DNA of 63,200 bases, the filler included, from Vannella sp. (taxonomy: Eukaryota): assembly GCA_023345925.1 (NCBI GenBank). It is 9 parts of 9 records of this genome, joined end to end, with 100 filler letters (N's around TTAATTAATTAA, not from the genome) between each part and the next. Parts side by side here need not be neighbours in the genome. Positions count along the whole stretch, not along the records: positions 37,760 to 47,856 come from JAJQQN010000165.1; 8 more parts are not named here. The stretch is one strand, 5' to 3'. The position numbers were made by a program, and so were the translations under genes. Position 1 is the stretch's first letter, and each line of letters begins with the position of its first letter. The notes below the pieces were generated by a model, which saw only the letters and a program-made list of their open reading frames with translations, searched no databases and was not told the DNA's origin. Of the stretch, positions 1-63,200 are shown piece by piece.

Positions 1-563
1 GGCCACCATGTCCGCCTTTGAAAACGTTGAGCTACCGATGACCATTCTTGGCCGCCTAAGCAAGACGGAGCGATCAAGGAGAGCCAAGCACCTCCTCAAA
101 TGTGAGCACCGTCGATCATGCACCCTCCATGGCTGACAGGTATTCAAAAGTGGTTGGTTTGCAAGATCGAGAGGCTCACCTCCCTTCCGAGCTCTCTGGA
201 GGCGAGCAGCAGAGAGTTACTATCGCTCGGGCCCTGTCAAACGAGCCAGAAATCTTATTGCTAGACGAGCCCACAGGTGATCTCGACACAAAGAACACTG
301 TGGAGATCATGGATCTTCTACTGGAGATCAATCAAGTCCAAAAGACCACGTGTGTCATGGTAGGTGCAGAGCTATCATAATGCAGGGACTGACCAGACAA
401 GGTGACCCACAATCCCGACGTGGAGTGCTACGCCGATCGGATCCTCTACGTGTCGGACGGCCAGTTCGTCCATCAAGCATTGAACTACGAGCAATCTCGG
501 CTGGTATATGATGACTACATCAAATACCTCAACAGTCTTGAGGATCACGCAACGAGGTACTGA
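1..563 (+). CDS. ABC transporter ATP-binding protein, LolD/MacB-like (ABC-H type in Dictyostelium nomenclature); 5' partial, 2 introns
   Basis: [15 protein letters not shown] signature, Walker [14 protein letters not shown]-loop VTHNPD after splicing; GT-AG introns ~102-150 and ~360-401; TGA at 561-563. Confidence 0.85.
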
Positions 564-654
564 TTTGAATAATAATCGCGTGATTATGTGGTAAACTTTC
601 GTTGGTTGGTCTCGAAATTTTCGAACGACCCTTTTCCCTTTTGTCGGGCTCCCG

Positions 655-1187
655 ATGAACGTAGACCAAGTGGGTGTTGATGGGGAAGCACGCGATACTT
701 GATCTAATACTATTAACAGACCGAGAGAGCTTTCCAAAAGCAACCCACTGTCTTCCTTCACAAGAACCGACGAGTCCTTGCGAAGAAGTCTAAGGCTGGG
801 GTCCGTTATTACAAGGATGTTGGTTTGGGTTTCAAGACCCCAAAGGAAGCTATTGAGGGCAAGTACATCGACAAGAAGTGCCCCTTCACTGGCAACGTGA
901 GCATCCGAGGACGCATTCTTCGTGGCATCGTCGCGTCCACAAAGATGAACAAGACCATCATTGTCCGAAAGAACTACCTTCACTATCTGAAGAAGTACAA
1001 CCGATTCGAGAAGCGACACACCAATATTCCCGCCCACTTGTCCCCCTGCTTCCGAGTCAAGGTCGGAGACATTGTCACCGTCGGTCAGTGCCGTCCCCTC
1101 TCCAAGACCGTGCGCTTCAATGTTCTCTCGGTCCAGCCCCAGAACACTGAGGGTCTTCAAAAGAAGAAGCAGTTCCGAATCTTCTAA
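655..1187 (+). CDS. RPS11: 40S ribosomal protein S11 (uS17), 1 intron
   Basis: [14 protein letters not shown] start (intron 670-719), [39 protein letters not shown]. Confidence 0.97.
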
Positions 1188-1228
1188 TTGTGTAGTAAAA
1201 TAAAGCCGGACGCTTTGTCGAAGCATCT

Positions 1229-2445
1229 TCACTCTGGAGTGTATCCCCGCCACCAATGAGGCTTGATCAACTGAACGGTAGTCTCTGAACCCTCGATGAG
1301 GAATGTTGTGTGGGTAGTATCGCTGTCCAAGTGTCCTGCAGCCTCTCGACGAATCATGGCTAGCCCAAGTGAGCCGTAGGTGGACATGATCTTTCCAATG
1401 TTCTTTCCGTTCTGGTCTCGAAGCGGAGATCCGGGTGCGAAGCCGTCTGGCGTTTCGGTTGAAGGAAGGGTGGGGATGACCGATGAAGGGTCTGCCCAAC
1501 CTGCCGGCTCTGATTGGGGATGCACACGGATCCCCATTATGGACTTTCTGACAGAGCCCTTATAATGGACTCGCGCTATCAGCTCCTGTCCAACATAGCA
1601 TCCTTTCCTCATGTTGATGGTATCGAAGCTTTGAAGAGAGGCTATGCAGAGTGTTCAGGATCCTCCCAAAGCTTGTCAACAAAGGTTCTTACCTTCCAGA
1701 GGGATACCTTTGTTCCTCTGAAGCTCCAATTCCCCTTCAGCCAGTCCGATGGCGGCGCGATATTGGTGATAGATCAGGTCGGTTGCATGATCGACGTCCT
1801 CACCCAAGAAGCCACTCAAGGCCTCTTTAAGACCGTCGATCGCATCTGGGGTGGAGAGTGATCGCCACCCCATCAGCGGGGATCGAGGGTCGGTGGAACA
1901 CACTAATCCCTCCAGATTCGTAGAGAAGCTTGCGTCCTGAGGAGTTCTTGATCGAGGGATCCATTGGTGGAGAAGGACTTGTCCTTCTTCTAGCGTGGAG
2001 ATCTATTGAGCTTGTCAGACACGACCAGACCGTCCATCAATTAAGCTGACCTTGATCTTAGATGCTAGTTTGAAGAACTGAAGGTGCTTGAGGAGCAGGG
2101 GAGCGTCTTCTTCCGCAGTGTCAAGGAGGAAGGCATCTGGGATTGAACATTAGAACTGTTTTGAGCACTAGAGGTGAACTTGCCCTTCTCAATGAAACTT
2201 TGAGAGATAAAGCAGTCAAAGAGGTATCTTCCTGTGGGAGAGAGAAGCAAAGCAGCCTGGCACGGTACTGAAGGACCCAGGAGGGTGATGTTATTGGTCA
2301 CCAGCGACTGCAAGAAGCTCACAGAGTCCTTCCCCTCCACGTGAATGAAGCCCCTCTTCCTCGCAATCTGGAAGAGTCGGCGATGTTGAACCCTTGCCAA
2401 GCCTCGTCCTTCCACCAATGACAACCATGACCGGGAAGGAAGCAT
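1229..2445 (-). CDS. IBA57: Mitochondrial Fe-S assembly factor IBA57/Caf17 (YgfZ family), multi-exon
   Basis: KGCYVGQELIAR signature; RGFIHVEGKDSVSFLQSLVTNN N-terminal motif; Arg-rich presequence-like N-terminus. Confidence 0.9.
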
Positions 2446-2590
2446 TACAAATGACAACAATCACTTTCAAGCAGATTCCACCCTTTCTTGCCTTCATTTT
2501 AGTGGGACGATGGAGCCTTTGGTGGCCGAGCGGAGGTGAGGCGCTTGTTTTCTGGGCCTCTCACTCACTGGAATGGATGGAAGGACTTCA

Positions 2591-3184
2591 ATGATGGACT
2601 CTGTCCGAAGTTACCTTCCCTTTCTCCCTGGTTCGGAGGAAGCGGGTACATCTCCTGTGAATAAGCGCCAATCGGGTGGGATCAGTTGCCAAGACCTCTC
2701 TCAGCGTATCAGCAAGATGGAGGAGGATCTCAATGAAGTACAGCAACAGATATCTCTTGATACAAAAGCGAATGAGAGACTCCAGCAACGCTGCCAACAG
2801 GCAGAGGAAGCTGCCGTCCTCTCGACAGGATCGCCCGAAATCCAACCACTCTCAACCGAGCAGTTTGATGCACAAATAGCCTCTCTTAAGGGGGAGATCA
2901 AAGCTTTAGAAGACCAGGTATCACACACAGAAGGCGAGACAGGGACTATGGAGAACCAATTGAGAGGTTCCGAACTCTCTCCCGAGTCCAGCTCCCGTCA
3001 AATCGCCACGGCCCTCCGAGCCGCCACAACAGACTTACAGAACGCCCAGCGCGCCCTTGAAGATGTACAAAGGGCTCAAAAGGCCAAACAACACGCGCTG
3101 GAGAAGGAGGAAGCGCTCCTCCAAGACCTCCGCTCCCAAGTGGCCCTCCTTGAGGAAAGGACCAAAGAAGCTGTCTCCCAATGA
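2591..3184 (+). CDS. Hypothetical coiled-coil protein
   Basis: ~200-aa ORF rich in E/Q/L/A with heptad-like pattern; no family recognised. Confidence 0.6.
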   Translation: MMDSVRSYLPFLPGSEEAGTSPVNKRQSGGISCQDLSQRISKMEEDLNEVQQQISLDTKANERLQQRCQQAEEAAVLSTGSPEIQPLSTEQFDAQIASLKGEIKALEDQVSHTEGETGTMENQLRGSELSPESSSRQIATALRAATTDLQNAQRALEDVQRAQKAKQHALEKEEALLQDLRSQVALLEERTKEAVSQ

Positions 3185-3310
3185 ATGGGTCAGTTATAAA
3201 ATCGCTTTATTTTAAGATATTATTTGAACTTGGGTGATTCGCTGTTCTCCTTGGACCAGTGACCTGAAGCTTTGGGGTTGTGTCTTGTTTGATCTGTTTG
3301 GACAACAAGA

Positions 3311-5715
3311 ATGAGTGGAGGAGGCGGGTTACTATCCCAGATCGTGAGTGGAAACGACGTCTCTGGCGTGAAGAAACTGCAGTCCAACCTCGACACGGAG
3401 AAGAGCAAACGGACGCTCTTTGGGTTTGGAAAGAAGAACAAGAAGAAAGACGTGGGCACCATCGGTACTCCTTACGCTGTGAAGCAGCTTGAGCACGTTG
3501 GCTTTGACAAACAGACCGGACAGTTCGTGGGGCTCTCTGCTGAATGGAAGATGATGCTTGGAACCTCGGGTATCACTGCCAACGAGGTAGAGGAAAACCC
3601 CACCGCAGTTCTACAAGCTCTGGAGTTCCAGGAGCGCTTCTTAAAGAACGAGGCAGGCGCTGGCGCTCCTACTCTCCCTAATGCGATTCGGCGGCAGTTT
3701 GGAGGAGGGGGGCAGCCTGCTCCCGCACCACCAAGTAAGTACCAATTACTCTACCTTATTTTCGGGAGGGCTTCTCTGTCCGCGATCGTGCTGCTCCATT
3801 GTGACAAATGCATGAGGACCGGAACATGTATTTCCTCCTCCCGCCAGCATCCAATTAGCGCTACTTTGCTATTTGAACACCTCTGACGTTTGGATAGGTC
3901 TTCCAAACTCAGCACCACCCAGACCTGGCCCAGGGAACGGTGCGCAGCCTCCCTTTATGGTTGGCAGTCCACCCCCCTCGCAGCCTCACCCCCAGGGTAG
4001 GTTGCTGTCCGTAGAAGTATTAATCTGACTCCCTACTAGAACTCCAGAGGCAGTCGTGGCTTACTGAACAGCGAAACCAAGAATCAAGTCGGCCACCGCC
4101 ACCGTCTGCTCCGTTTGGGGCCAATCGCGGTACATCACAACCCAATCGGGGGTCTGGCCCCCCTCGAGGATCTGGACCCCCTCGGGGATCTGCTCCTCCT
4201 CGTGGAGCACCCGTTCGTGGAGCACCAACTCCCCCTCGTGGATCGGTACCTGCTCGTGGCGGGTCAGCACCAGACCGGGGTAGCATTCCTCGTGGAGGTT
4301 CCTCTCAAGGTCCTCCTGTCCGGGGTACAGCCCCTCGAGGAGGATCCTTCCGTGGGCCACGTGGTGGTGGTCCGCCACGGGGAGCTCCAGGGACGAATGC
4401 GCGAGGCACTCGTGGTGACGCCCCGAAGGGGGGTTCAGTGAGGAGAGGTCAACCAGCTGCTGCATCAGCACCTCCCCCTCAGGCCCCAAAGCCAGCGATT
4501 GTTGGTGTACCTTCACCAACATCACCACCGCCGCCTGTTGTTGCTATTCCTTCACCAGTATCGCCACCTGCCACTTCGACTCAGAATGGCCCAACCTCTG
4601 CCAAACAGTCATCTCCCTCGGTTGGAGGGGAAGCACCGAAGATTCGTAAGTAACTCTCAACTGGGCGGGGCTGTTCTCATGAGAGACATTTAGAGCTTTC
4701 GGATGTGGTCTCAAAGGAGAACCCAAGAGAGCGATATACCAACCTGAAAGAGTGTGGAAAAGGGTATGTCTCCATGCAAAGGGTGTGTGCCCTGTTCTAA
4801 TCAACCCAAGCGCTTCCGGGACAGTTTATGTTGCAGATGACTCTCGTACAGGGCAGAAAGTTGCAGTTAAGGAGATGATTCTTGCCAAGCAACCCAACAA
4901 GGAGATCATCATTAACGAGATCTTGCTCATGAAGGAGGGCAATCACCCCGCCATCGTTAACTTTATTGAAAGCTACCTGGTGGAGGGTGCCTTGTGGGTT
5001 GTTATGGAGTTTGTGGATGGATGTGATCTGACTCTCGCCATTGACGTCTGTCACCCTTTCGCAGAAGATATTATTGCTGCAATCGCGCGGGAGACACTCG
5101 CTGGATTGGAGCATCTGCATCTCAAAGATATCATCCACCGCGACATCAAAAGCGACAATATCATGCTATCACTCGAGGGGAAGATCAAAATTAGTACGTT
5201 TTTATCACTCCATCAAGGCAGGATGCTGATTTCGGGGTTTAGCCGACTTTGGTTACGGTGCTCAATTATCTAAGGAACGCGACAAGCGCAAAACTGTGGT
5301 CGGAACGCCGTATTGGATGGCACCTGAGGTTATTCAAGGGGCCCAATATGACACTAAGGCGGATATTTGGAGTACGGGTGTTATGTGTATTGAGATGATA
5401 GACGGCCTGCCACCTTACATGGACCAAGCACCCCTACGAGCTCTTTTCCTTATTGTTTCAAAGGGACTACCAGAACCCCGTAATGTGGCATTCATGTCAG
5501 AAGACTTTAAGGACTTTGTGAAGCAGTGCACTGTTGTTGATCCAGAGAATCGTCCCAGTGCCACCATCCTGTTGAAGGTAGGAATGTAAGAGGGGTGTAA
5601 TCTTCGTTCTAACAAAAACCAGCATCCCTTCTTAACGAAGAAGGCAAGCCGTGGTGTGGCGGGTCTTCCTGCCCTTGTCAAAGACTCTTTGGAGGGAGGC
5701 AACGATGAAGAGTGA
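3311..5715 (+). CDS. PAK/STE20-family kinase with CRIB domain and Pro/Gly/Arg-rich linker, multi-exon
   Basis: CRIB-like IGTPYAVKQLEHVGFD; VAVKEM, LWVVMEFVDG, HRDIKSDN, ADFG (spliced), [11 protein letters not shown]; last exon HPFL...NDEE*. Confidence 0.92.
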
Positions 5716-5791
5716 TTCTGCCGTTTTGTACAATTCCTTTGCTTTCTATTCTCTCGACTGCATAAACAAGCCATTTGGTCAAATCACAAAT

Positions 5792-7040
5792 TTACTCAAA
5801 CAAATGGGCCTCCGGATTCACGAATGGCATATTCTTGATCATCTCCAAAAGGGTCCTCGCATCTGGTCGATTGTTGGCATCGAAGCGAGTGGCGATATGA
5901 AAGAGCTCAATGAAAAGAGCATACTCGCTCTTGTCAACATAATCAGGAATCACTGGTAATGTGCCCTCCTTAATAAGACAAGCCATATCAAAAATCTTTT
6001 GGCCCAAGTAGGGTTGGCGCAAGGTTAGTAACTCATACAGAATCATCCCAAAGGAATACACTGTAAGCATAGTTAGTGAATGGCTCGTCAAAGCTTGAAT
6101 CCTTGGAACGTACCGTCCACTTTGTATGAATATCCAACATTAGAATGGAGTACCTCAGGAGCAATAAATGCTGGCGTACCCACAAGCGTGTAGGCAGCCG
6201 CCAGACCTTTCATATTCTTACAAGTATCAAAATCACCGATGACAAGCCGCTGAATTGAACCAGAAACTTCCCCTTCCACGACAAATATGTTGTCTGTTTT
6301 CAGATCTGGAAAGGTGTTAAGAGGGAGTTTCAGAGGAAGGAGATGGTACGTACCCCGGTGTATCACTTTGTGTTGATGCAGGAAAGCAAGTCCGGAGCAT
6401 ATATCAAGCAGGTGACGTTGCAGTTCTGCTGGGAGGAAGAGCGGAGGCAGTGAGTCAAGTGGTTCGTTCTCTGTTTCTTGCAGCCCTAGTTTTGGTGTGC
6501 CTTCAACAGCCATATTGGCGCGGCGTCGAGTTATCTCTCCAAGAGTACCCGCGTATCGTTGAAGGAAGAGGCGAGTTCCTTGTGGAGAGGAATCATGGAA
6601 TAAGTATCTTACAATGTTTGGATGGAATGGCGCAGCAGAGAGAAACGAGACTTCGTTCAGGAAGGTACAGTGGTCCTCCAATTGGAAAGAAATGTCTTCA
6701 TACTGCAATTGTTTGACAACACACCCCCAGCCATCCACAGAGGCTCCATAGACACGCGCAAAGCTCCCTCCCACTTCTGCAATCTTTTGGTTGATCTCAA
6801 TTCGATTGGGATCCACAAAGAGCTTCCGCAGTTGGCGTTGTCCAGTGGTGGAGGACATTTTCTTTGACCGAACTGCCATGGCAGCTCGCAGGCCCTCGTT
6901 CTCTTGTGTTAGGATTTGGATTCGATCTGCCATCATGCTTATGACAGGGCCATGAGCTCTTGTGAAGCTTTCTCCCATTCGAGAAGGGAGCTGAATGCTG
7001 GTGGGGTCATCTGCATCGTCGCCCTCACTCTCTGGTGTAC
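5792..7040 (-). CDS. Ser/Thr protein kinase, 5' truncated at contig end
   Basis: VGGSFARVY, VVKQL, HPNIVRYLFH, HR|DLKTDN, GDFD, GTPAFIAPEV, YSFGMILYELLT. Confidence 0.88.
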
Positions 7041-7140
7041 NNNNNNNNNNNNNNNNNNNNNNNNNNNNNNNNNNNNNNNNNNNNTTAATTAATTAANNNN
7101 NNNNNNNNNNNNNNNNNNNNNNNNNNNNNNNNNNNNNNNN
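7041..7140. other. Artificial contig-joining spacer
   Basis: 44 N + TTAATTAATTAA (stops in all frames) + 44 N. Confidence 0.99.
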
Positions 7141-7452
7141 AAATTCCTTCCTTTCCGAATCGCCCAATTTCTATTTCATAACCAACAAAAATAGAGCTTC
7201 TTCGAAGAAACTGGGGTTTAGTATCCATGGCTCGTTCAATGTCGCCTTCATTTCCTTGTAACCTCGGTCCTCCTTGGTGAGCGCGCAGAAGCGCCAGAGC
7301 ATTCTTGTCGAGTGACGAGTTGAGGAATGACGGATACCACTTCTATCGGACCCACGCCTCACGGTCTTCCAACGCTCACCAGTGGAAGACAGTGAGGCGG
7401 ATTCAATCCGAAAAGTTTGGAGTTTCTTGTCATTTTTTGTCATTTTTTTGTC

Positions 7453-8847
7453 ATGGCCGCTGGAGAACCACCCCGGAAGAAACCCAAGCTGAATGTGAGA
7501 AGGTGACCCCTCTTGGATGGACTAACTAACTCCTCACAAGGAAAACCACTATTTGGAAGTCCTTCGATCTTCACTTAAGAGCTGGGAGTGTTCCGACAGC
7601 CCACACCAAGAAGCATTCTTGAAACTGCTCTCTGGTATGTTCCAGCCCCCCAATCATGTACTTATTCATTTTTGAGCTGTTTGGCAAGCGCACGCTCCCA
7701 AGAAGGCTCCAAATTGACAGATATAGCGGCATCTATGTCCTTCAATGGATGAGAGGAATGAACGGCATTCTCGGTACTTGGGGAGTAAACCTATTTCCAG
7801 TGGCAGTGACTGTATTCCACACCCCTTTTTTGTTGGCCAGAAGGATCAAGGAAGTACCCTCGTGCTCTGTCGTGCGAGAAGCTGCCGCCTCTGGCATTCG
7901 AGTTGGTGGCCGCTTACTTCTTGGCAGCATAAGTAGCCTCTTGGAATCTACTTCAGAAGGACGTTCAAGACGCCTTGCCACTCTCAGGTCCGCTCTACTC
8001 TTTGCCTGCCAGTGGCCTACCGAATGCGATGTCTGCCATCTTCCCTGAGCACGAGCTCCTTCGAGGCACACTTCTCAGGATCAAACGGCCAAGACAACTC
8101 AGAGTGCTCCTTTTGGATTCCAGCTTTCTGGGAGACTCAGACGGCATGCTCCAGTTCCAGAATGACACATACTTGAAGAATCTAGAAGCAGGCGATCTTT
8201 TAGTGCCAGGAACCCAGGACCAACCCTACGCTGACCTGTTGTGGATTGTGGAGGATGACAGCGGGGTGCTGCACTTGGTATTTATCCAGTTCAAGTACTC
8301 CCAAAAGAGCGCCGCGACTTCACTGGATGCGAAGACTATCCGAGAAGCGATGAGCAACTTGGTGAAAGATCGGGGGACTTTGTTCAAGGTATCCAACCCT
8401 GATCACTCGGACAATCTCATTGGGGGTTTGGGTGTGCCGGAGGAGCGCGTTCACTTGCTCTTCTTGGGGCTTCGGAAGATCAGTCCCGACATCAATAAGA
8501 TGGCCGCTTCTATTTGGCTCCGACTAGTGGCCCATGAACCCACTTATTGGACCGGCGAAGATGATGACAAGCCAAACGGCTCACTCAACAAGTGGACCAT
8601 TTTTGATCTTGCAGCTGAGTGCGCTCGCCGTGAGATCAGCTTCGACGGGCGAGTAAACATGCCCGAAATGATTGAGCAGATCAGCAGCCAACCGCAACCG
8701 CCCTTAAGCCACCTTTTGAGTCTCGATCCTCCAAAGGGAGACTTCCAAGGGAGTCTTATCGTCTCGAATGGGCTCGAAGGAGGGCGCGCCTTCTTCGGTC
8801 CCAGCTTTGAAGCGTTGGCGCTTCTCTTTCCTTGCTTCCATGATTGA
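7453..8847 (+). CDS. Crinkler-like restriction-endonuclease-fold (PD-(D/E)xK variant) protein with NLS and SAP-like insert
   Basis: QPYADLLW...LVFIQFKYS catalytic-like motif, C-terminal FFGPSF; N-terminal MAAGEPPRKKPKL. Exon model (introns ~7495-7540, ~7635-7936) is inferred; the 7975-8847 ORF is solid. Confidence 0.55.
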
Positions 8848-9023
8848 TAGACTCGCTCCATCCGCCTTGTGATATGTTCTAATAAACTTGCTCCATCCAC
8901 CCGCCCGAACCAAAAGAGCTGAGGTAATATAAAACCCCCCAAAACTGTATATTATTCTATGAGCTTGTCCTTATCTAAGAATCTGGAAGCAATCCGATTG
9001 ACATAATTGGACCATTTTCTTTC

Positions 9024-10560
9024 ATGCGCTCCTCGTTGGCTGCGGGATCGCTGCTCTGGCGACCAACCCCCGCCGTGGTGGGAAGAGCCCTCTCTTTTGT
9101 ACCACAAAGCGCATCGTTCTCTACGGAGCGTACGTATGGCAATCTCAAGGACTCGGATCGTATCTTCACCAACCTGTACGGCGAGCACGACATGTTCCTG
9201 AATGGTGCTATGAAGCGAGTTAGTTGCAACCTCTTGGTGGAAGTCTTCTCTAACAAAGAGCAGGGTGATTGGTACAAGACAAAGGAGATCCTCCACAATG
9301 GCAGGGACTGGATCATTGACGAGATGAAGAAGTCTGGTCTTCGTGGGCGCGGAGGCGCAGGCTTCCCTTCTGGTCTCAAGTGGTCCTTCATGCCCAAACA
9401 AACAGGAGCCAAGTAACTACTCTTTTTTTAAGACTACATGGACCCCTCACACCCTTTAGGCCCCACTATCTCGTCATCAACGCTGACGAAGGCGAGCCTG
9501 GCACCTGCAAGGACAGAGAAATCATGCGCCATGATCCTCACAAGCTGGTAGAGGGGTGCTTGATTGCTGCCTACGCAATGGGCGCGTCTACAACATACAT
9601 CTACATCCGAGGAGAGTTTGTCCACGAGATCAACAACTTGCAACGTGCTATTGACGAGTCATACGCTGCTGGCTTCTTAGGTCCTAACTCTTGTGGTTCT
9701 GGCTTCCAACATGACATCTACATTCACAAGGGTGCAGGAGCGTATGTGTGTGGTGAGGAAACTGCTTTGATCCAGAGTCTCGAGGGCAAGCCCGGAAAGC
9801 CTCGGCTTAAGCCTCCATTCCCAGCCATTGTTGGTCTCTTTGGATGCCCTACAACTGTCACAAACGTGGAGACGATTGCCGTTGCCCCAACGATTCTCCG
9901 ACGTGGTGCCAGTTGGTTCGCCGGCTTGGGACGACCCCGCAACTCTGGAACAAAGCTCTTCTGCATCTCAGGCCATGTGAACAACCCTTGCACTGTCGAG
10001 GAGGAGATGAGTATTCCCCTGCGTGAGCTTATCGACCGCCATTGTGGAGGTGTGCGTGGTGGCTGGGACAACCTTCTGGGTATCATTCCTGGTGGCTCTT
10101 CTGTTCCCGTCATCCCCAAAGACATCTGCTCTGACGTTCTGTAAGGAAATGACCCTTCTTTTGTACATCCTTTGCTCATCTCCTCCTTTCCAGAATGGAC
10201 TTTGATGCTCTCAAGGATGTCAAGTCTGGGCTGGGCACTGCAGCTGTTATTGTGATGGACAGATCTACTGACATCATCGCTGCTATTGCTCGCTTGGCAA
10301 CTTTCTACAAGCACGAGAGCTGTGGCCAATGCACTCCTTGCCGCGAGGGAGCCCCGTGGCTCTCCAAGGTGATGGACCGCATGGTGACAGGCGACGCTAA
10401 GGTGGAGGAGATTGATATGCTTCAAGAACTTACCGAGCAGATCGAAGGACACTCCATTTGCGCTCTCGGAGACGCGGCTGCTTGGCCCGTTCAAGGTCTC
10501 ATCCGACACTTCCGCCCCGAGATGGAAGAGCGCATCCGCAATCACTCTAAAGTCATCTAA
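9024..10560 (+). CDS. NDUFV1: NADH:ubiquinone oxidoreductase 51 kDa subunit, 3 introns
   Basis: [67 protein letters not shown]. Confidence 0.98.
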
Positions 10561-10720
10561 GCCACACAACTCAACACCCTCTAACTCATCAGATCCAATA
10601 TAACTTGACAAAAGGACCTTCCATTCCCATCCCCGCACAATGAGGGTCCGCAGACCCTTTTACCCTGAAGGGGCGTAACGTTCTTTAGTATACTGGACCA
10701 GTAGAAGACCAACAGACAGC

Positions 10721-12340
10721 TTAGGGGTTGGAAGGGCGGCTCATCAAGGCTTGTTTGATGTCTTCGAGACCTGAAAGCGAGCGGACAATGTCTCCTTCTG
10801 AAAGGGGCAGATAACGGAGAGCACGGAGATGCTCTTGCACTTGGAAGGGTTGACGAAGACCCAAAGAAACAGATTCAGCACCGCTGGAATGAGCCAGCCG
10901 CAGCGCTTTCATCTCAAGAGGAACCCCAGAGAGAGAAGGGAGAAGTTCATCCAACTTCTCACTCAAAGAAGCCACCGCATGATGGTTCTGCATCTCCAGA
11001 TTCCACGTTATACGCTCTAAAAGCTCGTCTGTAGCGATCTGATAGGCCGTGACCCACCTCCCCGCATCGTCCTTGGCATCTTTCAGTTGCCTCAGCACAA
11101 ACGCGCGATAAGGTCGGATAGTCTGGTCCACTGTGTCCTTCCAGAGAGCTACATTGGCTACACTACTCTGACTCTCCAACACACTCTCTGCAATCGCCAT
11201 TTCCTCATATTTGGGGAAAAGGGGATTGTTCTGGAAGGTCTCTCGATAAGCCTCTTCCATTCCCAACACTTCCGAAAACGATTCTTTCAGCATTCCCAGA
11301 ATGTCCTTATCTGAGTGCCCCCAAAACGCACCGGTGCGTTAGCCAATGGGAAGAGATTCGGAGGGAATGTGGGCGCTCACCAGAGTGGTCCGGATAGGAG
11401 ATGAATCGAAGGTCTGTTTGGTCTCGGAGGGGACGGTACGTGATAGTGGCAATGCCGCGGTCCTTGGCATACTTGGAGACGGTTTGAGTGTTTCCCACAC
11501 AATTGGGCATTGTCAGATACTTGTCCTCGAACACGTTGAAAGGGACTTGGATCATACTAAAGTGATGGTTTCCTGTGCCATTCGCACGCTCAGCAGCTTC
11601 AACAATCTTCTCCAGACTGAGAAAGGAGGGATGAGTTGGTGACGCTGTGATGGCTCTCGAACTGACACCGTAGTGGCTCACCCTCCCTCGTGACACCTCT
11701 TCTTCTAACCATACAAAGATCCTCTCTAGATGAGCATACACGTCTCTGGCTGTCACTTGATCGTTCAAAGCGGCTTCAGGTTGTTGAATGAGGAGGAAAT
11801 CTGTCCTTTGTAAGCCCATCCGGCCCAAGGATTGGGTCAGCTCATCGCGTAGGAACTCGACATCAAGACTATGGCCGGTGATACGTAGTCCTTGAGGCCG
11901 CAAGTCCGCTTTAAAGCCGACTTTGGTGAGCATCACGAACTGATCGCGGCTCACCCACTCAGGGAACTCGTTCTGCATCTCACCAAAGACATGTTGGCTC
12001 TCTGGGAACAGTGTGGATGTCTCAAAGAGGTTAATCCCTTCCTTGATGGCGAGAGGGAGGACTTCGCAGTGTTGGTTGCTCTGGACTGAGTGGCGGAGGC
12101 ACGATAGCGTGATGGGAGACAGATAGAGACCTGTCTTTTCATGTAACTGAGGTAGCTTCTGGTACTGATCGAGGATCCCGCTCTTGGCTTGGTCCGTTCG
12201 CGCCTTTTCCAGCTTGTTCTTCAGCTTTTCCTTCTCAGCAGGTGTCAGCGACGCATCTGGTGAGATCTGTCGGAACCAGCAGTTCTCAAAGTACGCTAAT
12301 GTACCTTCCTTTGTCGCTCCCCGTGGTGCTACTTGCCCAC
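10721..12340 (-). CDS. Aldo/keto reductase-family protein, 5' truncated, multi-exon
   Basis: TKVGF, LTQSLGRMGLQRTDFLLIQQPE, GRVSHYGVSS, IQVPFNVFE, TYRPL fit AKR barrel motifs. Confidence 0.75.
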
Positions 12341-12440
12341 NNNNNNNNNNNNNNNNNNNNNNNNNNNNNNNNNNNNNNNNNNNNTTAATTAATTAANNNN
12401 NNNNNNNNNNNNNNNNNNNNNNNNNNNNNNNNNNNNNNNN
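12341..12440. other. Artificial contig-joining spacer
   Basis: N44-TTAATTAATTAA-N44. Confidence 0.99.
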
Positions 12441-12770
12441 TCTGTCAGTACCGTCGTACTGGCATGTGGACCGTCCAGAGCCATTGTTTGGAGTGGAAGA
12501 CTGGAAGTAACCGGAAGCCACTCCAGAGGAGATGATGAGGTTCGGGACTCCACTCAAGAAGATCAGCTCCAAATCACGCTCTCCCCCAAGGATGGAGCTT
12601 GAAGCGGTTGAGGTGGTCCTCACGACAGGGTAAATGGTGGTCTCGTTGGATTGAATGAGGAGGCTGCTCGTTGGCACAGTGAAGTCGTCAATCACAAGGA
12701 TGTCTTGGAACCCAGAACTCTGAGCGTACACAAGGACAAAGCAAAGCAAAAAGCAAAAGGGTCTCGTCAT
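12441..12770 (-). CDS. Secreted protein (signal peptide; DDF..ILGGERD..YDG motifs), 3' truncated
   Basis: MTRPFCFLLCFVLVYAQ signal-peptide-like start; ORF runs into the contig end. Confidence 0.65.
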
Positions 12771-12946
12771 CACCACGCGAGCAACAAAAAATGGTCCCAT
12801 AAGTGTTTTCTGAAAATGATGACAAAATGTCACGTGACACGAGAGTCGCTTCCCAACTCTCAGAAGTATCATTTGAATCAAAAGGACACTTCTCAGGTAA
12901 ATTGAAAGTCCAGACCAGGGATCAAAAAGGCATTCTTTGGGGTCCG

Positions 12947-15023
12947 ATGGCTGCGGTTGGGCAATTCACGAAGAAGGTGGTGGATATTGAAGCCTTTATG
13001 GCCCAAGCAGCTGCTTTAGAAGCAGCAGAAAGGGAGGCTGAGGCAAAGCAGAAAGTGGAGAAGAAAGAGCGAAAGCCAAAGGAGGCAAAGATTGTCAAAA
13101 AGGAGAAGGTTCCTCGACGAGTGCGCTCTGTTTTCTCTGTTGAACTTCTTAAACTTGACCTAGACCCCACAAGTAACGTTCCCCCGCTCTTTGCGCAGCT
13201 AATCGCTGTTCTAGAGCGTCATGGTGAGCGCCTTTCCTTCGAATGCAGCCGTTTTGACCGTTATCCACAGGTTGCGGTACAAAGGGGCTCTTTCGGGTCA
13301 CTGCTTCACTTTCAGAGATCGATGAGATGATACAGCGATATGAAGATGGCGAGGACATCAATTGGAACTCGATAGAGGACAAACATCTCGTTGGGGGAGT
13401 GCTTATGGCCTTTTTACTGCGCCTTCCCGAGCCGCTAATACCCTACCATATGTATAACAGCTTAATTGTTGCATCAGAATCCAAAGAAAGTGTCTCGCTC
13501 AAGATGGGAGCTTACAAAGCAGTCCTTCGTGACCTTCCAGAACCAAACATGAGCATGCTTGCGCTTTTGGTTGATTTTTTGGATACTTTGACGAGAGATT
13601 CTGATGATAACATGATGAGTGCCGCTAATCTGGCCATCTGCTTTGCTCCCGCACTGTTACGAAGAGAAGAAGAGAACTTACAGCAACTCATGAAGGAATC
13701 CCCACTCGTTAATGACTGTCTAACAGCTATCATCGACCAATTTGCTTTCATCTTTCGAGTGAGTATAATCTGACCGCATCTGGTGAGGGAATGTCACTTA
13801 CCAGACCCCAAAAGGGCGAGGACTTGGAAGAGGATTTCACCCCACCGCCTCCTCCGATTGAATCAATGTATACCGAAGATCATTCTTTTCTGAGCTACAC
13901 CCTTAAAGTCTTCCAAAAGACAATGAAGAGGGTCAGTAGCCTTGTCTGGTGGTCGGGCATGTTCTGAGGAGCCTCCATTAGGTGCTCTCCATCGAAAATA
14001 ATTTAGAATGGCCGCTCCTTTGGAACTACGGTTCTCTTCATGGCGCTTCTGTTGTCTTGGAGCTTCTTTCAAAGGTGAATTTCTTCTATTTGGTTCGCAA
14101 AAGTGACTCAATTGCCCTCCCAGTGCCTGTCAGGAGAGATTCTCGCTCTCCAAACCGAAGATATTGAAAGCTGTTTGGCTAAAATGCAACGACGAACGCT
14201 CTCTCCCGTTCCTGTGGTGTGCGGACGAACGAAGAAACAAATCCGAGCTCTCTATCTCACCCTGGCAGAGCGCCAAAAGAGCATTGAGGATAGGCCAGAC
14301 GATAAGGAACTCCTCCTTATCCTCTGTCGCACAAATCTAAACGCCAAGCTGGTGAGTGAACCAGCAAAGTGATCCCTCTCTCACCGTTTGCCTCCCCAGT
14401 TGTTCGATTGGCTCGAACCACAGCTTCAACGAAGCTCCAACGACGCGAACGAGTACGCTCACAACAAGGTCTGTAAAGTAGTGACCAAAGCCAAAGAGCA
14501 GCTCGAACTCCTCAAAAGAGACTTGCAGGAATGTCACTCTCATTCTCAGGCTGTTTTGATCTCTCGCGTCATTCGGGGCATTCAGCGTGCACTGAAAGAG
14601 AGTATCAAATCGCCGTTGCATTCAATAGACTTTGAGGTGCCTTCTGGTGCTGGAATGACGGATGACCACAAGAAGATCCAGCTGCTTCGTGACAACCTCG
14701 AGTTCTCCTTCCGTGCATGTGGCAGAGGCCTCACCCAGGTGCTAAACCATGTACGAGATCCAACTACCTCTGATGTAGAACGGATGATGCGATTGGAGCT
14801 GTTAGCAGAAGTGAAAACCGTCCTCGATCGTTGCACCTGCGGCAGAGAGGCTGAGCTGGTCTCCCTACACCCTGTATACATCCCTGCTCTACCTACCAGC
14901 CCAACAAGAGGTCATCTGAAGCTCCGCTCCCACTCCATATCCGGCGATAACCAACCTTTGTGGATCTACCAACCTCAAAAGAGGCGGACAGCCACCCTCA
15001 CAGTGGGCCACCGACACCAATGA
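12947..15023 (+). CDS. RhoGAP domain protein, multi-exon
   Basis: GLFRV arginine finger after splicing, FLLRLPEPLIP, NMMSAANLAICFAPALL. Confidence 0.88.
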
Positions 15024-15212
15024 ACATGTACACTAACGAGATGACACTCCCCCACTCTATCTCACCACAAGGCACTCTCCTCGAGCCAGGGAACTCTGCC
15101 GAAGGCTCATGTGAGAGCTAGAACTGGTCAGGCTCCTTGGAAGGGCCAGTCCAGCACATATCTGGGCATAGACAAGGCTTTGTCATTGTTTGGAGGGCCG
15201 GGGATGATGAAG

Positions 15213-15714
15213 ATGTTGAAGCCGAAGGTTCTCCCGAAGGTGCTCGCTCAGGCGAACACAGCGGGAGTAAAGAACACGCTGTATGCTTTCGTACTGTGTG
15301 TTTGGATGTTGGTTGACAAGGGCGGGTAGATTGATCAACAGTGAAGGGTCCTTGTTGGCCTTTGCGGGTGCGGACATGGGCAATGACACCTTAGCAGCGA
15401 TTGTTTCCAACATCTGGTCATCAAGCGAAGGTTGTGAGCATCTGGAATACATCATTCTGGAGTGCGAGGTACGAAAGCTGGTGGTGGAACCGATTCCTTC
15501 TCACCTTCATGACAGCAAGGCAAGGCGATCGTCACTCGCGTGAGTGAGGTGCTCCTTTGCCTCATTGGCAATGAAATGGCAGAGTTTGGAATGCTCAAAG
15601 CTAAGGTTGGGCCCCCCTTCACTCTCCTACTCCACCTAACTCATCTTCTCTCCCTCTCAGGCAGACACCCTTCGACAGTACCTTGAAAAGCCTCTTTCAG
15701 AGGTCCTTCTATGA
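15213..15714 (+). CDS. LAMTOR2: Ragulator subunit LAMTOR2 (Roadblock/LC7), 3 introns
   Basis: MLKPKVLPKVLAQANT, LINSEGSLLAFAG, AAIVSNIWSS, FGMLKAK|ADTLRQYLEKPL. Confidence 0.92.
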
Positions 15715-15775
15715 ATACAGAGACGTTTGATAGCTCCTGCCCTCACGGAGGAGGTCACTTTGTGGTGTCGGGCTG

Positions 15776-17961
15776 ATGTTGTCAGCAAGGAAGGTGTTGG
15801 TGAGTGCAGGGCGCTGGAATACGCGTATTGTGAGTGCGGTAGCGTGTTCTTCTTCTGCAGTAAGGACGATGCAACATCAAGAGGAGCTGCCCCCTTTGCC
15901 TGTTCCAGAGCTGAAGGATTCTTGCGACCTGTACTTGCGGAGTCTCCGTCCTCTTGTCCATTCTGAGGAGCAATACGAAACAGCGAAACGCAAAGTAGAT
16001 GCCTTCTGCACTGGGCAAGGTCCTATCCTCCAGAAGAGGCTTAAGGAACACGCCACTCGCATGAACGCCATCGGCCAGAGCTGGCTTGAACAGTTTTGGC
16101 TTGATGCAGCGTACTTGAGCTTCCGGGCTCCGTTGCCTACCAACTCGAACTACTATCTTCTCTTTGATCCGAGTATGCACTCTCTCCTCTCCATGTAGGG
16201 CGAGTTTGACGATGAATGTCAGTTTATCAGATTGGAAAGGAGCCAGATCAGCTCACACACGCCACAAACCTCATCGAGAAGACTCTACTGTTCAAGGAGA
16301 TCCTGGAGAAGTACGAACTCAACGAAGGGAGTGGTCAGAGGACTAATCATGAGCAGGGAGGAGTTGGCACCTGAATACTTGCGACGTACGACCCCCCAGT
16401 GCATGTCACAGTATGAGAAGATCTTTTCTGTCTCTCGTGTCGCTCTTCCTGACAAGTAAGGCTCTTGCTGATACGCTAGGACCAAGTGAGAGACTAAAAT
16501 GAGACAGGGACGAGCTGAAACCTATTCCACGCAACGCCAAGCACATTCTAGTGATCGTCAACGAACAGATCTACTCTCTAACTGTCTTGGATCCATCTGG
16601 AACCCGCTACAACCCTTACTGCATCCAAAAACAGCTCGAGAAGATTCTCGAAGACTCTCAACAGTGCCAGCACCAAGCCAAGGCCTCTCCCATCCTACCT
16701 GTTGGAGCTATCACCGCTCTAGATCGTGATCGTAGTGCGAGCCTGCGCCTTCGCCTCGGTCAACACAACCAATCCTCCCTCAACCGGATCGACTCGGCCC
16801 TGTTCGCCGTCACCCTGGACCAGGATTGCCCTCGTTCCGTTGACCAAGCAGGGGAATGGATCAATGGTGGTAAGGATGAGACTCCAGGCAACCGCTGGTT
16901 CGAGAAAGCGGTGAACTTTGTCATCTTCCGCAATGGCTACGTGGGACTCACTGGGGAACACTGTCCCCTTGATGCTCCTATGGTTGGCACTCTCGCAGAC
17001 TTCATCTTGGGAGAGTACGTATCATGCCAGGGCCCAAACACACGACTGACACGATGTAGGATGAAGGAAGGTCAAAGGGATACCACAGGGCCTTTGGATG
17101 TCCCTGCCTTCTTGAAGATCCAATGGAATGTGGATGAGCAACTTGCTGCTGACATACATAAGGCCAAGGAGGACGCGTGGGGCATCTTAGAGAACTGCGA
17201 GCTCAAGTACCTCACTTACACCGACTACGGGGCAGATTGGATCAAGCAGATAGGTAAGGACCTTGGGGCTTCGTTGTCCTTGGGTTGACCTGAGTCCAGC
17301 CAAGACCAGCCCAGATGCCTTCATGCAGATGAGCATCCAACTGGCTTACTTCTACAGCCACCAAGACTCCACATCGACCTACGAGACTGGTACCTCTCGC
17401 TGCTTCTTCCATGGTCGAACAGAGACCGTTCGAACGCTCTCCTTGCCAAGCCAGGAGTGGACAAGATGCATGGTTGATCACTCTCTCCCTAAGGAAGAGA
17501 AACGGAGCAAGCTCCGCACTGCCTTAGATGCTCATGGGGCGTACATGAAGCGAGCTATTGATGGCCAAGGCTTCGACCGCCACCTCCTCGGACTCCGTCT
17601 GGTGAAGAAGAGCGACGAACCAACGCCAGACATGTTCACAGACCCGCTTTGGCGCGAAGCTAACCGCTTCCGTGTATCTACTAGTAACATGTCTAGCCCT
17701 TGGTACAAAGCAGGTGCGCCAGCGCTTCCAATCTTGAGAACAAGTCGCAGGAAGACCTCTTGACTTATCTTTCGCACAGGATTCGGCCCCACCGAAGAAG
17801 ATGGCTACGGTGTCTGTTATGACTCTCGACAAGGGTCTCTCCGTTACTCTATCACGTCCTTCAAGTCCTGCACGAGCACTTCCTCGGAAAAGTTCGTCGC
17901 CAACCTCTCCAAGGCGCTTGACGACATGCGTGATGTTTTCCATCAAACCTCACGCCTTTAG
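15776..17961 (+). CDS. Carnitine O-acyltransferase (acetyltransferase-like), multi-exon
   Basis: LPPLPVPEL, WLEQFWLDAAYL, NRWFEK, GEHCPLDAP, SPDAFMQMSIQLAY, TYET...FFHGRTETVR, GQGFDRHLLGL, GFGP..DGYGVCY; ends SRL*. Confidence 0.93.
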
Positions 17962-18157
17962 ACTCCCTTGCATACCACCACCATCACTGTATCCTCTTCT
18001 ACTCCTCGTCCTCTTGTTGTGGTCGTGGGCTCGGGATTTTTGGTTTATTCTGAAGGAGGCGGAGTGCCTTGAGGAGCAAGAGGAGAGAAGAAGAAGCAAC
18101 AGAGTGAGAGGGAAAATCAAGGCTGTGGGTCACGAGAGGCCCTGCAACCAGCTTCCC

Positions 18158-18606
18158 TTACTCATCATCGTCCTCATCATCGCCCTCTGAGAAGTCAGGC
18201 GCGTTCTTTCCTTGGTACTTGGGAGCGATACCAGGGAATTGGCCTCGCTTTCGCTGCTTGTCCCACACAGACGTCTGAGGGCGTAGGTGAGTCCTTTCCC
18301 TTTCGTCGTCGATTGGAGCTCTTCTGAAGATGAAGAAGACAGAAACGAGTGCGCAGCACCTACCTGGAGTGCGGTGCATCGGTTAATCTTGTCAGCAGCA
18401 AGTTTGGAGCAGTTCTCGGACTCGTCTTGGTTGTTAGCCCAGCAGTTATGGAATTGAACGTAGCTCAACCAGCAACTCTTCATGACGTTGTGGTTGGCGA
18501 ACCGAGGGTCATATGGCTGCTTAGCACTGAGATCGAGCAAGCTTTCTCTGATGCCAGACATGAACGAAGGCCGAGCAACAAATGGCTCTCTCAAGACCAC
18601 TTCCAT
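18158..18606 (-). CDS. COX6B: Cytochrome c oxidase subunit 6B (Cox12), 1 intron
   Basis: PYDPRFANHNVMKSCWLSYVQFHNC, four-Cys pattern, WDKQRKRGQFPG. Confidence 0.88.
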
Positions 18607-18659
18607 TCAATATCTTGCAACGAATTAAATTTGGCTTTTTTCAATTAGTTGGCCATTCT

Positions 18660-20765
18660 TTAGTGGGGACAAGCCAAGCGTGCTCGAGAGCTTGGAGAGC
18701 GGTCAAGCGGCTTTCGCAGTCTGGTTGGAGAAGGGAGATTACCATTTGTCGCCCTTCTGGAGAGATCTCTTCCCAGTCTTCTTCGAACCATTGGATGCGC
18801 GCTTCTGCTGCTTCTTCTTGACTGAAGAAGGGTCGGAGACCTGATAGACTGATGGAAAAGACATGAGAAAGAGTTGGGGGAGGGAAGATGTCCTCTCACA
18901 GAATGTACATAACTACTCCAACGCTCCATAGATCTACAGCGAAGGTGTAGGGCTCGCGCTTGATCATTTCGGGCGCTAAATAGTGATACGAACCGCAGTA
19001 CTCGCGGAGCTTCTCCCCTGGAGCGACATGACGACAGAAGCCAAAGTCAATAACCTTCATAGAGCGATAGTCCATCACTCCTTCCTCACTCGGCTGTGGC
19101 AACAAGATGTTCTCGGTTTTGACATCTTGATGAATGTACCCTTCCTGGTGCATGTACGCGAGCACTTCCAACAGAGGTCGGACTATATCCTTCGTCTAAA
19201 CACATTTGAGGAGGCAGTACAGCGAAGAGGAGCCGCCTGACCTGTTCCTCGGAGAGTTTCTCGAGCCGCTCGACGTGATCGTACAAGCTCTCCCCTCTAA
19301 TGAACTCCATTACTACGTAGAGGTAGTGGTCGTCTTCATAGAGTTGTCTGAAGCGACGGATGTTCGGATGGACGAGATTCTCGAGGGTTCCCACCTCCCG
19401 CTGCCCTCTCTTTCAGTGTGGTTCGGTCCCAGCTGGTTGTACTTACCTTGATGAAGGTCAAAGCTTCGCCTTTAAGTTCCCACTTGTTGAAGATCTTGAT
19501 GGCGACGGCTTCCTCTGTCTTCAGGTCGATTCCTTCCCGAACCGTTGCGAATCCACCCCTAACTCGTCGTGAGCTGGTATTCTTCCAGCGTACAGCGTGC
19601 ACACTTACTTCCCGACAACTTCACTGAAGCTCAAGTGTTGGGCGATGTCCTGAACGAGGAAAGAGTGATCCAGAAGGCGCTTCCCAATCGCCTTCTCTTG
19701 CTGCTCTTCTCTTGTGGTTGCTGTTGGTGGGCGGAGTTGTTCAACACTCCTTAAAGACTCTTTGTCATCCTTGTGCTCTGACACCTCCAGAGAAGGGACA
19801 AGTGGAGAGGAAAGTCGTTGGGACCGCTCAGGTGTCGTTGGTGCAACGGCAGAGTGAGATTGGAAGGAGGAGAGAGCTCCTCGTACTCTCACGTACTCTT
19901 CTCTCGTCTCTCTCTTCATGATGAAGCTTGCACGCTTCTCAGGTTCGAGTTGTCCACGCGGGTGGCGGATTCCCAAAGGGAGAGCTGAAGGGCGCAGAGT
20001 AGAGATGTGGCGAGGGAGAGCTGTAAAGTTGGGCGAAGACAAACGCTCCTGATTCACACTGGTCCTCTTCATACGGCGAGGAAGGACGGGAGAAGCAAAA
20101 GGGCTCCTTGACCTTCCACTAGGCGAGGGAACGGTCAGGGTCGACGGACTGGTGTTCTCCACAGCATTTGCGTTAGAAGTCTTCTTCTTTGGTTGCGGAG
20201 GAGCGTGCGCAGGTGCACAGGAAGGAGCTTCAGCGAGTACGACCGAAAGGTAATCGGTCTCACAGTATGGGAGGCCTTCGTGGACGTAGTAGGCTGCTTG
20301 TCCGAACTGTTCTGTCAATGGGATGTGACAGTGGTTGCAAAGGAAGTGATCAGGATGCCACATTGTGTCCATGGCTTCCACAACATCGCCTGGACCGCGA
20401 GTCCTGTCAGTCTGGCGCTTTAGGAGGGAAGAGGAGACTTACCTCCTATCTGGAGGTGACAGAGAGAGCATAGAGGGAGCTGCTGGGGTGTGGAACAGGC
20501 CAAGCATTGCGGGGATTGGAAACGAGCCGTGTAGGAAGTGCCAATGGCGATGAGTTGGTCGCACTCCTCACAACGAAAGTGGACAGAACAGTAGAAGTGA
20601 TTGGAGCCTGGGAGGTGGATGGTGGCAGCTTTTGGAGGTTCGAAGCCGCAGGATCGGCAAAGTGGATGTAAAGGGCACGCTCTAGTCATAATCTCGGCCA
20701 CTTCCTCCTTCCCCGCTCGGTTCAGTAGCGACATTCGTCGTTTCGGCTTCGTTGGGGCTCCTTCG
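18660..20765 (-). CDS. LIM-domain + CAMK-group protein kinase, possibly 5' truncated
   Basis: LIM-like WHPDHFLCNHCH...PYCETDY and HFRCEECD; kinase GGFATV, VAIKI, HPNI, HQDVKTEN, IDFG, CGSYHYLAPE, DLWSVGV. Confidence 0.82.
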
Positions 20766-20865
20766 NNNNNNNNNNNNNNNNNNNNNNNNNNNNNNNNNNN
20801 NNNNNNNNNTTAATTAATTAANNNNNNNNNNNNNNNNNNNNNNNNNNNNNNNNNNNNNNNNNNNN
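20766..20865. other. Artificial contig-joining spacer
   Basis: N44-TTAATTAATTAA-N44. Confidence 0.99.
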
Positions 20866-22251
20866 AGCGATGTCGAAGTGAGTGCTTCCGACACGTTCGC
20901 ACAGCTTCACCTATCCGATCATACGATGGCTGGCTTGATTGGCTTGGGATTGTCTCGCCCGTCCCCAGTGCAGTCTCGAGCCATACCAATCGGTCTCTTT
21001 GGAGCTGATGTGTTAGTTCAGGCAAAGTCAGGGACTGGAAAGACTCTCGTGTTCTCCGTGATCGCTGCGGAGCAAGTCCAAAGGCACGTGAACGAACTCC
21101 AGGCCTTGATCATCGCTCCTACAAGAGAGATTGCTTTGCAGATTGAACAGGTTCTCTGTGACCTTACCAAGGCATTCATTCCTCCTATGCTTGTCTCATG
21201 CTTCATCGGTGGCCAAACGCTGGACGAGGTTGCGAGAAACCTCTCGAAAGGAGTGCACATTGCTGTTGGCACTCCAGGGAGAGTACTCAGCTTGATCGAG
21301 TCCTCTCAGCTCTCTTGTTCATCTCTGAATCTACTCGTTGTAGATGAAGCGGATAAAGTGCTCGATGGAGGAATGCTGAATCAGTTCAAGTCAGTTAGAC
21401 ACCTTTCCTTTGGGCCCCTTTGTAACCTTGCCTAGATCCATTTTCGCTGCTATTCCAAGTCGGTGTCAATGCTTGGCCCTTTCAGCAACCTTTACCCCTG
21501 AACGGAAGCAAATGATGTTGTCTTTCTTGAAGGACCCTCAAATGGTTCTTGTGTCCGCTGATACTCCTTCTCTTGAAGGAGTGAAGCAATATTACTCTAT
21601 TGCAGACGATGGAACTGTGCTGCCTTCTGCAGTGGCACAGCGCTATCACTTGTTCAAGCAAAAGACAAAACAGTTATTGAGATTGTTGACTTCCGTCCGA
21701 TTCCACCAGTGTTTAGTCTTCTGTAACCAGCGAGACTTAGCTCAAAAGCTTTGTAATACGTTGACCAAGCACGGATGGGCCAACAGATTCATCTCTGGTG
21801 GTCACGACCAAGCGGATAGACAGGAATCAATGGAAGCCTTACGATCCTTCCAATTACGAGTGCTGGTATCTACCGATTTAGTGAGCCATTCTGCCTCTCC
21901 TTCCATCCTCCTAGTATCTCACAAAAACAGACTTCTCGGGGAGTGGATGTGGAACGCGTCAATTTGGTGATGAATGTCGATCTTCCTAGAGACACTGAGA
22001 CTTACTTTCATCGTATTGGAAGGACAGGACGATTCGGGACTTACGGTGTTGCTGTATCCTTTGTGAGCAACACTGAATTAAGTCACCTTCGCCAGATTCA
22101 AAGTACTTACAAGACCACCATTTCCCAGCTCCCTGTCGTCATTCCTCCACATTTCTATGCGTATCAGATGGAAGAGGAACCAGCTCATGCCGCCCTATCA
22201 CCTCCAGAAGAGCTGCTAGAACCAGACTTGAAGCGACAAAGGCGAGAATGA
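20866..22251 (+). CDS. DDX20: DEAD-box RNA helicase, DDX20/Gemin3-like, 5' truncated
   Basis: PSPVQSRAIPIG, QAKSGTGKTLVF, PTREIA, GTPGR, DEAD, SAT, FHQCLVFCN, LRVLVSTDL, HRIGRTGRFGTYG. Confidence 0.85.
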
Positions 22252-22291
22252 ACGTTTAATGAAGTATCATACAGTGGCACTGATAAGTGGC

Positions 22292-24004
22292 TTAGACTCT
22301 TCCACGAGGCGAAAGCATTCGCTTGATAGAGTGAGTTCCAGATCCGTTTCTTTGGCGGAGCTCTTGAGTCACATTTCGCATGATCTCTTGTGCCTTGGTA
22401 GAGGAGAACATGTTCAAAGCCTCTTGGAACTCCTCAACAGCTTCTTTGTTGGGGAGTAACGGGGAGATACTGTGCTGGTGGGACAGGACAGACTGCTGAA
22501 GAAGATCGGCAGCACGATAATACTGTTCTGACTTGCACCCTTTCGCACTCTCATGAGCTGAGAGGCCATCGAATGTGGTCGAGATGCGTTCCATCATGAC
22601 TTGGTGTTGAGCGAGAGACTCGTTGAGGGCTTTCATGTAATCTTCCTTCTCTCCAAACAATGTAGCGTTGCTGAGACTTTGAAGAACCTTTGAAACAAGG
22701 ATCAATGCTCTTCGTTGGCTAGATTGGACACCTAAGAAAGGTCAATCAAGATGATGAAGCATGTTCAAAGTGACTTACCAACGCTGGCAGGTGGTGAGAC
22801 GAGATAGGGGCTCAAGAACCGGAGGAAGAAGAATGAATTGGCGGAAATACGACCTCTTTGCTCGTTCCACTTGATGCTCACTTGCTGTTGAATACTCTTC
22901 ATGATGAAGACCATCTTGCAGCTTACTTGACTCAGCGAGCAGTTGATATCCACCAAGATATTGAGGCACTTAGATAAGAGTCTATTCCGGTTCTTCGTCT
23001 CATCTTCTGGTACCTCCAGCCTGCAAGGGTCAATCTACTCCAGTTAGTAAAGAGAAGAGGAGAGGAAAGTTACTCACTTCATAAGCAGAGGCATTCGCAA
23101 CGATGTCCTTGATATGAGGAAGAAGAGTGGCTTCAAGAAAGGCAGCGCCTTCTCGCCGGAAGATAAGTCCAACTAACTTTGTGGCGTTGCTGTTCTCCCG
23201 GAAAAGAGTTGTATGGCAAACAGTGTTTTGGATTTCCACGTCTACTAAGCACTCAATCAAGCGCTTGGTCTGGCCGTGGCCATCGAAGAAGTCAAGAAGT
23301 TGTTCGACCAACTCTTCCTTGCAAGGAGCGCCTTCAAGAAGCCCCCGCAAGACACACAGATCAGTCTTATGAACCAATAGCATAGCAAGCATGGATGCCC
23401 GAAGTCTTAGCTTCTGTTCGTCAGGGACCTTGACAGATTCTGGAGTTCCACTGAGAGTTGACTTTCTCCCTTTCTCGACCTTAAAGAGGTTCCGAACAGA
23501 GGAAGCCTTGGCGCCAATGGACTTTGTGAGCGTTCCCCTTGGTACCCTAGCAGGTCTAGGGTTGCCAGGCGAATCAAGATTCATCCTGTCGTGGTCAAGA
23601 TTCGAGAGGGGCGATGTTGGACGCTGTACTGGGAAGGTGTCTGATCGTCTGACAGTACAATGGCGCTTCTGAGGAGATTCCCCACTCTCAATCTCATCTG
23701 CAGATGATCGGGGGCTCCATTCCATTGCTTCTCGGCGGCGTTTGAGAGGAGAATGAGAGATTTCATCTCTGTTTGCCTTTGGTTTGGGGGTGATCATCAT
23801 CGGAGAAGGTGCAGGGCTGTTCTCTCTTGAGTTCTCTCCGTCTGCTGATGTGATTATCAAAGGCTACTCAATCGATCAGCCACACTTCTCAAAAAGGGAA
23901 CCCGTCCGCACCTTTGGTAGCGCAGAGTGCCTCAGCAGCTTGGTTGCACGAGCCTCTTGCCAAGTTATCTCTACCTCTGGATCCTCAAGTACGTGTAGCC
24001 CCAT
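22292..24004 (-). CDS. RasGAP domain protein, multi-exon
   Basis: TLFRENSNATKL arginine finger, FFFLRFLSPYLVSP, LILVSKVLQSLSN, FGEKEDYM. Confidence 0.9.
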
Positions 24005-24264
24005 ATCGAAGACCAAACAGTGCTCGTTCAAACAGGTCACAACCGAAAAGTACTTTTCCCGCCATTTTTAACTCAACGTTCCCCCAGTGGAGCAGGTGTC
24101 CGTTTCAGACTATTTATGGCCTTATCAGAGAGCCTTTGGATGTTCTATTTGGAGTTGGCACCTCCTTGTGCCTCAGAGCCACCGCTCTCGTGAAGAGATG
24201 AGCGAGGAGCCCTTCATGGGCTTGTGAATATCCAAAGTCGGTCTGAAAGGCTGCTACGGAAGGC

Positions 24265-24786
24265 TTATGCGAGCTTGCTGACACCAATAGAGGCAAGGAG
24301 ACCTCCCAGAGAGTAGATACTGCACGATAGGGCGTCCTCGAGGAAGCTTTGGACGATGGACTGTCCAAGGTAAAGCTGAGAGAGTGTCTTCAAGAACAGA
24401 GCAACAAGGATGCCAAGGAGCAGAGAGGTGACCATGTTCTTGTAGAACTGCTTCTGTTTCGCTTGCACGAAGCTCGCGAAACGGGATGGGACAGAGCGGA
24501 TTCCCTTGCCATCAGGGTTCCACTTGCCCGAAGTGATACAACCTCACTGAGACTGTTGCCCCATTCGCAGGAGCATCAGACCCATACCAAGAAGCAGAGA
24601 ACTTAATCCGATCGGCTGAGCCGCTGAGGTCCACTGCGTTACACTCCAGATACTCCAAGCTAGGGTGGAAGCTACAATGCCACTTCCTACTACTTTTCGG
24701 ACGGACGCCTCACTTCGAGAGATCATCTCAAAGCGCTCGAAGGCATCCTCCTCCCTCACTGCCTTTCGCTCCTCGTCGGTCTGCAT
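24265..24786 (-). CDS. Hypothetical small multi-pass membrane protein, 1 intron
   Basis: Two exons joined via a GT-AG intron encode ~4 hydrophobic segments; no family recognised. Confidence 0.5.
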
Positions 24787-24865
24787 CAAAATGGAATATT
24801 CTCCAAATGATCTCAAATCATGAAGGAATCGACCAAAAACCAGCCGAAAAGTCTGAGAGGATGAT

Positions 24866-24900
24866 TCCCATAATGGGGATGAAGGTTGTCGAGTATTTAA
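24866..24900 (+). promoter_or_regulatory. Putative snRNA upstream element (TCCCATAA) plus TATA-like TATTTAA
   Basis: TCCCATAA at 24866-24873 fits the Dictyostelium DUSE consensus WCCCAHAA, ~57 nt upstream of the U2 start. Confidence 0.55.
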
Positions 24901-24922
24901 TCAAAGAGGATTCCACCCCAAG

Positions 24923-25011
24923 ACAACTTCTCGGCCTTAATGGCTTAGATCAAGTGTAGTATCTGTTCTTAATAGTTTAATCGCTATTAGCATTAGTATA
25001 TCTAATGCATA
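24923..25011 (+). ncRNA. U2: U2 spliceosomal snRNA, 3' truncated by contig end
   Basis: CTTCTCGGCCTTAATGGCTTAGATCAAGTGTAGTATCTGTTCTT matches the U2 5' end with branch-site-pairing GTAGTA; stem IIa TAATAG/CTATTA and stem IIb GCATTAG/CTAATGC pair. Confidence 0.93.
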
Positions 25012-25111
25012 NNNNNNNNNNNNNNNNNNNNNNNNNNNNNNNNNNNNNNNNNNNNTTAATTAATTAANNNNNNNNNNNNNNNNNNNNNNNNNNNNNNNNN
25101 NNNNNNNNNNN
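25012..25111. other. Artificial contig-joining spacer
   Basis: N44-TTAATTAATTAA-N44. Confidence 0.99.
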
Positions 25112-25171
25112 TAAGGTGGCAGTCAAATGGCTCCCGTGTGAGTAAGTTGACTGTATTGGACGGTGGGAATT

Positions 25172-26288
25172 TCAGGAGGTGATGGCCTCAGTACTGAAAG
25201 TCCAGCCAGCTACAAGATGCTCTTTCATCTGTTCAGATAGGAGAAGACTTTTGGCATCCAGCGGATTCTCTTCCAACTCGCAAACTCGCAGCTGGCGGAG
25301 ATTGAGGAGGCTCGTGGGTAGTTCAATGATTTGGTTTTGAGACAAATGAAGAAATTTGAGCTCCTCCATTGCTCCCAGCTCTTCTGGAATCACAATAATT
25401 TGATTGTTGTTGAGTTGAAGAATCTCCAGATGCCTCAAATGGACCAAATCATCCGGTAATGAATTGATTTGATTATCATTGAGATAGAGCTTGTCTAATT
25501 GATGGCATTGGAGGATCCCTGGGGGAAATAGCGCGATAGAATTGCTGCCAATGTAGAATTCAGTTAGGTTTGAAAGCTCTCCGACCTCATTGGGGATACA
25601 TTGGATCTTGTTGTTGTTCAAATAAAGCTTTTCTAATGATTCCATACCCCCAATTGAAGATGGAAGGCTCCGGAGCTGGTTATTGTTGCAAAAAAACTTT
25701 TCAACTTTCTTCCACTCTCCGATGCCTTCTGGCAGCTCTTCCAGCTGATTATCATTGAAAGCCACGTATGTTAATTCCACCAGTTGGGATAACTCGTTAG
25801 GGAGAGCGCGCAATCGACTGTTGTTGATATGAAGAACCTTCAAACACCTCCATTCACCCATAGCCGACGGTAAAGGGTGTTCTAAAGGCAGGTCATTCAA
25901 ATAGGCTTGCTTCATCTTCTTCCAAGCACCAATCACGTCTGAGAGAGCACTTATGGGGTTGTTGCTGAAGATCTGATAAGCGAAATGAAGCTCCTTGTCC
26001 TCCTTACCTGATGTTCAGCTCTTCTAGAGAGACCCAAGCCTTAGTCCAAGCTGGCATATCGTTCAATTGGTTGTTCATGACGTAGAACAGGGCCAAGTTG
26101 GTCATTCCAGCAGCCCATTCAGGAACAACCGTCAACTGATTGTCCTGCAGCCAAACCTCCTCTACCCCTCCCAACTCCCGTGGCACCATGGAGAGTGGAA
26201 CCTCCAAAAGCCCCTTTTTCGCTAGAGAAAGCGCTTTCTCCACCCTTTGCACAGGCTTGTCCGCCTGCCTCGAGCCACCAGCCCCCAT
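25172..26288 (-). CDS. Leucine-rich repeat protein (possible N-myristoylation MGAGGS), 1 intron
   Basis: Repeated LxxLxLxxNxLxxLP units over ~300 aa. Confidence 0.9.
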
Positions 26289-26661
26289 CAAATGAGCCCA
26301 AAAAGTACCTCAATCAAAATATATAAAAAGTTCATTGGTAAAGGTCCCGATCGAATTTAAAGGTTCTTTTCACCCTTGACCAGTTCGTACCACCGTGGAC
26401 TCGGCCATGAACGCTCTCATTTGCTCCTTTGAATCTCCGCACTCCCAAAAAAGCGCCATCTAAATAATCGACCTAAAAAAGAGAATATCCGATGGTAGAG
26501 CAAAGACAAAAAAGAGAAGCGAATTCCCGAAACTTCCTTTTACGGATTTTTTCCCACCTGGGAACGGTTCAGCCTGAGCGCTTCCAAAGCCTCCTTTTGG
26601 GCGAAACACTTCCTTCTGATTCTTGGTCTGGGAAGTGCTCCATCACGAGCATTGCTAGAGG

Positions 26662-28290
26662 ATGACTGCTCAGCTTCCTGTGGAGATAGTGCAGCATATC
26701 TTCTTGTTTGTACTCTCCCCTTATACTAATCTCCAGTCCTTTGCTTCCCTCCCGTTGGTTTGTCATCAGTGGAGAGCATGCCTCGACGAATACTTCTGGT
26801 CCCTCTTCCATGAGCAATACCTCGGTGGACCAGCACCTGCTACGGGCTTATGGAAGCTCCATTGCGAACAAAGCCTTTTGCATCTGTACGCCCCGAACAT
26901 CAGCGTCTACACTCTCTTGCCTTCCTCTCTCCGAGGATACGAAGGAGACACTACTCAACCTACAATAAGCACTATCGGAACAGCCTTGTTTGCGGCCCAA
27001 CGAGGCCACCATCGACTCCTCTCGTTTGTCCTTCGCCAACGTCCTCAACTGGCCAAGGAAAGAGCCAGACGTGGTCGCTCTGCCCTCTATTACGCTGCCC
27101 GAGGAGGACACGTACAAGCGGTGCTTCATGTGCTTGAAAGTGGCGCGGATGTCGACATGCGACTCCCAGATGGCACGACATCGCTGCACTCGGCCGCTCA
27201 GTATGGCCGTTTGGAGGTTACTAATACTCTCCTCCAACATGGAGCGCAGATTGACCTGAAACGGCAGTCGGGGGCGACGGCGCTTTACCTTGCCGCCCAA
27301 GAAGGTCATTTGAGGGTGGTGGAGTGTCTGTTGCAGCATGGTGCTTCTACTCTGATTGGAAATTCTCATGGAGCTACTCCCCTGGCTGTTGCTGCACAAC
27401 GGGGACACACGTCCGTTGTAACGCTTTTAGTTCAACATCGAGCTGATCTTGGTTCCTTCGGGCCGAGTATGACCTCCGCACTTCATCATGCTACCCACAG
27501 TGGCAACCTGGAGACTGTAGAAGAGATCCTTCGTCTGGGCGGAGTGGACCAAATGCAGTCTGGAAGAAGGTCTTCCCTCTCTTTGGCCTGTGCCCAAGGG
27601 AACGTCCCAATGTGCAATCTTCTTCTTCACCACGGCGCTGAATGGCAGAAAGAGTGCCTGTACTTAGCAGCACAATCAGGGAATCTATCTCTAGTCGAGA
27701 AATTGGTCCGCGAGGAAGGATTCGACATCAACCTGTTAGTTTGCGACGGAACGCCTCTCATCTCTGCTATCCAATCCGGCCAACTCTCCGTCATTCAGTG
27801 GCTGATCGAGGAGGGTGCGGACGTTAACTTTCCCCTGGAACACAGTCCTTTGTGTGTCGCGGCACAGTACAACGTTTCTTTGGAGGTCTTCAAAGTTCTC
27901 TTGACGGCCGGTGCTCGTGTGAATGAGATGTTCTTTGGAGTTCATTCTCTACACTTTGCAGCGGCCTGGGGTAGGGAGGATGTGGTACGCCTTCTATTGA
28001 AGCGAAAAGCAAATCCGAATTTTCCGGCTGGTCGTCACTTTGGTCTTCCTCAGATACAACGAGGCGATACTCCTCTTCATGGTGCTGTCCGAAGTGGGAA
28101 ACACACCATTGTTAGTCTCCTTCTTGGAGGAGGAGCTGACACGGGCATCCTGACTGCTTCTGGTGATTCACTATACACACTAAGCCGGCGGCAGGACGAT
28201 GTTGAGACCCAACGGCTCGTCCAACGCTATCGGTCTACGAGTCCAACATTCACCAGGGCCAGACGCATTGTCACTCGATGGATGCAATAG
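26662..28290 (+). CDS. F-box + ankyrin repeat protein, single exon
   Basis: N-terminal LPVEIVQHIF...LPLVCHQWR F-box; ~10 GxTPLHxAA-type ankyrin repeats. Confidence 0.9.
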   Translation: MTAQLPVEIVQHIFLFVLSPYTNLQSFASLPLVCHQWRACLDEYFWSLFHEQYLGGPAPATGLWKLHCEQSLLHLYAPNISVYTLLPSSLRGYEGDTTQPTISTIGTALFAAQRGHHRLLSFVLRQRPQLAKERARRGRSALYYAARGGHVQAVLHVLESGADVDMRLPDGTTSLHSAAQYGRLEVTNTLLQHGAQIDLKRQSGATALYLAAQEGHLRVVECLLQHGASTLIGNSHGATPLAVAAQRGHTSVVTLLVQHRADLGSFGPSMTSALHHATHSGNLETVEEILRLGGVDQMQSGRRSSLSLACAQGNVPMCNLLLHHGAEWQKECLYLAAQSGNLSLVEKLVREEGFDINLLVCDGTPLISAIQSGQLSVIQWLIEEGADVNFPLEHSPLCVAAQYNVSLEVFKVLLTAGARVNEMFFGVHSLHFAAAWGREDVVRLLLKRKANPNFPAGRHFGLPQIQRGDTPLHGAVRSGKHTIVSLLLGGGADTGILTASGDSLYTLSRRQDDVETQRLVQRYRSTSPTFTRARRIVTRWMQ

Positions 28291-28348
28291 TCAACCTATT
28301 GAAAACTGGCGGCAAGGTAAAGGTAAACTGTATTGATAGAAGCTGTCC

Positions 28349-29937
28349 TCAAATGGGGGAAGGGAGGGCATGAACGGCGAAATCGGCAAAGACAGGGCGG
28401 TGGTCACTCAAGTACTCTTGGCGTTTGGTGCATTCTGCCCCATATTTAGCCCACAGTTCATGTGCAAAGGCAGCTTGGATAGTCACTCCACGGAGAGGTT
28501 CATTGACGAAGATATGGTCCAACATGGCCTTTTGGTTGTTGACTTGGTCCACGTAGTCGTCGAAGATGCAGCTAAACTGGTCCTTTTTGGCCACAAACTC
28601 GTCCTGATTCAACACAGGGAATAGCATTGCATCTCGACGGAATGAGTTGCCCATTAAAACGTCAACACTGTCAAAGAGAAGGTAAAACTCCTCGAAGAAG
28701 TCCATGCCGGGACCGTCATTCAGATCTCCGGAAACGATGATGAGTGGGTGAGGGTAGTCCTGGTATAAAACCTCTTCAATACACTTGCGGACACGACCAC
28801 TAACAACTCCAGTCAATGGGTGATAAGAGACAAGAGCGGAGTAGTCTTTGCTTACCACTCAGAAGCGATTTTCCTCCGATTCTCGATGGATTTGCGGATG
28901 AATTGCTTCTTCTCATCTGCAGAACCACTCCAGAGTTGTTCTCCATTCTGAATGAACTTGGATTTGGAGTGAATGGCGGTGAAGAAGATGGGGCGGGATT
29001 CCCCTCGGACATCAATGTCAGCTTGGATGATGACTGGTCGTCTAGTAAAGTGATATTCCTTGATCTGAAGGTCACCTTGAAGATCAAAGAACCACGGCTG
29101 GGATAGGAATGTGTCCCCCTTGGCGTAAATCTTTGCGTTACGAACTGGTCCATCGCGTTTTACAAGGATGTAGACTCTCTGACTCACACCATCAATACCA
29201 CTACTATATGTAAGGAATTATCCATTCGATCGCTACACCAGGAGAGCATACCCGAAGCACTGGAAGGCACCTTGAAGAAAAGTCACATTAAAGAGTTCCA
29301 TTCGGGCCAAAGAAGCTGGACCCTCCAGAATGGCAAGCACATCAGGATTGAGCTCTTGAATAGCTTTCCCAATCCGAGTACAAAGATCATGGACATCGCT
29401 AATGCCACAGCTTGGATTGTCCCTCTTGAACTCCGTTTCGCTCTCGAAAAAGTAATCCATCCATTCAATGTTCCAGTTGCAGTAGCGTAGATGCTCCCTC
29501 AAGGTTTCTCTCTCTAGGATCACTGGAATACTCTCGGTTTGGCACACTTGGCCTTGAGTGGACAGGGCGGACTCTCGGAATGTCTTCATGAGCGTCCGAA
29601 AGATGGCTTCTTGCTCTTTCTGGGCTGAATATAGGTTTCAGGAGCCCCTCTACTCCTATAGATAGAGGACTTACCTTTCAGTTCAGCTGGGGACACCTTC
29701 TTGAGAGAGACAGTGTGATGACCTCGTTCCCCCACAGACTCGTGGGCCAACCCAAAGAGTTCTGCGATGGCGTGAACCTTCTTACGTTGGAGTCCGTCCA
29801 AGCTACTTGGGAAGAGCATGATGTCGTCTGCACCACTCATAAAGAGCGCGATTTCGTCATAATACCTCCCCGCATCCTCATCCCCCTCCGGTCGAGGCGG
29901 AAGCACAGCAGATGGCTTCTTCCCCTTCCCCTTACCA
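28349..29937 (-). CDS. R3H domain + endonuclease/exonuclease/phosphatase (EEP) domain protein, 5' truncated
   Basis: R3H FPSSLDGLQRKKVHAIAELFGLAHESVG; EEP NWNIEW, PDVLAILEGP, IHSKSK, SGDLND, LDHIFV, SDHRPV. Confidence 0.85.
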
Positions 29938-30037
29938 NNNNNNNNNNNNNNNNNNNNNNNNNNNNNNNNNNNNNNNNNNNNTTAATTAATTAANNNNNNN
30001 NNNNNNNNNNNNNNNNNNNNNNNNNNNNNNNNNNNNN
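29938..30037. other. Artificial contig-joining spacer
   Basis: N44-TTAATTAATTAA-N44. Confidence 0.99.
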
Positions 30038-30726
30038 CAATAGACACCTCCGCCTCCCCCTTCTCCCCCTTCACCTCCTCCGTGAGCATAACAGGTAAGA
30101 TGACATCCTCCTCAGCATGAGCAAAGGCCTTGGGAGACCATCAGAATAAAGCCCATTTATCCCCTCCCTCCTGATTGGCTCAAATTGCCCTTTCTCCGAA
30201 AATTACCTTTTTTGGGCAACCCCAACTCCGCTCCAGAACTTCAGCTTTGACACTTCTTGAACGGACGGACATGTTGACGTTGGTTGACTCTGCGCAGTCC
30301 TCTCGGTGGCATACCCCCACGCTCTTTGCTTCTCTTTCTTCCCGTCTCCGTTTCCCTTTCTGCATTTCCTCCTCATCCCCTGCTTGCTGACCGCCCTTGA
30401 TCTCGACTCCATCAGTCACTTTGAGCGCCTCAACTCTCACTCTCTTTCAGCTTCGTGAACCTTCTCCAACAACCTTGGTAGGAGCATTCTGGAAGGAGGA
30501 TTCTATCCGTGAACTCGAAAAGGCTTTGCTGACTCTCAATCCGGTCTCGGTCACAAGAACAGTGATCGATTACATGTCACCAAATGGCCCCTCCACCCTT
30601 CAGCGAGCAAGGGAGACGATATCTGTCTTCTTCTGTAAATGCAGGACTCCCCTTTAGGAGAATGAGAATGAGAATGAGGTGAGCGTCTACTCGAAGATTC
30701 AATTCAACCGAACTGCAATATCTGGC

Positions 30727-33700
30727 TTATTGTCGAGGGGGAATGGAGTGAAGGAAACGAGGGATGTCCGCTGTTTCTAGATCCATTCGGAGGAGCTGCT
30801 GGATAACCGCCTCTGATTGAGAAGAGTAGGAGGTGGAGCGGGGGCGGACTGGAATCCCTTGTTGGAGGCATCTTGCCACCTCTTTTGCTCGTTCGGTGAT
30901 GGCGAGGGGAACTCCAGCCAACTTGGCACAGCTCACGCCCCAGCTCTTGCTTGTTTCAGGCTCCACTCCATTACAGACACTAATGGTGAATCAGTTACAG
31001 CCACTAGAATCATGAAATTGTGCGTACGTGTACAAGTAAACCACCTCAGTGTCTCCTTGCTCCGTGAAGGTCTCTGCCAAGTACGCCATTCTCAAGAAAT
31101 CCATTCCTAAAGAGCGAGGAAGAACGGAAGGGTTCAAAAGCTCTTGGAAATGGGTGCCAATGAGACACTTGGCTTTGTTCTCCTCCACCAAGTGGCGGAT
31201 GGAAGCAGCCATCAAGGCGATTCCATCTGAATCATCGGTTATCTCAGAGAGCATCTAAGGAAGAAGGAGAGGCCAAAGTAACTTACCATAGGGAAGTGTG
31301 CCCTTCCCGAACTCGTCAATGAGCACCAGAGAATGAGGTGTCGCATTGTGGAGCATCTGAGCGACTTGCTTCAAATCAATGAAGAAGGAGCCTTGAAGAC
31401 ATCAGAACGATACCCAGAATTTTGAATTCTTACTTTCTGGTCGTGCTGAGGTCTCCTGTGTTTGAATACGAGAAAAAAGGCGATCAATCCTTCCAATTGA
31501 AGCTGAAAGAGCTGGGACGAAAGATCCCAAGAGGGCCATGTAGCAGAGCAATCCAACTTGCTTCATATACACTGATTTGCCGGAGTAGTTGGGCCCGAAG
31601 AGCAACTGAGTGTGACCCTTTGTGCCTTCCCTTTCCCCGTTAGCAAGCGAATCTGCAGGTTCTATCAGTTCCAACCCACCTATGTTGATTTGAGTATCAT
31701 TCGGGACAAATTGATCCACACAAAGCTCTTGAAGAGGATGTCTGCCTTCCTTGATAACGATGTGGTTTTGCTCGTTCAGTTGGGGTTTGACCCATTTGTA
31801 CTCAACAGCTGACTCAGCAAATGACAGAAGGCTATTGGCGGTTAGAAATTGTCTCAAAGTCTTTGTCTCACCAATCCAAATGAGCAAACTCATCAGTGAG
31901 GCGGCACAACTGATCGTGAGAATCCATCACAACACCCGCCAAGTGCCGGATGAGTCTGCTCTCCAAATCCACAATAGAGCAGTAGATGTCTGTGTTCCAT
32001 ATCAATAAGGCCCACTTCAAATCCCCACCCGAACTCACCTCCAATGTGCTGATCAAGCTCTTGTACTCCAGGACTCTTGTAGAAAACGAACTGCTCGGTG
32101 TAGAACTTTTTCCGGACAAAATTAGTGAATGAGCAAAGCGGTTGATCTATCTACCTGGTACGCAAGACCTCCCATAGTGAATGTAATCTGCTCTTCAAGA
32201 GAGTAATCGAACAGTATTGGCACAGCGACGAGAAATCCGATTTGGGGGTAATAGACGCATTTCATCGCCGGTACTTCGGGGTGATTGTACTTGAGGAACT
32301 CTTCGCGAGCAAACTCTGTCTGCAAATCCAGCTCACAATTATTCTTATAGCTCTTAACAGCAGACATCTCTCACCAAAAACTCATCGAGTCCATCAAACA
32401 CTTGGCGCAGTTCGTCCAACTCCTCAAGGATTCCTTCCTTTGGGATCATCCTCCGCTCTTTTTTGGAAGCATCAAAATTGATGTTGTCCACAAGCGCTGC
32501 CAAAAGCTTGTCCAGAGAGTTGTTGCAAACATCAATGATCTGTCTCCACGTTCGTAAGGTCTCATGGCCTCCAGAAATTTACCCTCACCCTCACAATCGA
32601 AGGAATCGTGCGTTCCCCGCAGCCACGGAGCATCTCAGCAACAGTCATTCCGCTCACAATACTCTGTAGACCTTTGAGTTAGAACCATTGCTGCGTATCT
32701 TCACTCCTACTTCGAAGAGCATCATCCAATCTCCCACTGTTGCAGAAGCATTCAAAAGTCTTCCTAGAATGCGCGGCACGTCTCTCATTTTTCGTAGCTG
32801 CTTGCCAATGCCAGTAACAAGCTCTCGATTGCCTGGTTGCATTAGAAACGTGACTGTGCGTTGCCTCTCCCTCAGCATTTCAAAGTCAAGAATTGGACGC
32901 AAAAACCACTCTCGCAGGAGTCTTTTTCCACAAGGGGTTTTGCATCGATTGATCACCCCAAAGAGGCTTAGTCCTAGCTTAATCTGAGGAACCCTCTTTA
33001 GCGTCTCGTCTCATTCTTACCCTCCTTTGCTTTGCCAATGAGATGAACGCTGGGATGTAGCTCTGTCTTAAAGACCTGCAATGCTAAGAGAGTATTGCGA
33101 TTCACCAACATCGTCCCCTCGCTTTCCAATCATTAGTTCAATTCGATCGTCAAGAGAAGACTCTCACAGCGTCAAGAGTTTGATCCGATTGATCCTCACA
33201 GGAACCCCTTCGCCTTCAAGTTGATTGATTTCTCCACTTCTCAACAAAGAGGAGAATAATGCACCCAGCGCTGCAACCTGTTCTCATGTGAGGAGTGCTA
33301 AGGACTGCTTACTCACAATCTCCTTATCGTGATCAACCAGATTCAGAAGCTGATCAAGCCTTTGCTCTGCTGTCCATGAGTCTTGAAACGATGGGAGGGT
33401 GAGAAGAAGCAATGTGGATTTCGAGTTCTTCAAATCAAATGAATTAGCTGATTCGTAGCAGCACTCTTTGCCTATGAATAGGTTTGAGTGAATCTGCAAC
33501 CACTCTCAGAAGGAACGCACCGGAGTTCAAGAGGTACTGCTTCAGAGAATCTGTGCACTTGGTAGAGGCTATCACCTTTCGTGGCTGTAGTTCATCAAGA
33601 ACTGAATGAAGAGGTCACTGCAGGTTCTCATCATGTTTTTCGCGCCTACCAGTGGCTAGAAGAGAGAAATCATCGAACTCGGAGCCTGAAGCTACTGAAA

Positions 33701-33908
33701 CTTCCGCAGAGTCACTACGAAAGGCCGCAACCCCCAGTCTAGTTTGGGAGATGAATAAGGCGAAAGCTGATACGGGTGTTCCTCACCTGTCCCCTTTCAG
33801 GTGTAGAGAAAGCGTAACACGTTCCTCCTCAACGGGTTAGCAGAGAATGCATGAGAGTATCGCCCTTACATCCAACGGATCCAACGGATCCACTTCCTCT
33901 TCGTCCAT
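30727..33908 (-). CDS. MSH5: MutS homolog 5 (meiotic crossover), many introns
   Basis: [76 protein letters not shown]...[24 protein letters not shown]. Confidence 0.92.
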
Positions 33909-33956
33909 GAGGAGAAGAAAGAGAAAGAAAGAAAGAAAGAGCTGTGGCGTGAGAGA

Positions 33957-33978
33957 CGTAAATATCTAGATATTTACG
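33957..33978. promoter_or_regulatory. Perfect 22-bp palindrome CGTAAATATCTAGATATTTACG upstream of MSH5
   Basis: Self-reverse-complementary; ~50 bp upstream of the inferred MSH5 ATG; contains GTAAATA on both strands. Confidence 0.5.
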
Positions 33979-34040
33979 CGGGCTTTAGATGGTTCGTTTG
34001 ATAGTAGTGGGAATTGAAAAGGGAAGAAATTATAGTATAT

Positions 34041-37000
34041 TCACATCACCTCGAGGCGAGTCTCAATCCAGCGATGCAGTTTGGCGGTTCGTTTGGGGCA
34101 GCGGAACGAATTCGCTTTGTGGAGTCGGCCAGGGCGGAAGAAATAGTCTTCCGTCTCTTCCACCCAAAAGTGGCGATACGTGCTCGTGCAGATCTTGCAC
34201 TCAAGGCCGTTGTGGATGATAGCCTGTCCAATGGGTAAATCTGTGGAGGTCTTCTTCTGGTTCCGAAGGAGGAAGATTTTGTGCTGTCCGCTGGAAGAAC
34301 TTTCATAATCTTGATCTTCTTGAACTGCAGAAGAAGAGGACTTGGTGCTTCTCTCCACCATTGGCTCTAACTCCACAATTGAGGGCTGCTGCGCTGTACC
34401 GAGCATTTGGATGGAAAACTCTCCTTCCTGCAAACTAGTCAGAGAAGAACTTGTTTCTTGGAGAAGAGAGTCAGTGACTTACAGGCATGAAATACTTGAA
34501 CTTGAAGCACCGCTCCTCTCCGGTGATGTTAATTGCATTGGTGTGATAGATGGACTCCAGGAAGCCATTGCTGCGGCTGGCCTCGTAAGAGTGTAACTTG
34601 AAAAGCTTGGAGGAGGTACCTTCCAAGAAGATTGACATGATCTACGAGGAGGGGTTAGAAAGGTGTCTTGACTGGAGTGCAACTGCATACCGATTTGACG
34701 AGCACGTGCAGAAGTCTATCAAGTGTGAATAGGACATAGGAAGAAATGCCAAAGAGCTCTCGACATGAATCTTCATATCTGTTCGAGTCTGTTGTTCCTT
34801 CAATTAGGGGCCGAAGAACTTTGTCCAAAAAGAAGTTATAAATCTCTCCTGCGGAGTCAAAGTGCTGGCGAGCATCCTTCTTGGGTGAGAACGAAGCCAT
34901 TAGTGATTTGGTCACATCAACGGGGGACTGCTTTGAAAAGGCTACTTCGGACATTGCTCGAGCCTCTGATAATCTCTCGTAGAGCAATTGGTAGAATCTG
35001 AAGAAAACGTAAAACGAATTGTTGCCAAAGAATAGGCCAAACGAGTCAGCCTTGGACCCATCTTGGCCCTCAGAGACAAAGAACTGATTGATGAAACTCT
35101 GAACAGACTCGGCCATCTTCTCGGGCTCTCCTGTTGAGGTACCCATTCGCTGAGATTGCACATTGATCAACTGCGCGATGTCCTTCAGGACCAAGGAATC
35201 CTTCATAGTGTAGGAGAGGGTGTCAGATTCTGGATTCGCGGGAGTTTGGCCAAAATCTTCCTTGATCTCCGCCAGTAGCTCTCGAGGGTTGAGGAGCTTC
35301 TTCTCCTTTGCCTTGAAGTTGCCAGACTGGTGATCCAAGGAGCGGTAATAATTTTTCTCATTCTCCTCCTCCCAAACGCAACTCCACTTCATTCGGGCAG
35401 CGCGCCATTCGGCATCTTTCTGTTGCAAACGCCTCAGCACAATTGGTACAGTCACAATTGGGTTCTCGTTAAGCGACTGGATGACTGCCATTCCTTTCAC
35501 TCCATAAATACGTTGGATGTTTCGCAGGTGGACGATGTCAATGCCGTGTTTGATGCGGAGGTGAGAGGAATCTTCCTCGGAATACTCTGCCAACTCCTTG
35601 ATGATAGCATTCAGAGCAAGAGTGGCAGAGAAGTTGATGTCAATCGCCATATCCAGTGCGTAGCGGCCATCCTCACATCGGAAGAGGGCTTCCTCAAACT
35701 GGTTCTTTCGAGAGGCCTTAAATCCTTCCTCTGTTCCGGTAGAGATGGAGACCCAAGAGTCGTTTAAGACCTCATTGCAGAGCTCTGTTCTACCAGAGCA
35801 GCGGCGAACAATACCTCCATCAGGAGGAGCTCGGTAACTTGGTCCGTATCGCTTCCAAGATGTCACATCGATTGGATTCCGTTCAACTGGGACGGCATCA
35901 TAGAGGATTGGGCTGTCTTCGTTGCGAGGAGACGAATAGGGGACATCTTCAAACTCGCAGAATTGACGAAACTCGGTGTACAGCTCAGGGTATTCGGAAA
36001 ACAGGTCTCGCACGATCACAAGGAGGTCGGTTTGGGACAGAATGCCATCATTGAACAACCGAAGGGTCTTCATGAACTCGTCATACAACAGGGACTCATT
36101 GCGGAGCTGTCGCTTGGCCGAGTCGAAAAAGTTGTAGTCGTTGGCGCTCGGAGTGCGAACAGGAGACAGGGAGTGATCAAGATTGGATTTTCGCTTTCGG
36201 GTGGTCTAAAAGTATAATAAAAAGCAATTGTAAGTAAAAGAGGCAAATTTGAGGGGTTGACGGGAAGATTTCAAGGAAACTTACCGGTTTAGATCGTCGG
36301 GTGCGGGGGGAGTTGTTGGAGGCTGAGTTGTCGGGAAGGAACTGTTTGAACTCTCCGAGAAGATCAGTGTGATCTTTGAAAAGGACAGCCACTTGATCGT
36401 ACACGTGTCCGATGGTGTTGTGTTCCTCGTGGAAGGTGTGAAGGATGCGAAGGAAGGACTTGTAGACGTCAGGGCGAGACTCAAATCGCACCTGCAAGAC
36501 TTGTGAGAAGAGGGCGAACGGTTACCAGAAGGGGAGGGAGCCTCACCTTGATTTTCTTGACGTAGTTGCGAGCATGTTCCAGCTCAGGTTGCTTTTCATC
36601 ACCAGTTTCTTGTGGAGAAGTACTTGGAGGACTGGACTTTCGAGGGAGGGACGAGACAACGCCAGAGGCTTCAATCTGGAGCGATCCTTGGGTCAAGGAG
36701 GAGGCAGGCGGGAGTACGTGAGCTCCAAGATGAGGACGTTGGTTTGGAAACACCGAACTGGAGGGGGGAGCTCCTCGTTGAGAGGAGAAGCTCTGAGAGT
36801 CAGGCGCAGTTTGGAAGCGATTCTGGAGGATGTCGTTTTGGGTGATCTTGTAGCCTTCAGGAAGGAACCGATTGAAGCCGAGAATGAGATGATCGTGCCC
36901 ACGGAAGAGGTCGGATACACGCTGTATGACGCCGGGGGTGTCGATTCTGGTGGGGGCCGTTAGGTTGGTCACGTCAAGTAAACAGGGTAAAAGAAATGCG

Positions 37001-37659
37001 AGAAAACATGATAGAGTAGTAAGGGGAGGAGTACGTACTCGTGAAGCTTAAATTCCTTCATGATGCGAAGAAACTGCTTGTAAACTCGCGGTGAACCTTC
37101 GAACTGGAGCTTCACTTGATCTAGAAACTCCAGTGCTGTCTCAAACTTGACTGGCTGTGGAGAAGGGGTTGCAGGCACTTGCGATGGCGACGAAGGAGGG
37201 AACGAATTGGGAGGGTTCGCCATCGCCACTTCGCGAGCCCCGTGACTCGAAGCTTGCGGAGACATCGGAAATGTTGGAGTAGGTGCTGGTAAACTAAAAA
37301 GAGTTAGCCTCCCTGTACCATTAAGGGCGTAGAGGGCGAGTGGACTCACGTGGGACGGAAGGTTGCCGCTGCGGGATACGTTTGGGGAGCACTCATTGGT
37401 GAAGGGCGCACTCCAAAAGCCTCGGTAGTGGTTGTAGTTTGTGAGTTGTCTTGAAAAGCAGTGGCGTCCATGCCCTGTTTAGGAGCTACTCGACGATACT
37501 TGGGTGCTGAAGGATCACCTTGGAGAAGGCTCCCATCCTCCCGTTGTCGCTTTGACATCAGGTCCTGGGGTTGAGGCGAGGTCACTTGAACGGAGTGTAT
37601 GTGATCGAGAGCCAACAGAGCGTGCCGCACAGGCAAGCCAGCGAGAGGATGGACCAAGA
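34041..37659 (-). CDS. SIN3: SIN3 co-repressor (3 PAH domains, HID, Sin3 C-terminal), multi-exon; start uncertain near contig end
   Basis: [94 protein letters not shown]. Confidence 0.95.
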
Positions 37660-37759
37660 NNNNNNNNNNNNNNNNNNNNNNNNNNNNNNNNNNNNNNNNN
37701 NNNTTAATTAATTAANNNNNNNNNNNNNNNNNNNNNNNNNNNNNNNNNNNNNNNNNNNN
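37660..37759. other. Artificial contig-joining spacer
   Basis: N44-TTAATTAATTAA-N44. Confidence 0.99.
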
Positions 37760-37784
37760 TTCCCTCATTTCACCTGGATTGCCT

Positions 37785-38501
37785 TTATTGGGAAAGGTAG
37801 TTGATGAGGTTGGTGGTTCCAGTGAGGTATCCTTCGTCGCGTCCTCCATCAGTGATGTGATGAACATGGGCGAAATCAATCATCCGAACAACGGGGGCGG
37901 TGGTGTTAGCGGGCTCGGCGTCGTAGACAACGAGGATGGAGCTGCTGTAGACTCGGACGTGGTGCTGTCCTTCCATCATACGGTGAATCTTCTTGATTTC
38001 CTCAAGAACAGGAGGAAGGACTCGATCTCGAGTCTCTTTGCTGTTGAAGAAGGAGAAGAGGCACTCAGCAATAGTGTCCTTCGTCAGAGCCTTCCCGTAG
38101 GGCTTGTCGCGCTTGACTGCAGCAAGGCCATTCGACTCATCAAAGTACTTCATTCCAACTACGCGAATACCGAGGGTGGACGTTGTAGAACCGTCATCTT
38201 TCTTCTTCATGGACGCGGCTTTCTCAGGTGTTGCGCCCTCTCCAACAGACGAGGTCCCCATCTTGATATCCATCACACATGGCTTAGTCATTCCCTTGGT
38301 AAGATCCTCCATGATGACGAAGGTCTTGCCCTCCTCCACGATTGTGCCGTAACAAGCTGGGGCAAAGCCTGCCAAGAAGGCGTACTTGCTGTCGAGGTTC
38401 TTGTAGAACTCAAACTCCACCTCGCCTACCTTCTTCTGGATCTTGCCTTCCCCAGCCTCACAGAAACCGCCTTCGTGACCTCCTGCTTGGACGACTGGCA
38501 T
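37785..38501 (-). CDS. Inositol polyphosphate kinase (IPK/IPMK family)
   Basis: QAGGH, PCVMDIKMG (PxxxDxKxG), SSSILVVYD, MIDFAH. Confidence 0.93.
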   Translation of the reverse strand: MPVVQAGGHEGGFCEAGEGKIQKKVGEVEFEFYKNLDSKYAFLAGFAPACYGTIVEEGKTFVIMEDLTKGMTKPCVMDIKMGTSSVGEGATPEKAASMKKKDDGSTTSTLGIRVVGMKYFDESNGLAAVKRDKPYGKALTKDTIAECLFSFFNSKETRDRVLPPVLEEIKKIHRMMEGQHHVRVYSSSILVVYDAEPANTTAPVVRMIDFAHVHHITDGGRDEGYLTGTTNLINYLSQ

Positions 38502-38729
38502 CACCAACCGCGGAAAAGGAATGCCCTGCTTTGGTCCCTAAGCGGGATACCGTTCTCAGGCTTTTCCTCCATTCCGTTATCAATGCGAGGACCCGGCTCA
38601 ATGCCAAGTGAGTGGTCGGAGGAAAGGGCGGGAAAAGAGGGCGAGGGCTTTCTTCCTTTGTGGGTTTAGGAATGGGGGAGTGCGTCGTATTGACTATCAA
38701 TGAGATATGTACAGCAGGTAGGGAGGGGA

Positions 38730-41051
38730 CTAGGGAACGGTCGCCAGGGGAAGATCCTGCTTGAGGAATTTGATGTTGGCATCTGCACCGCTACTGGCAA
38801 TCAGATTCATTCGAGAATGACACGCCACACTCTGAATAGACTCGTCAAACTTCTTCCGATTCGCCTAGTCACTCGTCAGAATGGCCCCCAAACAACATAG
38901 CTGGAAGTCTCTTCTTACCATTAGCTCTTGGACACACGTGCGACTTCCAATGTTCCAGATTCTCAATGAGCAGTCTTGTCCTAACACAGGAGAGTAAGTT
39001 TCAAGACCGTAAGGACCAGGACCGGGCTTACCGCCTGAAACTAAATGATCCCCTGTGCGGTCGATTGCGAGGGAGGAGACCCCGTCAAGGTGTCCCACCA
39101 TAGAGTGAACTTGTTCGCAAGAACGGATATCAAAGAACTGAATGGAGCGGTCCTCGTGGGCTGTAAATGCCATTGGTTGGGCTGGATGTGCGACAATCTG
39201 GTTGATCTGAGAGTTCAGGTCCACACCAGAAGAGGAAGGCGTCTTCATGGTGTGGAGGATCTCGGATGTCTCGATATCTACAACGCTGATGGAGGAGTCG
39301 TTGTAGGCGACCAGTAATTGGGTGGAATCGGTGGCCAGGACCGTGAGGGAGGTCGGAATGTACTGGCTATCACCAGATGGATGCATAATCGTCTGCAAAC
39401 AAGGGTTTGACAGTCTCTTATGGTTCCAAATCTTCACTGTCCCGTCACTAGACGCTGAGAATAAGAGAGCTTCTCGATTGGGATGAACAGCCACGTCCCA
39501 AACGGCGTCCGTATGGCCGCTCATGGTACGGATTTGCTGGCTACTTGCTGAACCTACTCTATCGTAAGTTCCAACAGCCAGCGACACACGTATCCTGCTC
39601 ACCATAGCTCCCGAAGGGGTTCACAGAAAGTACATCTTGTGGCAGGCTCCACTTGATGATTTGAGTATCCAAACCTGCACTAAAGAACTCTGTTCCACTT
39701 GTGCTTATAGCACACTTGAGCACGGCCTTGGTGTGACCATAATACGTCTGGATCGGCTCAGCTTGAATCCTAAGAGAGATTAGAGCGCTCTAAACGTAGG
39801 TGGAGACGCTCACTTCTTCGAGTTGATGTTATTGACCTTCCAGAGCTTCAAAGTGCAGTCATCGCTGGCAGAGAGAAGAACGGGGTGCTGAGGATGGAAC
39901 TGGATGGAACGTATGCAATCGTAGTGCGCTCTGGTACCAAGGGTAAGCAAGCCAACGCTGTAAACTAGGTTCTGTAGCTCACCTTGAAGTAGAAACTTGC
40001 TTCCACGTGGAGTAGAGCTTAAAGTCACCCAATCGGTCTTCTAAGAACGAGTCGTTGTCCTCCAGCGCCTTTCCTAATGAAGAGAGGATCGATGTACCAT
40101 CATTCTTTGGTAGTGGTGCCGGGAGAGAGCTCTTCTTCCGAAGGACATCCGCATCATCGGCCGAGGGACTTCGAGCAGTGACTGCGGAAGAGAGAACCAC
40201 GGACTCTTTGCTTCTGCCGTGTGCTGAGGCCAAAGGTGCAGGTGGTGACTCATCCGCCCATTCGTCGTCATCCTCCAAAGGCGCTCCTAAAAGATCAAGG
40301 ATCGTGGAAGAGCTCGTCTTCGTGGGGGGAAGGACTCCTGAAGAGGTTAGCTCTGAGCGGTTGCGACGAGCGAGCTCTCCGGAGTCGTGTAAGTTGACCA
40401 TCAAGTCTTCTGGGCTTTCAACAGGGACGTCGGCAGGCAGAGGGACCGGAACCTGGTATTCGACAGTACTCGCTCTGGCCTGGTCTTGTGTGGCTGGAAC
40501 CAGCATCGTTGTAAGCTCTTGTGACATCTGATGGAGGGTGGCCATCAAACTATGCAACAAGGCGCCCTTGGTGAGCGGAAACGAGGTCTAATTCGCATGT
40601 TTGAAGCTTACTTGGCGACTGTGCCTCGTTGCTGGTCCTGTAAGTGAGCAAGAGAGTTTCCTACAACTTCAGGATGCGCTAAAGTGGCTGTAGGGTCGCG
40701 GAGCTTCCTGTTGAGGGGTCAGAACCAGAGGGATGAAGGTCCTGTGAGTCCGCACCGCTCTGTGCAGAGGATTTGTTCAAGCATAGCTATCCTCCGACTC
40801 TGGTGGGAGATGATAGCACTTTGATATTCGTTCTGCGTGTCCAAAGCAGCCACCTTGGCCTGAAAGGGTTGGCCCCAAAGTCAGGTCCCTCGACGCTTCC
40901 TTTCAGCCTCCCTCCTCACCTGCAAAGTCGTCCTCTCCAGTTCCCAAGCCTCCTGCCGCACCTCAAAGGCATAGCATTCACCCTCAATGACTGCTAAAGC
41001 CTCCCGAAGACTCACTGAAGGACGCCCGGCCAGCTGACCTCTCCCAGCCAT
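38730..41051 (-). CDS. Striatin-family WD40 protein, multi-exon
   Basis: N-terminal FEVRQEAWELERTTLQ and RRIAMLE coiled coil; WD40 SASDDCTLKLW, GHTDAVWD, TAHEDRSI, HRKKFDESI. Confidence 0.85.
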
Positions 41052-41098
41052 CAGCCTGCAAATGATAATGAAAAAGCCAAATTTTAGGTCCATAGGAG

Positions 41099-43264
41099 TC
41101 ATTTTGAACCAATTTGAACACGTCGGAGAGGGCGGCGACCTGTGATTGGTGGAGAGCCGCCGGAATTGGGAAGGTCTTTTCGGGACGTTGCGTTGGTGAG
41201 GAGGTTCAGGCGCCACTCAATGGTTCTTTGGGAGGGTGTAAAGATTCCTTTGCGCTCGGTGCAATGGAGATGGAGGGTGAAGAGACCTTGGGAGAGACTA
41301 TTTGGAGAGGAATTGTTCGCTTTGTACTCGATTTGGTTGCAAGTCAGCCGCTCTTCCTTCAGATGGCGTCGAAGGGAAGTCAAGAACTCGACTGTACGAG
41401 TTAATCGACAAGTAAAGTCCCAGAGAAGCCCGCTAATGTTGCCCAAACGGTTTTGGCGTTGCACGAGAAGACACTTGCTCATGATGAACTGAAGAATGTG
41501 CTCCTCCTTCTCACTCCAGGCGTCTCTCTGCAGTGGGAAAGACTCAGAATGTTCCAAGTTACTCTTGTAGAACATAGCAGACACAAGACCTTCCGAGGGA
41601 ACCGAGGAACTTCGATTGCAGACCAAAGAGAGTTCATAGCCTTGGCCAAAGCGGAGTATGAAGGAGTGGGACTTCTTGCTCCGCACGCTCTTGGCCAGTT
41701 TCCAAGGAATGAGCCCGTGCATGACATCCAGATCATCGGAAAGCTTCTCCAGTTGGTCCTGGACTTCTCTCTGCTTCCTGGCAGGAGAGGCGCGAGTGAC
41801 TTTCTCCAAAGGGCTGGGCGGGAGACTGCAACATCCCTCTGGTTTAGACAAGACAGTCTTCTCTAGACCCTTTGAGATGGTGTGGAGGGATCTAGCTAAG
41901 TCAATCAGATAGTTTTGGTGCTCCTTTTGCATTTCAGCTAATTGTGCGTTCCACTCAATCTTGGCTCTCATGACGGCTGCTCGTTGTATCATTTGAAGCT
42001 TACGCCGTACAGTGTACTCTTCTACTTCAAGAGAACTCCAGGTACTTCCAGTGTCAGTCTGGAGCTCGTTTCCCAGAGAGTGGATGGAAAGACACTTTGT
42101 GCGAAGTGACTTGGAGAGTCTCTGGCGCGTTTCTGAAGCGTTCTCAATCATTCTAGCTTTGAAGAAGAGCTGAGTAGTTGATAGTGAAGGATCACTGTCA
42201 ACACAGCGAGAGAGAAGAGTGGTCAAAGAGTCCGAAGGAAAACCGAGAGAAACCTTTCGGGAGGAGCGATTGAACAGATTGAATGACATCTGGGCACCTT
42301 CTAAGAACTCTTCAAAAGTATGCTCTTCCTTATAAGTAGAGGAAGAAGAGGAGGAAGACGGAGAACCAGCAGGAACTGAGCAGTCAGTAGGGGCCGGGGA
42401 AGAAGGTGCGTTATCCCAGGAGTTATCAGCAGACGGGGAGCGAGAGAAGCAAAGAATATCCCCAGTAGTCTCGAAGCATGAAAATGAATCCCCGTCGTCA
42501 TCAGAGGAAGAAGCGTTGGATGGAGAAGAGTCCATTTCCAAGGAGGAGGCGTCATTGATATCCTGTTGTTGATCAGCAGCAATGAGTTCTTGCAAAGTCA
42601 CTTGCGCAGTGATGTTGTGGATGCAGTGGTCGTTGTCCTGAGGAAAGAATCGAGTTTCCGAGGACTCCTGAGAAGGCGAAGCGGTGACTTCCTCCATCAC
42701 CTGACTTCCTTCCTCTACAGACACGTTCTCCCTTCTCCTCAAGGGTGAAGTCGCCACATCAAGGAAGATACGAGCCGTTGAGTCGTTGTCAGACGAGCCG
42801 GAAAGCCGACGACGCCGGAATTCCGGTTTTGGGGATTCCGGCGGATTGAGTTTCCACGCGTTGGCTGTGAAACTCATGTTGGAGCTGGAGGCAGAACCAA
42901 CAGAGGCTGCACTCTGCTCCAAAGTCTCTTCAGGGTGGAACTCACCTGAGTCAGAGGATGAAAAGCCAATGAAACGGGCTGTACGTCGTCTGCAAGGGGA
43001 CTCAGAAGGTGAGAGGAGGGGTGGGAAGATAGGAGAGGGCTCGTCGTTCAGGTGCTCTTCGATCTGAGGCAGAGGAAGCGGTGAAGCCGGAGCAGGAAGA
43101 GAACGTGCGTGAGCTCGACGATGGATCAGTTGTACACTCGTTCGAGAATGAAAGGACACTCGTCGTCGACGCTCCTGCACCGGCTTATATTCATCCTCGT
43201 CAAGAAGAGGCAACAAAGGCGAAAGGGAGCCTCTAAGGCAAGAGAAAGGCGCGTTTTCACTCAT
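41099..43264 (-). CDS. KNL1/Spc105/Spc7-like kinetochore scaffold, apparently single exon
   Basis: RRRRVSF PP1-docking motif, Ser/acidic disordered middle with MELT-like MEEVT, TFEEFLEGAQMSF Spc7-like motif, coiled coil, C-terminal globular region. Confidence 0.6.
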   Translation of the reverse strand: MSENAPFSCLRGSLSPLLPLLDEDEYKPVQERRRRVSFHSRTSVQLIHRRAHARSLPAPASPLPLPQIEEHLNDEPSPIFPPLLSPSESPCRRRTARFIGFSSSDSGEFHPEETLEQSAASVGSASSSNMSFTANAWKLNPPESPKPEFRRRRLSGSSDNDSTARIFLDVATSPLRRRENVSVEEGSQVMEEVTASPSQESSETRFFPQDNDHCIHNITAQVTLQELIAADQQQDINDASSLEMDSSPSNASSSDDDGDSFSCFETTGDILCFSRSPSADNSWDNAPSSPAPTDCSVPAGSPSSSSSSSTYKEEHTFEEFLEGAQMSFNLFNRSSRKVSLGFPSDSLTTLLSRCVDSDPSLSTTQLFFKARMIENASETRQRLSKSLRTKCLSIHSLGNELQTDTGSTWSSLEVEEYTVRRKLQMIQRAAVMRAKIEWNAQLAEMQKEHQNYLIDLARSLHTISKGLEKTVLSKPEGCCSLPPSPLEKVTRASPARKQREVQDQLEKLSDDLDVMHGLIPWKLAKSVRSKKSHSFILRFGQGYELSLVCNRSSSVPSEGLVSAMFYKSNLEHSESFPLQRDAWSEKEEHILQFIMSKCLLVQRQNRLGNISGLLWDFTCRLTRTVEFLTSLRRHLKEERLTCNQIEYKANNSSPNSLSQGLFTLHLHCTERKGIFTPSQRTIEWRLNLLTNATSRKDLPNSGGSPPITGRRPLRRVQIGSK

Positions 43265-43427
43265 AGAGAAGTACGTAGAGGTGGAGCAGGTCAAAGGAGA
43301 ATGAAAGAAGCCCTCAGAACCCCTGCTTTATACACCAGCGCCCAGAAAGGGCGGCAAGAGCAGCTTCACTTCTCCAAAGGAACCGCCGGAATCCCAACGG
43401 CCTCCCCGCTTCTCCCTTGCAGCCAGC

Positions 43428-46400
43428 ATGAAAGTGAAGAGGTTTGTTGATGCAGAGGAATCGTTTGAAAGCGCTAAATCATTGTTTGGCAGGTCGTGGG
43501 GGATGGCGGAGGGGTTTTTGCCCTTCTTTCTCCGGGAAAGGTGCGGTTTGGAGGAAGCTGACGTTGCTAGATACACTCCACTGTTGCAGGAGCATCGTAT
43601 AACGAGCGCGGAGGTCCCCGACTTGACGCATGAGCTTCTGAAGGAGATGGGAATCGTCGCTGTGGGCCACCGTCTTCGTATCTTACGGGGAGCGAGAGAG
43701 CGAGGTGTAAATCTCTTGAATAACGAGCGACGGGAGAGTCCTGCGAGTCCCCCTCCAAGCATCAAAGAAGCGCCCACAGTACTGCCACCTCCCGTTGTCT
43801 CTTTCTCTCCTCCAGAGAGGCCTCTTGCCAGGAAAAGCACTCCCGTAGAGACAACCAGAGAAGCGAAACAGGATAACTCGCTTTGGAGCTTCGAAGTGGA
43901 GGAGGAGGAGGACCTCAGCGGAGAAGAGGATGACGAAATCGTTCTTTCTGGGCCTAAAGGTGTCAAGGATGCTCCCCAGCCCGAGTTTGAGAGTTTCGCA
44001 CGCTATAATCCACTTGTAATCAACAGGCCCAACTGCAAGATCCCGCCCCCGTTCTCTCAGCTCCCTCAAACGCTTCAGTTTACCGCCAACTTGCGCAAGT
44101 ACCTCGAAACCATGTTCCTTACCTGCCAAGTGCCTCCACGCTCTCACCAGATCCATGCTCTTGAGCTTCTCATCACCGATCTCTTGACGAAGGAGCAAAA
44201 ACGTCATCAGAGCGATCACCAGGCCAAAGCGCACGAGGTAGAGCCACTGAACTACTTGATGCAGCATTCAATTGGTAGTGGGAAGAGCCTTATCATAGCT
44301 GCATTGACCTACCTCCTCTCTACCATCACCCAACTGGAAGAGCCGATCTTCGACATTGTCATTGTCTTGAACGATCGCAAGCAGCTTGATATGCAGCTAT
44401 GGGGCACTGTTTCTAGTTTCCTGTCCACTCACGGGATCCGCCTTGATCACTCAAGCAAGCCCGCTACTTCAGAGGAATTGAGAAACATTCTTGTAGGACT
44501 GGGAGCTGATGATGCGCCCCGGGGGAAGGCCGTCATTCTCTTCTCTACACTGCAGAAGTTCGTGAGGATCAACTCACTTGAGAGCCCTGAGGCTGTGCGT
44601 TATGCCACGACCAGGAAACATCGGATTGCTGTAATTGCTGACGAAGCGCATCGTTCTCATGGGCACAGAGGCTCGCGGTTGCTTCATGACTTTTTGACTG
44701 GCAGCTCTCGCCAAGACCACGACATCACTTACTTTAGCTTTACTAGCACTCCAACTGCACAGGCGTTAGAGATGTTTGGCAGTGCGCGAACGGGGGATAG
44801 TAAGGAGCCCTTCCATTGCTATCCTATTCGCAGTGCAGTGAATGATGGGCACATCTGCAACCCGCTCCTTAACTACATCACAGTGCGAACTAGTGCAACG
44901 ATAACCGAGAATTTATCAGATTCCTCCAACGACCGGGAGAAAGTCCATCGGACTAGAGCTGTCCAGCATCTTACACGGGTGACGGCATCTAGCTACGAAC
45001 TATTGCGTTCTCGGGCTGTTTACGTGGTCAAACACTTTGTTGGCGAAATCTTGGGAAAATGCCAAACGCCAGAGTTTTTTCCGAAGGCAATGTTGGTTGC
45101 TGGCTCTCGCCTGAGCATTCTCCGTTATCGTGAGCTCTTGGAAAAGGAGATTTTGAATCTGCCTGAAGCCAAGAGGTTTGAAGTGGTCTGCGCATTTACT
45201 CCTTTTCTTCACTTGGGGAAGACCTATCATGAGGAAGAAGTCAATTCTCGGTACGGGTCGAACTTTCTTTGTGAGTTTCAGTCTCCAACCAGCCCTGTGA
45301 AGATGATCATTGTCCACTCAAAGCTCCTCATTGGGTTTGATGAGCCCATGCTCCATACCATGTACATTGACCGAGCGTTACGTGGTACATCTTTGGTCCA
45401 AGCTCTTGGCCGCATCTGTCGTACTGCACCAGGAAAGAAGACAACCTGCGTTGTTGACTTTGTCAATCCCCGGAAGGTCGTTGCCCGAGTCTTTGGGCTG
45501 TACTGGAAGAAGACCACTGTCGCCGTTTTTGAGAAATACGACTCTGACAAAGAGAAGTTCTCGCGTGCTGTAGAGAAGCTCAGACTGTATTCCTGCTTCA
45601 TGAACAAGAAAGACCCTGAATTTTGCTTCTCCTACTTTAAGAAAGAGAGTCTCTTTAGTCCTCAGGTCATGAATGATGTGACTCGATTGTGCAAGACTTA
45701 CTTGCGGATCTCTGATATCATCCAAGAGGAGAGCCCAGCAGTGAACACGACCAAAATAAGAGGCTTTTTGCAGCTCGTATCATCTGAGAACAATGTCAAA
45801 GATTCCATGATTGTAAGGAGAGCAGAACAGACAATGAAAGTTCATAGCGCGAGCCTTACTGAGGTGGATTCCGGTCCAATTGTGCCTGCTACTTGCCTCC
45901 GCCTGAAATCAACACCTCGTAAAGTGAGCACAAGAGACTCTGAAGCACCTTCTGCAGTGTCTTCCTCCGATCTCATAGCCGTTGCCAATGAGAGGTTCCA
46001 AATCACGCAAAGCCGCCTTTCCTCGAACGAGCCCTTTTCCCGAGAAACCCCCTTTATCGAACAGCCTGAAGGAATCTCTGCTGGCACTATGGAGTTTGCC
46101 AAGACTCTCCTCCGGCGCAGTGGTGAGAAGAGAGAGATGGAGCAAGCCAAGAGAGAGAACCAACCGATCGATTTGGAGAGGGAAGATGTCATTGAAATTC
46201 ATGACGCGGTTCCAGATCCAGATCCTCCAACAAAAGCGACTGGATTCAGACCTCCTCTCAAACTTGTTCCTAGAGTTGTTGAAATAACGAAGGCCTTGCA
46301 GATGATACAATCTACTGATGCTACAGAAGTTTGTGAAGGGCTCCACTTGATTCAGAAGCATGTGGAGTTTGCTGACAACAAGGTTGCCTTGCAAGGGAAC

Positions 46401-47453
46401 GACCTCATCCAAAAGCTCATCACATTGATCCGCACAACTCCCAGAGAACCTCAAACAGAGGGGCAACTTGCTAGTTGTCTTGACATTCTCACGTTGTTCT
46501 GCGACTGCACGAATGATATTAACGCTACAATCAAGTTTGGTTTGCTCTTTCAATTGAATGGGCTCTTGCTACCCTTTGCAGGAGCTCCATTGGTCATCTC
46601 AGGATGTCAATTGCTCCTTAAAATTGCTGATATTGGCAAAGAGGACTGCGTAGCAAAGATCTCAAACACAGATATCATCCCAAGTCTATCACAATACTTA
46701 CTACGAGACTCTCTACCCAAAGAGGCTTTGAAAGTGATTCTCAAACTGTTGAATTCCTTCGGGAGCAACACGTTCTGCCTTCAAAAGATGGAGGCAAATA
46801 ACACTATTCAGCGTTTGCTTGATCTTGTCATCAAAGAAGAGGAGGATATATCTATCTGTCAAGTGGGCTGCGATTCTCTTCGCAAATTTGCGCAAAGCAA
46901 TCAGACCATCCGGAATAAGCTTAAATCAGCTCAGCAGTGGCGTGACCACTTTGGGCGTGTAATTCATACATGCCAGCAGAACTCACTGAAACGAGATATT
47001 TTGACTCGTTTTGTTGAATTCATTTGGGGACGGAAGCGTTTGCGCCCTCCGCCGGCTCATGCTCCTAATCCAAGGAAGAAGGCTAAATACGCAACTCCCA
47101 ACACTACTCCAACAATGACAGTGAGCCACTCCATTTCCTATCAAGGTGCTCATGGAGGAACTGGCCGATTGAGACCACCTGTTCATCTGCCTGTCTATCC
47201 ACCCAATCAGCCCTCTTTCCATCCTTCGAACCCCGTTACCTATTCTCCATCTCCAGCAACGATAGTGAACCAATCCATCTCCTATCAAAGTTCTCCTACA
47301 GGAACTGCCCGATTGAGAGCACCTGCCCACCCACCCAAGAGCCAGCCCCCTTCCAAACCCTCGAATCCGCCTTCATCTCCTCCGTCTGAGTTTTTTGATT
47401 ACCCCAATTCTGCTCGAGTCGGTGCTAATCAAAGAAGATTCTCTCCCATTTGA
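43428..47453 (+). CDS. SAM domain + Type I restriction HsdR-like SF2 helicase/translocase + ARM-like helical region, 1341 aa, apparently intronless
   Basis: SAM: YTPLLQEHRIT..LTHELLKEMGIVAVGHRLRIL. HsdR-type: PRSHQ, YLMQHSIGSGKS, VIVLNDRKQLDMQL, STLQKF, IADEAH, YFSFTSTP, KLLIGFDEPMLHTMYIDR, VQALGRICR..PGK..VVDFVN. Confidence 0.85.
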   Translation: MKVKRFVDAEESFESAKSLFGRSWGMAEGFLPFFLRERCGLEEADVARYTPLLQEHRITSAEVPDLTHELLKEMGIVAVGHRLRILRGARERGVNLLNNERRESPASPPPSIKEAPTVLPPPVVSFSPPERPLARKSTPVETTREAKQDNSLWSFEVEEEEDLSGEEDDEIVLSGPKGVKDAPQPEFESFARYNPLVINRPNCKIPPPFSQLPQTLQFTANLRKYLETMFLTCQVPPRSHQIHALELLITDLLTKEQKRHQSDHQAKAHEVEPLNYLMQHSIGSGKSLIIAALTYLLSTITQLEEPIFDIVIVLNDRKQLDMQLWGTVSSFLSTHGIRLDHSSKPATSEELRNILVGLGADDAPRGKAVILFSTLQKFVRINSLESPEAVRYATTRKHRIAVIADEAHRSHGHRGSRLLHDFLTGSSRQDHDITYFSFTSTPTAQALEMFGSARTGDSKEPFHCYPIRSAVNDGHICNPLLNYITVRTSATITENLSDSSNDREKVHRTRAVQHLTRVTASSYELLRSRAVYVVKHFVGEILGKCQTPEFFPKAMLVAGSRLSILRYRELLEKEILNLPEAKRFEVVCAFTPFLHLGKTYHEEEVNSRYGSNFLCEFQSPTSPVKMIIVHSKLLIGFDEPMLHTMYIDRALRGTSLVQALGRICRTAPGKKTTCVVDFVNPRKVVARVFGLYWKKTTVAVFEKYDSDKEKFSRAVEKLRLYSCFMNKKDPEFCFSYFKKESLFSPQVMNDVTRLCKTYLRISDIIQEESPAVNTTKIRGFLQLVSSENNVKDSMIVRRAEQTMKVHSASLTEVDSGPIVPATCLRLKSTPRKVSTRDSEAPSAVSSSDLIAVANERFQITQSRLSSNEPFSRETPFIEQPEGISAGTMEFAKTLLRRSGEKREMEQAKRENQPIDLEREDVIEIHDAVPDPDPPTKATGFRPPLKLVPRVVEITKALQMIQSTDATEVCEGLHLIQKHVEFADNKVALQGNDLIQKLITLIRTTPREPQTEGQLASCLDILTLFCDCTNDINATIKFGLLFQLNGLLLPFAGAPLVISGCQLLLKIADIGKEDCVAKISNTDIIPSLSQYLLRDSLPKEALKVILKLLNSFGSNTFCLQKMEANNTIQRLLDLVIKEEEDISICQVGCDSLRKFAQSNQTIRNKLKSAQQWRDHFGRVIHTCQQNSLKRDILTRFVEFIWGRKRLRPPPAHAPNPRKKAKYATPNTTPTMTVSHSISYQGAHGGTGRLRPPVHLPVYPPNQPSFHPSNPVTYSPSPATIVNQSISYQSSPTGTARLRAPAHPPKSQPPSKPSNPPSSPPSEFFDYPNSARVGANQRRFSPI

Positions 47454-47856
47454 GTTGCTCTCTCTCTCTCTTCCTCCTTCCTTCATTCTTGCCACTCACG
47501 GGTAAATCCAACATAAACCCGCCTGGTCTCCACAAGGCCGCCCCAGTTGACCAAAGCAGTTTTCTCCTTTTCAAAAGGCAAAGCCAGGCATCAAAAGGAA
47601 ACCTTCGGGATGATCTGCTGACTGTACAACACGGCATAGGCCCTGTTGCCGGACTAGTTGTCGCCCAACGCCCTTCTTCGGCCTCTGCCGAGATGAAGTT
47701 GCGGTCGTCAGCCGCATTAAGGAGTGGAGGGAAGCCTTTCACTGGTTGGGGAGGAGAATTCGCAGGTCTACTGCTGTGTCTCATCCTCCGCGAGTCCAAA
47801 CAACTCTCTATTATGATATCAGCCTTATTGCAGGCATCTGTTGTCCGTATGTCGTA

Positions 47857-47956
47857 NNNNNNNNNNNNNNNNNNNNNNNNNNNNNNNNNNNNNNNNNNNN
47901 TTAATTAATTAANNNNNNNNNNNNNNNNNNNNNNNNNNNNNNNNNNNNNNNNNNNN
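47857..47956. other. Artificial contig-joining spacer
   Basis: N44-TTAATTAATTAA-N44. Confidence 0.99.
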
Positions 47957-48512
47957 GCGGTCGTGGAGCAGGTCCACGAGGAGCACTTCCAAAGACTCCT
48001 GTGGAAGCCAAAGAAGCCGTCCAACATCCGCAGCTCTCTCGCAACCAAAAACAGGGAACAAACGCTATCCCTTCATCTCCACTCACCTCACAGAAACCAA
48101 AATCAACCGAAACGTTGCCAATCGTGAATATTCCGGTCAAGAGTGAGAAACCAATTGGAGTGGTATCCGATAGAGTGATAGAAAGTGTACTGCCACCCTC
48201 TAGTCTCCCTTCTCCTCCAGTTACCGAGGCTCCTCAAGACACCAAGAGCCCAACAAGCCGTATGTTATCCGAAAGCTTCAACTCGTGAAGAACTAACAGC
48301 CATCAGATATCAAAGAATGGAGTGTCGAAGAAGTGGCCCGCTGGATTGGCGAGATTGGGTTCGGCAATGTCGCTCATCTCTTCCAGGAGAATTGTATCTC
48401 CGGTGCTGAGTTGGTGGATCTGACTAACGATGAGCTTAAAAGTGATCTCGGCATTACAGCATTGGGTGCCCGCAAAGCCATTCTTCGCCTCGCCCAACAA
48501 CTCAACACTTAA
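47957..48512 (+). CDS. C-terminal SAM-domain protein, 5' truncated, intron ~48260-48299
   Basis: Last exon reads EWSVEEVARWIGEIGF..LFQENCISGAELVDLTNDELKSDLGITALGARKAIL. Confidence 0.85.
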
Positions 48513-48633
48513 TGTGACTTTTCGCTTTGTACCATATCTCCCTCAGTTGGCCCTCTCTGGGCCAGAATTTGGTCAATCTGCAATAAGAACACTTTTTGGT
48601 CATCTGAAATGGCACTCTTGAGGGTCCCAGGAC

Positions 48634-49562
48634 ATGGTTCACCATTTTTTGTGGTCGGGAGTGGCTCTTGGGGGTCCGATGGCGTTGGGCGATCAGTACT
48701 TTGATGTTAGCCGGTCTGCGAACTTGCATGATGTAACACGGCAGTCCAACTGTTTCTACATTCCTTCAGCAACGGCGGAGCCGCTGATGTACGAAGGGAG
48801 AGTGGTGGGCGACATCTTGCAGGGAAATGCAGTGAATTGCGAGCTGATTGCGATCTGTCCTCACGGGAGTTGCACTCACACCGAATGTGTGGGTCACATT
48901 ACCCCAGAGAAGGTGCCAGTCGAGTGTCCCCCTCCTCTGATGTCTTCTGTCTTGGTTAGCGTTGAAACGATGGCCCTTGGTGACTCCGAGGACTCTTACC
49001 CTGCAGCTCACAACCAAGATGACCAGTGAGATACTCCCATGCTCTTAGCATCTGATCTAATCGCTCCTACAGGGCGATCACGTCAGAAACGCTTCGAGTA
49101 GCCCTTAAGGACTACTTAGGGAGCGATACCCTGCTCCTGGCGGTCCTGCTGCGAACGAAAGTGGGAAGCAAGAGTCGTGACATCAACTTCTCTGGCTCCA
49201 ATGCTCCGTTCCTCACTCCCCAAGCGATGGAACTGCTGGTGAAAGGGGGAGTTCGCCATCTCCTCGTCGACCTTCCTTCTGTTGATCGCGAGGACGATCA
49301 AGGCTTCCTCTCTGCACATAGTGTGTTCTTTGGCGTTCCAGCACGCCAACGTACTGATCCTGACAAACCTCCAGCTGCACGAAGCGCCACCGAAGTCGAC
49401 TCCAAACGAGAGGGCTGCACCGTAACGGAGCTATGCTACTTCGACGAGCACGTGCCAGATGGTCTCTACACTTTGAACCTTCAAGTGTCCCCACTCCTGC
49501 TTGACGCCATCCCTTCCCGCCCAATTCTCTTTCCCACCAATCCATTAGGGTTTAGGTTTTAG
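48634..49562 (+). CDS. Cyclase-family metal-dependent hydrolase (kynurenine formamidase KynB-like), 1 intron
   Basis: PHGSCTHTECVGHI, LLVDLPSVDRE, TELCY..VPDGLYTLNLQ..DAIPSRP. Confidence 0.82.
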
Positions 49563-49737
49563 GGAGTTTCGGATTACCCCAACGCGAGCTAGAGCGGTTC
49601 TGTACTTAAAGACTATGACACACAAGTGTAGTGCACTGCACTGGGCCGGCTTCCCTACGATCAGAGTTGGCGGTTGGCGGCTTAAGGTGAAATGCACCAT
49701 TTCGCATTTCACCTTCATTACCTGGTTGCTGCTTGAG

Positions 49738-51570
49738 ATGGGACATGGGTCGGACGGGGAACCAAGGGATAAGAAGCGTCGCAGGGAGGGGTCTGAACGT
49801 AAGGAGAAGTCACACAGGAAGAAGAGAAAGTCGCACGATGAGTCGGAAGAGTTGATGTGGGTGGAAGCGCCTTCTGTCCATTCGGAGGCGGTTGTGGCAC
49901 GATTACAGGCGGACGAAGCCTCTCCTGTACAAGCTGAAGCCGCTCCTGTTAAGACCCGTGACGACTGGATGACGAAGAGACCTGAACGACGTGAGAGACC
50001 TCCTCGTGAAGAATCAGTTGCTCCCTCGGACACCTATCAACCGTTAGAGCTGAATCCCTTCCTCCAGACTCAGAAGGTGGTAGAAGCTAACGATCGTGCA
50101 AAAAAGGAAGAGCCGAAGGCCATGCTTGTTGGCGATGGAGGCCGAAGCTGGAGGCAGAAAGCTTTGCAACGAGCTGCAGAGCGCGCTATCGATGAAAAAC
50201 GGCTCTTCTCTGAGGTTGTTACCGAACAGTTTGGAGATAAGTTCGCTCCTCAGCGCTCTAGAGACTCTTCTCAGGTCAATTCACGTGAACATGTTCGAAA
50301 CGCTGCCGAAGCCGAATCCCAGACTCACAAATACACACAAGAGGAGCTGCAGATGCCTATGAACCGCATCAAGGCCATGGCCATGAAGGCTAAAATGAAA
50401 GGAGATAACGGAGAGTTCAAGAGACTCCAAGCCCTTCTCGACAAAACACCAGAAGACATCCAAATGCTGTCAGGTCTCGACGAAAGAGGGAACAAGATTG
50501 CTGTCTCCCGGCAGCCAGTCAGTGCACCGCTACCAGCAATGACAGGAAAGGGAGAGAGACAGTCTTTCTTCTCAGATGACCACAGATCTCTCCAGGACCT
50601 GGTCAGAGAAGAGAGAATGGGCAACTTCTCCAATGAGACTTTGGCGAAGAACATTGTCCGCAATGCGTCTTACAAGGAACCTAATCTTGAAAGGGACGAG
50701 GAATACGATCCCAAATTATACGAATCCCATCAAGTCAGAAAGCAGGCTCAAATGACAGAAGAACAGCACAAGCAAACTGTCTTGGCCAAGCAAATCAAAG
50801 CCGATTCTTACCACCAGCAGCTCATAGATAGCTGCCGTCTTTGCTTCGGTAGGTTACTCCTACTCCTTTGGAGCGATACTAACTATTTAGTAGCTGGGAA
50901 GAGTATCGACAAGCGGTCCATCATCTCTTTGGGCAATTACTCTTACTTGGCTTTGCCCAAGTATGGTCAGTTGGTTCCTGGGCATTGTATTATCGTTCCT
51001 ATGGAACATTGTCTTTCTATGAGGAAAGCAGAGGACGCACTTTGGGATGAAGTGGAACGCTTTAAGAAGTTCCTTCAGCGCATGTTCAATGATAACCAAT
51101 TGGAAGCAGTCTTTATGGAGACTGCGTATCGCTTTAAGAAGCAACACCACACCACCATCGAGTGCATTCCTCTTCCCAAAGACTTGGCAGAAGATGCACC
51201 TTTCTATTTCTCAAAGGAAATGACTGATGTCGGCTCCCAATGGTCTTCTAACCCCAAACTAATCCACTGCAGGAAGAAAGGCCTCCGAAGAAGTATCCCC
51301 GAGAATTTTGAGTACTTCTACGCCGAGTTCATGACCGGAGATGCGTTCGCTCACGTGATTGACGGCGGGAAATTCAAGTCTGACTTTGGGCGGGAAATTA
51401 TTTGTGGCATTCTCGACCTTCCTTATGGAAAGGCGGTTCGTAGACGTGTTCTTGAAGTGCCTGAAATCCAACAGATGATCAAAGCCTTCCTTCCAATGTG
51501 GAAGCCGTATGACTTTACTCTCTTCTTGGATGACGAGCCCACCGCCTCGGAAGCTTCTTTGCAAGACTAA
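49738..51570 (+). CDS. CWF19L2: CWF19-like protein 2 (CwfJ C-terminal domains)
   Basis: VGDGGRSW, CRLCF, LVPGHCIIVPMEH, AVFMET, HTTIECIPLP, WSSNPKLI, FAHVID, FGREIICGIL, WKPYDFT. Confidence 0.92.
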   Translation: MGHGSDGEPRDKKRRREGSERKEKSHRKKRKSHDESEELMWVEAPSVHSEAVVARLQADEASPVQAEAAPVKTRDDWMTKRPERRERPPREESVAPSDTYQPLELNPFLQTQKVVEANDRAKKEEPKAMLVGDGGRSWRQKALQRAAERAIDEKRLFSEVVTEQFGDKFAPQRSRDSSQVNSREHVRNAAEAESQTHKYTQEELQMPMNRIKAMAMKAKMKGDNGEFKRLQALLDKTPEDIQMLSGLDERGNKIAVSRQPVSAPLPAMTGKGERQSFFSDDHRSLQDLVREERMGNFSNETLAKNIVRNASYKEPNLERDEEYDPKLYESHQVRKQAQMTEEQHKQTVLAKQIKADSYHQQLIDSCRLCFGRLLLLLWSDTNYLVAGKSIDKRSIISLGNYSYLALPKYGQLVPGHCIIVPMEHCLSMRKAEDALWDEVERFKKFLQRMFNDNQLEAVFMETAYRFKKQHHTTIECIPLPKDLAEDAPFYFSKEMTDVGSQWSSNPKLIHCRKKGLRRSIPENFEYFYAEFMTGDAFAHVIDGGKFKSDFGREIICGILDLPYGKAVRRRVLEVPEIQQMIKAFLPMWKPYDFTLFLDDEPTASEASLQD

Positions 51571-51617
51571 ATGAGCTTGTGCAAAGGAGATTGGACTGTT
51601 GGAAGTGCCATTCGCTC

Positions 51618-53052
51618 ATGCTCTTGAGGACGAGGAGGGGAATGGGAAAGTTCTACGCTGTTCGTTCTGGGAAGCGTCCGGGGATCTATAGAGAGTGGTA
51701 AGAGAGAGCTGTAGGGACACTGTGTCTTGGGCTGAAGCGAGGTGAAAGGGGGCAGTGCCAGGACCAAGTCCATGGCGTGCCGGAGGCGCAGTACCAGTCG
51801 TTCGCCACTCTTGCTCAAGCCACGGAGTGGATGAAAGATGTTCAACACGCTAATCAGGGCCACATTCAACCTCGCCGTTCTATCTCCACCGCTTCCTTCG
51901 CCCAGAAGGAGAACATCGCATTTTTGCCCGTCTACACGGACGGGAGCGCTCTAGGCAACCGGCGAGGAGGAACTGAAAGCCGTGCTGGATGTGGCGTTTA
52001 CTTTGGACCCGGAGACATCCGAAATCGGGCCGCTCGCCTGCCAGGAGAGATCCAAACGAACCAAAGAGCGGAGATCTTCGTTAGTTCCTCCCACGTGGAC
52101 TTCCTCTGCATCCTAACGCCTCTCCAAGGCGGCCATTATGGCCATAGAGAGTGCGGGCCTCGATCAGCCTCTGGAAGTGCGCACAGATAGCCAATATGTC
52201 ATCAATGGCAAGTCACTTTTCTTTTCTTCCCCGGATTAGCGCTGATTCGATGGACAGCAATGACAGACTGGGTATTCACTTGGAGACAAACGAGAGAGGG
52301 GTACAACCACGTGCAGAACGGCGATCTCTTCATGCGATTGGAGGATCTGTGCTCTCGTTCAGCGACTAGGCCTCGATTTGTAAGCAGTTTAGGGCACTCT
52401 CTGCTATCTTATTCTGATGACGTGTAAGGTCTATGTGCCAGCTCACTCAGGAGTGGCAGGGAATGAAGCTGCCGATGATCTGGCCAAGAGAGGTGCTGAG
52501 CTTCCTCCCAGTCCTCTCCCAACCCCAGAGTTGAACGCTGGAGATGGAAGCCAATCTAGAGAGTTTGGAGATGTATTCTATATGGTTCAGGTCAGCCCCG
52601 CTAAGAACTCAACAGAGAAAACCACAACGGGAGTTTGTTTTTTGCATGAGCCATTGACAGATGGAGAAATGATCAATTTAGCTTTCAAACGCCGGCTCTC
52701 TACTACCACGTTTGCTTTGGAGACGCGTGAAGGGGCGGAGCAAGTTTTTCAGACTCGCTGCTTTACTGTGATAGAAGAGATTCCCCAGTCCATTGTGGGT
52801 GTGTTCGCTATGGCTTGGGCAGCTTTCCAATCTTCAAGAGCGCAAACTCTTGGATCTATCACTGTCTTAGCCCGAGGGAATCTGACCTTAAGATGCCGCC
52901 TTTCGGGAGATTCCAATTCCTCAATCACAATATCTGCCGATTCACTCCCCAAGGCCAACCTTCTACTTGGCCCTCTTTCCCCATTCCAAACAGAGACTGA
53001 ATTCGAGTACACTGCTCATGTGCGCCTCCACACCCAAATGAACTCCGAGTAA
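51618..53052 (+). CDS. RNASEH1: Ribonuclease H1 (hybrid-binding + RNase H domains) with long C-terminal extension, 4 introns
   Basis: KFYAVRSGKRPGIY, YQSFATLAQA, VYTDGSALGN, QTNQRAE, TDSQYVIN, VPAHSGVAGNEAADDLAKRGA. Confidence 0.92.
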
Positions 53053-53313
53053 GACAAAGAGCTAAAAGTAGTCTGAGGGGCCGGATGGGCGTTGAGAATG
53101 TTGTCCTCCCTGAGATAGTGAAAGGTTGAGCTTCTCGTATGTCAAGTGAGTCAGGATAAAGATCAATCACAGGCTTTCGAAAGAACACTTGGGATCGAAA
53201 GGACACGTAGCACTCTCATCATAAGTACGTTATTATTGCATATTTCTTGTTCTGTCGAAGGGGAAGTGTCTATTTAGGCTTTTTGGGCGGTGGCTTGATG
53301 ATCATTCCCCAAC

Positions 53314-54609
53314 ATGCCCGAGTGTGTCTGCAGCATCCGACTTCCTAACTCCACTGAGACCTACTTTGTGACTGAGACCAATGTCACCCTCCACCAGTTC
53401 TGCGAGTTTGTTCGCAGCAACGTCCTTCAAGAGTTCCCAGAAGCCTCTCTTCTCTTGAATGACTCTCCTCTTGATAATGAGGAGTCGTTGGTGGCTGCTC
53501 TTTCTTCTGGATTCCTCTCTCTCACTGCCCTTCTCCCTGTTCCTGAGGTTCCTGAACCCGTTCTCGTCGAGGATGCACCCTCGGTGGTGAAGGCCCTCCT
53601 TCAACGCTTCAAGGTCGAAATCCCTGAGCACATTGACCAACTGGGACTCATCCGCCTGTTGCCCTTCCCCATCTTCCAAGACCAGTTCTCTTCGCTCATC
53701 GCTGACGTAGCCGCTGCTGAGAAGGCTGCTCGCCAAGTAGCTCGCTGCCTGGGAGTATCAGAAGACCAATTCAGCAGCGAGGTCCTCTCCACCATTGAGG
53801 TCTACCAAGCCCAACAAGCTATGGAGGCAGCCAACAAGGCTGAAGCTGAGCGCGCTCTTGCCGCTGCAGCTGTCCTCGTCGAGCGTCAGCTCTTCGGCCC
53901 AACCCTTCGAAAGCTCATCGCCCGCGTAGGCATCGACGTCCACACTCTCAACACAGCTTCTTTGTATGATCTGGTCAAGTCTCTTCCCATGAAGTACAGT
54001 GGCCGCTTCCAGGGCAAGTGCCCTTCTCGCTTGCCCGAGAAGATCCGCCGTCTCACCCCGAAGGTCGCTTCTCGCCTCAGCATCCCCATGTACTTGTTGA
54101 TTGAAGAGGTGGAGCACGTTCTCACCACTCTTCCCATCTCTTCTGCGCCCCTTGAAGGTGACCACAAGCGCCGTTGCGGACGGTTCCGACGAGAGGAGGT
54201 CAAGCAGCAGGAGCAGAACGAAGCAGTCCAAGCGAACTTGGTTGTCCACGCTGCCACGTGCGATAAGTGCAACACAACCATCCGTGGCATCCGCTACAAG
54301 TGCCTTGTATGCCCTGACTATGACTTGTGCGCTACTTGCGAGGAAGCTAACACAGACGAACCCTTCCACCAAGAGGATCACGTCTTTGCCAAGCTCCTCA
54401 CTCGCCAGGCTTACTGGAGCGTCTTGAGCTTGATGAAGCCAAACAACGCCCGTTGCACTGGAGTCTTCCAACGCCCTCAGCCCAACCATCCAGCCCACCC
54501 ATCCCCCATCCATCACGGCTTCAGGGCTGAGCGACAGCAAAGAATCGTCTCTCTGGAGGAGTCTGTCAAGTCCCTCCAAGAACAAGTCGCCAAGTTGATG
54601 GCGGAGTGA
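53314..54609 (+). CDS. ZZ-type zinc finger protein (p62/NBR1-like ZZ)
   Basis: HAATCDKCNTTIRGIRYKCLVCPDYDLCATCE...HQEDHVF; C-terminal short coiled coil. Confidence 0.85.
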   Translation: MPECVCSIRLPNSTETYFVTETNVTLHQFCEFVRSNVLQEFPEASLLLNDSPLDNEESLVAALSSGFLSLTALLPVPEVPEPVLVEDAPSVVKALLQRFKVEIPEHIDQLGLIRLLPFPIFQDQFSSLIADVAAAEKAARQVARCLGVSEDQFSSEVLSTIEVYQAQQAMEAANKAEAERALAAAAVLVERQLFGPTLRKLIARVGIDVHTLNTASLYDLVKSLPMKYSGRFQGKCPSRLPEKIRRLTPKVASRLSIPMYLLIEEVEHVLTTLPISSAPLEGDHKRRCGRFRREEVKQQEQNEAVQANLVVHAATCDKCNTTIRGIRYKCLVCPDYDLCATCEEANTDEPFHQEDHVFAKLLTRQAYWSVLSLMKPNNARCTGVFQRPQPNHPAHPSPIHHGFRAERQQRIVSLEESVKSLQEQVAKLMAE

Positions 54610-54673
54610 ACATAAACTGAACAGTCGAACCCTTTTCCTCTTCCCTTCACTTCACTTCTTTCCTCCCCCAACC

Positions 54674-54886
54674 ATGGGCAAGCGCACCCGAGACATGCTC
54701 AATTCCGAAGTAGAAGATGAAGAAAGACCCTCCAAGCGAGTCTGCTCTGCACGAGAGGAAGGACCAACTTCCATCACCCTTCGCCAACCAGCCCTGGAAG
54801 ACACAGCTCCACCCAACCCTTACGCCCAACAGAACGCGGATCGGAAGCAAGCTTTTCTCGAAGCAAGAGCTCGACGTGAGAAGTAG
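54674..54886 (+). CDS. Small hypothetical protein (70 aa)
   Basis: ATG-initiated ORF filling the gap between two genes; basic/acidic composition. Confidence 0.45.
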   Translation: MGKRTRDMLNSEVEDEERPSKRVCSAREEGPTSITLRQPALEDTAPPNPYAQQNADRKQAFLEARARREK

Positions 54887-54990
54887 CTGGAGAGCTCTCG
54901 AGCCAAGACCCTTTCTGAGGGCTTTCTCAGAACGCTCGATTGGTGGCGCTCATTGGAGGCTTTTCTGTCATTCTCTCTCCTCCCTTTGCC

Positions 54991-56001
54991 ATGACAAAAG
55001 ACAGTAACGCACTCGCAACGAGAATGAAAGCTTATGAGGCTCAATCAGAGTCTCGCCTTGATCGCACACGCCCTTTCTTGGTTCGTTTGGATGGGCACGC
55101 GTTCAGCAAGTTCACTAAGCAGTTCAAGAAGCCTTTCGATACTCGCAGTGAGTCTCTAGTGTTGGTTTAACTGCATCTACTGACGAAAGCAGTCCACAAC
55201 GCGATGGCACTTGCCACGGCAGACCTTGTAAGCTACTTTGATTGCGCTACGGGGTTCACCCAAAGCGACGAGATCACTCTTGTGTTCCCTGCTGCTGTAA
55301 CGTCAGTTGACTTGGAGTACGAAGCGCAGAACCCTTCACAAACGCCAAAAGCGATGATCTTCAACGGACGGAGGCAGAAGATTGCCTCGCTTGCAGCTGG
55401 ATACTGCTCTGTGCGGTTCAACTACCATCTTCAAGCTCAACCAGATGTAGAGGGAGACCCTGAGATCGTAGGTGAAGCTCTTCTTTGTTTGTTAACGTGC
55501 TCACAACACTTGCAGCTCAGGGGCAAGCTCAAGGGGATGGTAGGGTTCTTTGATGCTCGCGTCTTCAATGTTGATAACGATAACGAACTCTTAAACAACC
55601 TCATATGGAGAAGCAGATATGACTGCGAGAGGAACAGCACTTCCATGCTTGCCCAAGCGCACTTTGGAGGGAAGCAGCTCCATGGCCTATCAAGATCCCA
55701 GCAGCGCGAGAAGCTGCTTCAAAAAGGGATTGATTGGCACGCTCAACCCAACTGGTTCAAGTACGGTGCTTTGATCAAGAAGGAACTTTACGAGAAACTC
55801 TCGAAAGACCCCCGCACGGACAAAGAGGTTCTTGCCACCCGCACGCGACTCGTTTTGAGGTCCTTCCGCCTAAGTGAATTCCACCCTACTCTTGTATCCA
55901 CTCTCACCACCAAGTACTGGGAATCATCTTTCCAAGCCTTTGCTCTCGAAACCGAGCTGCTTGTTGACACCCAAGAAATAACTGACCGTTATGGACAATA
56001 A
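54991..56001 (+). CDS. Thg1-like protein (TLP; 3'-5' nucleotidyltransferase), 2 introns
   Basis: RMKAYE, VRLDGHAFSKFT..KPFD, TQSDEITL, FNGRRQK, FDARV, WRSRYDCERNS. Confidence 0.92.
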
Positions 56002-56130
56002 AAAACAATTCAAAGCCCCTTGGCTGGCAAGAGGTCAACATACCATCTTACAACGGCTTTCTGATTGGTCCAAGTTTGAAAGCTTGGCGGATGATTGGCT
56101 GGAGGGGCAGTGTTGTTTATTCCTGGGTGG

Positions 56131-59100
56131 ATGGCGTCTGTGCCTGCAGAGCTTGACTTCAACGCACTCCTGGATAAGGATGATGTGGATAGCATCTTCT
56201 CGTTAGAAGTGGAGATCGCCTCTGGGTCGTTCGGGACTGTCTACAAGGTGAGCTGGCTGTTGGTGACCGGTTCGCCTTGATTCTCACCAAATAGCGACGA
56301 AGGGTACCTACTTGCCAACAGGGGAGACTATGGCCATCAAAATCATCACACCAGACGAGGATGAGATCCCTGAGGACCTGATGATTGAAATCGCTCTCCT
56401 CAAGAAGTGCCAGCACCCCAACATTGTCAAGTACTTTGGAGGCTACCGCAAAGGAGACGAGATCTTCGTAAGAATGACCCGCCCTATGCGTGCTTGTTGT
56501 CTTCGTACTCATTCCCCTTCAGATAGCGATGGAGCTCTGTAACATGAGCACGAGGGACATCTTTGAGTATGAAGAGGACCCTCTACTGGAAGAGGAAATC
56601 GCTGCCATCTGCCATGGATCTCTCACGGTCAGCACTTCCCCTCCTGATGAGAGGAGTCGCCTAACGTGTTCCCACAGGGTCTGGCGTACATGCACGAGTC
56701 AAACTTGATTCACAGAGATATCAAAGCAGCCAACATCCTTATCACTGACTCTGGACACGTGAAGCTGGGTTAGTATAGAACGTTGTCTTGGGGAGCTCCT
56801 ACTCACATGACAGCTTTCTAGTGGACTTTGGAGTGTCTTCTCTCAATGCAGCTAAGGCTAAGACCTTTGTGGGAACTCCTTATTGGATGGCTCCTGAGGT
56901 TATTGACGCAAAGAGTGGAATGACCACGTATGGTCCAAAGGTAGGCCCTTCTGCCCTCTCCTCCTCCTCCTAGTACAACCGAATAACCATACACGACGTG
57001 TAGATTGATATCTGGTCGCTGGGAATCACTTGCATTGAGTTAGCCGAGACCACACCTCCCCTTTCGTACATCAACCCCATGAGAGCTCTCTTCCAGATCC
57101 CTGCACGTGATTCTCCTGTCTTAGAGAAGAAGGAGAAGTGGTCTCCAGAGTTCCACGACTTCCTAGCGCAGTGTCTTGAGAAGAACCCCAAGAAGCGCCC
57201 AACTGCTCTGGAGTTGCTTGAACACGCGTGGCTGAAGAACCGCAACTTCTCTCAGATACTCAGTGAACTTGTTAAGCGCAAGAACAAGTTGGAGAACTGC
57301 TACGACTCCGACGAGAGCGAATCAGCAGAGTTCCTTGACGAAGAGGAGATGAAAGAGTACCTCGCTGTCGACACCCCTAGCGCACCCAGCACACCCGTCG
57401 CTCCCTTGGGATACAGGGGTAGCACACCCATCACTCCGTCTTATTTATCTTCAACATTCGAGTCGATGCTGAGTGAACCAGCTCCTCCGCCTCCAACAGA
57501 TATGGCTCCTTTGCCTCCCCCTCGCACTGCACTGAATGGACTACAACCACAAGGAACCTACTCAGCCCTTCCTTCTTACCTTACAGGAGCTGCTCCTGTT
57601 CCAGCAGCCCATGTCCGAGCCCAATCGGTCAGTAGCTACCTTGTTCCTGACGAACCAGCTCCACTTCCTCCGACTGCCAGTGCCCCTGGCACGCCACTGT
57701 CACACAGAGAAGACATAACCGCCTCTCCCTCCACAAATAGACCTAACAATGTGCCCAAGAAGGGCCGGTCCACTCTGAAACGCCCTGCACCAACACACAA
57801 GAGCACAAAGAAGTCCAACGAGGGCAACATAGCCCTGCGGGGGCGAGCCAACAAGCAGGTCATCAAACAGCAGATGGGAGTACTACGAGAGCTTGGAGCC
57901 AAGGCACAGAGACGCATGCAGAAGCAGGAACGAATCCATGCTCGTGAGCGAGAGCAAATCATCGAGCTTCATAAGCGCCAGGCGGACACTATCTTGCGCA
58001 ATTGCGATGTCACACGAAAGAACGTTGAAAAGCAACACAAAACCGACCGTGAGACGATTGGCAAGGCTCAAGTGAGAGAGCAAAAGCAGCTACAGAAGGA
58101 TGGAGAGGGGCGCGAGCGAAACTTGCTCAAGGTGATTCGCGAGAACGATAAGATGCTGATTAAGACACACACTGCCAATCAGAAGCAGCTTCAGAAGGAA
58201 CAGAAGCTCAAGGTCAAGCAGTCCAAGAAAGGGTTGTCTGCTGCTGGACTGAAAGCAATGAAGAAAGAGCAGAAGGTCGAAGTGGGTCTCAATGATATGA
58301 TGCACGCCTTGATGCTGGCCCGTGAGCAGAGATTTGAAGAGACAACGCTTGAATGGGAGAACAATCTCAAGTTTGACAAGCTTCTCTGGGACCAGCTCAT
58401 CCAAATACAGAAGCAGGAGGCCGAGCAATTGCAGCAAGTCGTCCAACATGAGGCAGAGGTTCTCTCCCAGAAGTTTGCCAATCAGACCGAAGAGTTCCAG
58501 AAAATCCAGCCCCTTGTTGTTAAGCAGCAGCGAGAGGCTCATGAGCTTCAGCAAAGTAATCTCCGGTCTCAATTGCAGGTCGAGAAAGATCAGCAGATGG
58601 CCCTTCTCCTGGCTGAGCATAAGCGACTGACCAAAGAACATCGAGATATGAAGAAGAAGATGGGCAAGGAGGTTGATGATAAGAACCGTCAGTTGGCAAA
58701 GTCGATGAAGAGCAAAGTAAATGCTCGCACAATCGCGCAAGAGTCAAGGAATCTGCTATTACAACAGACGCAAGAGCTTGATGAAGAGTTTGATGGAAGA
58801 ATCGGCGAGCAGCGAAAGATTGAAGAAGAAGACATTGACAATTACCAAGCCCGCATCTTCCAACAGTTGCTTGACAGACACAAAGAAGAGCAACTGGAGT
58901 TGGACAATGTTCAAGCCAAGGAAGAACTTGAGCGAACAGAGGAGGAGATGTCCACCCGCAAACTGACCACCGATGACCACCACGAGCGTGAGCAAGCCCT
59001 CTTAGACAAGCACCACCAAGAGCAAACTGCTATCCAAGAGAAGCAGCACGCAGACAAGCTCACTTTGCTCCGTAACCAGCACAAGAACTGTATTTCACTG

Positions 59101-59418
59101 GTCGAGACACAGCGACAAGAGTTATTGAGCTTCCTCCAGAAGCAATTGGGAGACGAAACCAACAAGGACTTCTGCGATCGAGTGGAAAACGAGATTAAGG
59201 ATGTTCTGGAGCAACGCCAGCAAGAGAATCACAAAGCTCAAAGCAAGGTTTCGGAGCTTCTTGAGTCAGAGCAGAGAGACCTCAAACAAGTTCAGTTTCA
59301 GATCAAACAACAACTCGAAGACGAACACCGCGGCCAACGGGCAAAGCTCGAATCTCACCACCCAAGCAGCACTTCCCTTCTCTCTTTGACTAACGCTTCC
59401 TCTGTCTCTTTCGCATAA
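56131..59418 (+). CDS. STE20/GCK-group kinase with long C-terminal coiled coil (SLK/TAO-like), multi-exon
   Basis: [66 protein letters not shown]; ~500 aa Q/E/K-rich tail. Confidence 0.93.
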
Positions 59419-59899
59419 ACAATTTATTTACTACTCTTTGTTGTTCGGACTCTCTGTGACTGCGTCCTTTGTCCTCCAGTTGTGGATTGTTTGAATTCTA
59501 TCAGATGGCGGAATCCGAATCGATCTTATGTTGTGTTGGCGGGAAAGAGAATCACTTGTTGCAGGCTGTCACTCTATGGAAGTGAATACTATACGATGTG
59601 CATCCCAGAGCAGGTGGGTTCCTCTCAGAAGTCTCACTCCTCAAGGAAGCCGAGGCCTCCATTCATCTTGAGAGACTTGTTCGAGGGATCTCCTTAAAGC
59701 TGAACAAAGCCTGGAGGAAACTGCTTTCTCTCACTGTGTTATGAAAAGAAGCAGGTGAACTCTCGTCACTCTCGTGAAATGAGGAAGGCTGAAGTTCCTT
59801 CCACTTCCTAGTGGAGGATGGAACCCAGGGTTTAGGGTTTACGGTTAACTAAGTTTCGGTAGGTAATCCGGTTTTTCGCGCGAATTGGTCATTTGTTGG

Positions 59900-60502
59900 A
59901 TGCAAGTGGTCAAGTGCGTGGTCCTGGGAGACGGGGCGGTGGGGAAGACTTGCTTGTTGATGTCGTACACCTCCAAAGCGTTCCCTGGCGAGTACATCCC
60001 GACGGTGTTCGACAACTTTGTAGCGAATGCGGAGGTGGACAACACTCCTGTCGAGCTGGGCTTGTGGGATACGGCGGGAGAGGAGGAATATGATCGATTG
60101 CGCCCTTTGTCCTACTCAGGGGCGTCTGTCTTCCTCTTGTGCTACTCTGTCTCAAGTAGAGCGAGCTGGCAACACATCAAAACAAAGTGGCATCCTGAGA
60201 TGAGCTTGCACTGCCCGGAAACGCCCTTTCTGATTGTCCAAACAATGAGTGATCTTGAAAGTGATGAACTGGTCCTTGAGAGCTTGTCCGAGAGATCCCA
60301 AACCATCGTCACTCAAGAAGAAGGCCAACGCTTGGCTCGCTCTTTGGGGGCGAGCAAGTTCATGGCTTGCTCAGCTCTCACTCAAGAAGGACTCAAAGCA
60401 GTCTTCGACGAAGCCATCCGCGCAGCTTTGTTCCCAACCATTCAAGGCAAATCAAAAAGCAGGTCCGTTCTCTCATCCGTCTTCTCTTTTTGGAAGCGAT
60501 GA
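59900..60502 (+). CDS. Rho-family (Rac-like) small GTPase, atypical
   Basis: [58 protein letters not shown]. Confidence 0.93.
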
Positions 60503-60848
60503 CGACAACTGGTTGCCTTTATCTCAACATGGACTCATCCGCTTGTGGCTGAAAGGCTTAAAGGCAGAAACAACCTTCAAATAACACCTCTAAGAATCCG
60601 CAAACTCGTGATAGGTGAAACACTGCGTTTGAGATGCTCTGTGGCCAACAACCGGGATGATTCCGCCTCTTCACTTTACTCAAGGGTTTAGCCTCCATTC
60701 AAGAAGTAAGTAAACCTCTTAACGGAGCGAATTCTCATTGAACCAGTTTTTGCCGAAAATGGAGGCTATAACGCTAGAAATCGAAAGCCACACGAAAACA
60801 AACTCCTTCAAGCTTCATTGCGATGCATCATAGACGAAACGGAGAAAG

Positions 60849-60948
60849 NNNNNNNNNNNNNNNNNNNNNNNNNNNNNNNNNNNNNNNNNNNNTTAATTAA
60901 TTAANNNNNNNNNNNNNNNNNNNNNNNNNNNNNNNNNNNNNNNNNNNN
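60849..60948. other. Artificial contig-joining spacer
   Basis: N44-TTAATTAATTAA-N44. Confidence 0.99.
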
Positions 60949-61687
60949 CACAGGCAGGCGGGAGAGGCATCTTCTATTGCAACGGAAGGTAACGGAAGGT
61001 AACGGTCACTGAGCTTCAGATGCTCCATTTGTCAGTTTGCTGCTTCACCAACGGGTGATAGGGCCCATTTTCTCACTCTGAACTCTTCCCATCATACTAT
61101 CAATGAGTTTGAAGAGTGTGAGTTGGATGAGTACACTAACCTCGAGGGTCAAAATGAACTTCGTCAACGAACTTGACGTTGCGGAGATCAGTGTGAGATC
61201 GCAACCATTCGGAGAAGATCGCGTAGTACTCCAAGTTCTCCTTCGTGAACTTTAAGTGCTGCTGTACAGTTGGGATCTTGAATGACCACCTCCACCTCTT
61301 AAAGAGTACCGATAGATGTCCGCGCGATACCTTGTGGCCGTTCGTTTCTGCGTGCTGCGCGAGTTCGATGAGATTGGCTTGGGGGTTTTGAACGATGTGT
61401 CTCCAAAGACAGTCCTTAAGGGCTTTCGTCTCCTCCTCGGATCTTCCTCGCCTCCTGCCTCCCCACCTTTTCTCGTGAAAGTGTGGATTAGAGGTCTTCA
61501 TCTTCCAGTATCGTAAAAGCTGCCTTGATAAACCGGTTTCAACGGAGGCTTGCGTCACTGATGTACTCTTAAGTTTGATTTAGGATCCCTGAGCGGACAG
61601 CTTACCCCCAACTTCTGAAGCTCGTCTGCCCGCGCTCAGTCGTTGAATTTTCCAGTGGCGTGCCTTACTACCCTTAGGCGGAGTCAT
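60949..61687 (-). mobile_element. IS630/Tc1-mariner-like transposase, intron-containing and apparently decayed
   Basis: HTH-like NPQANLIEL..VSRGHLSVLFKRWRWSFK, first catalytic motif KFVDEVHF, then RKWALSPVG followed by an in-frame stop. Confidence 0.6.
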
Positions 61688-61748
61688 GAAGAATACTAAA
61701 CATTCGATTGGCTCTCATCTCTCCGAAAATTTTTGGGCTCACTCATTT

Positions 61749-62675
61749 ATGGCTCGGGAGTTCTCGCAAGCTGCATTTGAAGTTACGTCAAGGGAAGAGC
61801 TTCTGTCTTCAGACAAGTTCCCCTTCATGAAACCAAAAGCGCTCAAGAGTGTACCTGCAGGCTCCAGATGTAAGAAATGCCACCTTCCTAAATCCAAGAA
61901 TGCGACCCTTCAAACATGTCTCAAGGTAGGAGATCCTTCTTCAGAGCACCACAAGTGCACTTCTTTTGCGGCATGTCGCCATTTACCTGGTGAGAACTCC
62001 ACTAATTACTCCTCAAACCCCTAACTGTTACAAAGGTCATCCTGAGGCTTCTTCCGCCCAAACGGATCTCATAGCTCAGTTTCATCGATCGAAAGAGATG
62101 TACGACGGAATAAGAAAGGATGCAATATCCAAGAACAAGATGGAAGCAGAACAGAAACGGCTTGCTGCAGAAGAAAAGCGCACGAGAATGAGAGAGCACC
62201 GCGCTCAAGAGAAGGGCAAGCTTATTTCGATGATTACAAAGGCAAAAAACGAAGATGGCACGGAAGCCAGTGCGGAGTAAGCTAGAGTCACTGCTCAACA
62301 TTTCACTGCTAACGATCTCAAAGCAGAGTCTTCAACTTGCAACAATCTCTCAAGGAGAGACAAGCCATAAGAGATCGAATCGATCTTCCCCTTGATGAAG
62401 TACCGACCTTCAACTTGGGTCCGCAGTTCGTAGGCCGCAGAACTGCGTTACTTTCATCATTGCAGCTCATGATGAAAGACGTACAAACCGTCAAGAGAGA
62501 GCTTGGAGACGCCTTCGATCCAGACCAGTTCACGTCATTGCTCAGAAAACGGGACCGGTTGACTGCCGAGATGGCTCCAATCTGCCAAGACTTCATCCAA
62601 AATGAGGTAGAAGCGTGTGAAGCCTTCCTATTTCATCACTTTGGAGTCACAAAGGATGTCTTGATCAACGATTGA
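61749..62675 (+). CDS. Hypothetical multi-exon protein with Cys/His cluster and coiled coil
   Basis: Three consecutive + ORFs separated by GT-AG intron-sized gaps; CKKCH...HHKC...CRH. Confidence 0.5.
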
Positions 62676-62903
62676 AAGGCACCTAACGATAAATAACGAT
62701 TCTAGAAGACGATTTTATTCAGGTGGAGACGAGGAGGAGGTGTTGAGGGGGACTCAGAGGGCGTGGGATGGCTAAGAGACGTGGAAGGGGACTCCGAGGA
62801 AGTGGGAAGAGGCCTGGAGGAGGAGGCCTACAGGGCGGGAGAAGACGCTCACCCACCACCTCATTATTGCGTGATCCAATTTTTTTTATTTTCTGGCCTC
62901 CAA

Positions 62904-63015
62904 CCCGGAAAAACTTGGTACGAACCAATATATAAACCAATAATATTATAATATTGGTTCGCACCAAGTTTTACCAATAATATAATATTATTGGTTCGCA
63001 CCAAGTTTTTCCGGG
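62904..63015. repeat. 27-bp inverted repeat with internal ~37-bp tandem duplication
   Basis: CCCGGAAAAACTTGGTACGAACCAATA (62904-62930) vs TATTGGTTCGCACCAAGTTTTTCCGGG (62989-63015), 1 mismatch; near-identical units at 62936-62972 and 62973-63009. Confidence 0.85.
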
Positions 63016-63200
63016 ACCGGCCCAAAAAAAAAAAAAGATTCTTTCTTCCGATTTCTCAGCGTAGAAGGAGTCTGAACGAGCTCTGCACCAGTATGTGTCT
63101 AATAGAAGTGTCTAAAGGATAGATGCCAAACTAGTTCCCCAGCATCGAATGGATGAGGGTAGTCAATCACTTTCTGTAAAATTGATGTTTCGGGTACTGA

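Follow-up and report, generated by a model that had tools for sequence, protein, structure and literature searches.

The gene described here lies within a window of 63,200 nucleotides of Vannella sp. DNA (the whole stretch that was analysed, filler included), composed of nine pieces with artificial N44-12mer-N44 linkers at the joins. The contig that carries it shows the following features:

37760..47856, genuine contig of 10.1 kb, flanked by two artificial linkers
37785-38537, minus strand, IPK gene
38865-~41000, minus strand, spliced striatin-like gene
41099..43264, minus strand, divergent neighbour of 721 aa, starting 163 bp from the motor gene, KNL1-like by eye only
43428..47453, plus strand, SAM / HsdR-type motor / ARM protein gene, 1341 aa, single exon (uninterrupted ORF, translation)
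43497..43703, plus strand, SAM domain, aa ~24-92 (Pfam SAM_2, PDB SAM matches, public contig X2)
43704..44027, plus strand, Pro/Ser/Glu-rich linker, aa 93-200, occupying the HsdR nuclease position, nuclease motifs absent
44073..45527, plus strand, HsdR-type SF2 motor with two RecA folds, aa ~216-700 (Pfam, TIGR00348, PADLOC, model, Foldseek, motifs)
45330..45332, plus strand, Ile635 in motif V (LIGFDEP); Thr in 42/42 other eukaryotic rows
45528..46010, plus strand, HsdR helical domain and subsequent strand/helix, aa ~701-860 (model, alignment with bacterial sister family)
46254..47027, plus strand, predicted ARM-repeat solenoid, aa 943-1200 (structure prediction)
47028..47087, plus strand, two basic clusters, bipartite-NLS-like, aa 1202-1220 (sequence)
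47088..47450, plus strand, tail rich in Pro/Ser, containing a pair of imperfect ~21-aa repeats (sequence)

The original prediction of one uninterrupted frame of about 4 kb, on a contig that also carries a spliced striatin-like gene, agrees with what we observed: the frame is open throughout and no intron is required for the 1341 aa product. Of eight population variants inside the gene, six are synonymous. The KNL1 identity proposed for the head-to-head neighbour was not confirmed, as its 721 aa found no match in Pfam or the PDB. All that can be discerned in this neighbour is an RRRVSF motif and a coiled-coil-like stretch, and nothing ties it to the motor system. The claim that HsdM and HsdS are absent from the contig applies to a 10-kb piece on which none was seen; across the window, none of 77 further long frames matched PADLOC models for type I methyltransferase or specificity subunits.

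A bacterial contaminant or a chimera was ruled out by tree placement, codon usage and joining public contigs, as expected from the first reading of the locus. The Vannella motor protein clusters with named amoebozoans (support 99/99). GC3 of the gene (0.52) and its codon-usage correlation (0.67) fall in the ranges of eight eukaryotic window genes (0.50-0.65 and 0.42-0.80, respectively), most of which sit on pieces other than the motor gene's contig. In public contig X2 (43588-44234) the second half of the SAM domain is continuous with the motor start, and in X1 (46128-46511) the linker is continuous with the ARM region, this support coming from a single study (three runs), which may itself be the source of this DNA. 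No RNA data set was listed as carrying the locus, which weighs neither way on expression. None of the public pieces listed spans 43434-43440, hence adjacency to the upstream gene is without independent support.

The central part of the protein is a motor of the HsdR type, as predicted. It is covered by Pfam ResIII (aa 236-442), SWI2_SNF2 (aa 277-499) and a T1R_D3-like match (aa 609-678), by PADLOC REase_I (E 4e-26) and by TIGR00348 hsdR (aa 277-696, E 2.9e-43), the latter with 148.4 bits, below the curated cut-off of 284.55. Sequence matches beyond its own eukaryotic family are all bacterial or archaeal HsdR. With an AlphaFold model of aa 190-870 (pLDDT 86.2, pTM 0.87), the best Foldseek matches were all EcoR124I HsdR (E 6e-17), RadD and Rad54 coming next (Rad54 5e-11; Sub2 3e-10). 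With nearest sequences and fold both from HsdR, an ordinary eukaryotic DEAH/DEAD RNA helicase or a Snf2 remodeller was excluded. Helices at 514-613 and a strand at 614-627 are present in the model; the Vannella protein has nothing that corresponds to the final ~85-100 residues of bacterial HsdR.

VIA comparison with HsdR gave Z 17.9 (rmsd 3.9, 426 aligned), with RadD (Z 17.2) and FANCM (Z 16.9) tied within 1 Z, and a fold match to Mfd at Z 16.7. The ties with RadD and FANCM could be taken to indicate a general DNA repair or chromatin motor working apart from Pol II, like RadD, FANCM, Rad54 or Irc3, in which fused modules would merely target active chromatin. According to passages of a review, ATPases derived from restriction-modification systems had earlier become chromatin remodellers such as SWI2/SNF2 and MORC (PMC3417536), a precedent for this scheme. 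However, structural ties between SF2 motors are generic, and the full three-domain TFIIS-like module found across several algal lineages (see below) is difficult to account for unless a polymerase is bound, so that we hold such a role to be unlikely.

The motor residues comprise Q241, Walker A K286, DEAH at 405-408, motif III FTSTP and motif VI Q658/R662/R665. The motif series is thus of HsdR type as first described, except that motif V differs, reading LIGFDEP with Ile635 in place of the family Thr; Cys664 in motif VI is a further departure. These changes in motifs V-VI, together with an end branch of 0.82 (second longest of the amoebozoan rows) and the existence of a degenerate member, Mastigamoeba P0200, without DEAH and Walker A consensus, might reflect a drifted Vannella sub-lineage: its ATPase may be weak or inactive and serve as a scaffold, or the motor may now act on RNA in splicing or RNP remodelling (cf. 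SURP and WW domains of relatives). We give this little credence, as K286, D405, E406, H408, Q658, R662 and R665 are all intact, population variants in the motor part are synonymous in 3/3 cases, and Ile635 is common to the closest metagenomic relatives P0132, P0285 and P0286 (57-59% identity), indicating a stable trait. Judged from its sequence, the Vannella gene product is a nuclease-less HsdR-type motor with its catalytic motifs kept.

Absence of the N-terminal PD-(D/E)xK nuclease was borne out. HSDR_N gave no Pfam match in the 1341-aa protein, while it scored in the bacterial control P0013, no PD-(D/E)xK or QxxxY pattern was found in aa 92-275, and the region is a low-complexity linker. Accordingly, the profile of the bacterial sister family (985 positions) was matched only from position ~270-296 onward, up to 780, with alignment beyond. 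The SAM domain is supported by Pfam SAM_2 (aa 41-90, E 2.7e-9, above cut-off) and by SHANK3 and tankyrase among PDB SAM matches; a complex prediction of its self-association (score 0.01) weighed neither way. The proposal that SAM had replaced the nuclease was not sustained: HSDR_N is missing from 52/52 eukaryotic sequences in Pfam scans and SAM exceeds the cut-off in only three of them, so most nuclease-less members have no SAM.

The predicted helical ARM/HEAT-like region after the motor was recovered as an ARM solenoid in a single-sequence fold of aa 943-1200 (pLDDT 64). The model matched CNOT9 with Z 18.9 (rmsd 3.7, 247 aligned), many other ARM proteins being nearly as close; it resembles ARM proteins generally and could bind anything. 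No Pfam match was obtained for this region, and its sequence homology to the ARM regions of relatives was undetected (rank 7 of 202 real, shuffled or reversed sequences). Basic NLS-like clusters occur in 20/21 family members examined, plus one weak, by a loose pattern of a commonplace kind.

Relatives of the motor were found in many amoebae, green algae, a cryptophyte, water moulds (oomycetes) and unnamed protists, and no prior description of the family was found in the literature, in line with the original remark that this architecture was not recognised as described. Such database labels as 'type I restriction endonuclease subunit R' mask the family and invite its removal as bacterial contamination. 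Two branches are distinguished, Amoebozoa on one side and chlorophytes, cryptophytes, oomycetes and unnamed protists on the other. Members of the first, including the Vannella gene, carry ARM with SAM or SURP (SURP in four amoebozoan members), and those of the second either a full C-terminal TFIIS-like module or an N-terminal WW domain, the latter in oomycete members. TFIIS_M and Med26 scored over or near cut-off in eight algal-branch proteins (P0122, P0012, P0032, P0283, P0392, P0164, P0175 and P0202) and were further seen in P0281 and at loci L003, L005, L006 and L009. The algal module is complete, with N bundle, central domain and zinc ribbon, and aa 856-1119 of P0122 align with human TFIIS 22-299 (E 6.6e-10). 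The ESM Atlas also holds an all-eukaryote cluster of 53 members, 81% with Med26.

In all trees the eukaryotic family formed one clade, with UFBoot/SH support of 100/98, and SH of 99 in a 193-row tree (21 redundant or partial rows excluded), 96 in a 65-row tree (three distant bacterial rows without motif match left out), 97 in a quick C20 tree and 98 in a further tree. Its sister is a true bacterial HsdR subfamily with HSDR_N and neighbouring HsdM (5/5 loci). Bacteria with a similar DEAHRSH word were rejected as close kin, the trees placing them in a distant subfamily. A giant-virus vector was also discarded within a limited search: of 158 viral loci, 80 were retained, none of which showed the eukaryotic motif II context; they read as ordinary HsdR, with HsdM in 5/5 tested. 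Subgroups within the eukaryotic clade match host groups and some relatives carry spliceosomal introns; we therefore take the gene to be old and domesticated in eukaryotes. The idea of a horizontally acquired bacterial defence motor thus survives as regards derivation from HsdR, but not as a lone or recent acquisition by Vannella, which falls in an amoebozoan clade. In AU tests, the grouping of either branch with the bacterial sister family was not rejected (p 0.396 and 0.479), and the small number of diagnostic columns divide between amo+dia (3-4) and amo+near (2-4), which makes two separate transfers, each with a different job, possible.

WW and SURP modules are characteristic of proteins that bind the Pol II CTD and of splicing factors. 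The fusion of TFIIS, WW and SURP to the motor points to a role in Pol II elongation or RNA processing, and we propose, with about an even chance of being right, that the family is a nuclear dsDNA translocase in which the HsdM/S loader has been swapped for Pol II-side docking modules, in the manner of Mfd and CSB. Retention of the family in reduced parasites (Entamoeba, Peronospora) accords with this reading. Published work describes EcoR124I HsdR as following intact dsDNA 3'-5' without unwinding; its recruitment and activation by a DNA-bound partner, the MTase, is reported in PMC2291450 and PMC5248579. An old bacterial transfer would have left such a motor in need of a new anchor, which the TFIIS-like module may provide by docking it on Pol II. 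Pulling DNA, the motor could then push on or clear a stalled or backtracked polymerase, an action known from Mfd and CSB. In amoebae, the ARM solenoid would act as adaptor replacing TFIIS, and SAM would be an extra module through which the protein self-associates or binds partners. In the Vannella protein, TFIIS, WW and SURP are all absent, and its presumed link to Pol II is carried over from the sister branch. As nuclease mutations slow EcoR124I translocation, according to parts of PMC2602864, a nuclease-less motor may also behave differently.

The zinc ribbon deserves separate attention. Its Asp-Glu (ADEP) tip is present in 0/8 proteins and 0/3 loci with a readable ribbon, and the ribbon would act by gripping or modulating the polymerase, not by promoting cleavage. 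Archaeal TFS4, a tip-altered TFIIS paralogue, is virus-induced and inhibits RNAP, as reported in passages of PMC5715097. By this precedent, the family might instead be an antiviral or anti-foreign-DNA factor, whose motor scans dsDNA and signals via SAM oligomers, or whose cleavage-dead ribbon jams a host or giant-virus Pol II-like polymerase. Origin in a defence system, as retained by the HsdM-bearing sister loci, and a SAM-ARM combination reminiscent of SARM1 (ARM match at rank 21) are compatible with this, and fast divergence (30-42% identity), shuffled domains and a patchy range would also fit defence genes. Yet the tips vary among lineages and have no TFS4 lysine cluster, Pfam scans of 52 eukaryotic sequences found no effector domain such as TIR, nuclease, death-like or kinase, SAM is in the minority, and subgroups track host phylogeny. 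Searches showed no expansion, with one match per named species and two in Tieghemostelium. The innate-immunity sensor first suggested is therefore possible and not favoured, and we consider an antiviral function rather improbable; if true, it would represent a TFS4-like defence with an attached motor.

Returning to the Pol II-docked translocase, a tentative and somewhat doubtful extension would be a single capture at or near the last eukaryotic common ancestor (LECA), before the Amoebozoa/algal-stramenopile split, giving a TFIIS-fused Pol II translocase later lost in animals, fungi and land plants. If so, an ancient elongation motor with a cleavage-dead TFIIS grip is missing from model organisms, and a single, old origin would inform reconstructions of the genes that early eukaryotes possessed. 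The motor-TFIIS fusion is a hint that algae, oomycetes and amoebae may deal with stalled Pol II in a way not yet known, and the host groups include laboratory models (Chlamydomonas relatives, dictyostelids) besides reduced parasites.

Among known systems, HsdR (EcoR124I, TIGR00348) gives the best sequence and structure matches, sharing the motif series, two RecA folds and helical domain. In contrast to it, the Vannella protein has neither nuclease nor extreme C-terminus, scores below the family cut-off, has no HsdM/HsdS in the window and adds eukaryotic SAM, ARM and NLS-like parts, while relatives have introns. SARM1, with the architecture ARM-SAM-SAM-TIR, also joins SAM and ARM on one chain, whereas the Vannella protein has the reverse order, one SAM, no TIR and a motor in the centre. 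Mfd and CSB/Rad26 are RNA-polymerase-associated dsDNA translocases; by analogy, the proposed mode likewise couples an SF2 dsDNA translocase to a polymerase-docking module, from another SF2 family and with docking predicted via the TFIIS-like module or ARM solenoid. Compared with TFIIS (TCEA1/Dst1) and TFS4, algal members have all three TFIIS domains, but fused to a motor and devoid of the Asp-Glu tip in 11/11 ribbons, and the Vannella protein has no such module. Yeast Irc3 (PMC4245962) is also a eukaryotic SF2 dsDNA-dependent ATPase without nuclease; it is mitochondrial with a targeting peptide, is absent from the family search matches and is set apart by description. Finally, SWI2/SNF2 and MORC are similarly described, in passages of a review on R-M-derived ATPases whose main text does not contain 'HsdR' (PMC3417536), as restriction-system motors domesticated for nuclear tasks, while the present family was recruited separately, its source being type I HsdR. 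Type I HsdR would thereby join the few restriction-system machines domesticated for eukaryotic nuclear work, the likely route being that the nuclease was dropped and the loader swapped.

The uninterrupted 4-kb reading frame predicted at 43428-47453 (+) was borne out, its 4026 bases encoding 1341 residues without a stop. Pfam matched SAM (aa 41-90; claimed originally at about 30-90), ResIII, SWI2_SNF2 and T1R_D3-like domains, and found no HSDR_N, the HsdR nuclease domain, which had likewise been invisible at the N-terminus. The HsdR-type motor, already flagged by automatic database labels, was recognised by NCBIfam hsdR (aa 277-696, E 2.9e-43, below the model cut-off), by PADLOC, whose top six models were all type I restriction enzymes, and by a PDB sequence search returning EcoR124I HsdR first and SAM domains next. 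Foldseek with a confident structure model of aa 190-870 (78-row alignment, pLDDT 86.2, pTM 0.87) gave EcoR124I HsdR as its top ten matches. VIA aligned 426 residues of this model with HsdR (Z 17.9, rmsd 3.9), RadD and FANCM lying within 1 Z. The predicted helical ARM/HEAT-like region appeared as an ARM solenoid in a single-sequence model of aa 943-1214 (pLDDT 64); its fold matches, CNOT9 (Z 18.9) and beta-catenin (18.1) among them, were generic and singled out no partner. The tail (47088-47450, +) holds two imperfect copies of a unit of about 21 residues, built around Ser-Ile-Ser-Tyr-Gln and closing in Arg-Leu-Arg-x-Pro.

The motor keeps the full set of catalytic residues. Residue 635 is Ile, common to three close metagenomic fragments, versus Thr in 42/42 other eukaryotic rows. 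Three DNA runs of one study, possibly the assembly's source data, tile the gene at a depth of about 2-6, and single contigs from them link SAM-motor and linker-ARM. Among the runs listed for the gene, none was of RNA. Six of eight variants inside the frame were synonymous, versus 23% of all possible single changes (p about 0.003 by hand calculation, transition bias disregarded; at such low depth, differences could also be errors).

The window consists of nine joined contigs, cut by eight N44-12mer-N44 linkers, so gene order across linkers is meaningless.

Features of the window
7041, 12341, 20766, 25012, 29938, 37660, 47857, 60849: artificial linkers, 44 N + 12-base word (stops in all frames) + 44 N
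37760-47856: contig bearing the gene; inositol polyphosphate kinase, spliced striatin-like gene (as originally noted), 721-aa ORF, SAM-HsdR gene
41099-43264 (-): 721-aa ORF; N-terminal RRRVSF (PP1-docking-like) motif, C-terminal helical/beta region

The KNL1-like label given to this head-to-head neighbour was not confirmed: the 721-aa ORF had no database match, KNL1/Spc7 likeness being by eye only. It may extend beyond an intron. HsdM and HsdS, reported missing from the contig, matched 0/77 long frames of the window. Just past the linker, 48297-48512 (+) is the last exon of another gene, with a terminal SAM domain (Pfam E 1e-14). The ORF at 52417-53052 (+) matches RNase H at aa 6-27 and PhzC-PhzF at aa 71-140, both weakly and below cut-off; it probably either combines exons from two separate genes or reflects a fusion. 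On a different piece, 21380-22248 (+) holds exons of a further SF2 helicase-like gene with weak DpdF/Cas3 matches.

Motor searches placed eukaryotic proteins on top (24-42% identity) and bacterial HsdR after. Members came from amoebozoans (Balamuthia, Thecamoeba, Echinamoeba, Pyxidicula, four dictyostelid genera, Entamoeba, Mastigamoeba, Mastigella, Pelomyxa), green algae (Chlamydomonas incerta, Chlamydomonas schloesseri, Pleodorina, Cymbomonas), Hanusia and oomycetes (Phytophthora, Peronospora, Globisporangium). Animals, fungi and land plants contributed no named member among the roughly 8000 candidates scored per word-index search or the 150 listed of 3674 library matches. P0135, recorded under Schistocerca gregaria, groups with Pyxidicula (95/93) among the amoebozoans and is likely an amoebal contaminant of the locust assembly. 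In L013, a relative rich in introns, 9/9 motor breaks checked carry GT-AG pairs, and there is a partial SAM-like upstream exon (E 0.003, three-sequence profile; Pfam E 0.1, sub-cut-off). Mastigamoeba balamuthi P0200, with degenerate Walker A and DEAH, is likely a pseudo-ATPase; its gene model, joined to an unrelated Cys-rich membrane-protein-like N-terminus, is possibly an artefactual fusion. Dictyostelids have two paralogues (P0003/P0130 versus P0145/P0006/P0009/P0134/P0138/P0142), SURP and ARM being detected in one and neither in the other.

Eukaryotic rows were monophyletic in 5/5 trees.

Support for the eukaryotic clade
193-row tree: 45 eukaryotic rows, SH 99
65-row tree: 32 eukaryotic rows, 96; under C20, 97; careful LG+G4, 100/98 (UFBoot/SH)
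58-row tree, helical domain added: 30 eukaryotic rows, 98

The clade is sister to, without nesting inside, one bacterial HsdR subfamily that keeps the nuclease and adjoins HsdM in 5/5 records. The clade splits in two. In the amoebozoan branch, supported at 99/99, sequences from dictyostelids, from Archamoebae and from Entamoeba each cluster, and the window's protein lies near Balamuthia and Thecamoeba (84/96); the algal/oomycete branch has 100/97. By eye, both branches share a start of the bacterial profile match at position ~270, loss of its positions 433-455 in several rows, the same terminal helix, and a helical-domain Cys versus bacterial Tyr, all counting in favour of a single origin. Against it count AU tests, in which trees placing one or the other branch with the bacterial sister group were not rejected (p 0.396 and 0.479), and the few, split diagnostic columns for deep arrangements. 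On balance, the family probably arose once.

HSDR_N was found by Pfam in 0/52 eukaryotic sequences (some partial or isoforms; bacterial control positive), while SAM exceeded cut-off in only three (the window's protein, Echinamoeba, P0146), contrary to the proposal that SAM replaced the nuclease. Elsewhere, four amoebozoan members carry SURP, Balamuthia an ARM-type match above cut-off (three others weak), and oomycete members WW. Read from this census, nuclease loss is family-wide and SAM is one among several later add-ons. The TFIIS N bundle and central domain occur in nine proteins and four loci, all of the algal branch; for the Cymbomonas protein, the alignment with human TFIIS covers the three domains of the latter. 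Queried with the Entamoeba homologue, ESM Atlas gave as its top result a eukaryote cluster of 53 members, 81% of them with Med26 (score 0.91). The zinc ribbon keeps its four cysteines, with the ADEP tip in 0/11 read and Glu-Arg at the Asp-Glu position in chlorophytes; TFIIS cleavage depends on two acidic tip residues (PMC5715097). In P0164, P0281, L005 and L006 the tip is a highly conserved, quite different loop, hydrophobic with one Asp, which suggests a lineage-specific role at the polymerase secondary channel.

TFIIS binds Pol II. In the algal branch, the TFIIS-like module would anchor the motor there, and such a polymerase-anchored translocase would push or clear stalled Pol II, a reading to which we give about even chances and which now leads over the immune role. 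Eukaryotic members retain motor and helical domain, the eukaryotic module sitting at the position of the bacterial C-terminus. EcoR124I HsdR travels on intact dsDNA, recruited by DNA-bound MTase (PMC2291450), has negligible ATPase without MTase, and requires its helical domain for ATPase and translocation (PMC5248579). A Pol II role of the window's protein would be extrapolated from relatives, with a putative ARM adaptor in place of TFIIS. Of the other readings, an antiviral role, be it the sensor of the original prediction or a TFS4-like polymerase jammer, and a repair or chromatin motor are each unlikely, to the same degree; a drifted or RNA-directed copy is less likely again.

The finding is real, and the family, wider and older than first supposed and with transcription ahead of immunity as leading role, is apparently undescribed: no description appeared in the library of open-access papers searched, nor any mention in passages from PMC3417536, 10.1101/2022.12.12.520048, PMC2898643, PMC10030836 and PMC4245962. 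Because it lacks the nuclease and scores below the hsdR cut-off, the window's protein stands outside the type I restriction family; it is predicted to work like the HsdR motor.
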